From an uncultured Bacteroidales bacterium (GTDB lineage: Bacteria > Bacteroidota > Bacteroidia > Bacteroidales > CAIWKO01), in NCBI GenBank assembly GCA_964512865.1, contig CAZELC010000001.1, forward strand, positions 1 through 34,110: 34,110 nucleotides of DNA. The letters run 5' to 3'. The number at the start of each line of letters is the position of its first letter. Position 1 is the first letter of the stretch. The position numbers and the translations under genes are program-made. The notes under the pieces are model-generated. The model was not told the origin of the DNA and did not search any database. It saw only the letters and a list, made by a program, of their open reading frames with translations. Of the stretch, positions 1-34,110 are shown one piece after another.

Positions 1-1007
1 CAGCAGGCTCTTTCGTAGTTTTTATTAATTTACCCTTTGGTATGATGCTGATGAATCTAGCTGTAGGGAAAACAGGAGTTGAGTATTTTTTCTTTTCCGC
101 TTTTATTTTATCCTTTTATATTTTCACAAAGCCATGGCATATAAGAATTCTTGCCGTTTATCTTCTTATTTTGTTTGCGTTTTCAAAGCATTTTGAACAA
201 ACTATTGATGTACCTGAACAGTTTTTATCAATTCACCCATTTATTTATTATTCAAATATTTCTCTTACTTTTCTTATTGGCTATGTATTTCATCGTTTTT
301 TTGTTATGGAGCATGAGCGAAATAGAATCGAAATTGAAAATAAAAACGAATTACTTAAAAACTCATCTGAACTCGCAGTGAAAAAAAATGAAAAAATCAA
401 TACCCTTTTAAAGGAATTAAGTCATCGCACTAAAAATAATCTGCAACTGGTATCAAGCCTGATAAACAATCAAGCAAGTAAAGTTGAAGATCATAATGCA
501 AGGAAAGCACTACTGGATAGCAAAAACAGGATTATTTCCATTGCCTTGCTACATAAAAAGCTTTATCAGAATGAGAATTTCACAACTTTTTCTTTTAAAG
601 GATACGTTGATGATTTAATACTTCACCTCAAGGATATTTATTATGAAAAAATTTCGCAGTCGGAAATAATTGTTGAGATTGATGATTTTGAAATAAAGAT
701 TGATAAAGCCGTTACACTTGGGTTAATAATAAATGAGCTGTTAACAAATTCGTTTAATCATGGTATGTTGAATTCTGCCGAAGACAGGAAGTTCATCAAG
801 TTAAAAATAATATCTTTTCAAAATAATCTTCTTGAAATAAAAATTAACGATAGTGGAGTAGGAATTGAGAAGCTTTTTGAAGTAAAAAACACTAAATCTT
901 TCGGAATAAGTTTAATAAAATCACTTGTGAAACAAATGGAGGGAAATATATATTTTGCTGAAAACGGCAAAAACTCAGTCAGAATTGTTTTATCAATACT
1001 AGAATAA
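1..1007 (+). CDS. Membrane sensor histidine kinase, HisKA_2-type (possibly 5'-truncated by the window edge)
   Basis: ORF 42..1007. The frame stays open back to nt 3 and the upstream residues are hydrophobic, so the gene may begin outside the window. Hydrophobic N-terminal segments are followed by a coiled-coil linker and the H-box 'LSHRTKNNLQLVSSLI'. The ATPase part shows 'INELLTNSFNHG', 'NDSGVGI' and 'SFGISLIKSLV'. Confidence 0.85.
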   Translation, partial: AGSFVVFINLPFGMMLMNLAVGKTGVEYFFFSAFILSFYIFTKPWHIRILAVYLLILFAFSKHFEQTIDVPEQFLSIHPFIYYSNISLTFLIGYVFHRFFVMEHERNRIEIENKNELLKNSSELAVKKNEKINTLLKELSHRTKNNLQLVSSLINNQASKVEDHNARKALLDSKNRIISIALLHKKLYQNENFTTFSFKGYVDDLILHLKDIYYEKISQSEIIVEIDDFEIKIDKAVTLGLIINELLTNSFNHGMLNSAEDRKFIKLKIISFQNNLLEIKINDSGVGIEKLFEVKNTKSFGISLIKSLVKQMEGNIYFAENGKNSVRIVLSILE

Positions 1008-1011
1008 AGGT

Positions 1012-1593
1012 ATGAAAGAGAGAATACTAATAATTGAAGATGAAGTAATTATAGCCGAGGATATTAAAAATATTCTTGAGGCTGATGACTATTACGTATG
1101 TGCTATTGCCGATAATTATGATTCGGCGCTTTTAGAATTTAAATTGCACTCACCCGAGATAATCATTACTGATATCTATTTGAAAGGGAAGAAAAACGGA
1201 GTTGATGTTGCCCAGGAACTGATTAAGATTCAACCTGTTCCTTTTGTATTTATTACTGCTTATTCAAATGATGAGCTAATTGATACAATTTCACTTTTAC
1301 CAAATATCACATATATTACAAAGCCTTTTACCAATTCGCAGGTAATTGCAGCGGTAAAAATGATGTCGGCCCGCCTTAACAATATGAATAGTCTGCCTAA
1401 GCTATCCAAAAGAGAACAACAGGTATTGGATCTTCTGATAAAAGGACTCTCAAGTGCAGAAATTGCAAAAGAGCTTAAAATCAGTTTTGAAACAGTAAGG
1501 ACTTACAGAAAAAAACTTCTGACAAAATTCAAAGTAAAATCTGCCGGACAGCTGGTAAATATCGTTCTTAAATCAAATCCTTTTAAACTTTAA
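1012..1593 (+). CDS. Response regulator, receiver domain plus LuxR/GerE-type HTH
   Basis: Receiver motifs 'LIIEDE', 'IIITDIYL' and 'TKPF'. C-terminal HTH 'LSKREQQVLDLLIKGLSSAEIAKELKISFETVRTYRKKL'. Starts 4 nt after the kinase stop. Confidence 0.9.
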   Translation: MKERILIIEDEVIIAEDIKNILEADDYYVCAIADNYDSALLEFKLHSPEIIITDIYLKGKKNGVDVAQELIKIQPVPFVFITAYSNDELIDTISLLPNITYITKPFTNSQVIAAVKMMSARLNNMNSLPKLSKREQQVLDLLIKGLSSAEIAKELKISFETVRTYRKKLLTKFKVKSAGQLVNIVLKSNPFKL

Positions 1594-1620
1594 GGAAGAA
1601 ATTTATTATTTTCTTACCTT
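1592..1620. terminator. Imperfect hairpin spanning the convergent stops of the response regulator and gatD
   Basis: AAGGAAGAAA (1592-1601) can pair with TTTCTTACCTT (1610-1620) with one bulge. Only 12 nt separate the two convergent stop codons. Confidence 0.3.
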
Positions 1621-2991
1621 ACGAATAAAGTCCTCAACTTCTTTTACACCTCCCTGATAAATCAAGTAACCATTATATGGTTCACGCGAGGTAATTTCAT
1701 CATTAATAGGAGTAAGCATTATATCTCTAACTTTTTCGAGATCATTAGTTTGACCAAGCGCCCATCCAAGTTTAATATAAGCAACTTCGGGCAGCATATT
1801 TTCGGCAGGAATCACACCTTTTGCCATAAGGTCGCGACCGGTATCATAAACAAACATGTGAACATAACCCCAGAGAGTTTGAACTGTCATATAAATGGCA
1901 ACGCCTTTTTTAGTAGCTCTTTCTATTGCGGGGTAAAGTGGCTTATTAACATGCCCCAGACCTGTGCCAATGATTATTATTCCTTTATAACCATTGTCAA
2001 CCATGCTGTCAATCATGTCAGGCTGCATATTAGTATAATAATATATCATACCGACTTTTTCTTCAAAATAAGGAAGGATGGATACATTTCTGTCTTTTCT
2101 TCTGTGGTTATATACCGGCTTAATAGGAGTAACACCTTTTCTTGTAATTGTAGCAAGTGGTGTATCACCAATAGTTCTGAATGTTGAACGATATGACGAG
2201 TGCATTTTACGAACTCTTGTTCCACGATGAAGGAATCCATACTCATCTGATGTAGGACCAAACATGCAAACCATAACTTCGGCAATATCTCCATGTCCTG
2301 CAGCTGTACAAGCATGCATAAGATTAAGTGCCGCATCGGAGCTTGGTCTGTCAGACGAACGTTGTGAACCAACAAGTACGATTGGGACAGGAGAATTCTG
2401 AACCATAAATGTAAGGGCTGCAGCTGTATAGTGAAGTGTGTCAGTACCATGACCAATAACAATCCCTTCAACACCATTTTCTATTTCATTTCCAATAGCT
2501 ACAGCAAGTTTTTTATACTGTTCAGGACCCATATTTTCGCTGAATACCGCAAAAACTTTCTCTGTTGTAAGATTACAGATATCCGCTAATTCAGGAACTG
2601 CACCATAAAGCTCACCAGGTGAAAATGCAGGAATAACAGCTCCTGTTCTATAATCAAGTCGTGAAGCTATTGTACCACCTGTTCCGATAAGCTTAACTTT
2701 TGGTAAATTCGGCGTATAAGGGAATTCCTTTTCCGGAATTTTATAATTTGCCTTTTTATAACCTGTTTCAACCATTTCTGTAACAGTTGAAATATCTATA
2801 CCGACATTATAACCGGTAACAATTTTAAGAACGATATGCTTGTCGTCATCGTTTTCTGAACGAGGCAGAACTGTGCCTGTAAAAACTCCTCTTGTTGTAT
2901 TAACTGTTGCCTGCCCCCAAACTCTTACGTTGAACTTTTTTAATGTATCTAAGGCTGCACCTTTATATCCCTGAAAAAAATCTTCGCTCAT
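1606..2991 (-). CDS. gatD: Glu-tRNA(Gln) amidotransferase subunit D (archaeal-type GatD)
   Basis: 461 aa. An N-terminal ~95-aa extension precedes an asparaginase-type domain with 'GTGGTIASR' and 'GHGTDTLHYTAAAL'. It lies 52 nt downstream of a GatE-type gene on the same strand. Confidence 0.85.
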   Translation of the reverse strand: MSEDFFQGYKGAALDTLKKFNVRVWGQATVNTTRGVFTGTVLPRSENDDDKHIVLKIVTGYNVGIDISTVTEMVETGYKKANYKIPEKEFPYTPNLPKVKLIGTGGTIASRLDYRTGAVIPAFSPGELYGAVPELADICNLTTEKVFAVFSENMGPEQYKKLAVAIGNEIENGVEGIVIGHGTDTLHYTAAALTFMVQNSPVPIVLVGSQRSSDRPSSDAALNLMHACTAAGHGDIAEVMVCMFGPTSDEYGFLHRGTRVRKMHSSYRSTFRTIGDTPLATITRKGVTPIKPVYNHRRKDRNVSILPYFEEKVGMIYYYTNMQPDMIDSMVDNGYKGIIIIGTGLGHVNKPLYPAIERATKKGVAIYMTVQTLWGYVHMFVYDTGRDLMAKGVIPAENMLPEVAYIKLGWALGQTNDLEKVRDIMLTPINDEITSREPYNGYLIYQGGVKEVEDFIRKVRK

Positions 2992-3043
2992 TATTATCTG
3001 TTATTGAATTTCTAAATAGTAACTATTAATGTTAATTTTTCTT

Positions 3044-5008
3044 TTAGTTCTTGATAATCTCTACAAGTTCTTTTAATGCGATATTACCAAGCGACATTTC
3101 ATAAAGTTCTCCCATTATCCAGTTAGGACCAACCTCCGGATTTTTTGAAGTTCTAATTTTAGAGTATTTTTCCTTAAGAAAAGGAATATGCGATATTATT
3201 TCCTCTTTGGAGATACGCTTGAATTTAATACTGGTAAGTATTGATTCAAAGTCCATTTTTGGGTGTTCATAAATAACAGGCATCATTTTTCCGGCAAGTG
3301 CATAATCTATATTGTTTTTTTTGAGAAACAGGAAGAGATCAAAAACCTGACTATATTTAAATTCGCTTCCCTGCTGATAATGTCCTTCGATAAATTTAAG
3401 AGTATGACCAAAGAAAGAACCAATATACGATGGTTTAACATCAAGTTCATTAACAATCTTTTCAATAATCGGGAAAAGGTTATTTTTAAAAATATAAATA
3501 TGTGTATCTTCCGGGATATTCCAATCAACAAGCTGGTGATATCGTTGAATGACCTCAGAAGGAATATTTTTTCTAAGTTGCTCAATATAAGTGTTTTCAA
3601 GAGGAATTGGCTTTGAATCGGTATCAGGATACATACGGTCGGCACCCGGAAGTACTCTTTCAAATATTGTTGTCCCATTCTCAAATGATTTTCTTGTTTC
3701 ATTTGGAACGCCTTTAAATGCCATCTGACATCTTTCTTCAATTGTTTCGAGAGCAGTTTTTACATCAGCTTCGGGTCCCCAAAAAATAATTTGAGCATCA
3801 TCGGCAGCAGAATTAAGTAAATTATGAATTTTAATATAATCATCCGATGATATTTTCGGCTCAAATTCTTCGGAGTGCGACATATTTGGCTGTTCGAGAC
3901 AAGCCACAACTTTTAACCTTTCACTTATCTCATTAGCAAACATTTTTCCCGGTTGAGTAAAATGAGAAAGAACACCTTTAAATCCGGGAAGATTTACAAC
4001 AATAATTTTCCAGTTATTTTCTTTAGCTGCTTTTATTTCTTCTGTAGGGAAGTTAAAAGAATAAAAATCCATTTCCGAATGAGAAATTTTCCAGTTAGCA
4101 CCGTCGCCTAGTTTATTAGCTAAAATATCTTTTATCTGAAGAAGTGCCCATTGGCGATAACATTCATTATGAGTAAGTTCCGGTATCCATCTGGTATGCG
4201 CAACGCCTTTAATTTCAACTCTGGTTCCGCCTTTACAGCTAACATTAACATCTTCTCTTCCTGCTCCAATTCCTGTTCTTACTTTTTCAGTACTTCTGTT
4301 TAAGAAACGAATATAATTGCATGCTTCTTTGACTTCATCAGGATTTACCATATCCGGATAGGTAACAGTTTCAATCAGCGGCATTCCCAATCGGTCGGTT
4401 TGGTAAATTCTGTTGTGACCGATATCGCTAACTTCGCGGCAAGAATCTTCCTCAAGGCTGAGTTGTATAAGTCTCACTTTTTTGTTTTTCAATGGGATTT
4501 CACCTTCAACTCCAATAATAGCTGTTCTCTGAAACCCTGTAGGGATACTGCCATCAAGATATTGTTTTCTTGTAATATGAACTTCGCCTACGATGTTCAT
4601 TTTTGAAAGAAGTGAAATTTCTATAGCAATTCCGAGGGCTTCTCTGTTTAAAGGAAACGGAGGTGTATCATCCACTTCGTAAGTACAAGTAGTTTCATTT
4701 TTTATATGATATACAATATTCTTTCTTGTTTTAAATTCCATAAGAGCAGTACCGTCATATTCACCAAGTTCGCTCAGAGTAGGTCTCATGTGACGAATAA
4801 CTTCTGCATCGTAGTTATCGAATTTATGGAATTTTCCTGCAGGACAGTGGCAGAATAATTTTTCTTTGGTAAGAAGCTGTTGGTGAACTTCAAGACCTGA
4901 TTTGAAGCCAATCCTGTCGTAATCTGCTTGAGTTGCAAGTTTGCGTGGCACATAACCAATTTTCTTCTTAGATTCTTCGTAATTCTGTTTTGGATCGAAA
5001 TTATTCAT
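3044..5008 (-). CDS. gatE: Glu-tRNA(Gln) amidotransferase subunit E (archaeal-type GatE)
   Basis: 654 aa. The N-terminus 'DYDRIGFKSGLEVHQQLLTKEKLFCHCP' is the GatB/GatE signature with the HQQL variant. The length and a large internal insertion exceed what is expected for bacterial GatB. It is paired with gatD. Confidence 0.85.
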   Translation of the reverse strand: MNNFDPKQNYEESKKKIGYVPRKLATQADYDRIGFKSGLEVHQQLLTKEKLFCHCPAGKFHKFDNYDAEVIRHMRPTLSELGEYDGTALMEFKTRKNIVYHIKNETTCTYEVDDTPPFPLNREALGIAIEISLLSKMNIVGEVHITRKQYLDGSIPTGFQRTAIIGVEGEIPLKNKKVRLIQLSLEEDSCREVSDIGHNRIYQTDRLGMPLIETVTYPDMVNPDEVKEACNYIRFLNRSTEKVRTGIGAGREDVNVSCKGGTRVEIKGVAHTRWIPELTHNECYRQWALLQIKDILANKLGDGANWKISHSEMDFYSFNFPTEEIKAAKENNWKIIVVNLPGFKGVLSHFTQPGKMFANEISERLKVVACLEQPNMSHSEEFEPKISSDDYIKIHNLLNSAADDAQIIFWGPEADVKTALETIEERCQMAFKGVPNETRKSFENGTTIFERVLPGADRMYPDTDSKPIPLENTYIEQLRKNIPSEVIQRYHQLVDWNIPEDTHIYIFKNNLFPIIEKIVNELDVKPSYIGSFFGHTLKFIEGHYQQGSEFKYSQVFDLFLFLKKNNIDYALAGKMMPVIYEHPKMDFESILTSIKFKRISKEEIISHIPFLKEKYSKIRTSKNPEVGPNWIMGELYEMSLGNIALKELVEIIKN

Positions 5009-5045
5009 TTTAATGTAGTTATATTTTTCTTTTTAAAAAACCCGA

Positions 5046-5053
5046 CAAATTTA
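5046..5053 (-). promoter_or_regulatory. Bacteroidota-type -7 box (TAaaTTTG on the minus strand) upstream of gatE
   Basis: Plus-strand CAAATTTA is TAAATTTG on the minus strand, 38 nt upstream of the gatE start and just downstream of the fabH terminator. Confidence 0.4.
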
Positions 5054-5061
5054 CAAAAAAT

Positions 5062-5096
5062 AAAAAAAGGTTACGATTTTATCGTAACCTTTTTTA
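5062..5096 (-). terminator. Rho-independent terminator after fabH (symmetric, A/T-flanked)
   Basis: Perfect 9-bp stem GGTTACGAT/ATCGTAACC (5069-5077 and 5081-5089) with loop TTT. It is flanked by an A-run and a T-run, so it reads as hairpin plus U-tract on either strand. Confidence 0.75.
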
Positions 5097-5121
5097 AGGA
5101 ATATACTGATTTTTTTTATAC

Positions 5122-6117
5122 TCAGGAATTATATGCCCATTTAATATAAATTGAGCCCCATGTAAATCCTGCGCCAAATGCGGCAAGGATTAATTTATCT
5201 CCTTTTTTAAGTTGTTTTTCCCATTCCCAGAGGCAAAGTGGAAGAGTTGCAGCTGTAGTGTTACCATACTTTTCAATATTGATCATCACTTTTTCTTTGG
5301 GGAGTTTCATTCTGTGAGCAGTAGCCTCAATAATTCTCATATTTGCCTGATGCGGCACCAGCCATGCGATATCTTCTGATGTAAGGTTATGTTTTTTCAT
5401 CATTTCTTCAGCCACATCTGCCATTTTTGAAACTGCTGCTTTAAAAACAGCCTGTCCTTCCTGGTGTATGAAATGTTCACCAGCTTCAACGGTTTTTATG
5501 GATGCCGGCCAAACAGATCCGCCGGCTTTTTGATATAAGTGTTGCCTACCGGAACCGTCAACTCTAAGGATTGAGTCAATTATTCCATTTTCATCCGTTG
5601 AAGGCTCAAGCATGACAGCTGCCGCACCATCTCCGAAAATAACACATGTTGCCCTATCCTGATAATCAACAATTGAGGACATTTTTTCAGACCCCACAAC
5701 AACCACTTTTTTGCATGTACCTGTTTCAATAAATTTTGATGCGGTAACAAGTGCATATAAAAATCCGGAGCATCCGGCATTTAAATCATAACTGAAACCG
5801 TTTTTAATCCCAAGTTTATCACAAATAATATTTGCTGTTGCAGGGAATTGCATATCAGGTGTAACTGTAGCGCAAAGCAGGAAATCAACTTCTTCCGGAG
5901 AGGTTTTAGTTTTTTCGAGTAATCTTATTACTGCTTCAGCACCAAGATCAGATGACCCTTTTCCTTGTTCCTTAAGGATTCTTCTTTCTTTTATCCCCGT
6001 TCGACTCATTATCCACTCGTCAGTTGTTTCAACAATTTTCTCGAGTTCGGCATTGTTTAGGATGTAATCGGGCAGGTAACCTGCTACGCCCGTAATTGCT
6101 GCTCTGACCTTTGTCAT
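5122..6117 (-). CDS. fabH: 3-oxoacyl-ACP synthase III
   Basis: 331 aa with catalytic contexts 'NAGCSGF', 'PHQANMRI' and 'GNTTAATLP'. Confidence 0.95.
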   Translation of the reverse strand: MTKVRAAITGVAGYLPDYILNNAELEKIVETTDEWIMSRTGIKERRILKEQGKGSSDLGAEAVIRLLEKTKTSPEEVDFLLCATVTPDMQFPATANIICDKLGIKNGFSYDLNAGCSGFLYALVTASKFIETGTCKKVVVVGSEKMSSIVDYQDRATCVIFGDGAAAVMLEPSTDENGIIDSILRVDGSGRQHLYQKAGGSVWPASIKTVEAGEHFIHQEGQAVFKAAVSKMADVAEEMMKKHNLTSEDIAWLVPHQANMRIIEATAHRMKLPKEKVMINIEKYGNTTAATLPLCLWEWEKQLKKGDKLILAAFGAGFTWGSIYIKWAYNS

Positions 6118-6208
6118 AAAGATAAAATTAAATTTTTATGGCACCTGATAAGCTGAATAATAATTCAGAACATTATAAAGAGCCTTGAATCTAAGTTTGC
6201 TATAAGTG

Positions 6209-6394
6209 TTATGCTTTTGCAGCTTTTTCTATTACCAGTTTACCTTTATAATAACCGCATTCAGCACATACTCTATGGTAGAGTACCGGAGCACCGCAAT
6301 TTGAACAAGTAATAACTGTTTGATCTGCTGCTTTATAATGCGTTTTTCTTTTAGCTGTTCTCGTTTTCGAGAATCTTCGTTTCGGGTGTGGCAT
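6209..6394 (-). CDS. rpmF: 50S ribosomal protein L32
   Basis: 61 aa starting 'MPHPKRRFSKTRTAKRKTH', with a CxxC...CxxC zinc ribbon ('CSNCG', 'CAECG'). Confidence 0.95.
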   Translation of the reverse strand: MPHPKRRFSKTRTAKRKTHYKAADQTVITCSNCGAPVLYHRVCAECGYYKGKLVIEKAAKA

Positions 6395-6399
6395 ACTAT

Positions 6400-6921
6400 T
6401 TAATTTTTAAATTTAACATCATTTAATTTTTCCCAGGGTGAATCTATTGTTTTATCGTTTTGTAATAATCTTAATTTATCAAGTACTTCCTTATTGCATA
6501 AACTGTTACCATTTTCATCCTCAGGATGAACTCTTCTTATTGGAAGCAGCAAAATGATAAACTCATATATAAACTGTTTTATGTCTATCTGAGTATCATT
6601 TTCCGAAATAATAATTTCATCTTCCGATTCTTCTGCATCTTCATTGCCAAATCGAATATAAAGGGTTTCAACTCCTTCAACCGGTTGGTCAAAAATCTCA
6701 AGGCAACGATCGCATTCGGTTTTTACAGTTCCTTTAATTTTAAAAGTCAGAAAAAAAACATCTGTTGTTTTATCAAAAACAACATCAACTTTAATATCAG
6801 CACTTTTTATTTCTGAGTATTCAAAAAGTTCAAAGAACTTATCATCAATATTATAGCTATACTGATGAATACCGGATTTAAGTCCGGAAAACTTTATTAT
6901 GAACTCACTATTAATGCTCAA
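6400..6921 (-). CDS. DUF177 (YceD-like) protein
   Basis: 173 aa lying 5 nt upstream of rpmF, which is the conserved yceD-rpmF arrangement. It contains the 'CDRCLE' motif and an acidic central region. The start is TTG. Confidence 0.85.
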   Translation of the reverse strand: MSINSEFIIKFSGLKSGIHQYSYNIDDKFFELFEYSEIKSADIKVDVVFDKTTDVFFLTFKIKGTVKTECDRCLEIFDQPVEGVETLYIRFGNEDAEESEDEIIISENDTQIDIKQFIYEFIILLLPIRRVHPEDENGNSLCNKEVLDKLRLLQNDKTIDSPWEKLNDVKFKN

Positions 6922-6942
6922 TGGTTAAATAATAAAAGTTTG

Positions 6943-6950
6943 CAAAGTTA
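6943..6950 (-). promoter_or_regulatory. -7 box TAacTTTG (minus strand) for the DUF177-rpmF-fabH unit
   Basis: Plus-strand CAAAGTTA is TAACTTTG on the minus strand, 22 nt upstream of the DUF177 start. Confidence 0.4.
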
Positions 6951-7110
6951 AACATTTTTTTAATTCCAAATGAATTTGTTGGATTTTATGTTTTTGAAGA
7001 AACAAGTCAGTTTATACTGCTTCCTTAGCAATATAAAGCTTTTAAGTGAATTTGACATTGCAATGTTTATAAATTTGTTTGAACGTCAGTTTAACTTGTA
7101 AAAACCCATA

Positions 7111-7118
7111 TAAATTTG
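7111..7118 (+). promoter_or_regulatory. -7 box TAaaTTTG upstream of the TPR protein gene
   Basis: TAAATTTG lies 58 nt upstream of the ATG at 7176. A second copy of the motif is at 7069-7076. Confidence 0.35.
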
Positions 7119-7175
7119 TGGTATTTAACAATTTAATTATAAAACCTCTTGTAAAGTCAATTTAAATCCTTGCTT

Positions 7176-7919
7176 ATGAAAAAATTAATTTTTCTTTTTG
7201 CATTAGTATTAATATTTTATTCTCATTGTTTTTCTCAAACTGCTCAGACGGGCGTTGTTCCCGATAAAACAAAACTTAATAAATATGAAGCTGACGGAGA
7301 CCTGAAATTTGATAATAAAGAGTTTTATGATGCCATCAAACTTTACGACGAAGCCATTAAAATCAACGATCAGAGTTCGTACACGTTTTTTTTGAGGGGA
7401 CTTTCAAAGTTAAAAGTCAACCAGTTCTCCGGTGCCGTAATTGATTTTACAAAAGCAATTAGTTTAAGTCCTACGAATCAGAATGGTTATTGGTCGAAAG
7501 GCAGCCGGCTTGAGAAATTAGACGATATTTATTTTCTGAGTTGTAATGAAGGTTTATCAAAAGAATATAAATATTATGATGCATATTATTTCAGAGGTTT
7601 TGCGAAGTATTATATGGAAGATTATTATGGTGCTATTGATGACATGAATTTATTTCTCACCTTTGAAAAAACTAACTCAAATCCAATTTGTTATTATATT
7701 GTGGGCATTTCTAACAATAAGCTGGGCAAAAACAACGAGGCACTTATTTATCTTTCGAAGGTTATAGAACTTGACCCTGAAAATGCTGACGCTTTGCTCG
7801 CAAGAGGCAAGGTAAACATCAAATTAGGCAATAAGGAAAACGGTTGCAAGGATTTGAGCAAAGCCGGTCAGCTTGGTAAAGAAGAGGCTTATGAGTTGAT
7901 AAAGAAATCCTGTCAATAA
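7176..7919 (+). CDS. Secreted tetratricopeptide-repeat protein
   Basis: The listed ORF starts at 7170 (TTG), but the ATG at 7176 gives a classic signal peptide 'MKKLIFLFALVLIFYSHCFSQ'. TPR-like repeats follow ('YDAIKLYDEAIKIN', 'AVIDFTKAISLSP', 'ALIYLSKVIELDPENADALLARG'). Confidence 0.8.
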   Translation: MKKLIFLFALVLIFYSHCFSQTAQTGVVPDKTKLNKYEADGDLKFDNKEFYDAIKLYDEAIKINDQSSYTFFLRGLSKLKVNQFSGAVIDFTKAISLSPTNQNGYWSKGSRLEKLDDIYFLSCNEGLSKEYKYYDAYYFRGFAKYYMEDYYGAIDDMNLFLTFEKTNSNPICYYIVGISNNKLGKNNEALIYLSKVIELDPENADALLARGKVNIKLGNKENGCKDLSKAGQLGKEEAYELIKKSCQ

Positions 7920-7942
7920 TTATAGTCTTCAGTCTTTAGTCA

Positions 7943-7970
7943 GCAGTCGGCATACTGCGAAGTTTTTTCA
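7943..7970 (+). terminator. Weak Rho-independent terminator after the TPR gene
   Basis: Stem GCAGT/ACTGC (7943-7947 and 7954-7958) with a 6-nt loop, then GAAGTTTTTT. Confidence 0.4.
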
Positions 7971-8286
7971 TAATTAATATATTTCGTGTGAATTCATGAA
8001 TTCAAACGACGAAAGAGTAAAAAACTTTGCAGTTAAGCAGGTAATCCCTTTTGGTCAGGTAATTTTCAGCAACTTATAATTTTAACACACTACTTATCAA
8101 TGGTCTTATAATTTCTTTCACACGAGCTACTTGCAACACTTTTGTTGCTTCGCAACAATTCGGTTTATTGTATTTGTAGAATAAGTTGCGCGTTGTATCT
8201 TTCAAATTCTTTGTGAATTGAGCAGGTAGATTTCAAAAGTATGATGATAGTTAAAATTGTGAATGTTCGATCAGTCTTCTTTGAAT

Positions 8287-9678
8287 TTAAAACTTAATTG
8301 CAAAAGTTATTACATAGCTATATTCAGTCCTTTCAACATATCGCAATGGCATGACAGATGGCACAAAACTGAACTTTGACTTTAGCAGTTCGGCCTCAGA
8401 ACGCTTACTTCTTGCATATCTTTTATTAGATAGACCAGATGAGATATTATCTGTTCCATAAATCAAAAACGTAACAACTCCAAGTCCTACTGCAGCAGCT
8501 CCACCGAGTGAAAGACCTAAAGAAGCTTTTTTGTCGGGTTTATCACTCAAATTGGTAAGTGCATAATAACCGCCGGCACCGACAAGTCCAAGGCTGACTA
8601 CTGACCAAAGCACACCTTTTGTAATTTGAACTGAGCCTTTTTTGTCAGCATCATTTGCTTGTTTTATCATAAGATTATAATCATCCTTTGCTTCCTTAAT
8701 TGCAATTTCTTTTTCGATACTTTCAATCTTGGCAATTTTACCTTTTGCATTTGAAGGGTCGGCGGAGTTCACTGATATTGCAGTCTGATAATCGCTTTTG
8801 GCAGACTGATAATTCTGCTGATTAAAATACTTATCACCTCTGGCAACGTATTCAAAATAACTTTCTTTTTTAGCCTTATTGAAAATTTCAGTTGTTGCTG
8901 CATCAAGAGGTTTGATATTCTTTGCTTTGTTAAGGTTTTCGTAGGCACATAAGTATTTTTTTGCATTGTAGCAATTTTTTCCGGTTGAAACAAAGGAATT
9001 GTACTTCTGTTCATCTGCAATCTTTTTCTTGCCTTTATACTCTTCAATTTTTGAATTTATATTATTTTTCCAATCGCCACAGTAATCATAATTTAGTGCC
9101 GTTTTCAATGAGTTTATAGCATTGCCATAATCTTCCTTCCCTGCAAATTCAATTGCTTTGTTCCATTGTTTTTCAACATCAGAAGTATATTGCATATCCA
9201 CCGTTTCACAACTGTTAAAATCAAGTATTATCCCGCCATTGGAGCCTTTACTTATTTCTTTTGTACTATGAGCAAAATATCCTATCTCATTGCAAGCGTT
9301 AATTTTTTGTCCATCATCAGGGAATGGGCCCAATAATCTGAAAGAATTTGAAACTATTCTTTCCCGACCAGTGGTAAAGCTTTCATAATGAAAAGAATGC
9401 CCTTTGGTTCCATCAAAATATTTTATATACTTTTGCTTAACTGCCTTTTCAAAAGCTTCTTTTACTTTCAATTGTTCTTTGTAACAAATTTCATAGTCGG
9501 AGTAAATCACATCATAAACAAAAAGATGTTTTAATGAAGTATAATAATTCCCCGGACTGTTATACATTTCTTCAAGACAAATGTTTTCGGTGACAATATA
9601 CCAGTATGAAGCTTTTGAGTTTAAAGAAAATGCCAGAGCAAAAAACAATAATCTAATTTGTAATTTTATTCTTCTCAT
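8287..9678 (-). CDS. Hypothetical secreted protein with Cys-rich N-domain, TPR-like helical repeats and a C-terminal TM hairpin (paralog of 11255..12586)
   Basis: The listed ORF runs to 9726, but the Met at 9678 gives the signal peptide 'MRRIKLQIRLLFFALAFSLNSKA'. Helical repeats include 'YGNAINSLKTALNYD' and 'YQSAKSDYQTAISVN'. Two Gly-rich TM segments are 'GVLWSVVSLGLVGAGGYYAL' and 'LGLSLGGAAAVGLGVVTFLIYG'. The protein ends '...YVITFAIKF'. Confidence 0.7.
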   Translation of the reverse strand: MRRIKLQIRLLFFALAFSLNSKASYWYIVTENICLEEMYNSPGNYYTSLKHLFVYDVIYSDYEICYKEQLKVKEAFEKAVKQKYIKYFDGTKGHSFHYESFTTGRERIVSNSFRLLGPFPDDGQKINACNEIGYFAHSTKEISKGSNGGIILDFNSCETVDMQYTSDVEKQWNKAIEFAGKEDYGNAINSLKTALNYDYCGDWKNNINSKIEEYKGKKKIADEQKYNSFVSTGKNCYNAKKYLCAYENLNKAKNIKPLDAATTEIFNKAKKESYFEYVARGDKYFNQQNYQSAKSDYQTAISVNSADPSNAKGKIAKIESIEKEIAIKEAKDDYNLMIKQANDADKKGSVQITKGVLWSVVSLGLVGAGGYYALTNLSDKPDKKASLGLSLGGAAAVGLGVVTFLIYGTDNISSGLSNKRYARSKRSEAELLKSKFSFVPSVMPLRYVERTEYSYVITFAIKF

Positions 9679-9733
9679 AATGATATTTTTTTGATTATAA
9701 ATAAGTGCAGGGCTCATTTTCATCAATAAACTC

Positions 9734-10031
9734 TTAATACGAATAATTGTTAATATATTCTATTTTCCAATTGTCTGCCTTAGTATCGCCAATGTCTTTT
9801 GTACGGGCCTTGTCTGCCTCCGACTTTGTTTTATATCTCCATACCTGATAATTGCCCCACATATAGTATTTCGAGCCGTATTTTACTTTAACAACATCAT
9901 AGAACGGGACTTCAATTTGAGAATCACTCAATTTATCATCAGGAATAACAAAAACATTTGAGTAAAGTCTGTGCATTTCATAATCATTGCTTCCGAAAGC
10001 TGTTATATAAACATATTGAGGCTTTTTCTCA
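9734..10031. repeat. Dispersed direct repeat, copy 1 (gene-internal, pairs with 10758..11058)
   Basis: 9909-10031 is identical base-for-base to 10936-11058 (123 bp). The adjoining ~130 bp differ at about 8-9 positions, all silent. Confidence 0.9.
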
Positions 10032-10117
10032 TTTGTAATTAGTTTATGAGGAACTATTGAAAAAGATGAAAAAAGCATCATTGCAATTAATGCTAAAAAG
10101 ATTTTTTGTGTTTTCAT
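9734..10117 (-). CDS. Hypothetical small secreted protein (paralog of 10758..11144)
   Basis: 127 aa with signal peptide 'MKTQKIFLALIAMMLFSSFS'. 84 consecutive residues (EKKPQYVYITAF...KDIGDTK) are identical to those of the paralog. Confidence 0.75.
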   Translation of the reverse strand: MKTQKIFLALIAMMLFSSFSIVPHKLITNEKKPQYVYITAFGSNDYEMHRLYSNVFVIPDDKLSDSQIEVPFYDVVKVKYGSKYYMWGNYQVWRYKTKSEADKARTKDIGDTKADNWKIEYINNYSY

Positions 10118-10145
10118 AATATTTAAAGATTAATCACCAATAAGA

Positions 10146-10547
10146 TTACCACTCTCCCGTTTGTTTTCTTGTTTCAAAAGCACTTTTATTTTTCAAGGCA
10201 ATCGTCTTTCTGATATTTTCATAGTATTTTCCTTCGTTAGTGCCATTCTTGCAGTTTGTAAAGCTGGTTCTGACAATTGTCATAGCAAGACTTGTTAGCC
10301 TTGGTGCTGTGAAAACATTAGATACAATAACGTCTTCTTCGCAAGATTTTTCAAGAAGCTCTTTAAACAAAGTTGTTGCTTTTTCAATATCAGCATCATT
10401 TATATCAAGTCCGGAGGAAGCACCTGCACCCCAGAACAAATCAAATATTGCTTTTGTTTCTGATTCAGTAACCGTTTGAGAGAATGATTTCTGAGCAAAA
10501 ATTGATAATGATATGATTGCAATAAATAAAATAATTGCCTTTTTCAT
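10146..10547 (-). CDS. Hypothetical small secreted protein
   Basis: 133 aa with signal peptide 'MKKAIILFIAIISLSIFAQKSFSQ'. No recognisable motif. It sits between the two paralogous small genes. Confidence 0.65.
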   Translation of the reverse strand: MKKAIILFIAIISLSIFAQKSFSQTVTESETKAIFDLFWGAGASSGLDINDADIEKATTLFKELLEKSCEEDVIVSNVFTAPRLTSLAMTIVRTSFTNCKNGTNEGKYYENIRKTIALKNKSAFETRKQTGEW

Positions 10548-10757
10548 TTTGTATAATTTTAAATTTTATTAATAATAGCTTTATTTTTCAGTATACTATA
10601 ACTGTGCTCTTCAATGAAATACAAAGCTAAATGCATTTGAGTTGAATGAAAAGCTCAAAGTAAAAAATGCATAAAGATTTGATTTGCAATTGAATTGTTT
10701 CAGTGCAAATTTTTTCTTATAATTAATTTATAAATGCGGTTTCCCATATTTATATTA

Positions 10758-11058
10758 TCAATAGGAATAATCGTTAATATAATCTACCTTCCAGGCACCA
10801 TCAGACTTTGTATCTCCAATATCTTTTGTACGGGCCTTGTCGGCCTCCGATTTTGTTTTATATCGCCATACCTGATAATTACCCCACATATAGTATTTCG
10901 AGCCGTATTTTACTTTAACTACATCATAGAACGGTACTTCAATTTGAGAATCACTCAATTTATCATCAGGAATAACAAAAACATTTGAGTAAAGTCTGTG
11001 CATTTCATAATCATTGCTTCCGAAAGCTGTTATATAAACATATTGAGGCTTTTTCTCA
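10758..11058. repeat. Dispersed direct repeat, copy 2 (pairs with 9734..10031)
   Basis: See copy 1. Similarity ends at the signal-peptide coding region and weakens in the last ~15 codons. Confidence 0.9.
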
Positions 11059-11144
11059 CTGAAATTAATTTTATCAGGACCCTTAGAAAATGATGATAGA
11101 AGTACTACCATAATTACAACAAATACAAATTTTAACTTTTTCAT
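10758..11144 (-). CDS. Hypothetical small secreted protein (paralog of 9734..10117)
   Basis: 128 aa with signal peptide 'MKKLKFVFVVIMVVLLSSFS'. The mature part is near-identical to that of 9734..10117. Confidence 0.75.
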   Translation of the reverse strand: MKKLKFVFVVIMVVLLSSFSKGPDKINFSEKKPQYVYITAFGSNDYEMHRLYSNVFVIPDDKLSDSQIEVPFYDVVKVKYGSKYYMWGNYQVWRYKTKSEADKARTKDIGDTKSDGAWKVDYINDYSY

Positions 11145-11254
11145 AATAATTTGTTTTAAATTAGTAATAATATTAATTTTTGTTAATTCATATGCAAAAC
11201 TGGTTTATATCTTTGTTAACTTTAAAGAAATAACATTTATAAATTCATTCATTT

Positions 11255-12586
11255 CTAATTATTCTGAAGTCTTTTTAGTTCCCTCTTCTTTTTTTGCAAC
11301 TTTCCAATATCACTAAATCCAATAATGGTTGAAATAAGCCCATAAAGATCCATGATACCTCCCACAACAATCATTACTAGACCAAGTGTTTCCTTTTCCT
11401 GCTCAACGGAAACACCATAAATTGTTAATGGAACCCCTCCTGCTAAGACTGCCATGCCAATACCAATGTCCTTTGGTATTGATTTTTTATACTTTTTAAT
11501 CTCAGATTGAAGTTGGATGACCTGATTCTCCTTTATCAAATTATTAACCTGTTCTAAATATTTATTGGCAGTAGCATCGTTTGGATGATATTGGAGGGCT
11601 TTTTCGAATGATTGTTTTGCCGCCTCATATTGCTTCGCGGCCATTTCACCTTTGCCTTTTTCAATATTAAAACCATAATTCGCATTATTTATTTTAGTGC
11701 TTAATCCTTTTTCGTTTGGCAAAATTGATTTTGCAAGATTATAGTTTTCTAAGGCTTTCGAGAAATTGCCAATTTTAAATTCATTGTCACCCTTTTCTAC
11801 ATAATATTTATAATTTTCTTTTTTTGACTGATTAAGCATCCTAACACAAGTTGTATCAAGTGCAAACAACTTAGCTGCATTTTCAAAATAACTCTGTGCC
11901 GACAAAAAATCCTTACTATTAAAAGAGTTTTTTCCATTACTAACATTTTTTTCAAAATTATTCCTCTTTATTTCCAGTTGTTTTTTTGCATAATCAGTTT
12001 TGGCTTTTTGTGCATTTTCAATTTTCTCATTAATTTCATCAGCTTTGCTTCCACAATCGCATTCAAGAGCCTCTTCATAAAAGGAGATCGCTTCATCAAA
12101 TTTATTTTTTGCCAGCTCAGTATTTCCTTTCTTGATATTTTCCATTGAACAGGACTTATATTTGAAACCTTGATCATAATAGCAGGTATTTATACAACCC
12201 AGCAGCTTTATGGTTTCATTATCATACTTCTCATATCCATAACGACTGCAAGAATTTTTCAATGCCTCATCACATGATTTATATGGCCCAAAAATTCTTA
12301 AAGCATCATTGAATTTAGCTACTTTATTATCCTTATAAAAATACTCAGCATCATACGTTTCCTTAAGATATTCCCAATATTGACTTTTCTGATATTTCAT
12401 TTCTTTATCGCAGAGCATATCTTCAGTTTTAAAGCATCTTATCCTTATATCAGTACACTTTGAATTTTTTGAATGAAATTCAGTCCCTATTGTATAATAA
12501 TATGAACCTTCCTGAGCAAAAATATTTTTGCCTGTCATTAAACTTAATGCAATTATAATTAGTATTAAATAATTACTCTTTCTCAT
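11255..12586 (-). CDS. Hypothetical secreted protein with Cys-rich N-domain, TPR-like helical repeats and a C-terminal TM hairpin (paralog of 8287..9678)
   Basis: 443 aa with signal peptide 'MRKSNYLILIIIALSLMTGKNIFAQ'. Colinear similarity to 8287..9678, for example 'FDEAISFYEEALECDCGSKADEINEKIE' versus 'YGNAINSLKTALNYDYCGDWKNNINSKIE'. TM segments are 'IGIGMAVLAGGVPLTIYGV' and 'LGLVMIVVGGIMDLYGLISTIIGF'. Confidence 0.7.
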   Translation of the reverse strand: MRKSNYLILIIIALSLMTGKNIFAQEGSYYYTIGTEFHSKNSKCTDIRIRCFKTEDMLCDKEMKYQKSQYWEYLKETYDAEYFYKDNKVAKFNDALRIFGPYKSCDEALKNSCSRYGYEKYDNETIKLLGCINTCYYDQGFKYKSCSMENIKKGNTELAKNKFDEAISFYEEALECDCGSKADEINEKIENAQKAKTDYAKKQLEIKRNNFEKNVSNGKNSFNSKDFLSAQSYFENAAKLFALDTTCVRMLNQSKKENYKYYVEKGDNEFKIGNFSKALENYNLAKSILPNEKGLSTKINNANYGFNIEKGKGEMAAKQYEAAKQSFEKALQYHPNDATANKYLEQVNNLIKENQVIQLQSEIKKYKKSIPKDIGIGMAVLAGGVPLTIYGVSVEQEKETLGLVMIVVGGIMDLYGLISTIIGFSDIGKLQKKKRELKRLQNN

Positions 12587-12598
12587 CCTGTTGATATA

Positions 12599-12919
12599 TT
12601 AAATAATTACTGTCGTATTAAGAGTTTGTCCCGGGCTGACTGTGGTAAGATCGCTGCTGGTGTATGATCCGGCGACAGTAATTGAATATGAACCGGCCTC
12701 AATATCACTAAAGACAGCCACTCCATCCGAACCTGTTGTTTTATTGTAGGTCAAAGTAGAACCGCTTTTATTAATCTGAACATTTAATCCGTTTTGTTTA
12801 ATAAGATTAGCGCTCATTACTGTAATTTTAAGTGTTGCTGTTGTTTTTTCTTTTTCGCATTGTACAAAAAGGCTTACATAAAGCAATGACAAGATAATAA
12901 GCAGGACTTTTGTCTTCAT
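12599..12919 (-). CDS. Small lipoprotein with carboxypeptidase-regulatory-like (Ig-like beta-sandwich) domain
   Basis: 106 aa with lipobox 'LFVQC'. 'TGSDGVAVFSDIEAGSYSITV' is typical of CarboxypepD_reg-like domains. It lies 12 nt upstream of 11255..12586. Confidence 0.7.
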   Translation of the reverse strand: MKTKVLLIILSLLYVSLFVQCEKEKTTATLKITVMSANLIKQNGLNVQINKSGSTLTYNKTTGSDGVAVFSDIEAGSYSITVAGSYTSSDLTTVSPGQTLNTTVII

Positions 12920-13218
12920 TATATTTATTTTAATTTATACTGACCAGATTAACAAAAGGGTAAAAGCAGCGTAGATTGCGATACTTAGTAAATGGAATGC
13001 TCAGAAATCCTAAATCTATTTAATAAGTTTTTTAGGAATAAGAAACCTTAACAAAAAAATTATTAATAGTTTATGGTATAAATATATACTAAATCTTCTT
13101 TAAAAAAAATTTTATTTTAAAAAACTTCATTCTCCTGAAACTTAAAAACTAATATAAGCCGGCAATAATAATAAATTAGCTTACACCACCAGATTTCCTA
13201 AATTACAACAATTAATTA

Positions 13219-13250
13219 TTTGCCTTTTAATTTTAACAACTGTATATTTG
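13219..13250 (+). promoter_or_regulatory. Bacteroidota-type promoter (-33 TTTG, -7 TAtaTTTG) for the AsmA-family gene
   Basis: TTTG at 13219-13222 and TATATTTG at 13243-13250, separated by 20 nt. The ATG is at 13282. Confidence 0.45.
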
Positions 13251-13281
13251 AAAACTATTTTAAAAACAAAACCTAAAATAT

Positions 13282-16095
13282 ATGAAAGCTAAAAAGATCC
13301 TCAAAAAGAGCCTTAAATGGTTAGGGATATTTATTTTATTTCTGATATTGATGGCAATTATTCTGCCTGTTGTTTTCAAGAAACAGATTGTGGAAGCAGT
13401 AAAGACTGAAATTAACAATTCCATAAATGCTAAAGTGGATTTCAAGGATTATCACCTTACCATGTTCAGAAATTTCCCAAACCTTACACTTGGGCTGGAT
13501 GATCTTACGGTTGTAGGTGTTAAAGAGTTTGATAAAGACACATTGGCAAATGTCAAAAAGATTAGAGTTACAATTGGGCTTTTCAGCGTTATTAAAGGCG
13601 ACCAGTATAATATAAGAAAAATATCCATCAACGATTCAAAGATAAAACTTAAAGTACTAAAAGGCGGCAAGGCTAACTGGGATATAGCCAAAGCTTCTGC
13701 CGACACCACTAAAAAAGCCGAGCCTGCCAAACCGTCAACATTCAAACTTTCCCTTAATAAGCTTGAAATAGTTAACTCTACGATATTTTATGATGATATG
13801 GATGGTGATATGCATGCAAGTATTAAACGCTTAGACCATGAACTCAGTGGTGATTTAAGTGCAGATTTCACGTCTCTTAAAACAAAGACAACAATTGACA
13901 CTGTTAACTTTAGTTATGGTGGAGTCACATATCTTAAAAAAGCCAATATTTCACTAAAGGCAGATATAGATGCCGATCTTAAAAATTCAAAATATACTTT
14001 CAAAGAAAATGAATTCATGCTTAACAACCTCTTTCTCGGCTTTGACGGATGGATAGCCATGCCAAAAGAAGATATTGAGATGGACATTAAATTCAACACG
14101 AAAAAGACCGAATTCAAAAATATATTGTCTCTTGTTCCGGCAGTTTACTCTAAGAGTTTTGATAAGGTGGAAGCAAAAGGAAAGCTGGCACTCGACGGCT
14201 ATTTAAAAGGTATTTATAATGAAAAACGAATTCCCGCTTTTGCACTTAATCTGCTTGTTGAAAATGCCATGTTTAAATATCCCGATCTTCCAAAAGCAGT
14301 GAACAATATCAATCTCGATTTGAAGGTGAGCAATAAGGATGGAAAAACTGACAATACTATTATCGATATCAAAAAACTGCATCTTGAAATGGGTAGCAAT
14401 CCTGCCGATATTAAGATGCTTGTTACAACACCGGTTTCTGATCCAAATATTAACGGAGCAATAAAAATTAAACTTAACCTTGCAGAAGTAAAACAGTTTT
14501 ATCCTATGGAAGCTACCGACCAGCTTAACGGAAACGTGAAGGCCGATATTGCACTTAAGGGCAAATTATCTTCCATAGAAAAAAAGAAATATGAGGACTT
14601 TGAAGCTAAGGGTGAAGTTGGAATTTCGAATATGTCATACAAAAGCAAAGATTTTCCAATGGGAGTTATAATTAATGAAATAAAAATGCTTTTCTCACCG
14701 GCATTTGTCGATATGCCTATTTGTAATCTGAAAATAGGAAAATCAGACATTGCTGCAAAAGGAAAACTTGACAACCTGTTATTTTATGTTTTCAAAAATG
14801 AACTGCTTAAAGGGAGCTTCGAAACCAAATCAACATTGCTTGATCTTAACGAGTTCATGACCGACTCAGGCAACAAGGAAGCAGTGTCTGCAAACAATAC
14901 AGAGAAATCATCAGGTATTACTGCAATTGAGGTTCCGGCAAATCTCGACTTATCACTCAGGTCATCCTTCGGAAGAATTTTATATGACAACCTTGATATG
15001 TCAAATGTTCTTGGAATTATTAAGCTTAATAATCGCAAACTCAGCCTTGAAACATTTAAAATGAACATTCTTGGAGGTGGGCTTACCGTTAACGGTTACT
15101 ATAGCACACAAAAAGCAGAGCCACAGGTTGATTTCAACCTCGACATCACCAATTTTGATATACCGCAAACCTGGAAAACTTTTGTAACTGTTCAGAAACT
15201 TGCTCCGGTTGCTGAAAAATGCAGTGGAAAGTTCTCAGCAAAAATGAAACTTAACTCTTTGTTTGACGGTAAGATGAACCCGCAATATAACAGTATGAAC
15301 GGAAGTGGTGCACTTAGCGCTAATAACCTATCTGTTAAAGGCTTCGAACCTCTAAATAAAATTGCTGACGCACTCAAGATAGACAAATTCAGAAACCTTG
15401 GTATCGACAAGGTAGCATTGAACTTCAGCTTTGCAAACGGTAAAGTAGAAGTTAAGCCATATTCATTTACTTTCGAAAAAATAAAAACAACAATTAGCGG
15501 GTGGAACTCACTTGACCAAAGTATAAGCTATGACGTTGTCATGGAAATACCTCGCGAACTATTTGGAGGCGCTGCCAACGGTGTTCTTAATGATATGGTC
15601 AGCAAGGCAAACAGCAACGGGTTAAATATCCAACCCGGAAATGTTATTATTGTTGCAGCAAAGATTGGTGGGACAATAACAAAACCTACAATTTCGACTA
15701 ATATTAAAAAAAGTGTGAATGATGCAGTTAATGATCTCAAAAATCAGGTAATTGAAGAGGTAAAGGACAAAGTTAATCAGGAAGTGAAACAGGTTAAAGC
15801 CGATGTAGAAGCTAAGATTCAGAAGATACTTGCCGATGCCCAGGTTGCTGCCGATCAAATAAGAGCACAGGCAAAATCTGCAGGAGATGCTTTAATTGCA
15901 GAGGCCGACAAACAAGGCAAAGCGTTGGTGGATCAGGCAAATAATCCGATTACAAAAGCTGCCGCTAAAAAAACTGCCGAAAAACTTGTTGAGGAAGCAA
16001 CAAATAAATCCAATCAGCTTCAGCAGGAAGCAGAAGTTAAAGCCAATAAGGTGCTTGACGATGCCAGAAAAGAAGCTGAGAAATTACGACAGTAA
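13282..16095 (+). CDS. AsmA-family outer-membrane biogenesis protein with a K/A/E-rich C-terminal tail
   Basis: 937 aa with N-terminal anchor 'WLGIFILFLILMAIILPVVF' and a long beta-rich body typical of AsmA/TamB-like proteins. The last 127 aa form a low-complexity helical tail. Confidence 0.8.
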   Translation: MKAKKILKKSLKWLGIFILFLILMAIILPVVFKKQIVEAVKTEINNSINAKVDFKDYHLTMFRNFPNLTLGLDDLTVVGVKEFDKDTLANVKKIRVTIGLFSVIKGDQYNIRKISINDSKIKLKVLKGGKANWDIAKASADTTKKAEPAKPSTFKLSLNKLEIVNSTIFYDDMDGDMHASIKRLDHELSGDLSADFTSLKTKTTIDTVNFSYGGVTYLKKANISLKADIDADLKNSKYTFKENEFMLNNLFLGFDGWIAMPKEDIEMDIKFNTKKTEFKNILSLVPAVYSKSFDKVEAKGKLALDGYLKGIYNEKRIPAFALNLLVENAMFKYPDLPKAVNNINLDLKVSNKDGKTDNTIIDIKKLHLEMGSNPADIKMLVTTPVSDPNINGAIKIKLNLAEVKQFYPMEATDQLNGNVKADIALKGKLSSIEKKKYEDFEAKGEVGISNMSYKSKDFPMGVIINEIKMLFSPAFVDMPICNLKIGKSDIAAKGKLDNLLFYVFKNELLKGSFETKSTLLDLNEFMTDSGNKEAVSANNTEKSSGITAIEVPANLDLSLRSSFGRILYDNLDMSNVLGIIKLNNRKLSLETFKMNILGGGLTVNGYYSTQKAEPQVDFNLDITNFDIPQTWKTFVTVQKLAPVAEKCSGKFSAKMKLNSLFDGKMNPQYNSMNGSGALSANNLSVKGFEPLNKIADALKIDKFRNLGIDKVALNFSFANGKVEVKPYSFTFEKIKTTISGWNSLDQSISYDVVMEIPRELFGGAANGVLNDMVSKANSNGLNIQPGNVIIVAAKIGGTITKPTISTNIKKSVNDAVNDLKNQVIEEVKDKVNQEVKQVKADVEAKIQKILADAQVAADQIRAQAKSAGDALIAEADKQGKALVDQANNPITKAAAKKTAEKLVEEATNKSNQLQQEAEVKANKVLDDARKEAEKLRQ

Positions 16096-16266
16096 AAGAG
16101 ACAATTAGTTTTTTCTGTGATATGATATTGCCATTGTATTGATTAACAATACAGAAATGCGTATTACAAATTGTTAAGGCATTAGCAATAATTCTTTGCC
16201 GTTCTAAATAATAAGAACTGCCAATCTTTTTCATTCAGCACTAAAATATAACCAGAAAATTATTAG

Positions 16267-16274
16267 TACTTTTG
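16267..16274 (+). promoter_or_regulatory. -7 box TActTTTG upstream of uvrA
   Basis: TACTTTTG lies 30 nt upstream of the ATG at 16304. It is only 9 nt from the TTG at 16283, which argues against that start. Confidence 0.4.
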
Positions 16275-16303
16275 CAAAAATTTTGAAGGCATCTGTACCT
16301 GAT

Positions 16304-19171
16304 ATGAAACCCGCCGTTAAAACTCCTGTTGAAAATCCTGATATTGAAACATCTGAAAATGTTTTATCGGTTTACGGTGCAAGGGTGCATAACCTTAAAA
16401 ATATCGACCTTACAATACCTCGCGACAAACTCGTTGTAATTACAGGCTTAAGCGGCAGCGGAAAATCATCTCTTGCTTTCGATACCATTTATGCAGAGGG
16501 ACAAAGAAGTTATATGGAAACATTTTCCAATTACGCACGTCAGTTTATTGGTGATATGGAAAGACCTGACGTTGATAAAGTAACAGGGCTAAGTCCTGTT
16601 ATTGCAATAGAACAAAAATCAACAAACAAAAACCCTCGCTCGACTGTCGGGACCATTACAGAGATATATGACTTCTTAAGATTACTTTATGCAAGGGTTG
16701 CAGATGCATATTCTTATGTAACCGGTGAAAAAATGGTACGATATACGGAAAACCAGATAATTGACATCATCACCGAAAACTACTATAACAAAAACATAAG
16801 CATACTTGCTCCGAAGGTAAAAGGCCGCAAAGGACATTACCGTGAGCTTTTTGAACAGATAAGAAAACTTGGATTCATCAGAGTAAGAGTCGACGGGGAA
16901 ATAAAAGAACTCAGCTTCGGCATGCAACTCGACAGGTACAAAACTCATGATATTGAAATAGTAATTGACAGAATAAATGTAAGTGAAGGCGCCCGTCAGC
17001 GACTTGTTGCATCAGTACAGCTTGCCATGAAACAGGGAAAAGGTTCACTTATAGTGCTTAACGAAGAAGATAATAATATCAGATACCTAAGCCGCTCACT
17101 AATGTGCCCGGTTTCAGGAGTATCTTATGAAGAACCCGAGCCAAACTCATTTTCTTTTAATTCACCTTATGGTGCATGCAATAAATGTAACGGTTTAGGT
17201 GAAATATCAGAGATAGATATTGATAAGATAATCCCCGAAAAAAGAAAGACAATCAGAAACGGAGCTATCGCACCAATAGGAACATACCGAAACACCTGGA
17301 TATTTCATCAGATTGAAGCCATAGGGAAAAAATACGATTTTACCCTCGACACACCTGTATCAGATATCTCAGATGATGCAATAAATACAATACTTTACGG
17401 ATCAGATGAAATAATAAACTATAAGAACGAATATCTTGGAATTACTTCAACATATAAACTCAATTTCGAAGGTATCGTTAATTTTATTACAAACCAGAAC
17501 AGCGAAACCAATTCAAATGCAGTAAAAAAATGGGCAGGTAATTTCATGAACAAAAAAACCTGCCCTGAATGCCATGGAACAAGACTAAAGATAGAATCAA
17601 GGCATTTCAAAATCGCAGGGATGAATATAGCCGAAATGGCAAATATTGATCTTTACAGGTTTTATAATCTGTTTTGTGAACCGGAAAAGTTCCTCGATGC
17701 CAAAAAGATGAAGATAGGCAATGAGATTGCACGCGAGATAAAAACCAGAGCAAAATTTCTTCTTGATGTAGGTCTTGATTACCTTGTGCTGAACCGTGCA
17801 TCTGCGAGCCTTTCAGGTGGTGAATCGCAACGTATAAGACTTGCGACACAAATAGGCTCACAGCTGGTTGGTGTGCTTTATATACTCGACGAACCAAGCA
17901 TCGGGCTGCATCAGAGAGATAACCTTAAACTGATTGATTCTCTTAAACAGCTGAGAGATATAGGCAATTCGGTAATAGTTGTAGAGCACGACGAGGAAAT
18001 GATTTGTTCGGCCGACCATATTGTTGATGTCGGCCCGGGAGCAGGAATAAACGGAGGAAAGATTGTTGCTATTGGAACACCTGAGGAGATTAAAAAATTA
18101 AACACCATTACCGCCGACTATCTCAACAGAACAAAAATAATTGCAATTCCTGAAAAACGCCGTGAAGGATCAGGAAAAAACCTGATAATAAAAGGAGCTA
18201 CAGGGCATAATCTTAAAGATATTACCGTTAAGTTTCCTCTTGGAAAGATGATATGTGTAACGGGAGTATCTGGAAGCGGCAAATCATCATTGGTAAATGA
18301 AACCCTCTATCCTATTCTCAGTCATAAATTTTACCGTGCAGAAGCAAAACCGCTGCCATATAAAAGTATTGAAGGAATTGAAAATATAGACAAGGTAATA
18401 GAGATAGACCAGTCGCCGATAGGGAGAACACCAAGGTCGAACCCTGCAACTTACACAGGAGTGTTCGACGATATCCGTAAACTATTTGCAAATATTCCGG
18501 AGGCAAAGGTAAGAGGTTATCTTCCGGGAAGATTTTCATTCAATGTGCCGGGAGGCAGGTGTGAGACCTGCGGAGGTGCAGGACTGAGAACAATAGAAAT
18601 GAATTTTCTGCCTGATGTTTACGTGGTTTGCGAAAACTGCAACGGCAGAAGATATAACCGGGAAACATTAGAAATAAAATACAAAGGAAAATCAATCTCC
18701 GATGTGCTTGATATGAATATTGAAACAGCCGTTGAGTTTTTTGAAAACATTCCTTCCATTATACAGAAAATAAAAACACTCAGCGACGTAGGGCTTGGCT
18801 ATATAACTCTGGGGCAACAGTCAACAACACTTTCCGGCGGAGAAGCACAACGAGTTAAGCTTGCCACTGAGCTTTCGAAGAAAGACACGGGCAAAACCCT
18901 TTATATACTCGATGAACCAACGACAGGACTTCACTTTGAAGATGTCCGCATACTGATGAATGTTCTCAACAAACTTGTTGAAAGAGGCAATACCATAATA
19001 ATTATTGAGCATAATATGGATGTGGTAAAAGTATGCGATCATATAATTGATATCGGTCCTGAAGGCGGCGAGCGCGGCGGCGAGCTTATTTGTACAGGCA
19101 CCCCGGAAGAAGTTGCTAAAAGTAAGAAAGGATATACGGCGGAGTTTATTAAAAAGGCTCTGGTTCATTAG
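16304..19171 (+). CDS. uvrA: Excinuclease ABC subunit A
   Basis: Two ABC modules with Walker A 'GLSGSGKSS' and 'GVSGSGKSS' and signatures 'LSGGESQR' and 'LSGGEAQR'. Zinc-finger cysteines are 'CNKCNGLG', 'CPECHGTR' and 'CETCGGAG...CENCNGRR'. The listed ORF starts at TTG 16283, and I prefer the ATG at 16304. Confidence 0.95.
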
Positions 19172-19340
19172 TTCAATGTTCTGGGTTCATCAGGCTTTAG
19201 GTTTCTTTAGTTCAAAGTCTGTAACTGCGGTGACTTCGACTACCCTCAGTCCCCGGTATGAGTGGTTTGATGCGATGATGCAGTCAGACAGAGCCTTCAC
19301 CGAAGGTTAAGTGTCGAAACTGAGTTAAGACGGAAGAGAA
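19172..19340. other. GC-rich island A (candidate structured RNA or dispersed repeat element)
   Basis: Locally GC-rich in an AT-rich genome. Contains the hairpin CCTTC-ACC-GAAGG (19294-19306). TTCGAC (19235) and CTCAGT (19245) have perfect complements at 19313 and 19319. It shares a core with island B in inverted orientation. Confidence 0.4.
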
Positions 19341-19364
19341 GATGACTGATCAATAAGAAGGTTG

Positions 19365-19698
19365 CAAATGACAAGACCAGGTTTTCAAAAGACATGGATG
19401 ACCTTGCAATGAGCAATGTGCGGATTTAAAAAGGCATTTTAAGATTTCAAAAGGCGTTAATGTGGTTTTAAAAGGCATTAAGGATATTGCAAAAGACATG
19501 GTGCTATCTGCAATGGACATTTAGAATATTTCAATAGACAATGTTATACCTGCCAAAGACATTTGAACTATGCAAAAAACAATAGTAACAATTCAAAAGA
19601 CATTTAACACCCTGCAATAAGCATTTATCAGCTTACAATTGATGCTGAGGTCATTTCAATAAGTATCATACATTGTGCTATAGACATTAAACCTCGAT
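19365..19698. repeat. Degenerate tandem array, 16 units of ~21 bp, core CAAAAGACAT
   Basis: Core start positions are 19365, 19386, 19407, 19428, 19448, 19469, 19490, 19511, 19532, 19553, 19573, 19594, 19614, 19635, 19657 and 19678. Spacings are 20-22 nt and mostly 21. No ORF of 60 aa or more lies here. Confidence 0.85.
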
Positions 19699-19745
19699 AG
19701 TTTCAGGTGATTTTACTTTCTTTTTGCTCTATTATAAAAAAGATA

Positions 19746-19753
19746 TATATTTG
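19746..19753 (+). promoter_or_regulatory. -7 box TAtaTTTG upstream of the decayed beta-barrel gene
   Basis: TATATTTG lies 40 nt upstream of the ATG at 19793. Confidence 0.35.
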
Positions 19754-19792
19754 AAGTGGATAGTTTTTAATATCGGTCAAAAAAAAGCAGAA

Positions 19793-20347
19793 ATGAAAAA
19801 TATATAATTATCTTGATTCTTTTGTCGGTTATAATAGTAAAGCCTGTTATAGCTCAAACCGATTCGACTAAAGTTGAGAAGGTGAGAAAGAATGCAGTAT
19901 TTATACGAATATGTACAATTGCATTTTTAGGTATAAGTAATTCACTGGTGTTATATTCACTGTTTTATGAAAGAATTATTATTGCAAAAAATATATTTAA
20001 ATTCACAACAAGTATTGGTTTTTCTGTTTCAAAATCTTAAACATTACACCGTTAAATATAAATTTTATAGTTGGAAAGAAATTAGCTGGGAATCAGGAAT
20101 TGGGTTTAAATTTTATTGTTCATTTGAAAAGTCGAAAAGTTATACAAAATATATGTTTTTTACAATAAATCCTGTAGGCATAAGATATACAGGGAAAAAA
20201 GGATTCACTTCATTCTTTAAGTTTGGTTATTTTATAGGTGATTTGCATTTGTTTGGTGGTGAATTATTTTATGAAATTTATATAAAATCACAATACTTTT
20301 ATAGACTAGCTTAAACTATAAATTTTGGTTTCGGTTATTCATTTTAA
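19793..20347 (+). pseudogene. Frameshifted paralog of the 20763..21398 outer-membrane beta-barrel-like gene
   Basis: Homologous pieces lie in three frames. 'EKYIIILILLSVIIVKPVIAQ' matches 'KKYLIILFILSEIISKPVIAQ'. 'LNINFIVGKKLA' followed after a frameshift by 'WESGIGF' matches 'VNINFLLGKRIAWESGFGL'. 'INPVGIRYTGKKGF' matches 'VNPAGIRYTGKKGL'. The terminal 'TINFGFGYSF*' matches 'SINFNYGIGYSF*'. The ATG frame stops after 4 codons (MKNI*). Confidence 0.85.
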
Positions 20348-20359
20348 TAAAACAAATCT

Positions 20360-20752
20360 ATGAAATACAAACATTCTTATTTTAATATTATCTTATTGGT
20401 ATTTGTTTTAATTTTTTCAAATTCATGTAAGAAAGATTATCCCTCTGATATTCCTCAATGGATAAAAGAAAAAATAAAAATGTACAAGTATCTTGAAGAT
20501 GAAAACCACCTCAAAACACCTGTTAGCATTGTTGAGTATAAGGACAATAATGAAAACTGCATTTATCTTTTTGATTATAGCCCCATCAGCGGTGGTGTTG
20601 ACAGATATGATTATTATGATTCTTCAGGTTTCGAAATATGCAGTTGTATCTGGTGTTGGAATCCTGGGCAAGGTTGTACAATAAATGGTCAATTAATACA
20701 TGATGTCTATAAAGAATCACGAGTAATATGGAGCTGTAGGTTTTGTAACTAA
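20360..20752 (+). CDS. Hypothetical Cys-rich lipoprotein
   Basis: 130 aa with lipobox 'FSNSC'. The C-terminal half has 8 Cys ('EICSCIWCWNPGQGC', 'WSCRFCN'). Confidence 0.7.
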   Translation: MKYKHSYFNIILLVFVLIFSNSCKKDYPSDIPQWIKEKIKMYKYLEDENHLKTPVSIVEYKDNNENCIYLFDYSPISGGVDRYDYYDSSGFEICSCIWCWNPGQGCTINGQLIHDVYKESRVIWSCRFCN

Positions 20753-20762
20753 TTGTAAAAAT

Positions 20763-21398
20763 ATGGAGCTTATGAGATTTTCTGTCAAAAAATATTTAAT
20801 AATCTTATTTATTTTATCGGAAATAATATCAAAACCGGTTATAGCTCAAAATAATCCTGTTATAAAAAAGAAGAACAAGGTAATTGAGTTTACGAAGAGG
20901 TTATCTGGTCAGTATGATACGATTAACTTAGAAAAGGCAAAAAAGAATGCACTGTTTTTAAGACTGGGTACTATTTCATTTTTGGATGTAGCAGGTTCTC
21001 CAATTTTTTATTCACTCGATTATGAAAGGGTTTTATATGCAAAAAAGAAATTTAAGTGTATGGCAAGTGCAGGCCTTTCAGTTGGATGGTCTTATGCTGT
21101 TCCTGTAAATATAAATTTTCTATTGGGTAAAAGGATTGCTTGGGAATCAGGTTTTGGTTTAGCTTATTCAACACCTAATAATAAATACCAGTTTTATAAA
21201 TATTTTCTAGCTCTTTCTGTTAATCCTGCCGGAATAAGATATACAGGAAAAAAAGGACTTGCAATATTCTGGAAGCTTGGGTATTATATAGGTGACCTGC
21301 GGTGGATAGGAGGTGATATGTTTTATTATCAGCATGGAAGCATGACGGAACCAATAGCCAGTATTAATTTTAATTATGGGATAGGATATTCATTTTAA
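20763..21398 (+). CDS. Hypothetical outer-membrane beta-barrel-like protein
   Basis: 211 aa with signal peptide '...LIILFILSEIISKPVIAQ'. It has alternating aromatic and hydrophobic strands and the C-terminal 'NYGIGYSF' ending in Phe, as in OMP beta-signals. The start could also be the Met at 20772. Confidence 0.7.
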   Translation: MELMRFSVKKYLIILFILSEIISKPVIAQNNPVIKKKNKVIEFTKRLSGQYDTINLEKAKKNALFLRLGTISFLDVAGSPIFYSLDYERVLYAKKKFKCMASAGLSVGWSYAVPVNINFLLGKRIAWESGFGLAYSTPNNKYQFYKYFLALSVNPAGIRYTGKKGLAIFWKLGYYIGDLRWIGGDMFYYQHGSMTEPIASINFNYGIGYSF

Positions 21399-21425
21399 TG
21401 ATAATTAGTACAAATTCTTTTGTTC

Positions 21426-21506
21426 ATGAAAAGAAAACCTTTTTATTTGGCCATCATACTGTTTTCTTTAGCAATTTCGGTTTCCTGCAAATATGTGTTT
21501 CTGTAA
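21426..21506 (+). pseudogene. Truncated lipoprotein gene remnant (signal peptide only)
   Basis: Encodes 'MKRKPFYLAIILFSLAISVSCKYVFL*', a lipoprotein signal resembling the N-terminus of 20360..20752 and occupying the same position after the beta-barrel gene. The GC-rich island begins immediately after the stop. Confidence 0.55.
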
Positions 21507-21700
21507 TTGGTTTTCGGTAATCGGTTGTCGTTTGTTGGTAGGTTTAAACGGTATAGGTTTCTACACACTTCGGCTCAACTCAGCTACGGCTATGATCAAC
21601 GCTTAGGGTACAGGCTCTGCCTGACCGACACCGCCCACGAAAACTTGCAGCGGATAGCCAGACCCTACTCCGCCGCTTGGCGGTTAGGGGAGCGCTAAAA
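21507..21700. other. GC-rich island B (candidate structured RNA or inserted repeat element)
   Basis: A G/T-rich block is followed by a GC-rich block. Nested helices are possible: GGCTAT 21588-21593 with ATAGCC 21654-21659, CAGGC/GCCTG at 21611-21623, CCGC 21631-21634 with GCGG 21650-21653, and the hairpin CCCTA-CT-CCGCC-GCTT-GGCGG-T-TAGGG at 21663-21689. Confidence 0.4.
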
Positions 21701-21821
21701 GAATAAAGATTTTCAAATGATTTACAGAAAGATTAATTGATAAAAAAATGTAATTACTTGAAAACAGATGAATAATTTCTTATTTTTAGCATTTATTATA
21801 CCCATTAAAATATATTATCCT

Positions 21822-23090
21822 ATGAAAAAATCAGCAGTATTTCTTATTGTTTTTTTGGTAATTATTATTAATGAAAGAACTTATTCGCAGAATTATCTGA
21901 TAAGTTTTGCCGGTACAGGTGCTTCAACTACAGTTGATTCGGTTAAGGTTGAAAATCTTGCAAGGTGCACCGATACTGTTATTTTGGGAAGCGATATTCT
22001 TCAGCTGACCGGCGCTGTCGGATTAAATAATGCTTTGCAGAAAACTAATGACAGGCTTATGGTTTTTCCTAATCCTTCAACTGGAAACTGTTTTATTAAT
22101 ATTGAACAGTCGGAAGCCGGAAATGCATTGATTGAGATATTCGACATTACTGGAAAAATTATTGTGCAAAATAATGTATATCTGTTAAATGGCATCAATT
22201 GCTATTCTCTTGCCGGAGCAGGAACGGGAATTTATATTGTCAGTGTTAAATCCGACAAAGGTTATTTGTACTCAAAGCTGATATCTGCCAATGGCAGTAA
22301 CGGAAGTGAGAGGATAACTTTTGACAGGATATCTTCAATGGAAATTACACAGGATGAAAATAATAATTTGTTGAAAAAATATGAAAAAGGCAGGAAATCA
22401 ACTGTACAGATGTTATATTTTAATGGTGAAAGGTTGAAGTTTACTGGATATTCAGGAGGAATTTACCGTACTGTTTACATGCTGGTGCCAACTCAAAACG
22501 AGAGCATTACTTTTAATTTTGTGGCATGTACAGATATTGACGGAAACAATTATGCAGTTGTTCAGATAGGTACTCAAATATGGATGGCTGAGAATTTAAA
22601 GACAACTCATTACCGTAACGGGGATATTATTCAATATATTACTGATAATACTCAGTGGCAGAATATGGGTGCCGGTGCAAGATGCTATTATAATAATGAT
22701 TCTACTGCTTATGCGGGAATTTACGGGTGCTTTTACAATGGTTTTGCAGTTGGTGATACACGCATATTAGCGCCATTGGGATGGCATTGTCCTTCGCAAA
22801 CGGAATTCAATACACTTAGTTCTGCCCTTGGTGGAAGTGGTGGCGCAATAAAAGACCCTTGCTGTACATTGTGGACTACGCCAAACACCGGAGCAAACAA
22901 TTCAAGCGGATTTTCGGGGTTACCGTTAGGTTTCAGAAGTTACTACGGCTCATATATGTATTTTGCAACCAAATCAATTTATTGGGGAACCGGCGAAAGG
23001 ATTATGTGGGTAAACAACAATGATGCTGTATTAAATACCGGCGCTTCGGCTTTACAATACGGGCAATCGGTAAGGTGTATTAAGGATTAA
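21822..23090 (+). CDS. Secreted protein with internal T9SS-sorting-domain-like segment and C-terminal FISUMP (Fibrobacter succinogenes major paralogous) domain
   Basis: The listed ORF starts at 21768, but the Met at 21822 gives the signal peptide 'MKKSAVFLIVFLVIIINERTYSQ'. 'LMVFPNPSTGNCFINIE...IEIFDITGKII...GIYIVSVKSDKGYLYSKLI' matches the Por_Secre_tail pattern. The C-terminus 'GNNYAVVQIGTQIWMAENL...GWHCPSQTEFNTL...GFSGLPLGFR...VRCIKD' matches the FISUMP pattern (TIGR02145). Confidence 0.85.
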   Translation: MKKSAVFLIVFLVIIINERTYSQNYLISFAGTGASTTVDSVKVENLARCTDTVILGSDILQLTGAVGLNNALQKTNDRLMVFPNPSTGNCFINIEQSEAGNALIEIFDITGKIIVQNNVYLLNGINCYSLAGAGTGIYIVSVKSDKGYLYSKLISANGSNGSERITFDRISSMEITQDENNNLLKKYEKGRKSTVQMLYFNGERLKFTGYSGGIYRTVYMLVPTQNESITFNFVACTDIDGNNYAVVQIGTQIWMAENLKTTHYRNGDIIQYITDNTQWQNMGAGARCYYNNDSTAYAGIYGCFYNGFAVGDTRILAPLGWHCPSQTEFNTLSSALGGSGGAIKDPCCTLWTTPNTGANNSSGFSGLPLGFRSYYGSYMYFATKSIYWGTGERIMWVNNNDAVLNTGASALQYGQSVRCIKD

Positions 23091-23264
23091 AAACACAATA
23101 AGTACATATATCTTTTTTAACTCTTCTTATATTTTATAGGTTATCTTATTAAAAAGTATATCTTTGATGACTTTAGAAATTATTACTGCTTTTTTAAGAG
23201 TAATCTGTTTGAATAATATTTTATTAATCCATAAATTATCAGATAATTAATAAAAATTTGTGTC

Positions 23265-24152
23265 ATGAAGCAAAATTCTAATAAAACAGGGTTCTTATTA
23301 ATTGCAGTGTTTTCAGTTTTGTTTATTATTAATTGCAGTTGCAAAAAAGATGATAATACAAATACAAATAACACCACAACCACTGCTTCTGCCCCAACAG
23401 TTGCCACAACAGCGATATCCGACCGTACCGGAATTTCAGCTACTTCAGGCGGAACTGTTACATCTGATGGCGGAGCAACAGTAACTGCGCGTGGGGTTTG
23501 TTGGGGAATGTCATTAAATCCAACCATTAACGATAATAAAACAATTGATGGAAGCGGTACAGGCTTGTTTGTCAGTGCCATTACCGGATTGAATGTAGGG
23601 AAAACATATTATATAAGGGCATACGCCACCAATAGTTCAGGAACTGCCTATGGTAACAATGTACTTTTAGTTACGGGCATAGGTGCCAGTTATCAGGGTG
23701 GTGTTATTGCATATATTTTTCAGGCCGGAGATCCGGGATTTGTTGCTGGACAAACACATGGTCTTATTGTTACGGCAAATGATTTAAGTACCGGTGCCGA
23801 ATGGGGTTGTACCGGAACATTGATATCTGGTGCAAATATGACTGCTCTTGGAACAGGAATTCAAAACACAGCTTCAATTATTTCGGAATGCACAACCGCA
23901 GGAATAGCTGCAAAAATATGCAGTGATCTAAGTTTGGGAGGATATAATGACTGGTATTTACCTAATATATATGAGCTTGGACTGGTTCGTACAAATAAAG
24001 CGTCAATAGGAGTCTTTGCTTCGGATTATTATTGGTCGAGTTTACAATCGGATGCAAATTCGGCACACGCTGCAAATTTTGGCAGCGGTTCGGCAACAGC
24101 AATACATAATAAAAGCTTATCGCATTATATACGTGCGGTAAGGGTTTTTTAG
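23265..24152 (+). CDS. Surface lipoprotein with Ig/FN3-like domain and C-terminal DUF1566 (Lcl C-terminal) domain
   Basis: Lipobox 'IINCSC' is followed by a T/N-rich linker. 'TSGGTVTSDGGATVTARGVCWG...GKTYYIRAYATNSSGTAYG' is a domain commonly found ahead of FISUMP and DUF1566 modules. 'GGYNDWYLPNIYEL...YYWSS...IRAVRVF' is DUF1566-like. Confidence 0.8.
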   Translation: MKQNSNKTGFLLIAVFSVLFIINCSCKKDDNTNTNNTTTTASAPTVATTAISDRTGISATSGGTVTSDGGATVTARGVCWGMSLNPTINDNKTIDGSGTGLFVSAITGLNVGKTYYIRAYATNSSGTAYGNNVLLVTGIGASYQGGVIAYIFQAGDPGFVAGQTHGLIVTANDLSTGAEWGCTGTLISGANMTALGTGIQNTASIISECTTAGIAAKICSDLSLGGYNDWYLPNIYELGLVRTNKASIGVFASDYYWSSLQSDANSAHAANFGSGSATAIHNKSLSHYIRAVRVF

Positions 24153-24176
24153 TTTTCCATGACAGAGATTTGACAA

Positions 24177-24209
24177 ATAAAAAAGCCTGCCGACAAATGC
24201 CGACAGGCT
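24177..24209 (-). terminator. Rho-independent terminator of the collagen-like gene (between convergent genes)
   Basis: Stem AGCCTG/CAGGCT (24184-24189 and 24204-24209). On the minus strand it is followed by TTTTTTAT. Confidence 0.6.
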
Positions 24210-24232
24210 AAAATTGTGTGTGGTATATAAAG

Positions 24233-24814
24233 CTATTCGGTAATGTTAAAATAATTGCAAACCTGTTTATAACTCATTGCTTTAAGTTCGGCATTTGTAA
24301 TTTTTGCTCCGCTTAACGGCACTCCACCCGGAATAATTATATAACGGAAAGCATTTGTCGTCGGGGTTCCTGTAAAAACGCCCGGGTCATTATTATCATC
24401 AATATTATAGAGTAATATTTGAAGAGCTCCTTTTGAAACCCTAAAACCTACGTATTGATTAACAAATGCAGTAAGTCCGTAAAAATTCATTGGCAACTGA
24501 GAAGTTTGGGTATTTCCAACAGTTTTAAAATATACCAGAATTGCAGCACTATCAACAACCTTTTGTGTTATCGCACTGATTGAATCAGTATAAATCCTCA
24601 TTGTTTTACCCCATTCTGTAACTGAAGTGGCACTCCATTTAGCAGCATCAAATCCTATCCATTGCGAGTATATAACATTTGCTGTTCCCGGATTGCCATT
24701 ATCACCAGCAGGACCGGCAGGGCCAGCGGGACCGGCAGGACCAGTTTCTTTTTTACAAGATATTGCTACTATTGTAATCAGAAGCAGCATAGAAAATAAT
24801 TTTAACGTTTTCAT
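24233..24814 (-). CDS. Lipoprotein with short collagen-like G-X-Y repeat
   Basis: 193 aa with lipobox 'VAISC', then 'GPAGPAGPAGPAGDNGNPG', then a globular C-terminal domain. Confidence 0.8.
   Translation of the reverse strand: MKTLKLFSMLLLITIVAISCKKETGPAGPAGPAGPAGDNGNPGTANVIYSQWIGFDAAKWSATSVTEWGKTMRIYTDSISAITQKVVDSAAILVYFKTVGNTQTSQLPMNFYGLTAFVNQYVGFRVSKGALQILLYNIDDNNDPGVFTGTPTTNAFRYIIIPGGVPLSGAKITNAELKAMSYKQVCNYFNITE
24705..24742. repeat. Four tandem 9-nt units encoding (GPA)n
   Basis: CCAGCAGGA CCGGCAGGG CCAGCGGGA CCGGCAGGA on the plus strand, which is GPAGPAGPAGPAG on the minus strand. Confidence 0.85.
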
Positions 24815-24849
24815 AATAAAAGGTTTTAAATTAATTATTTATTTCGGTA

Positions 24850-24857
24850 CAAATATA
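24850..24857 (-). promoter_or_regulatory. -7 box TAtaTTTG (minus strand) for the collagen-like gene
   Basis: Plus-strand CAAATATA is TATATTTG on the minus strand, 36 nt upstream of the start at 24814. Confidence 0.4.
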
Positions 24858-25069
24858 CCTAATTAAATATTGTTTTGTCAAGCTTTATTTTTCATTTTTT
24901 TTAAAAAACAGTTAAACACTTAATCATATTTGCGAAAATCTGCCATTAATATTTTGATAAACAGGCAGTTTTAAACTCATAAAAATTTACGGGAAAGGCA
25001 ATCTTAATGCTTTTTAAGAGATATTCGGAGATAAAAAGGAAGGAAATAATGATTATAAATAAAAAATAT

Positions 25070-25077
25070 TATCTTTG
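25070..25077 (+). promoter_or_regulatory. -7 box TAtcTTTG upstream of tRNA-Leu
   Basis: TATCTTTG lies 18 nt upstream of the tRNA 5' end. Confidence 0.45.
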
Positions 25078-25094
25078 CCAACTAATTAAGCCAT

Positions 25095-25178
25095 GCCCGA
25101 GTGGCGGAACTGGTAGACGCGCTGGTCTCAAAAACCAGTGAGGTTACACTCGTGCCGGTTCGATTCCGGCCTCGGGTA
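25095..25178 (+). tRNA. tRNA-Leu (anticodon CAA), class II with long variable arm
   Basis: Hand fold: acceptor GCCCGAG/CTCGGGT (G1-U72 wobble), anticodon stem CTGGT/ACCAG with loop CTCAAAA (anticodon CAA), a variable arm containing a GAG/CTC stem, T arm GCCGG-TTCGATT-CCGGC, and discriminator A. No encoded CCA. Confidence 0.92.
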
Positions 25179-25181
25179 CAA

Positions 25182-25219
25182 ACAGAAGTGAGAGTGCAAG
25201 CACTCTCACTTCTGTTTCT
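25182..25219 (+). terminator. Rho-independent terminator after tRNA-Leu
   Basis: Perfect 15-bp stem ACAGAAGTGAGAGTG/CACTCTCACTTCTGT (25182-25196 and 25201-25215) with loop CAAG, followed by TTTC. Confidence 0.8.
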
Positions 25220-25385
25220 AAGTACTAGCTCTCCAACTCACTCTTCTGATTCAGTAATGTTTTCCATCACTGTAAAGCTGTTTTTTTGGATTTTAGCAAA
25301 AACTCTCACGCGCTTATCAATTAAGAAACCCAACCGAAGGCAATAACCATATATTCAAAACTTGCCATTTTATTATAAATCACCG

Positions 25386-25393
25386 TATATTTG
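25386..25393 (+). promoter_or_regulatory. -7 box TAtaTTTG upstream of the Nramp gene
   Basis: TATATTTG lies 26 nt upstream of the GTG start at 25419. Confidence 0.4.
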
Positions 25394-25418
25394 CCATGTA
25401 TAACAAATAACCCTTTTT

Positions 25419-26669
25419 GTGTTTTTAGGAAAGGATAAGACAAAACCGCGATTTGGAGCGCTTGATATACTGAAGTATATTGGTCCGGGACTGCTTGTTA
25501 CTGTCGGATTTATTGATCCGGGAAACTGGGCTTCCAACCTTGCAGCGGGCTCCGGCTTTGGTTACTCTATTCTTTGGATTATTACCCTTGGGACGATAAT
25601 TCTTATTGTTTTACAGCATAATGCTGCTCATTTAGGAATTGCCTCCGGTCTTTGTCTTGCAGAAGCCGCTAATAAACACATAAAAAACCCATGGTCGAAA
25701 ATATTGCTTTCAACCGGAATGCTTGCTTCTGTTTCAACATCAATGGCCGAAATGCTTGGAACCGCTATAGCTCTTAATATGCTTTTTCATATCCCGATAG
25801 TTGCCGGAGCCATTCTTACTCTATTATTTGTTGTTATCATGCTTTTTACAAACTCATATCGTATAATCGAAAAATGGATTATTGGGTTTGTGGCAATAAT
25901 AGGATTATCGTTTATCTATGAATTATCGCTGGTTAATATCGATTGGGCTACTGCTTCCGTTTCGTTTGTAAAACCAAGTTTTCCGAAAGGATCAATGATT
26001 ATTATTATGAGTGTTCTTGGTGCCGTAGTAATGCCTCATAATCTTTTCCTTCACTCCGAAGTAATCCAAAGTCGTCAATGGAACTTGAAAGATGATGAAC
26101 AAATTAAAAGACAGTTAAAATATGAATTTATTGATACGATAGTATCGATGTTAGCCGGTTGGGCAATAAACTGCGCAATAATACTTCTTGCCGCCTCAAC
26201 TTTTTTTGGTAACGGTTTTATTGTTAAAGAACTACAGGACGCAAAAAACTTACTTGAGCCTTTACTTGGAAATAATGCAGGAATTGTATTTGCCATAGCT
26301 TTACTTTTTGCAGGAATTGCCTCTACAATAACTTCCGGTTTTGCGGCAGGAACTATTTTCGCAGGCATGAGCAACGAACCTTTTGATATAAAAGACAAAC
26401 ATTCACGATTCGGAGTAGTATTATCATTTTTAGGCGCTTTATTTATTATTGTTTTGGTAAAAGATGCTTTTAATGCACTTATTTTATCCCAAATGATGCT
26501 AAGTATTCAACTCCCAATCACTATTTTTCTTCAGATATATCTTACTTCTTCAAAAAAAGTTATGGGAAAATATAAAAACAATTTATTTACAAAAATCACA
26601 TTGTTTTCTATTGCTGCAATTGTAAGCGCACTAAACTTATATTTATTTTTCACTATATTCTTTGAATAA
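25419..26669 (+). CDS. mntH: Nramp-family divalent metal (Mn2+/Fe2+) transporter
   Basis: 416 aa, polytopic. Carries the Nramp signature 'GPGLLVTVGFIDPGNWASNLAAGSGFGYSILW' and 'MPHNLFLHSE'. The start is GTG. Confidence 0.9.
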   Translation: MFLGKDKTKPRFGALDILKYIGPGLLVTVGFIDPGNWASNLAAGSGFGYSILWIITLGTIILIVLQHNAAHLGIASGLCLAEAANKHIKNPWSKILLSTGMLASVSTSMAEMLGTAIALNMLFHIPIVAGAILTLLFVVIMLFTNSYRIIEKWIIGFVAIIGLSFIYELSLVNIDWATASVSFVKPSFPKGSMIIIMSVLGAVVMPHNLFLHSEVIQSRQWNLKDDEQIKRQLKYEFIDTIVSMLAGWAINCAIILLAASTFFGNGFIVKELQDAKNLLEPLLGNNAGIVFAIALLFAGIASTITSGFAAGTIFAGMSNEPFDIKDKHSRFGVVLSFLGALFIIVLVKDAFNALILSQMMLSIQLPITIFLQIYLTSSKKVMGKYKNNLFTKITLFSIAAIVSALNLYLFFTIFFE

Positions 26670-26672
26670 ATT

Positions 26673-27140
26673 ATGATGATTAAAAAAAGAAGACCGATTA
26701 GTTTTTATTTACTTGTTTTTTTGGTGATATTTTTAGCCTTAGGTGGTCTTTATGGCGGTTTAGGCCTTGTGATAAAACCTGATGGCAGCATTTTGCAAAT
26801 GTCTATTACATTTCTTGAAGGAACACCATTTCACAATTATCTTTTTCCCGGCTTAATACTTTTATTTTTTATGGGGATATTTCCGTCTTTTCTTATTTAT
26901 CCATTATTTGCCAAACCCGATTGGAAATGGGCAGGTTTTCTAAATATTTATAAAAATATGCATTGGTCGTGGACCTATTCTCTTTACAGCGGTATTATAC
27001 TGGTGTTGTGGATGGACTTCCAGTTAATGTTAATAGGATATGGTGCTGCAATACAAACTGTTTTTTCGTTTTACGGGATAATATTGATAATTGTAAGCCT
27101 ACTGCCATCTTTAAAAAATTTTTATAATTTAAATAAGTAA
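26673..27140 (+). CDS. Hypothetical 4-TM membrane protein
   Basis: 155 aa with four hydrophobic segments. It starts 3 nt after the mntH stop. No recognisable motif. Confidence 0.65.
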   Translation: MMIKKRRPISFYLLVFLVIFLALGGLYGGLGLVIKPDGSILQMSITFLEGTPFHNYLFPGLILLFFMGIFPSFLIYPLFAKPDWKWAGFLNIYKNMHWSWTYSLYSGIILVLWMDFQLMLIGYGAAIQTVFSFYGIILIIVSLLPSLKNFYNLNK

Positions 27141-27150
27141 TTCGTTTTTA

Positions 27151-28566
27151 ATGAAAGAACAAAACAAGGGAAAAACAAGTCTTGCACAAAAATTATTTGT
27201 TTATTATCTGATACTTAGCATTATTACAATACTTATTCTTAGTTGTTATTCATATTTTACTGCTAATAAAGCCCTTATTTCCAGAACTTATGAGCAGTTA
27301 ACATCAGTAAGATTTGAAAAAATACAAAGTCTCGAAAGATATTTCGCCAATTTGAAAAAAGATTCAGACTCTTCAAATAAAATAAAAAAAGAAGATTTAA
27401 ATTCCTTGATGTTTAACACTAATCCGTTAAACGGTCTTGGTAAAACCGGTGAAGCCTATATAGTTGATGAAAACTATACAATGCTAACAAGTTCAAGATT
27501 TACAGATAATACAGCTTCAAAAATTACAGTTAAAACAAAAGGCATAACAGAAGCACTTGCCGGAAAGTCGGGTGTAAGTGAATATAAAGATTACCGCGAT
27601 ATTATGGTTTTCGGTTCATACTCAGCTATTGAATTAAACAGGCATAAATATGCTGTTGTTGCAGAAATTGATGTCAGAGAAGCGATGATTCCAATTTATA
27701 ATTTAAGAAACAGTATTATAATCTTAAGCATAATAATAGCTCTTTTAATTTTTGGAATTGTTTTTATTTTATCAAGAAGAATTTCATCACCCGTAATTAA
27801 GCTTAAGCAGGCAGCCGAAAGCATTTCAAACGGTAATTATGATACTTTTATCGAAAACACCTCAAGTGATGAAATTGGCGATCTTACTGAAGCTTTTAAT
27901 AAAATGGCTAAAAAACTTAAAATACAAACATCCGAACTTAAAGAAGAAAAATCAAAAAGAATTACATCGGTAATCGACGGACAAGAGCAGGAAAGACAAC
28001 GATTGTCAAGAGAACTTCATGATGGACTTGGGCAGTACATTCTTGCCATAAAAATGAAGCTTGAAAGAGCTGAAAATGCTTCTGCTGAGCTTAAAACCCA
28101 AATAATTGAAGAAGCCAAAAATCTTTTGGTAATTACATCTAAAGAAATTATCAGTATATCTGAAAACCTTGCTCCACCGGTGCTTTCCGAATTTGGCCTT
28201 GTTTCAGCTATTGAAAATCTTTGCGAAGAAGTTAAAAATAATACTGGAATAATTATTAATCTCAGTTACTCCGATGCGCCTGACAAATGTGATGAAAAAG
28301 TTAAAATATATCTTTACAGAATTATCCAGGAAGCTTTAAACAATATAATAAAGCATTCAAAAGCAACACAAGCAGATATTATAATTAAATTTGACGAGAA
28401 AATATTGCTTGACATTTCGGATAACGGAATTGGATTTATTTATGATGAATCAAAAAAAACCGGAAACGGAATTTTCAATATGCGTGACCGTACCGAATTG
28501 TTAGGAGGAACTTTTAAAATAAATACTGCTCCTGGCAAAGGAACAATAATAGAGATAATACTTTAA
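27151..28566 (+). CDS. Sensor histidine kinase, HisKA_3 (NarX/DegS-like) with extracytoplasmic sensor and HAMP
   Basis: TM1 'LFVYYLILSIITILILSCYSYF', a ~150-aa periplasmic Cache-like region, then TM2 and HAMP ('SSPVIKLKQAAESISNGNYD...DEIGDLTEAFNKM'). H-box 'ERQRLSRELHDGLGQ'. ATPase motifs 'EALNNIIKHS', 'DNGIGF' and 'GGTFKINTAPGKGT'. Confidence 0.9.
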   Translation: MKEQNKGKTSLAQKLFVYYLILSIITILILSCYSYFTANKALISRTYEQLTSVRFEKIQSLERYFANLKKDSDSSNKIKKEDLNSLMFNTNPLNGLGKTGEAYIVDENYTMLTSSRFTDNTASKITVKTKGITEALAGKSGVSEYKDYRDIMVFGSYSAIELNRHKYAVVAEIDVREAMIPIYNLRNSIIILSIIIALLIFGIVFILSRRISSPVIKLKQAAESISNGNYDTFIENTSSDEIGDLTEAFNKMAKKLKIQTSELKEEKSKRITSVIDGQEQERQRLSRELHDGLGQYILAIKMKLERAENASAELKTQIIEEAKNLLVITSKEIISISENLAPPVLSEFGLVSAIENLCEEVKNNTGIIINLSYSDAPDKCDEKVKIYLYRIIQEALNNIIKHSKATQADIIIKFDEKILLDISDNGIGFIYDESKKTGNGIFNMRDRTELLGGTFKINTAPGKGTIIEIIL

Positions 28567-28568
28567 AA

Positions 28569-29228
28569 ATGAATAAAATCAAAGTTATTCTTGCCGATGA
28601 CCACCAGATTTTCAGAGATGGAATAAAATCCCTTCTCTCTGATGAAGGTAATATTGATGTTATTGCCGAGGCATCTAACAGCGATGAGGTGTTAAGCCTT
28701 CTGGTTGTATTAAAACCTGACGTTCTGGTACTTGACATTACAATGCCTAAAATCAGCGGAATAGAGCTTACTAAAATAATTACCGGACAATATCCTGATA
28801 TTAAAATTCTTATCCTGTCAATGCACAAAAACGAAGATTTTGTTGTAAACGGAATGATAAACGGAGCAAAAGGTTATTTACCAAAAGATACTTCACGTAA
28901 AGAGCTTCTTGACGCAATTAACTCTATAGCCGAAGGCGAAGAATACCTTGGCAAACTTATTTCTTCATCAATTTTAAAGAGTTATATTAAAAAATCGCAA
29001 ACAAAATTTGATCGCCTCGATAAGAATGAAACACTTACAAACAGGGAAGTTGAAATAATACAACTTGTAGGTAAAGGGCTGATGAACAAAGAAATAGCCG
29101 ACCAGTTAAACATAAGTGTCCGCACAGTCGACAGTCATAAAAATCACATTATGGGCAAGTTAAGACTGAAAACCACAGCCGAGCTTATTATTTATGGTAT
29201 CAAAAATAAAATTATTGATATTGGCTGA
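28569..29228 (+). CDS. Response regulator, NarL/FixJ family (receiver plus LuxR HTH)
   Basis: 'KVILADDHQIFRDG', 'DVLVLDITMP' and 'YLPKD', with HTH 'LTNREVEIIQLVGKGLMNKEIADQLNISVRTVDSHKNHI'. It starts 2 nt after the kinase stop. Confidence 0.92.
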   Translation: MNKIKVILADDHQIFRDGIKSLLSDEGNIDVIAEASNSDEVLSLLVVLKPDVLVLDITMPKISGIELTKIITGQYPDIKILILSMHKNEDFVVNGMINGAKGYLPKDTSRKELLDAINSIAEGEEYLGKLISSSILKSYIKKSQTKFDRLDKNETLTNREVEIIQLVGKGLMNKEIADQLNISVRTVDSHKNHIMGKLRLKTTAELIIYGIKNKIIDIG

Positions 29229-29943
29229 ATCTGTTAATTTAACTTCAGAAAATAAAATTTTTATACATAAACTCTTGGGATTCAGAGTCAATTCTTATCT
29301 GGTTGGGAATAAAAACAATTATATTCTTATTGATACCGGTTATCGCGGAAGCAAATCTACCATTCTCAGATCACTTAAAAAGCTGAACATCTGTCTGGAG
29401 GAAATTAAATATATCGTTTTAACTCATACTCACTTCGACCATTCTTTTAACACCGCTTATTTTAAAAAACATACCGGAGCAAAGGTCATTGTTCATAGCT
29501 CAGAAGCTGATTGTTTACTAAAAGGCCGAACTAAAATTCCTGCAGGCACAAACCAGTATTCAAAATTTACATCTTTTCTTGGAGATAAAATTTTCACAAT
29601 AATTAAAAGAATTCCTTCATGCGAACCCGAAATTATTATTGACGAAAAAATGCAGCTTGAACATAACAATTTAAAAATCACCGTTTTCTCAACTCCTGGT
29701 CACTCTTCAGGTTCATTAAGTATTACCATAAATGATAGGTACGCATTTGTTGGTGATACTTTATTTGGCGTCTTTAAAAATGATATTTTTCCACCTTTTG
29801 CCGATGATACAAATGAAATGATGAACAGCTGGAATAAACTGGCTAAAACAGAATGCTCCGTTTTTTACCCGGGACACGGAAAAACCATAAAAATAGACAG
29901 GTTGATAAAAAATATTCAAGTCAATATATCCCGAAATCAATAG
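29194..29943 (+). CDS. MBL-fold metallo-hydrolase
   Basis: 'ILIDTGY', 'VLTHTHFDHSFN' (HxHxDH), 'TPGHSSGS' and 'YPGHG'. The listed ATG overlaps the regulator gene by 35 nt, so the true start is uncertain. Confidence 0.8.
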   Translation: MVSKIKLLILAESVNLTSENKIFIHKLLGFRVNSYLVGNKNNYILIDTGYRGSKSTILRSLKKLNICLEEIKYIVLTHTHFDHSFNTAYFKKHTGAKVIVHSSEADCLLKGRTKIPAGTNQYSKFTSFLGDKIFTIIKRIPSCEPEIIIDEKMQLEHNNLKITVFSTPGHSSGSLSITINDRYAFVGDTLFGVFKNDIFPPFADDTNEMMNSWNKLAKTECSVFYPGHGKTIKIDRLIKNIQVNISRNQ

Positions 29944-30021
29944 GTAAATTACCTATTTCTAAGCATTATTCCGTAATAAAATTACGCCTAATTCCTTATA
30001 CTCAATAATTTCTGTGTTAGA

Positions 30022-30029
30022 TAATTTTG
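30022..30029 (+). promoter_or_regulatory. -7 box TAatTTTG upstream of the porin-like gene and amt
   Basis: TAATTTTG lies 31 nt upstream of the ATG at 30060. Confidence 0.4.
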
Positions 30030-30059
30030 TTGACATTAAAATTGTTAAACCAAAATTAA

Positions 30060-30887
30060 ATGAATAAGATTTTATTTTCTATTACGTTGTTGTTAGCTCT
30101 TGTAATGTTTCAGGCAGGTTTTTCACAGGAAAAAAAATGTAATATACCATTTAAACTGAACGTTGGAGCTGATTTAATGAGCAGATACGTCTGGCGTGGG
30201 ATGGATTACGGTAGTTCGCCAAGTATACAACCAACACTATCTTTTGGTATTGGAGATTTTGAAATCGGGTACTGGGGTGCAATAGCGGTTACCACAAATT
30301 ACCTTGAGTCAGATCTTTACGCAAAATATACTTATAAAGGATTTTCAGTAGCTGTAACCGATTATTATATTCCTGCCTTAGCGACAGAATTTAATGATAC
30401 AAGATATTCCTACTGTTATTCAAAAAATAAAATTGATTTTGACACAACAACAGGTCTTTCGTTAAATAAGTTTACGACACATTCAATTGAAGCATCTTTA
30501 CAATACAAAGGGCCTGAGAAATTTCCAATAAGTATTTTGGTCGCCACTTATGTGTATGGAAATGACAAAACGCCTCAGGATACAATCTTTACTCCGTCAA
30601 AACTCGTTCAGGCGGTAAATTTTAAAAACAGGTATTCAACTTATATTGAACTTGGTTATTCTTTTGCCGTTAAAACTTTCAATTTTGATGTTTTTGTTGG
30701 TGCTACACCGTTTTCAAGTGTATACAGCACACCGGCTTATGAAGGTAATTTTGCTGTAATAAACACAGGTATCACCGGATATAGGAAAATTAAAATCACT
30801 GATAATTTCGAGCTGCCTTTAAAAGCATCAGCAATTTTTAACCCTCAGCAATCAAGTTTTTATTTTGTATTTGGATTAACACTTTAA
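30060..30887 (+). CDS. Outer-membrane beta-barrel (porin-like) protein co-transcribed with amt
   Basis: 275 aa with signal peptide 'MNKILFSITLLLALVMFQAGFSQ', alternating amphipathic strands and many aromatic girdle residues. It lies 44 nt upstream of amt. Confidence 0.7.
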   Translation: MNKILFSITLLLALVMFQAGFSQEKKCNIPFKLNVGADLMSRYVWRGMDYGSSPSIQPTLSFGIGDFEIGYWGAIAVTTNYLESDLYAKYTYKGFSVAVTDYYIPALATEFNDTRYSYCYSKNKIDFDTTTGLSLNKFTTHSIEASLQYKGPEKFPISILVATYVYGNDKTPQDTIFTPSKLVQAVNFKNRYSTYIELGYSFAVKTFNFDVFVGATPFSSVYSTPAYEGNFAVINTGITGYRKIKITDNFELPLKASAIFNPQQSSFYFVFGLTL

Positions 30888-30931
30888 CATACTGTTTTAC
30901 AATTTATTAATTAATTATAGGAGATAATTTT

Positions 30932-32146
30932 ATGGATACTGGTTCAACCGGTTTTATGCTGCTTGCATGCAGTTTAGTAATGCTAATGACGCCCGGCCTT
31001 GCGTTTTTTTATGGTGGTTTGGCTACCAAGAGGAATATTCTTGGAATTATGATTCAGAGTTTTGCTTCTCTGGGATGGACAACAGTTTTATGGGTGGTTT
31101 TTGGTTATTCACTATGTTTCAGCGGTGGTACAGGAGGAATAATAGGTAATTTCGACAAGGTATTTCTTGCCGGCGTTGGAATGGACTCAATGTATACCAA
31201 CGGGAAAATTCCTGAATTTGTGTTTATTGCTTATCAGATGATGTTTGCAATTATTACACCTGCCCTTATTACCGGCGCTTTTGCTAACAGGGTTAATTTC
31301 AAGGCATATATGATTTTCTTAACCTTCTGGCAAATACTTGTTTACTATCCTTTTGTTCACATGATTTGGGGCGGCGGATTATTAGCACAGTGGGGCGTTG
31401 TTGATTTTGCCGGTGGTATTGTTGTTCATGCAACTGCAGGTTTTGCGGCACTTGCTTCAGTAATGTATGTTGGTGCACGTGTTGAGAAAAACAATACTCC
31501 AAACAGTATCCCGCTTGTGGCTATCGGAAGTGGTCTTTTATGGTTCGGATGGTATGGTTTTAACGCAGGCAGTGAAGTAGCTGTGGATTTTATCACTTCA
31601 CTCGCGTTTTTAAATACTGATATAGCTGCGTCTTTTGCAACTGTTGCATGGGTTATTATTGAATGGTCAAGGGAAAGAAAGCCAAAATTTGTCGGACTAC
31701 TTACTGGTTCGATAGCTGGTCTTGCAACCATAACACCTTGTGCCGGCTTTGTTCCATTATGGGCATCACCAATTATCGGTACTGTAGCAGGAATTGTTTG
31801 TTATCTGGCCGTTCAGTTTAAGAATAAAATGAAATGGGATGATGCACTTGATGTATGGGGTGTTCACGGAATAGGTGGCGTTTTGGGAACCATTCTTCTC
31901 GGAGTTTTTGCATACAAATCTGTTAATGGTGCAGGATCAGATGGTTTACTTCTCGGAGGTACCGGGTTTTTTGCAAAAGAGCTTATTGCTGTGGTAATTG
32001 CATCTGCTTATGCTTTTATTTTTACTTATATAATGCTTATTTTAATTAATCTGTTAACCCCGGTGCGAGTTTCTGAAGAACATGAAAAATCAGGACTTGA
32101 TGTTGCGCTTCACGGTGAACAGGCTTACGACTCCGGCTCCTTGTGA
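30932..32146 (+). CDS. amt: Ammonium transporter
   Basis: 404 aa, polytopic. Motifs are 'MTPGLAFFYGG', 'DFAGGIVVHATAG' and 'DALDVWGVHGIGG' (twin-His). Confidence 0.93.
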   Translation: MDTGSTGFMLLACSLVMLMTPGLAFFYGGLATKRNILGIMIQSFASLGWTTVLWVVFGYSLCFSGGTGGIIGNFDKVFLAGVGMDSMYTNGKIPEFVFIAYQMMFAIITPALITGAFANRVNFKAYMIFLTFWQILVYYPFVHMIWGGGLLAQWGVVDFAGGIVVHATAGFAALASVMYVGARVEKNNTPNSIPLVAIGSGLLWFGWYGFNAGSEVAVDFITSLAFLNTDIAASFATVAWVIIEWSRERKPKFVGLLTGSIAGLATITPCAGFVPLWASPIIGTVAGIVCYLAVQFKNKMKWDDALDVWGVHGIGGVLGTILLGVFAYKSVNGAGSDGLLLGGTGFFAKELIAVVIASAYAFIFTYIMLILINLLTPVRVSEEHEKSGLDVALHGEQAYDSGSL

Positions 32147-32171
32147 TTTACACTGAATATTAATTAGTTAA

Positions 32172-32205
32172 AAAACCTGCTTAGTAATTTTGGCGGGTTT
32201 TTTTA
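32172..32205 (+). terminator. Rho-independent terminator after amt
   Basis: AAAACCTGC (32172-32180) pairs with GCGGGTTTT (32193-32201) with one G-U pair and a 12-nt loop, followed by a T-run. Confidence 0.65.
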
Positions 32206-32249
32206 TTAATAAATTACATGATTTATTCAAATGGTATCGAAATCTTTTC

Positions 32250-32257
32250 TAAGTTTG
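32250..32257 (+). promoter_or_regulatory. -7 box TAagTTTG upstream of gap
   Basis: TAAGTTTG lies 25 nt upstream of the ATG at 32282. Confidence 0.45.
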
Positions 32258-32269
32258 CATAAACATTAA

Positions 32270-33289
<1,020 letters not shown>

Positions 33290-33311
33290 TTTATCAAAAA
33301 CACTAAAACTT

Positions 33312-33348
33312 AAGCCGATGCGAAGTTATTCACATCGGCTTTGTTTTT
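33312..33348 (+). terminator. Rho-independent terminator after gap
   Basis: Stem AAGCCGATG/CATCGGCTT (33312-33320 and 33333-33341) with a 12-nt loop, then TGTTTTT. Confidence 0.75.
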
Positions 33349-33421
33349 AAATAATTACTCCGTGCTTGATTTCAATCGTCAATATATTTATATTTACCAA
33401 AATTAATTAAACCCAATAAAT

Positions 33422-34048
33422 ATGAAAAAAATTTATCTTATGGCGATGCCGTTGCTGCTATTCGCAACTATTTCTTTTACATCTTGCCAGAAATTGATCT
33501 CAAGCGATGATGTTGTTGCTACTTATCACAACCCAAATATCGCTTTTTCGGGCTATAAAACTTATGCCATGCCGGATTCTGTTGTTCTTGTCGGAGATAT
33601 GTCAGGACAAGCAACATTAAACCTAAAATATCAGGCACAAGTGCTGAATTCAATTAACAGCAATATGAGTTCTATTGGCTATGTTAAAAAAGCTAACAAA
33701 GATTCTGTTGATCTGATTATCCTCCCAACTATTGTTATCAGTTCACAACCTTATGCTGTTAACAGTGGCTATTCAATTAGCTCATACTGGGGATGGTACG
33801 AACCCGACTGGGATTTTGATTGGGGATGGGATTACGGATGGGATGTTGGAACATACACTTATGAAACAGGAACTATCCTTATTCAAATGATTGATCAAAA
33901 AAACCCCGGAAATAACAGCAAAAAGCTAAACAGTATTTGGGCTGCTTATATTAACGGTATCATTTACAATAATGAAAATATTACTGCCGCAATAAGCAAA
34001 GATATTAATCAGGCTTTTGAACAATCACAATATTTGGTAATAAATTAA
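33422..34048 (+). CDS. Lipoprotein, DUF4136-like, with W/D/G-rich segment
   Basis: Lipobox 'ISFTSC' and an unusual 'YWGWYEPDWDFDWGWDYGWDVG' stretch. The family assignment is from memory of DUF4136-type lipoproteins and was not searched. Confidence 0.7.
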   Translation: MKKIYLMAMPLLLFATISFTSCQKLISSDDVVATYHNPNIAFSGYKTYAMPDSVVLVGDMSGQATLNLKYQAQVLNSINSNMSSIGYVKKANKDSVDLIILPTIVISSQPYAVNSGYSISSYWGWYEPDWDFDWGWDYGWDVGTYTYETGTILIQMIDQKNPGNNSKKLNSIWAAYINGIIYNNENITAAISKDINQAFEQSQYLVIN

Positions 34049-34065
34049 TTAACACCTATCAAAAT

Positions 34066-34110
34066 ATGGTTATGAAAAAAATAATTTTAAGCATACTTGT
34101 TTGCCTTATT
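34066..34110 (+). CDS. 5' end of a secreted or lipoprotein gene (truncated by the window end)
   Basis: ATG at 34066 and 'MVMKKIILSILVCLI', which looks like a signal peptide. Only 15 codons are visible. Confidence 0.4.
   Translation, partial: MVMKKIILSILVCLI

Follow-up and report, generated by a model that had tools for sequence, protein, structure and literature searches.

Archaeal GatDE is a Glu-tRNA amidotransferase (Glu-AdT) whose insertion domain has been modelled to clash with AspRS (PMC2330236). It has two subunits, as in M. thermautotrophicus (2D6F, with tRNAGln) and P. abyssi (1ZQ1), and reads the A1-U72 pair of tRNAGln. Reviews call GatDE archaea-only, and its distribution is used in arguments about LUCA and about archaea never having acquired GlnRS. 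GatE is a paralogue of GatB; the amidase subunits are unrelated, being asparaginase-type in GatD and amidase-type in the GatA of GatCAB. In Thermus, Deinococcus, and Bdellovibrio, a seemingly redundant GatCAB stands beside both direct synthetases, and is explained by missing asparagine synthetases and a non-discriminating AspRS.

Here, a gatE-gatD pair is described from an uncultured Bacteroidales bacterium. The window, meaning the whole stretch of DNA analyzed, comprises 34,110 nucleotides of contig CAZELC010000001.1. The pair shares with archaeal GatDE the two subunits, their domain order, the GatD Thr/Thr-Asp/Lys residues, and the GatE His/Glu/Glu Mg site. Its setting differs, as the host is a bacterium with GlnRS and a U1-A72 rather than A1-U72 tRNAGln. 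Like the GatCAB of Thermus, Deinococcus, and Bdellovibrio, it is a seemingly redundant amidotransferase beside both direct synthetases, but no GatC is present and neither explanation offered for those enzymes is evident here. Our preferred reading, which we judge to have about an even chance of being correct, is an intact gatE-gatD operon of a bacterial GatDE clade that amidates Glu-tRNAGln as an auxiliary to GlnRS.

The gatE-gatD locus

Features of the locus and its neighbors are as follows.

42–1007: HisKA_2 kinase, neighbor gene
1012–1593: LuxR-type response regulator, neighbor gene
1606–2991, minus strand: gatD, predicted amide-donor hydrolase subunit of 461 aa, GatD_N plus type I asparaginase fold
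2992–3043, minus strand: gatE-gatD spacer of 52 nt without a terminator-like site
3044–5008, minus strand: gatE, predicted tRNA-dependent kinase/transamidase subunit of 654 aa (NCBIfam, Pfam, AF2)
5046–5053, minus strand: putative Bacteroidota-type −7 promoter box TAAATTTG (TAnnTTTG), 38 nt before the gatE ATG
5063–5095, minus strand: predicted intrinsic terminator hairpin of 15 pairs plus a T-run, end of fabH transcription
5122–6117: FabH, neighbor gene
6209–6394: L32/rpmF, neighbor gene
6400–6921: YceD/DUF177, neighbor gene

Family membership was called by NCBIfam equivalog cut-offs. GatD scored 504 bits with NF003217 (cut-off 310) and 503.6 bits with TIGR02153 (cut-off 324), and contains Pfam domains GatD_N (PF18195), Asparaginase (PF00710), and Asparaginase_C (PF17763). 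Its core also scores 376.9 bits with TIGR00519, the type I L-asparaginase (AnsA) model (cut-off 260.5), and ~130 bits with PDB asparaginases; unlike AnsA, it has a GatD_N domain, higher GatD equivalog scores, and a paired gatE. GatE scored 408 bits with TIGR00134 (cut-off 319.55) and 467.4 bits with the NCBIfam GatE model NF003107 (cut-off 456), whose alignment spans residues 27–652, end to end. GatB models reached at most 120.4 bits on GatE against cut-offs of at least 315 (best 120.4 versus 338). In phmmer comparisons with archaeal GatDE, GatE gave 298.6 and 277.5 bits and GatD 387.8 and 383.2 bits. By these profile scores, the reading frames are a true GatD and GatE and not a bacterial asparaginase and GatB, a placement that the earlier note had named as one that would overturn its assignment.

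GatD carries GTGGT at 103–107, HGTDT at 181–185, and VRKMH at 260–264. Alignment pairs its T107, T183, D184, and K262 with M. thermautotrophicus T101, T177, D178, and K254, a Thr nucleophile plus Thr-Asp-Lys. GatE carries GLEVHQQ at 38–44 followed by FCHCP, and its Mg-site residues H42, E186, and E213, equivalent to M. thermautotrophicus H15, E157, and E184, were invariant in 37 sequences. Judged by its conserved active-site residues, GatDE here is catalytically intact. GatE is predicted to consist of a cradle catalytic domain, a putative AspRS-like insert at ~296–404, and a further domain and a tail, both helical; it begins with an N-terminal extension of 26–28 residues that is specific to the bacterial clade and extra relative to archaeal GatE.

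At 63/76 related loci, a TAnnTTTG box was found within 150 nt upstream of gatE, in most cases between −34 and −55; after shuffling, 9% of upstream regions contained one. The 5063–5095 hairpin is the only terminator-like site in 1400–5300. The gatE-gatD unit is bounded upstream by the predicted fabH terminator, and the −7 box lies directly after this terminator. The two genes are probably co-transcribed. Of 85 loci, 77 have the two genes adjacent and in the same orientation, with gatD second, and the gap is usually <60 nt; in both archaeal contexts checked, by contrast, gatE stands alone. GC content is 0.33–0.385 at 1–5 kb and 0.28–0.41 elsewhere in the window. The reading frames, the 654-aa GatE, the quoted motifs, the −7 box, the DUF177-rpmF-fabH and two-component neighbors, and the neighbor-like composition had all been described in the earlier note, and each was found as described.

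Two further leads were rejected. Clustering of the flanks of the 85 loci revealed no constant gene that could serve as a functional clue, and recurrent flanking genes are housekeeping (OstA-like, amidase, MlaD, FabH, NUDIX, and a T9SS-tailed nuclease). Two non-Bacteroidales copies adjoin NtrC-type regulators, but no −24/−12 element indicating sigma-54 control was seen upstream.

Distribution, selection, and origin

Among 401 genomes drawn evenly from the order, 176 encode GatE above cut-off, representing 76 of 148 families. GatE is present in 21/22 genomes of the window's own family, including a one-contig 4.9-Mb genome, and the titles of at least 183 species loci name Bacteroidales or Bacteroidota. 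GatD is 77–92% identical across 77 Bacteroidales loci and almost always exactly 461 aa. Between the same genome pairs, identities are 79–88% for GatD, 64–70% for GatE, and 57–63% for GluRS. With dN/dS of ~0.03 for gatE and 0.01–0.02 for gatD, both genes are under strong purifying selection. GatDE has been lost within some families (e.g., those coded f3, f10, and f26) and is therefore dispensable. The pair is very common in environmental Bacteroidales and already auto-named in databases, so the rarity implied by the earlier note does not hold. Among 30 searchable papers since 2015 mentioning GatDE, no title concerned bacterial GatDE, including the two that also mention Bacteroidetes; because the proteins are auto-named, the gap is one of literature and not of annotation.

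The host assembly is a metagenome-assembled genome (MAG) of 517 contigs, 69.6% complete, and absences in the host rest on relatives. Such fragmentation could suggest that an archaeal fragment entered a bacterial MAG through mis-binning or mis-assembly, or that the pair is a decaying recent transfer. Both are highly improbable, as the genes share a single contig with the bacterial core genes that flank them, have a promoter box of Bacteroidota type and a composition like that of their neighbors, retain intact reading frames at dN/dS of ~0.01–0.03, and recur in closed or one-contig chromosomes and in hundreds of species. The earlier view that the contig is not contaminating or chimeric archaeal DNA is borne out by this distribution.

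In a FastTree phylogeny of 125 sequences, all bacterial GatE copies fell in one clade (41 rows, support 99–100). When rooted on GatB, this clade nests within archaeal GatE with moderate supports (92/84/71). Gene contexts were checked as bacterial or archaeal; those of non-Bacteroidales bacterial copies contain sigma-54, PTS, and Mur-ligase genes. GatD shows the same split as GatE, with 59–71% identity among bacteria versus 45–48% to archaea; against the M. thermautotrophicus and P. abyssi proteins, GatD is 46–48% and GatE 30–34% identical. The tree fits one old archaea-to-bacteria transfer, an origin that had been proposed from the sequence.

GatE structure and tRNA-reading modules

The AF2 model of GatE has a pLDDT of 88.5. 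Foldseek matched it to 1zq1_C (TM 0.85) and 2d6f_D (TM 0.82) with 512–536 columns superposed; matches to AspRS were weak. As a whole, with insert and tail included, the model can be superposed on the folds of archaeal GatE and GatB. Pfam GatB_N spans GatE residues 37–476 for 277 model positions, indicating an insert of fitting size and place. The helical tail (553–653) is modelled at pLDDT ~90, and the NCBIfam alignment runs to residue 652. Unlike archaeal GatE, the window's GatE lacks a Pfam-recognizable GAD-like insert and YqeY-like tail: neither GAD nor GatB_Yqey matched it even at E ≤ 5, versus 42 and 88 bits, respectively, in one archaeal GatE. Recognition of tRNA by GatE may therefore be altered and could target something else.

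These modules, both diverged beyond Pfam detection, together with the clade-specific N-terminal extension, are what the bacterial clade would show had it been retargeted to another aminoacyl-tRNA or carboxylate, or become a tRNA-gated asparaginase or glutaminase, without contributing to the supply of Gln-tRNAGln or Asn-tRNAAsn. We consider this rather unlikely. The kinase/transamidase and amidase residues are all invariant, the GatE fold superposes on archaeal GatE and GatB with insert and tail included, the NCBIfam model aligns end to end, and no conserved neighbor suggests another pathway.

Coexistence with direct synthetases

The host genome encodes GlnRS (774.6 bits) and AsnRS (619.9 bits). 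The search for glnS and gatCAB suggested in the earlier note returned this GlnRS and no GatB-type match in the host genome (69.6% complete) or its family. Among high-quality genomes, GlnRS is missing from 5/10 that encode GatB, 2/143 whose only amidotransferase is GatDE, and 2/189 that have neither (Fisher p = 8e-6 for GatB versus GatDE-only; p = 1.0 for GatDE-only versus neither). Within the order, lineages with GatCAB lose GlnRS, whereas those with GatDE essentially do not. AsnRS loss is no commoner with GatDE (2/146 versus 2/196). The GlnRS-less family f82 was rejected as proof of GatDE function; it is ambiguous because a real GatB (588 bits) is also present. Because GlnRS is kept in 141 of the 143 GatDE-only genomes, GatDE reads as an auxiliary route and not a replacement for GlnRS. 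Retention of GlnRS and AsnRS in nearly all of the 143–146 high-quality carriers is also what a retargeted enzyme would predict.

The T. thermophilus GluRS reference was 1J09, with all 468 residues matched and no visible mismatch. GluRS is single-copy in each relative, and all 21 GluRS sequences examined keep Arg at the position of T. thermophilus Arg358, the discriminating state (PMC2978374). At the Thr444 position, the lone GluRS has Gly, so its specificity is not callable from the kept Arg358 position. No GluRS alignment column separates 10 GatDE-positive from 11 GatDE-negative genomes. The AspRS of carriers is single and bacterial-type, with the same anticodon-domain residues (RSRDL...K) in GatDE-positive and GatDE-negative genomes; we take these to be the residues of the discriminating AspRS of E. 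coli (H31/G83 rule). This lack of co-variation in GluRS and AspRS is a further point for retargeting.

The host tRNAGln(UUG) (contig C81, 163–236) has a U1-A72 first pair; it is the only tRNAGln found, in an incomplete set of 13 tRNA genes. The tRNA-Gln identity elements had been singled out for inspection, and the first pair, which was inspected, is the bacterial U1-A72 and not the archaeal A1-U72. The host tRNAAsn has the same U1-A72 pair. The proposal that the organism now relies on GatDE to form its Gln-tRNA is not upheld, given the full GlnRS, its retention in GatDE-only genomes, and a lone GluRS without GatDE-linked change.

Proposed function

In the preferred reading, amidation of Glu-tRNAGln beside GlnRS, GatE would by homology bind the mischarged tRNA and phosphorylate its side-chain carboxyl with ATP/Mg. 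GatD would hydrolyze Gln or Asn, and the ammonia would pass through a tunnel and amidate the phosphorylated intermediate. The likeliest substrate would be Glu-tRNAGln, formed as a low-level product of the lone GluRS on the U1-A72 tRNAGln. Glu is favored over Asp because the archaeal enzyme is a Glu-AdT whose insertion domain is modelled to clash with AspRS, and the AF2 model of the window's GatE appears to keep that domain's fold. Beside GlnRS, GatDE may act as back-up or clean-up, e.g., when free glutamine is scarce or in removing toxic Glu-tRNAGln, and the main supply of Gln-tRNAGln would not come from it.

Several observations run against this reading: the kept Arg358, the lack of any GluRS column that tracks GatDE presence, the U1-A72 tRNAGln, the Pfam-undetected GatE modules, and GatDE loss within families.

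Since tRNAAsn and tRNAGln both have U1-A72, a retuned GatE could read both, and GatDE might instead be an Asp-tRNAAsn amidotransferase for tRNA-dependent asparagine synthesis, as is GatCAB in Thermus, Deinococcus, and Bdellovibrio. Genomes with AsnRS, GlnRS, and an amidotransferase have precedent, Bacteroidetes included (PMC4206432). AsnA occurs in 0/27 GatDE-positive relatives versus 6/14 GatDE-negative ones (Fisher p = 0.0007), a distribution confounded by phylogeny, and in three of the 27 (G025, G033, and G035) neither type of asparagine synthetase has a homologue. However, both types are missing about equally without GatDE (2/14), and asn_synth_AEB genes number 3–7 per genome in the window's family, with five matches in the host genome. 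As evidence on tRNA-dependent asparagine synthesis, the most obvious form of the recruitment for another amidation that the earlier note had offered as its alternative, the asparagine synthetase profiles are equivocal. The identical AspRS anticodon-domain residues, the lack of extra AsnRS loss, and the modelled clash of the GatE insertion domain with AspRS also count against an Asp-tRNAAsn role, which we regard as unlikely.

A bolder reading, offered tentatively and with more doubt than belief, is that this GatDE clade, its tRNA-reading modules rebuilt once it had come over from archaea, has moved off Gln-tRNAGln supply to a new job that GlnRS cannot cover. Candidate jobs are a U1-A72 dual Glu/Asp amidotransferase employed solely under nitrogen stress, clean-up of mischarged tRNAs, and amidation of another aminoacyl-tRNA. 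If true, it would explain strong selection in half of Bacteroidales families with GlnRS and AsnRS kept, and GlnRS loss in GatCAB lineages of the same order.

Significance

A large, old bacterial GatDE clade, spanning 76/148 families of one order plus other bacteria, shifts the factual basis of the arguments drawn from an archaea-only distribution. It provides a natural experiment in which GatDE faces bacterial U1-A72 tRNAs, a bacterial GluRS, and a coexisting GlnRS. The contrast between GatCAB and GatDE in GlnRS loss turns the purpose of a second amidotransferase into a testable question.

Description

The gatE and gatD genes of the window lie in a bacterial core-gene neighborhood on contig C1 of a 3.15-Mb assembly (517 contigs, 69.6% complete, 1.4% contamination):

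6400–6921, minus strand: YceD/DUF177 gene, upstream of rpmF
6209–6394, minus strand: rpmF, between YceD/DUF177 and fabH
5122–6117, minus strand: fabH, followed by the 654-aa ORF
5095–5063, minus strand: fabH terminator, a 15-bp hairpin and T-run
5053–5046, minus strand: promoter box TAAATTTG (TAnnTTTG), 10 bases past the terminator and 38 nt 5′ of the gatE ATG
3044–5008, minus strand: gatE, 654-aa ORF matching NCBIfam GatE equivalogs
1606–2991, minus strand: gatD, 461-aa ORF matching NCBIfam GatD equivalogs and Pfam domains

This minus-strand run is convergent with a plus-strand HisKA_2 kinase and LuxR-type response regulator. All neighbors named in the earlier note (DUF177-rpmF-fabH and a two-component system) were located next to the pair, and the Bacteroidota-type box that it assigned to the pair lies beyond the fabH terminator. 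TAnnTTTG is the typical Bacteroidota promoter box, and is found 5′ of gatE in 63/76 related loci versus 9% of shuffled sequences. The gatE-gatD spacer is 52 nt, and a terminator scan found none between the two genes. Their GC content is like that of neighboring genes, as had been claimed.

A tandem duplicated cassette occupies 8287–12586 (minus strand) of the window:

8287–9726 and 11255–12586, minus strand: TPR-like proteins, 440–480 aa, C-terminal membrane segment
9734–10117 (127 aa) and 10758–11144 (128 aa), minus strand: small secreted proteins, each upstream of one TPR-like protein, with near-identical C-terminal ~100 residues (KKPQYVYITAFGSNDYEMHRLY...)
10146–10547: further small lipoprotein-like ORF

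GatE scores 467.4 on NF003107 (cut-off 456) and 408 on TIGR00134 (cut-off 319.55), and falls well under every GatB cut-off. GatD scores 504 and 503.6 bits on two GatD equivalogs and contains GatD_N and both asparaginase domains (Pfam). Neither protein matches any PDB entry better than the corresponding GatE or GatD chains of 2D6F and 1ZQ1. Essential residues are H15, E157, and E184 in Methanothermobacter thermautotrophicus GatE, and a Thr nucleophile and Thr-Asp-Lys triad in GatD (PMC2330236). The GatE residues correspond to H42, E186, and E213, unchanged throughout a 37-sequence alignment; the GatD positions are T107, T183, D184, and K262. An AlphaFold2 model of GatE (pLDDT 88.5, pTM 0.84) aligns to archaeal GatE structures with TM 0.85 and 0.82. 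Sequence, active site, and fold agree with the architecture first proposed, and the locus is a GatDE family member. An N-terminal extension (FDPxxNYxxTxxxxGYVxRKxATQxDYDRIGF; residues 1–28, listed at window 3044–3124) is conserved in Bacteroidales GatE of alignment A1. Residues 6–17 are modeled as a helix, and the extension is missing in both crystallized archaeal enzymes.

GatE was found in 21/22 genomes of the window's family, one a single-contig 4.9-Mb genome, and in five further families among 41 relatives. A pattern scan using one genome per species returned 183 GatE loci; almost all of the top 80 bear Bacteroidales/Bacteroidota MAG titles, and these 80 include several closed chromosomes and encode 66–75% identical GatE. 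Of 401 genomes drawn evenly from the order, 176 have GatE above the cut-off, spanning 113/237 genera and 76/148 families (families counted over listed rows). Contaminating archaeal DNA, already doubted in the earlier note, is ruled out by the family-wide presence, the one-contig and closed genomes, and the spread across the draw. gatD is directly 3′ of gatE in 77/85 loci, with 77–92% identity and nearly always exactly 461 aa. dN/dS is ~0.03 for gatE and 0.01–0.02 for gatD in moderately diverged pairs, rough values given saturated dS. Across the same genome pairs, identity is 79–88% for GatD, 64–70% for GatE, and 57–63% for the essential GluRS. The locus encodes a genuine bacterial variant of GatDE that is widespread and looks functional. 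GatE presence is patchy inside families f3, f10, and f26, so the pair has also been lost repeatedly. Among the closest GatE relatives (72–75% identity), loci L009, L011, and L016 have no gatD within 2.5–6 kb after gatE, and tblastn for GatD over the fetched stretches gave no match; gatD is therefore elsewhere or missing in those genomes. Locus L017 has 2.2 kb inserted between gatE and gatD.

Searching the full set of 1.84 billion representatives yielded 603 clusters with E≤1e-30. FastTree, the only tree method, was run on 111 full-length representatives, labeled Bacteroidales copies, and two PDB archaeal sequences, with GatB from Bacteroidales (three sequences) as the outgroup. One 41-row clade (support 99–100) holds everything that groups with the window GatE, and within it the Bacteroidales copies form a long-stemmed subclade. 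Six members outside the Bacteroidales subgroup have clearly bacterial gene contexts, including sigma-54 activators, HPr kinase/PTS, Lnt, Mur ligases, T9SS tails, and ClpB. The GatB-rooted clade is nested inside the remaining GatE sequences, its successive sisters being P0043, P0056/P0067, and a 6-row group (moderate supports of 92, 84, and 71). P0043 adjoins S13-S4-S11 and archaeal aS21, and P0056 a Trm5/TYW2 gene. GatD splits likewise, with 59–71% identity among bacteria versus 45–48% to archaea. This pattern fits one old archaea-to-bacteria transfer, as previously suggested, that would have been followed by spread within bacteria. In two non-Bacteroidales loci of the bacterial clade, L129 (6595–11329) and L141 (7001–12846), gatE-gatD lie beside a histidine kinase and sigma-54-dependent response regulator, and in L129 also beside hpf-hprK-ptsH-ptsI; no −24/−12 promoter was seen 5′ of gatE in either.

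Reviews (including PMC2330236) restrict GatDE to archaea and count it among their signature proteins. Our literature search found no paper on a bacterial GatDE, and databases already label such proteins "glutamyl-tRNA(Gln) amidotransferase subunit E."

The window's own genome encodes GlnRS (774.6 bits), AsnRS (619.9 bits), a single bacterial GluRS (494 bits), and a single bacterial-type AspRS. No second GatB/GatE-like gene was found in this 69.6% complete genome or in nearly complete relatives. GatE, GlnRS, GatB, and AsnRS were cross-tabulated over the 401-genome draw.

Genomes ≥90% complete that lack GlnRS
GatB present: 5/10
GatDE alone: 2/143
Neither amidotransferase: 2/189

GlnRS is indispensable without any amidotransferase, so 2/189 is the assembly-gap rate. 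GlnRS loss differs between GatB and GatDE-only genomes (p = 8e-6) and not between GatDE-only genomes and those with neither (p = 1.0), although genomes are not phylogenetically independent. A few GatE-bearing genomes with extra weak matches may carry GatB too; all keep GlnRS, so this would only soften the GatB loss rate. AsnRS is missing in 2/146 GatE-bearing versus 2/196 remaining genomes. GlnRS was lost in four GatB-bearing families and convincingly in no GatDE-only family. The proposal that the pair is the cell's route to Gln-tRNA is not supported. GatB and GatE are both absent from most of the order, and a few lineages kept GatCAB and lost GlnRS, the classical indirect pathway (G106, G235 of f85, G335 of f78, G415 of f46).

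In family f82, GlnRS is absent from 3/3 genomes, and GatE, a true GatB (588 bits), and AsnRS are present; because of this GatB, f82 decides nothing on GatDE replacing GlnRS. Its genomes are small (1.9–2.2 Mb). G103 and G232 have GatDE and a full GatB, while G339 carries only part of GatE plus, at the edge of a contig, a short GatB-like fragment. The set-up resembles the archaeal two-amidotransferase arrangement, and f82 is the most promising family in which to establish the enzyme that produces Gln-tRNAGln.

The R358Q substitution makes the discriminating Thermus thermophilus GluRS non-discriminating (PMC2978374). Mapped via the 1J09 sequence, this position is Arg in 21/21 Bacteroidales GluRS, with or without GatDE, and almost all of them carry Gly at the Thr444 position. 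No alignment column among the 21 sequences separates the two groups, so GluRS is judged not to have co-evolved with GatDE. The AspRS anticodon domain likewise does not differ between them.

Archaeal GatDE requires A1-U72, and its insertion and tail domains read the D-loop (reviews, including PMC2330236). The sole tRNAGln and sole tRNAAsn found in the window's assembly (69.6% complete) are both U1-A72; of the tRNAGln identity elements raised earlier, the first pair is thus not the archaeal one. The host also differs from the archaeal context in having GlnRS. Both tRNA-reading modules of GatE have diverged from archaeal GatE: Pfam GAD and GatB_Yqey give no match even at E≤5, whereas an archaeal GatE scores 42 and 88 bits. 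Such divergence agrees with an altered reading of tRNA. In the model, the insertion and tail folds themselves appear retained. A retargeted activity is a live, though unlikely, alternative.

Service in asparagine synthesis is likewise a live but improbable alternative. AsnA is absent in 27/27 GatDE-bearing relatives and present in 6/14 without GatDE, and three GatDE-bearing genomes lack asparagine synthetase of either type; however, the AsnA pattern tracks phylogeny, two genomes without GatDE also lack any asparagine synthetase, and the window's own family has 3–7 AsnB-like genes per genome. The most likely role, to which we give about an even chance, is an auxiliary Glu-tRNAGln amidotransferase that would work beside GlnRS.

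New here are the cross-tabulated presence of GlnRS, AsnRS, and GatB, the tests on GluRS and AspRS, and the finding that the tRNA-reading domains are lost at the level of Pfam. Bacterial GatDE has nowhere in this sample freed GlnRS from selection and is concluded to be an auxiliary enzyme.

Follow-up and report, generated by a model that had tools for sequence, protein, structure and literature searches.

Sixteen helically phased 21-bp repeats with a conserved 13-nt core between uvrA and a surface-protein cluster in an uncultured Bacteroidales bacterium

Introduction

Why does a non-coding gap behind uvrA carry sixteen copies of one short sequence, spaced two helical turns apart? The gap lies in a 34,110-nt stretch of DNA (contig CAZELC010000001.1 of assembly GCA_964512865.1, from an uncultured Bacteroidales bacterium), which was analysed at its full length and is hereafter called the window. 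An original prediction, made from the DNA letters, had drawn attention to the repeats and had left their function open. Here we describe the array, its surroundings and its counterparts in other genomes, and weigh the explanations for it.

Results

Genomic context

The host is a low-GC (about 34%), uncultured member of the Bacteroidota. The top named matches of its UvrA protein are Bacteroidota and Bacteroidales MAGs, the best identity outside its own cluster in a collection of 5.8 billion proteins is at most 73%, and Pfam found T9SS sorting domains in the window. The UvrA protein is identical to P0001 and P0127, and its gene is preceded by a TAnnTTTG box at 16267-16274. The array and the segments on its uvrA side are as follows.

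13282-16095: AsmA-like gene (ORFs, Pfam)
16304-19171, + strand: uvrA, 955 aa, the upstream flank of the array (Pfam UvrA_inter, UvrA_DNA-bind, ABC_tran)
19172-19362: leader, from the uvrA stop to the first repeat unit; unique, non-coding, GC 0.45
19363-19688, + strand: 16 direct repeats, each a 13-nt core plus a 7-8-nt unconserved spacer (register and column information)
19363-19375, 19384-19396, 19405-19417, 19426-19438, + strand: cores 1-4
19446-19458, 19467-19479, 19488-19500, 19509-19521, + strand: cores 5-8
19530-19542, 19551-19563, 19571-19583, 19592-19604, + strand: cores 9-12
19613-19625, 19634-19646, 19655-19667, 19676-19688, + strand: cores 13-16

The gap after uvrA spans 641 nt and is followed by a cluster that encodes small secreted or surface proteins (19793-24152). 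Along the gap, GC falls from 0.45 in the leader to 0.33 in the array and 0.22 in an AT-rich tail (19699-19812), and none of these three segments has a further copy in the 34-kb window. A terminator scan of 18900-20100 returned 0 intrinsic terminator sites after uvrA. DNA-binding proteins in the window are limited to two response regulators of LuxR/NarL type, located 18 kb and 9 kb from the array.

Units, registers and phasing

Lag identity and motif counts bore out the placement of the array after uvrA and its 16 units, both as originally predicted. Self-identity over 19351-19700 reaches 0.50 at a lag of 21 nt and 0.51 at a lag of 42 nt, against about 0.27 elsewhere, and this periodicity is the strongest anywhere in the 34-kb window. 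Allowing up to one mismatch, TKCAAWRGRCAW occurs 26 times in the window; 14 of these matches coincide with array units, in phase and on the + strand, and the remaining 12 are close to the 10.3 expected by chance in the window. Recounted core starts fall at 19365, 19386, 19407, 19428, 19448, 19469, 19490, 19511, 19532, 19553, 19573, 19594, 19615, 19636, 19657 and 19678, giving 13 intervals of 21 nt and two of 20 nt (mean 20.87). The 21- and 20-nt steps of the spacing list first given therefore stand, whereas its single 22-nt step was not found and the list departs from the recount at the 3' end. Tandem Repeats Finder, proposed as a check on period and copy number, reported only 19551-19609 with 2.9 copies, because the spacers are too diverged for the remainder to be seen.

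Aligned in the all-unit register, the repeats have a conserved, asymmetric block of 13 nt, T-K-C-A-A-W-A-G-R-C-A-W-T, in place of the 10-nt core first proposed. Columns T4 and A8 are invariant, C6, A7, C13 and A14 are each kept in 14 of the 16 units, and the variable core columns 9, 12 and 15 are 3 nt apart; columns outside the block hold almost zero information. Two units are weak (14 and 15, with PWM scores of 6.7 and 10.0), the other units scoring 13.5-18.9. Units 4-6 have a GGC variant in common and their spacers are partly alike, which points back to the duplication history of the array.

Pairwise identity is 0.68 within the core and 0.32 in the spacers, where composition alone leads one to expect 0.27; the nucleotides between cores are thus unconserved, as had been stated. 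Neutral decay was simulated from 16 copies of a single 21-nt unit until mean identity had fallen to the value observed. In these simulations, a contiguous block of 13 columns with an excess of 0.36 appeared in 0 of 5000 star-tree runs and in 0.0002 (0.02%) of coalescent-tree runs. Uniform neutral decay of a tandem repeat does not yield such a contrast between core and spacer (P about 2e-4); the core is under position-specific constraint, and the spacers are random.

Spacing has been kept at 20-21 nt despite spacers that are saturated with substitutions. With a helical repeat of 10.5 bp per turn the 16 cores give a phase resultant of 0.89, and with 10.4 bp one of 0.98, whereas randomly spaced sites average 0.19 and reach 0.67 at most, in accord with the earlier view that a two-turn spacing sets the cores on the same face of the duplex. 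Constraint on the core, together with a spacer length that is held, fits phased protein-binding sites on duplex DNA. Because units 4-6 retain the GGC variant and similar spacers, the array most likely arose by tandem duplication, followed by long divergence under selection on core and spacing. The three assemblies known are near-identical and represent one strain, and the constraint on the core may be historical rather than current. In an approximate wedge-model calculation, predicted curvature over the first half of the array ranks among the highest 2.5% of windows. We rejected intrinsic curvature as the main explanation: it is raised, yet no outlier among windows.

Other 21-bp arrays

A degenerate three-unit pattern, for which about 0.6 chance matches were expected, hit at least 120 loci in genome contigs and 31 viral contigs. 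The genome matches listed are mostly intergenic and comprise 54 from the FCB group, 19 from Nostocales and 47 from other lineages. Nearly all matches listed are homogeneous 21-bp minisatellites, and the 31 viral ones are near-perfect tandem repeats. Since the free columns of the matched genome arrays hold no information, we regard these arrays as unrelated minisatellites caught by the degenerate pattern.

The spacers set the window array apart. Across the 71 listed genome arrays with 7 or more units, spacers are 0.51 to 1.0 identical (median 0.81), and adjacent spacers are at least 0.38 identical within every match listed, versus 0.12-0.5 in the window array. When adjacent spacers were required to differ by a purine/pyrimidine change, a metagenome scan yielded 9 contigs; the sole core-only run among them, 5 units long, belongs to one chromosomal locus upstream of a dxs-like gene (L163, L164 and L167). 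Among the roughly 160 arrays listed from genomes, viruses and metagenomes, none has 6 or more units with random spacers. The window array is accordingly no young minisatellite of the ordinary sort, and a homogeneous one (VNTR) was rejected on the near-random spacers of the array (0.32) and on the 2.9 copies that Tandem Repeats Finder reports. Judged from these collections, intergenic 21-bp minisatellites are commonplace, whereas the combination of 16 conserved cores with random spacers is not.

Coding and RNA tests

Two open reading frames touch the gap or the array.

19047-19310, + strand: 87-codon ORF, beginning within uvrA in another frame and ending short of the array
19350-19520, - strand: 56-codon ORF crossing eight units (mechanical ORF list)

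The gap had been described as free of any ORF of 60 aa or more; the 87-codon ORF, however, does enter the gap. The 56-codon ORF exists as described, and its frame slips against the repeat at a 20-nt unit. We judged it spurious, and the independent assembly L001 has no gene call at its position.

Each of six direct and six register-corrected frames contains 4-9 stops per roughly 112 codons, where about 8 are expected by our own estimate from base composition, and stop density over six frames equals the random expectation. These counts sustain the earlier statement that conservation is at the nucleotide level and that the array is non-coding. Pfam returned zero matches for conceptual translations of the array. 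The register-corrected +2 frame has the fewest stops (4) and reads as a coiled-coil-like heptad, which in the best register is [A/S]-[K/I/M]-[D/G/S]-[I/M/V]-x-x-hydrophobic. An intact or recently disabled heptad-repeat protein was rejected because the best frame is not significantly open and lacks third-position relaxation.

As for RNA, the fold z-score against shuffles is +1.53 for the + strand of the array, +0.58 for its - strand and -0.67 for the leader. Rfam searches of array and leader in gathering and E-value modes gave noise only. A structured RNA or known RNA family was thus rejected: the array folds no better than shuffles and has no Rfam match.

Replication, partition, mobile-element and CRISPR tests

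The original prediction hinted at an iteron-type origin or a partition centromere. The array does have an iteron-like trait, namely tandem direct repeats phased at about two helical turns. Among window ORFs of at least 110 aa, Pfam found no Rep, ParA, ParB or ParR, in agreement with the earlier remark that no replication, partition or binding-protein gene is nearby; nor did it find in the window the partition-gene families (ParA/ParM/TubZ with ParB/ParR/TubR) of a parC-, parS- or sopC-type system. With up to one mismatch, the DnaA box TTATCCACA occurs 5 times in the window, fewer than the 12 expected, and each occurrence is more than 3 kb from the array. Within the 34-kb window, cumulative GC skew is lowest at about 13 kb, where the coding strand switches in an ordinary divergent promoter region; on this scale the minimum lies away from the array.

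Accordingly, oriC was rejected on DnaA boxes below chance and a skew minimum away from the array. Searches with blastn in its distant mode against 72,556 plasmids and 50,697 phages gave no similarity, and plasmid or phage iterons were rejected on this ground. The hint of an origin or centromere finds neither DnaA boxes nor Rep or Par genes to go with it.

A search of 19000-20100 for terminal inverted repeats found only short, weak pairs, none of them bracketing an element; a MITE was rejected on this ground and on the single copy in the window. CRISPR arrays consist of repeats of 23-47 nt separated by spacers of like length, usually with cas genes near. The present array has a repeat of 13 nt and a spacer of 7-8 nt, Pfam found no cas families in the window, and a CRISPR array was rejected.

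Promoter and downstream cluster

Downstream of the array lie a promoter and the surface-protein cluster.

-33 element 19723-19726 and -7 box 19746-19753, + strand: Bacteroidota-type promoter TTTG-N19-TATATTTG (motif, likeness to L125)
19793-20314, + strand: disabled first cluster gene, a paralogue of 20763-21398 (ORFs, alignment with L125 and copy 2)
20360-24152, + strand: surface/secreted-protein cluster (Pfam, ORFs, L001 gene calls)
20360-20752, + strand: putative lipoprotein, 130 aa
20763-21398, + strand: 211-aa protein
21768-23090, + strand: Fib_succ_major protein, T9SS-sorted
23265-24152, + strand: Lcl_C protein

The promoter at 19723-19753 was named from what we take to be the Bacteroides consensus and spacing. 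A TAnnTTTG -7 box lies 20-70 nt before most window genes, including the first gene of the downstream cluster, and the 20-nt ATAAAAAAGATATATATTTG is identical before the homologous gene in L125. The last core of the array ends 35 nt before the -33 element. On either strand, no promoter box was found in or ahead of the array, and a standard sigma-70 promoter scan gave matches at chance level.

The first gene of the cluster is disabled. Its lesions are a TTA>TAA change at codon 5, a TGA at codon 8 and a frameshift between ORFs of 75 and 115 codons, and they recur in the independent assembly L001. Its position suggests that the array may be tied to the downstream cluster.

Relatives

The Logan assemblies L001 and L002, which show 1 mismatch over 11 kb, come from the same strain and, being near-identical, carry no evolutionary information; L170 and L171 are uninformative because they are too short or from the same strain. 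Only one close relative, the JGI contig L129, extends over this end of uvrA. Its uvrA aligns to that of the window without gaps at 84% nucleotide identity, and homology ends at window position 19162, by the uvrA stop. Leader and motif are both absent from the 372 nt that follow uvrA in L129.

On the other side of the array, L125-L127 carry members of the 211-aa gene family (77% nucleotide identity) and the common promoter. Homology with them starts at window position 19732, upstream of which they have a different, 185-nt duplication in place of the array. The array is absent from L125-L128, the relatives with the 211-aa gene, and UvrA relatives at 72-73% identity show no synteny, their neighbours being unrelated. 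A TTKCAATAA site present before the homologous clusters of both L125 and L128 was rejected, the motif being too frequent for meaning.

Compared with these relatives, the segment 19163-19731 is lineage-specific. The original prediction named two findings that would speak against it. An intact heptad-repeat gene at this locus was found in none of the relatives; the second, a strain-specific array that is neither transcribed nor bound, is borne out in part, since L129 and L125, the nearest relatives covered, lack the array. The time needed to randomise the spacers would be of about the same order as the split from L129, and an origin after that split is possible.

Discussion

Our tentative answer is that the array consists of 16 same-face sites on duplex DNA for a sequence-specific binding protein, set beside a promoter. 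The cautious view of the original prediction, which saw a phased array of sites for protein, is in this respect the best on offer. A contiguous, asymmetric, base-specific core of 13 bp suggests a binding site, so that the constraint on the core would be imposed by a protein. The two-turn spacing that has been kept suggests binding to duplex DNA, and the putative protein would act on DNA rather than RNA. The absence of coding and RNA-structure signals removes the main alternatives. Finally, a conserved promoter has its -33 element 35 bp beyond the end of the array, which suggests that promoter as the target.

On this basis, we propose a putative model for the array. Each two helical turns would present one asymmetric 13-bp site, and neighbouring protein units would line up along one helical face, where they could bind cooperatively. 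Fully occupied, they would coat about 330 bp, from about -70 to -395 relative to the promoter start (-7 box 19746-19753). The resulting nucleoprotein array might set the activity of the surface-protein cluster promoter, by repression or by activation, and it might also insulate that promoter from read-through out of the terminator-less uvrA.

Several observations keep us from a firmer statement. No candidate gene for the binding protein lies beside the array in the window, which counts against the binding-site reading, and outside the array the core motif occurs at chance level over the 34 kb, giving no sign of a regulon. To our knowledge, 16 sites are far more than known transcription regulators use. 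A regulatory device this large that is unconserved in relatives is suspect. It is because of the missing linked binder, the single locus in the window, the 16 copies, the disabled first gene and the lack of conservation that we hold the reading no more strongly.

A related explanation, which we consider possible but doubtful, is an iteron-like chromosomal array that acts without a linked partner gene. Its 16 sites would nucleate a filament or wrap of about 330 bp and serve as a switch of the surface operon or as a local organiser of the chromosome; a single site would have been amplified recently, and selection would then have acted on core and spacing alone. The main rival, somewhat unlikely in our view, is an old intergenic minisatellite of the BrickBuilt kind, in which a 21-bp unit was amplified by slippage, a common event in bacterial intergenic DNA, and is now decaying without function, the core being a relic of past constraint or of the amplification itself. 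Intergenic 21-bp arrays are very common across many phyla (at least 120 genome loci and 31 viral contigs), the present one is lineage-specific and beside a decaying gene, and the GGC variant and spacer likeness of units 4-6 would be expected of such a history. The 23-nt unit of BrickBuilt elements likewise mixes conserved and non-conserved positions (PMC4596501). Against this, neutral decay leaves no 13-column block (P about 2e-4 or less) and would not hold spacer length at 20-21 nt, and no match listed is alike at 6 or more units.

The other candidates fare worse. If transcription of uvrA runs on into a 3' UTR, 16 unstructured UUGCAAAAGACAU motifs might act as a sponge for a protein that binds single-stranded RNA, or flag the transcript for processing. 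For such a motif array, which we think quite unlikely, speak the lack of a terminator between uvrA and the array, the presence of every core on one strand, and a + strand that is less structured than shuffles (z = +1.5), so that the motifs would be accessible; but a promoter box is lacking both within the array and ahead of it, no Rfam family matches, relatives lack the array, and binding to single-stranded RNA needs no two-turn DNA spacing. The remnant of a heptad-repeat protein gene is very improbable. Its 21-nt unit would equal seven codons, the +2 frame is heptad-like with 4 stops, the variable core columns are 3 nt apart and the neighbour is a pseudogene. However, the 4-9 stops per frame compare with about 8 by our own estimate for random sequence, three of the four stops in the best frame fall at one heptad position, as expected from the DNA motif CATTTRA, and the conserved column C13 is a third codon position in that frame. 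In addition, the translations match no Pfam family, the leader has neither start codon nor open frame, and relatives have no gene at the position of the array. Equally remote is an iteron-type origin, a replication-control locus or a partition centromere, whether of the chromosome or of an integrated element. The 21-bp direct repeats with core and variable spacer, their high copy number and the adjacent AT-rich stretch resemble one; yet Rep and Par are absent (ORFs of at least 110 aa), DnaA boxes are below chance, GC skew is lowest at about 13 kb, the AT-rich stretch corresponds to a promoter conserved in L125, plasmid and phage similarity is nil, and the contig has housekeeping genes.

If the cores are bound by protein, as we tentatively propose, the locus would be an unusually long, regularly phased operator array in a bacterial chromosome, and a clean natural case of a regulatory array born from the tandem amplification of one site. 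With its 13-bp site in 16 copies, it would also offer a handle on a DNA-binding specificity in a lineage without cultured members. If the cores are unbound, the lesson would be that periodicity alone is no sign of an origin or centromere, 21-bp minisatellites being very common.

The array can be compared with several known systems. Iterons, as in R6K, RK2, pSC101 and P1 incA/incC, are direct repeats of about 17-22 bp with a period of about 21-23 bp; they have a conserved core and looser flanks, and their many copies are bound cooperatively on one face by one protein. They adjoin the gene for the Rep initiator, DnaA boxes and an unwinding element. In contrast, the present array has neither a Rep gene nor DnaA boxes nor an unwinding element beside it, its contig is chromosomal, and its 16 uninterrupted copies are above the usual number. 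Type II centromeres, such as parC of R1 and that of pSK41, are runs of direct repeats of 10-20 bp that are bound cooperatively. The binder of parC is a small repressor-like protein, whose superhelical complex overlaps the promoter, with parM-parR directly downstream; neither parM nor parR is present in the window.

Among operators, six dimers of BvgA bind on one helical face of Bordetella Pptx with centres 22 bp apart (PMC7250471). At Pptx and Pfha, several weak sites stretch upstream of the core promoter, and their cooperative filling sets its activity (PMC7250471). Each BvgA site is an inverted heptad occupied by a head-to-head dimer, and a promoter has 3-6 such sites, of which the last abuts the -35 element (PMC7250471), whereas the core of the array is asymmetric, its putative sites number 16, and the last ends 35 bp before the -33 element. 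LytTR regulators (AgrA, ComE, HdrR) recognise 9-bp direct repeats separated by 12 bp just before the promoter (PMC6193735). The 21-bp period is thus the same as that of the array; however, LytTR operators have two repeats at 4-11 bp upstream of -35 (PMC6193735), against 16 copies with the last 35 bp from -33. The array core is moreover unrelated to the published boxes of ACCNCTTA type, and Pfam found no LytTR gene in the window.

BrickBuilt elements of Porphyromonas gingivalis are intergenic and consist of a tandem unit of about 23 nt in up to about 23 copies (PMC4596501). Their units have conserved and non-conserved positions, they are flanked by a leader and a tail, they often lie near genes for T9SS cargo, and promoter activity has been reported for them (PMC4596501). 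Similarly, the array is intergenic and has a tandem unit of about 21 nt with conserved and variable positions. Divergence among BrickBuilt units is 0-11%, the elements have terminal inverted repeats, and a genome holds 19 dispersed copies (PMC4596501); the array, in contrast, has randomised spacers, no inverted ends and one copy in 34 kb. Taken together, the array is a set of iteron-like or operator-like phased direct repeats that is comparable to the intergenic minisatellites of Bacteroidota.

Other features of the window

Several features of the window lie outside the array of 16 phased 21-bp repeats (19363-19688), and are as follows:

1606-2991 and 3044-5008, both minus strand: adjacent gene pair that scores as archaeal-type GatD and GatE
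12587-13281: switch of gene strand from minus to plus, coinciding with the cumulative GC skew minimum
about 12606-12919, minus strand: small gene occupying part of the gap at the strand switch
19793-20314 and 20763-21398: tandem paralogues encoding a lineage-specific 211-aa secreted protein, the first copy disabled

The assignment of the GatD/GatE pair is based on profile scores of 504 bits against a cut-off of 310 for the GatD model NF003217, and 467 bits against a cut-off of 456 for the GatE model NF003107. Such an archaeal-type pair is unusual in a contig of otherwise Bacteroidota appearance. The region of the strand switch looks origin-like; a search for DnaA boxes found none at this site. 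Within the C-terminal part of an AsmA-like gene, a period of 33 nt (11 codons) is seen at 15650-15900, and this stretch gives a DivIVA-like Pfam match.

A search of 5.8 billion proteins found only five homologues of the 211-aa protein. The upstream gene copy in the window carries a frameshift in addition to TAA in place of TTA at codon 5 and TGA at codon 8, and the same lesions are present in the independent same-strain assembly L001. The promoter of this disabled copy is retained, and is identical to that in L125, a relative without the array. Upstream of the homologous gene in L125 is a direct duplication of 185 nt (L125:9400-9760), each copy of which contains three TGCAATAAT motifs; the 74-codon minus-strand ORF called in this region is probably spurious.

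The array and other 21-bp arrays

L002, a same-strain Logan assembly from ERR3438385, terminates at window position 19467, within the sixth unit of the array. As the units are too diverged to have any 31-mers in common, this end may stem from a variant or from a drop in coverage in that sample.

Pattern scans revealed further 21-bp arrays. Among the matches listed, many Nostocales genomes, together with one from the Chroococcales, carry the intergenic repeat TTCAATAAACRACNRCCCRAA in runs of 5-13 units (L005, L015, L057, L066, L074, L085, L086, L090, L092, L093, L095, L096, L104, L105, L108 and L121); this repeat looks like a clade-wide, dispersed minisatellite family. In each of two other genomes, Chitinophagaceae UBA1931 and Bacteroidetes WY4.bin70, arrays of one 21-bp family occur at two or three separate loci (L029:1516-1767, L055:24-254; L022, L024, L120), with homologous flanks at the UBA1931 loci. 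Thus, arrays of this kind can be dispersed elements. In three JGI metagenomes (L163:4440-4775, L164 and L167), two different arrays adjoin each other upstream of a dxs-like gene. The first consists of about eight homogeneous units of TTYATCACGATGGTCGATATT, and the second of five units sharing an invariant TTAAAATAGCAT core separated by unrelated spacers, which is the only core-only run found besides the window array.
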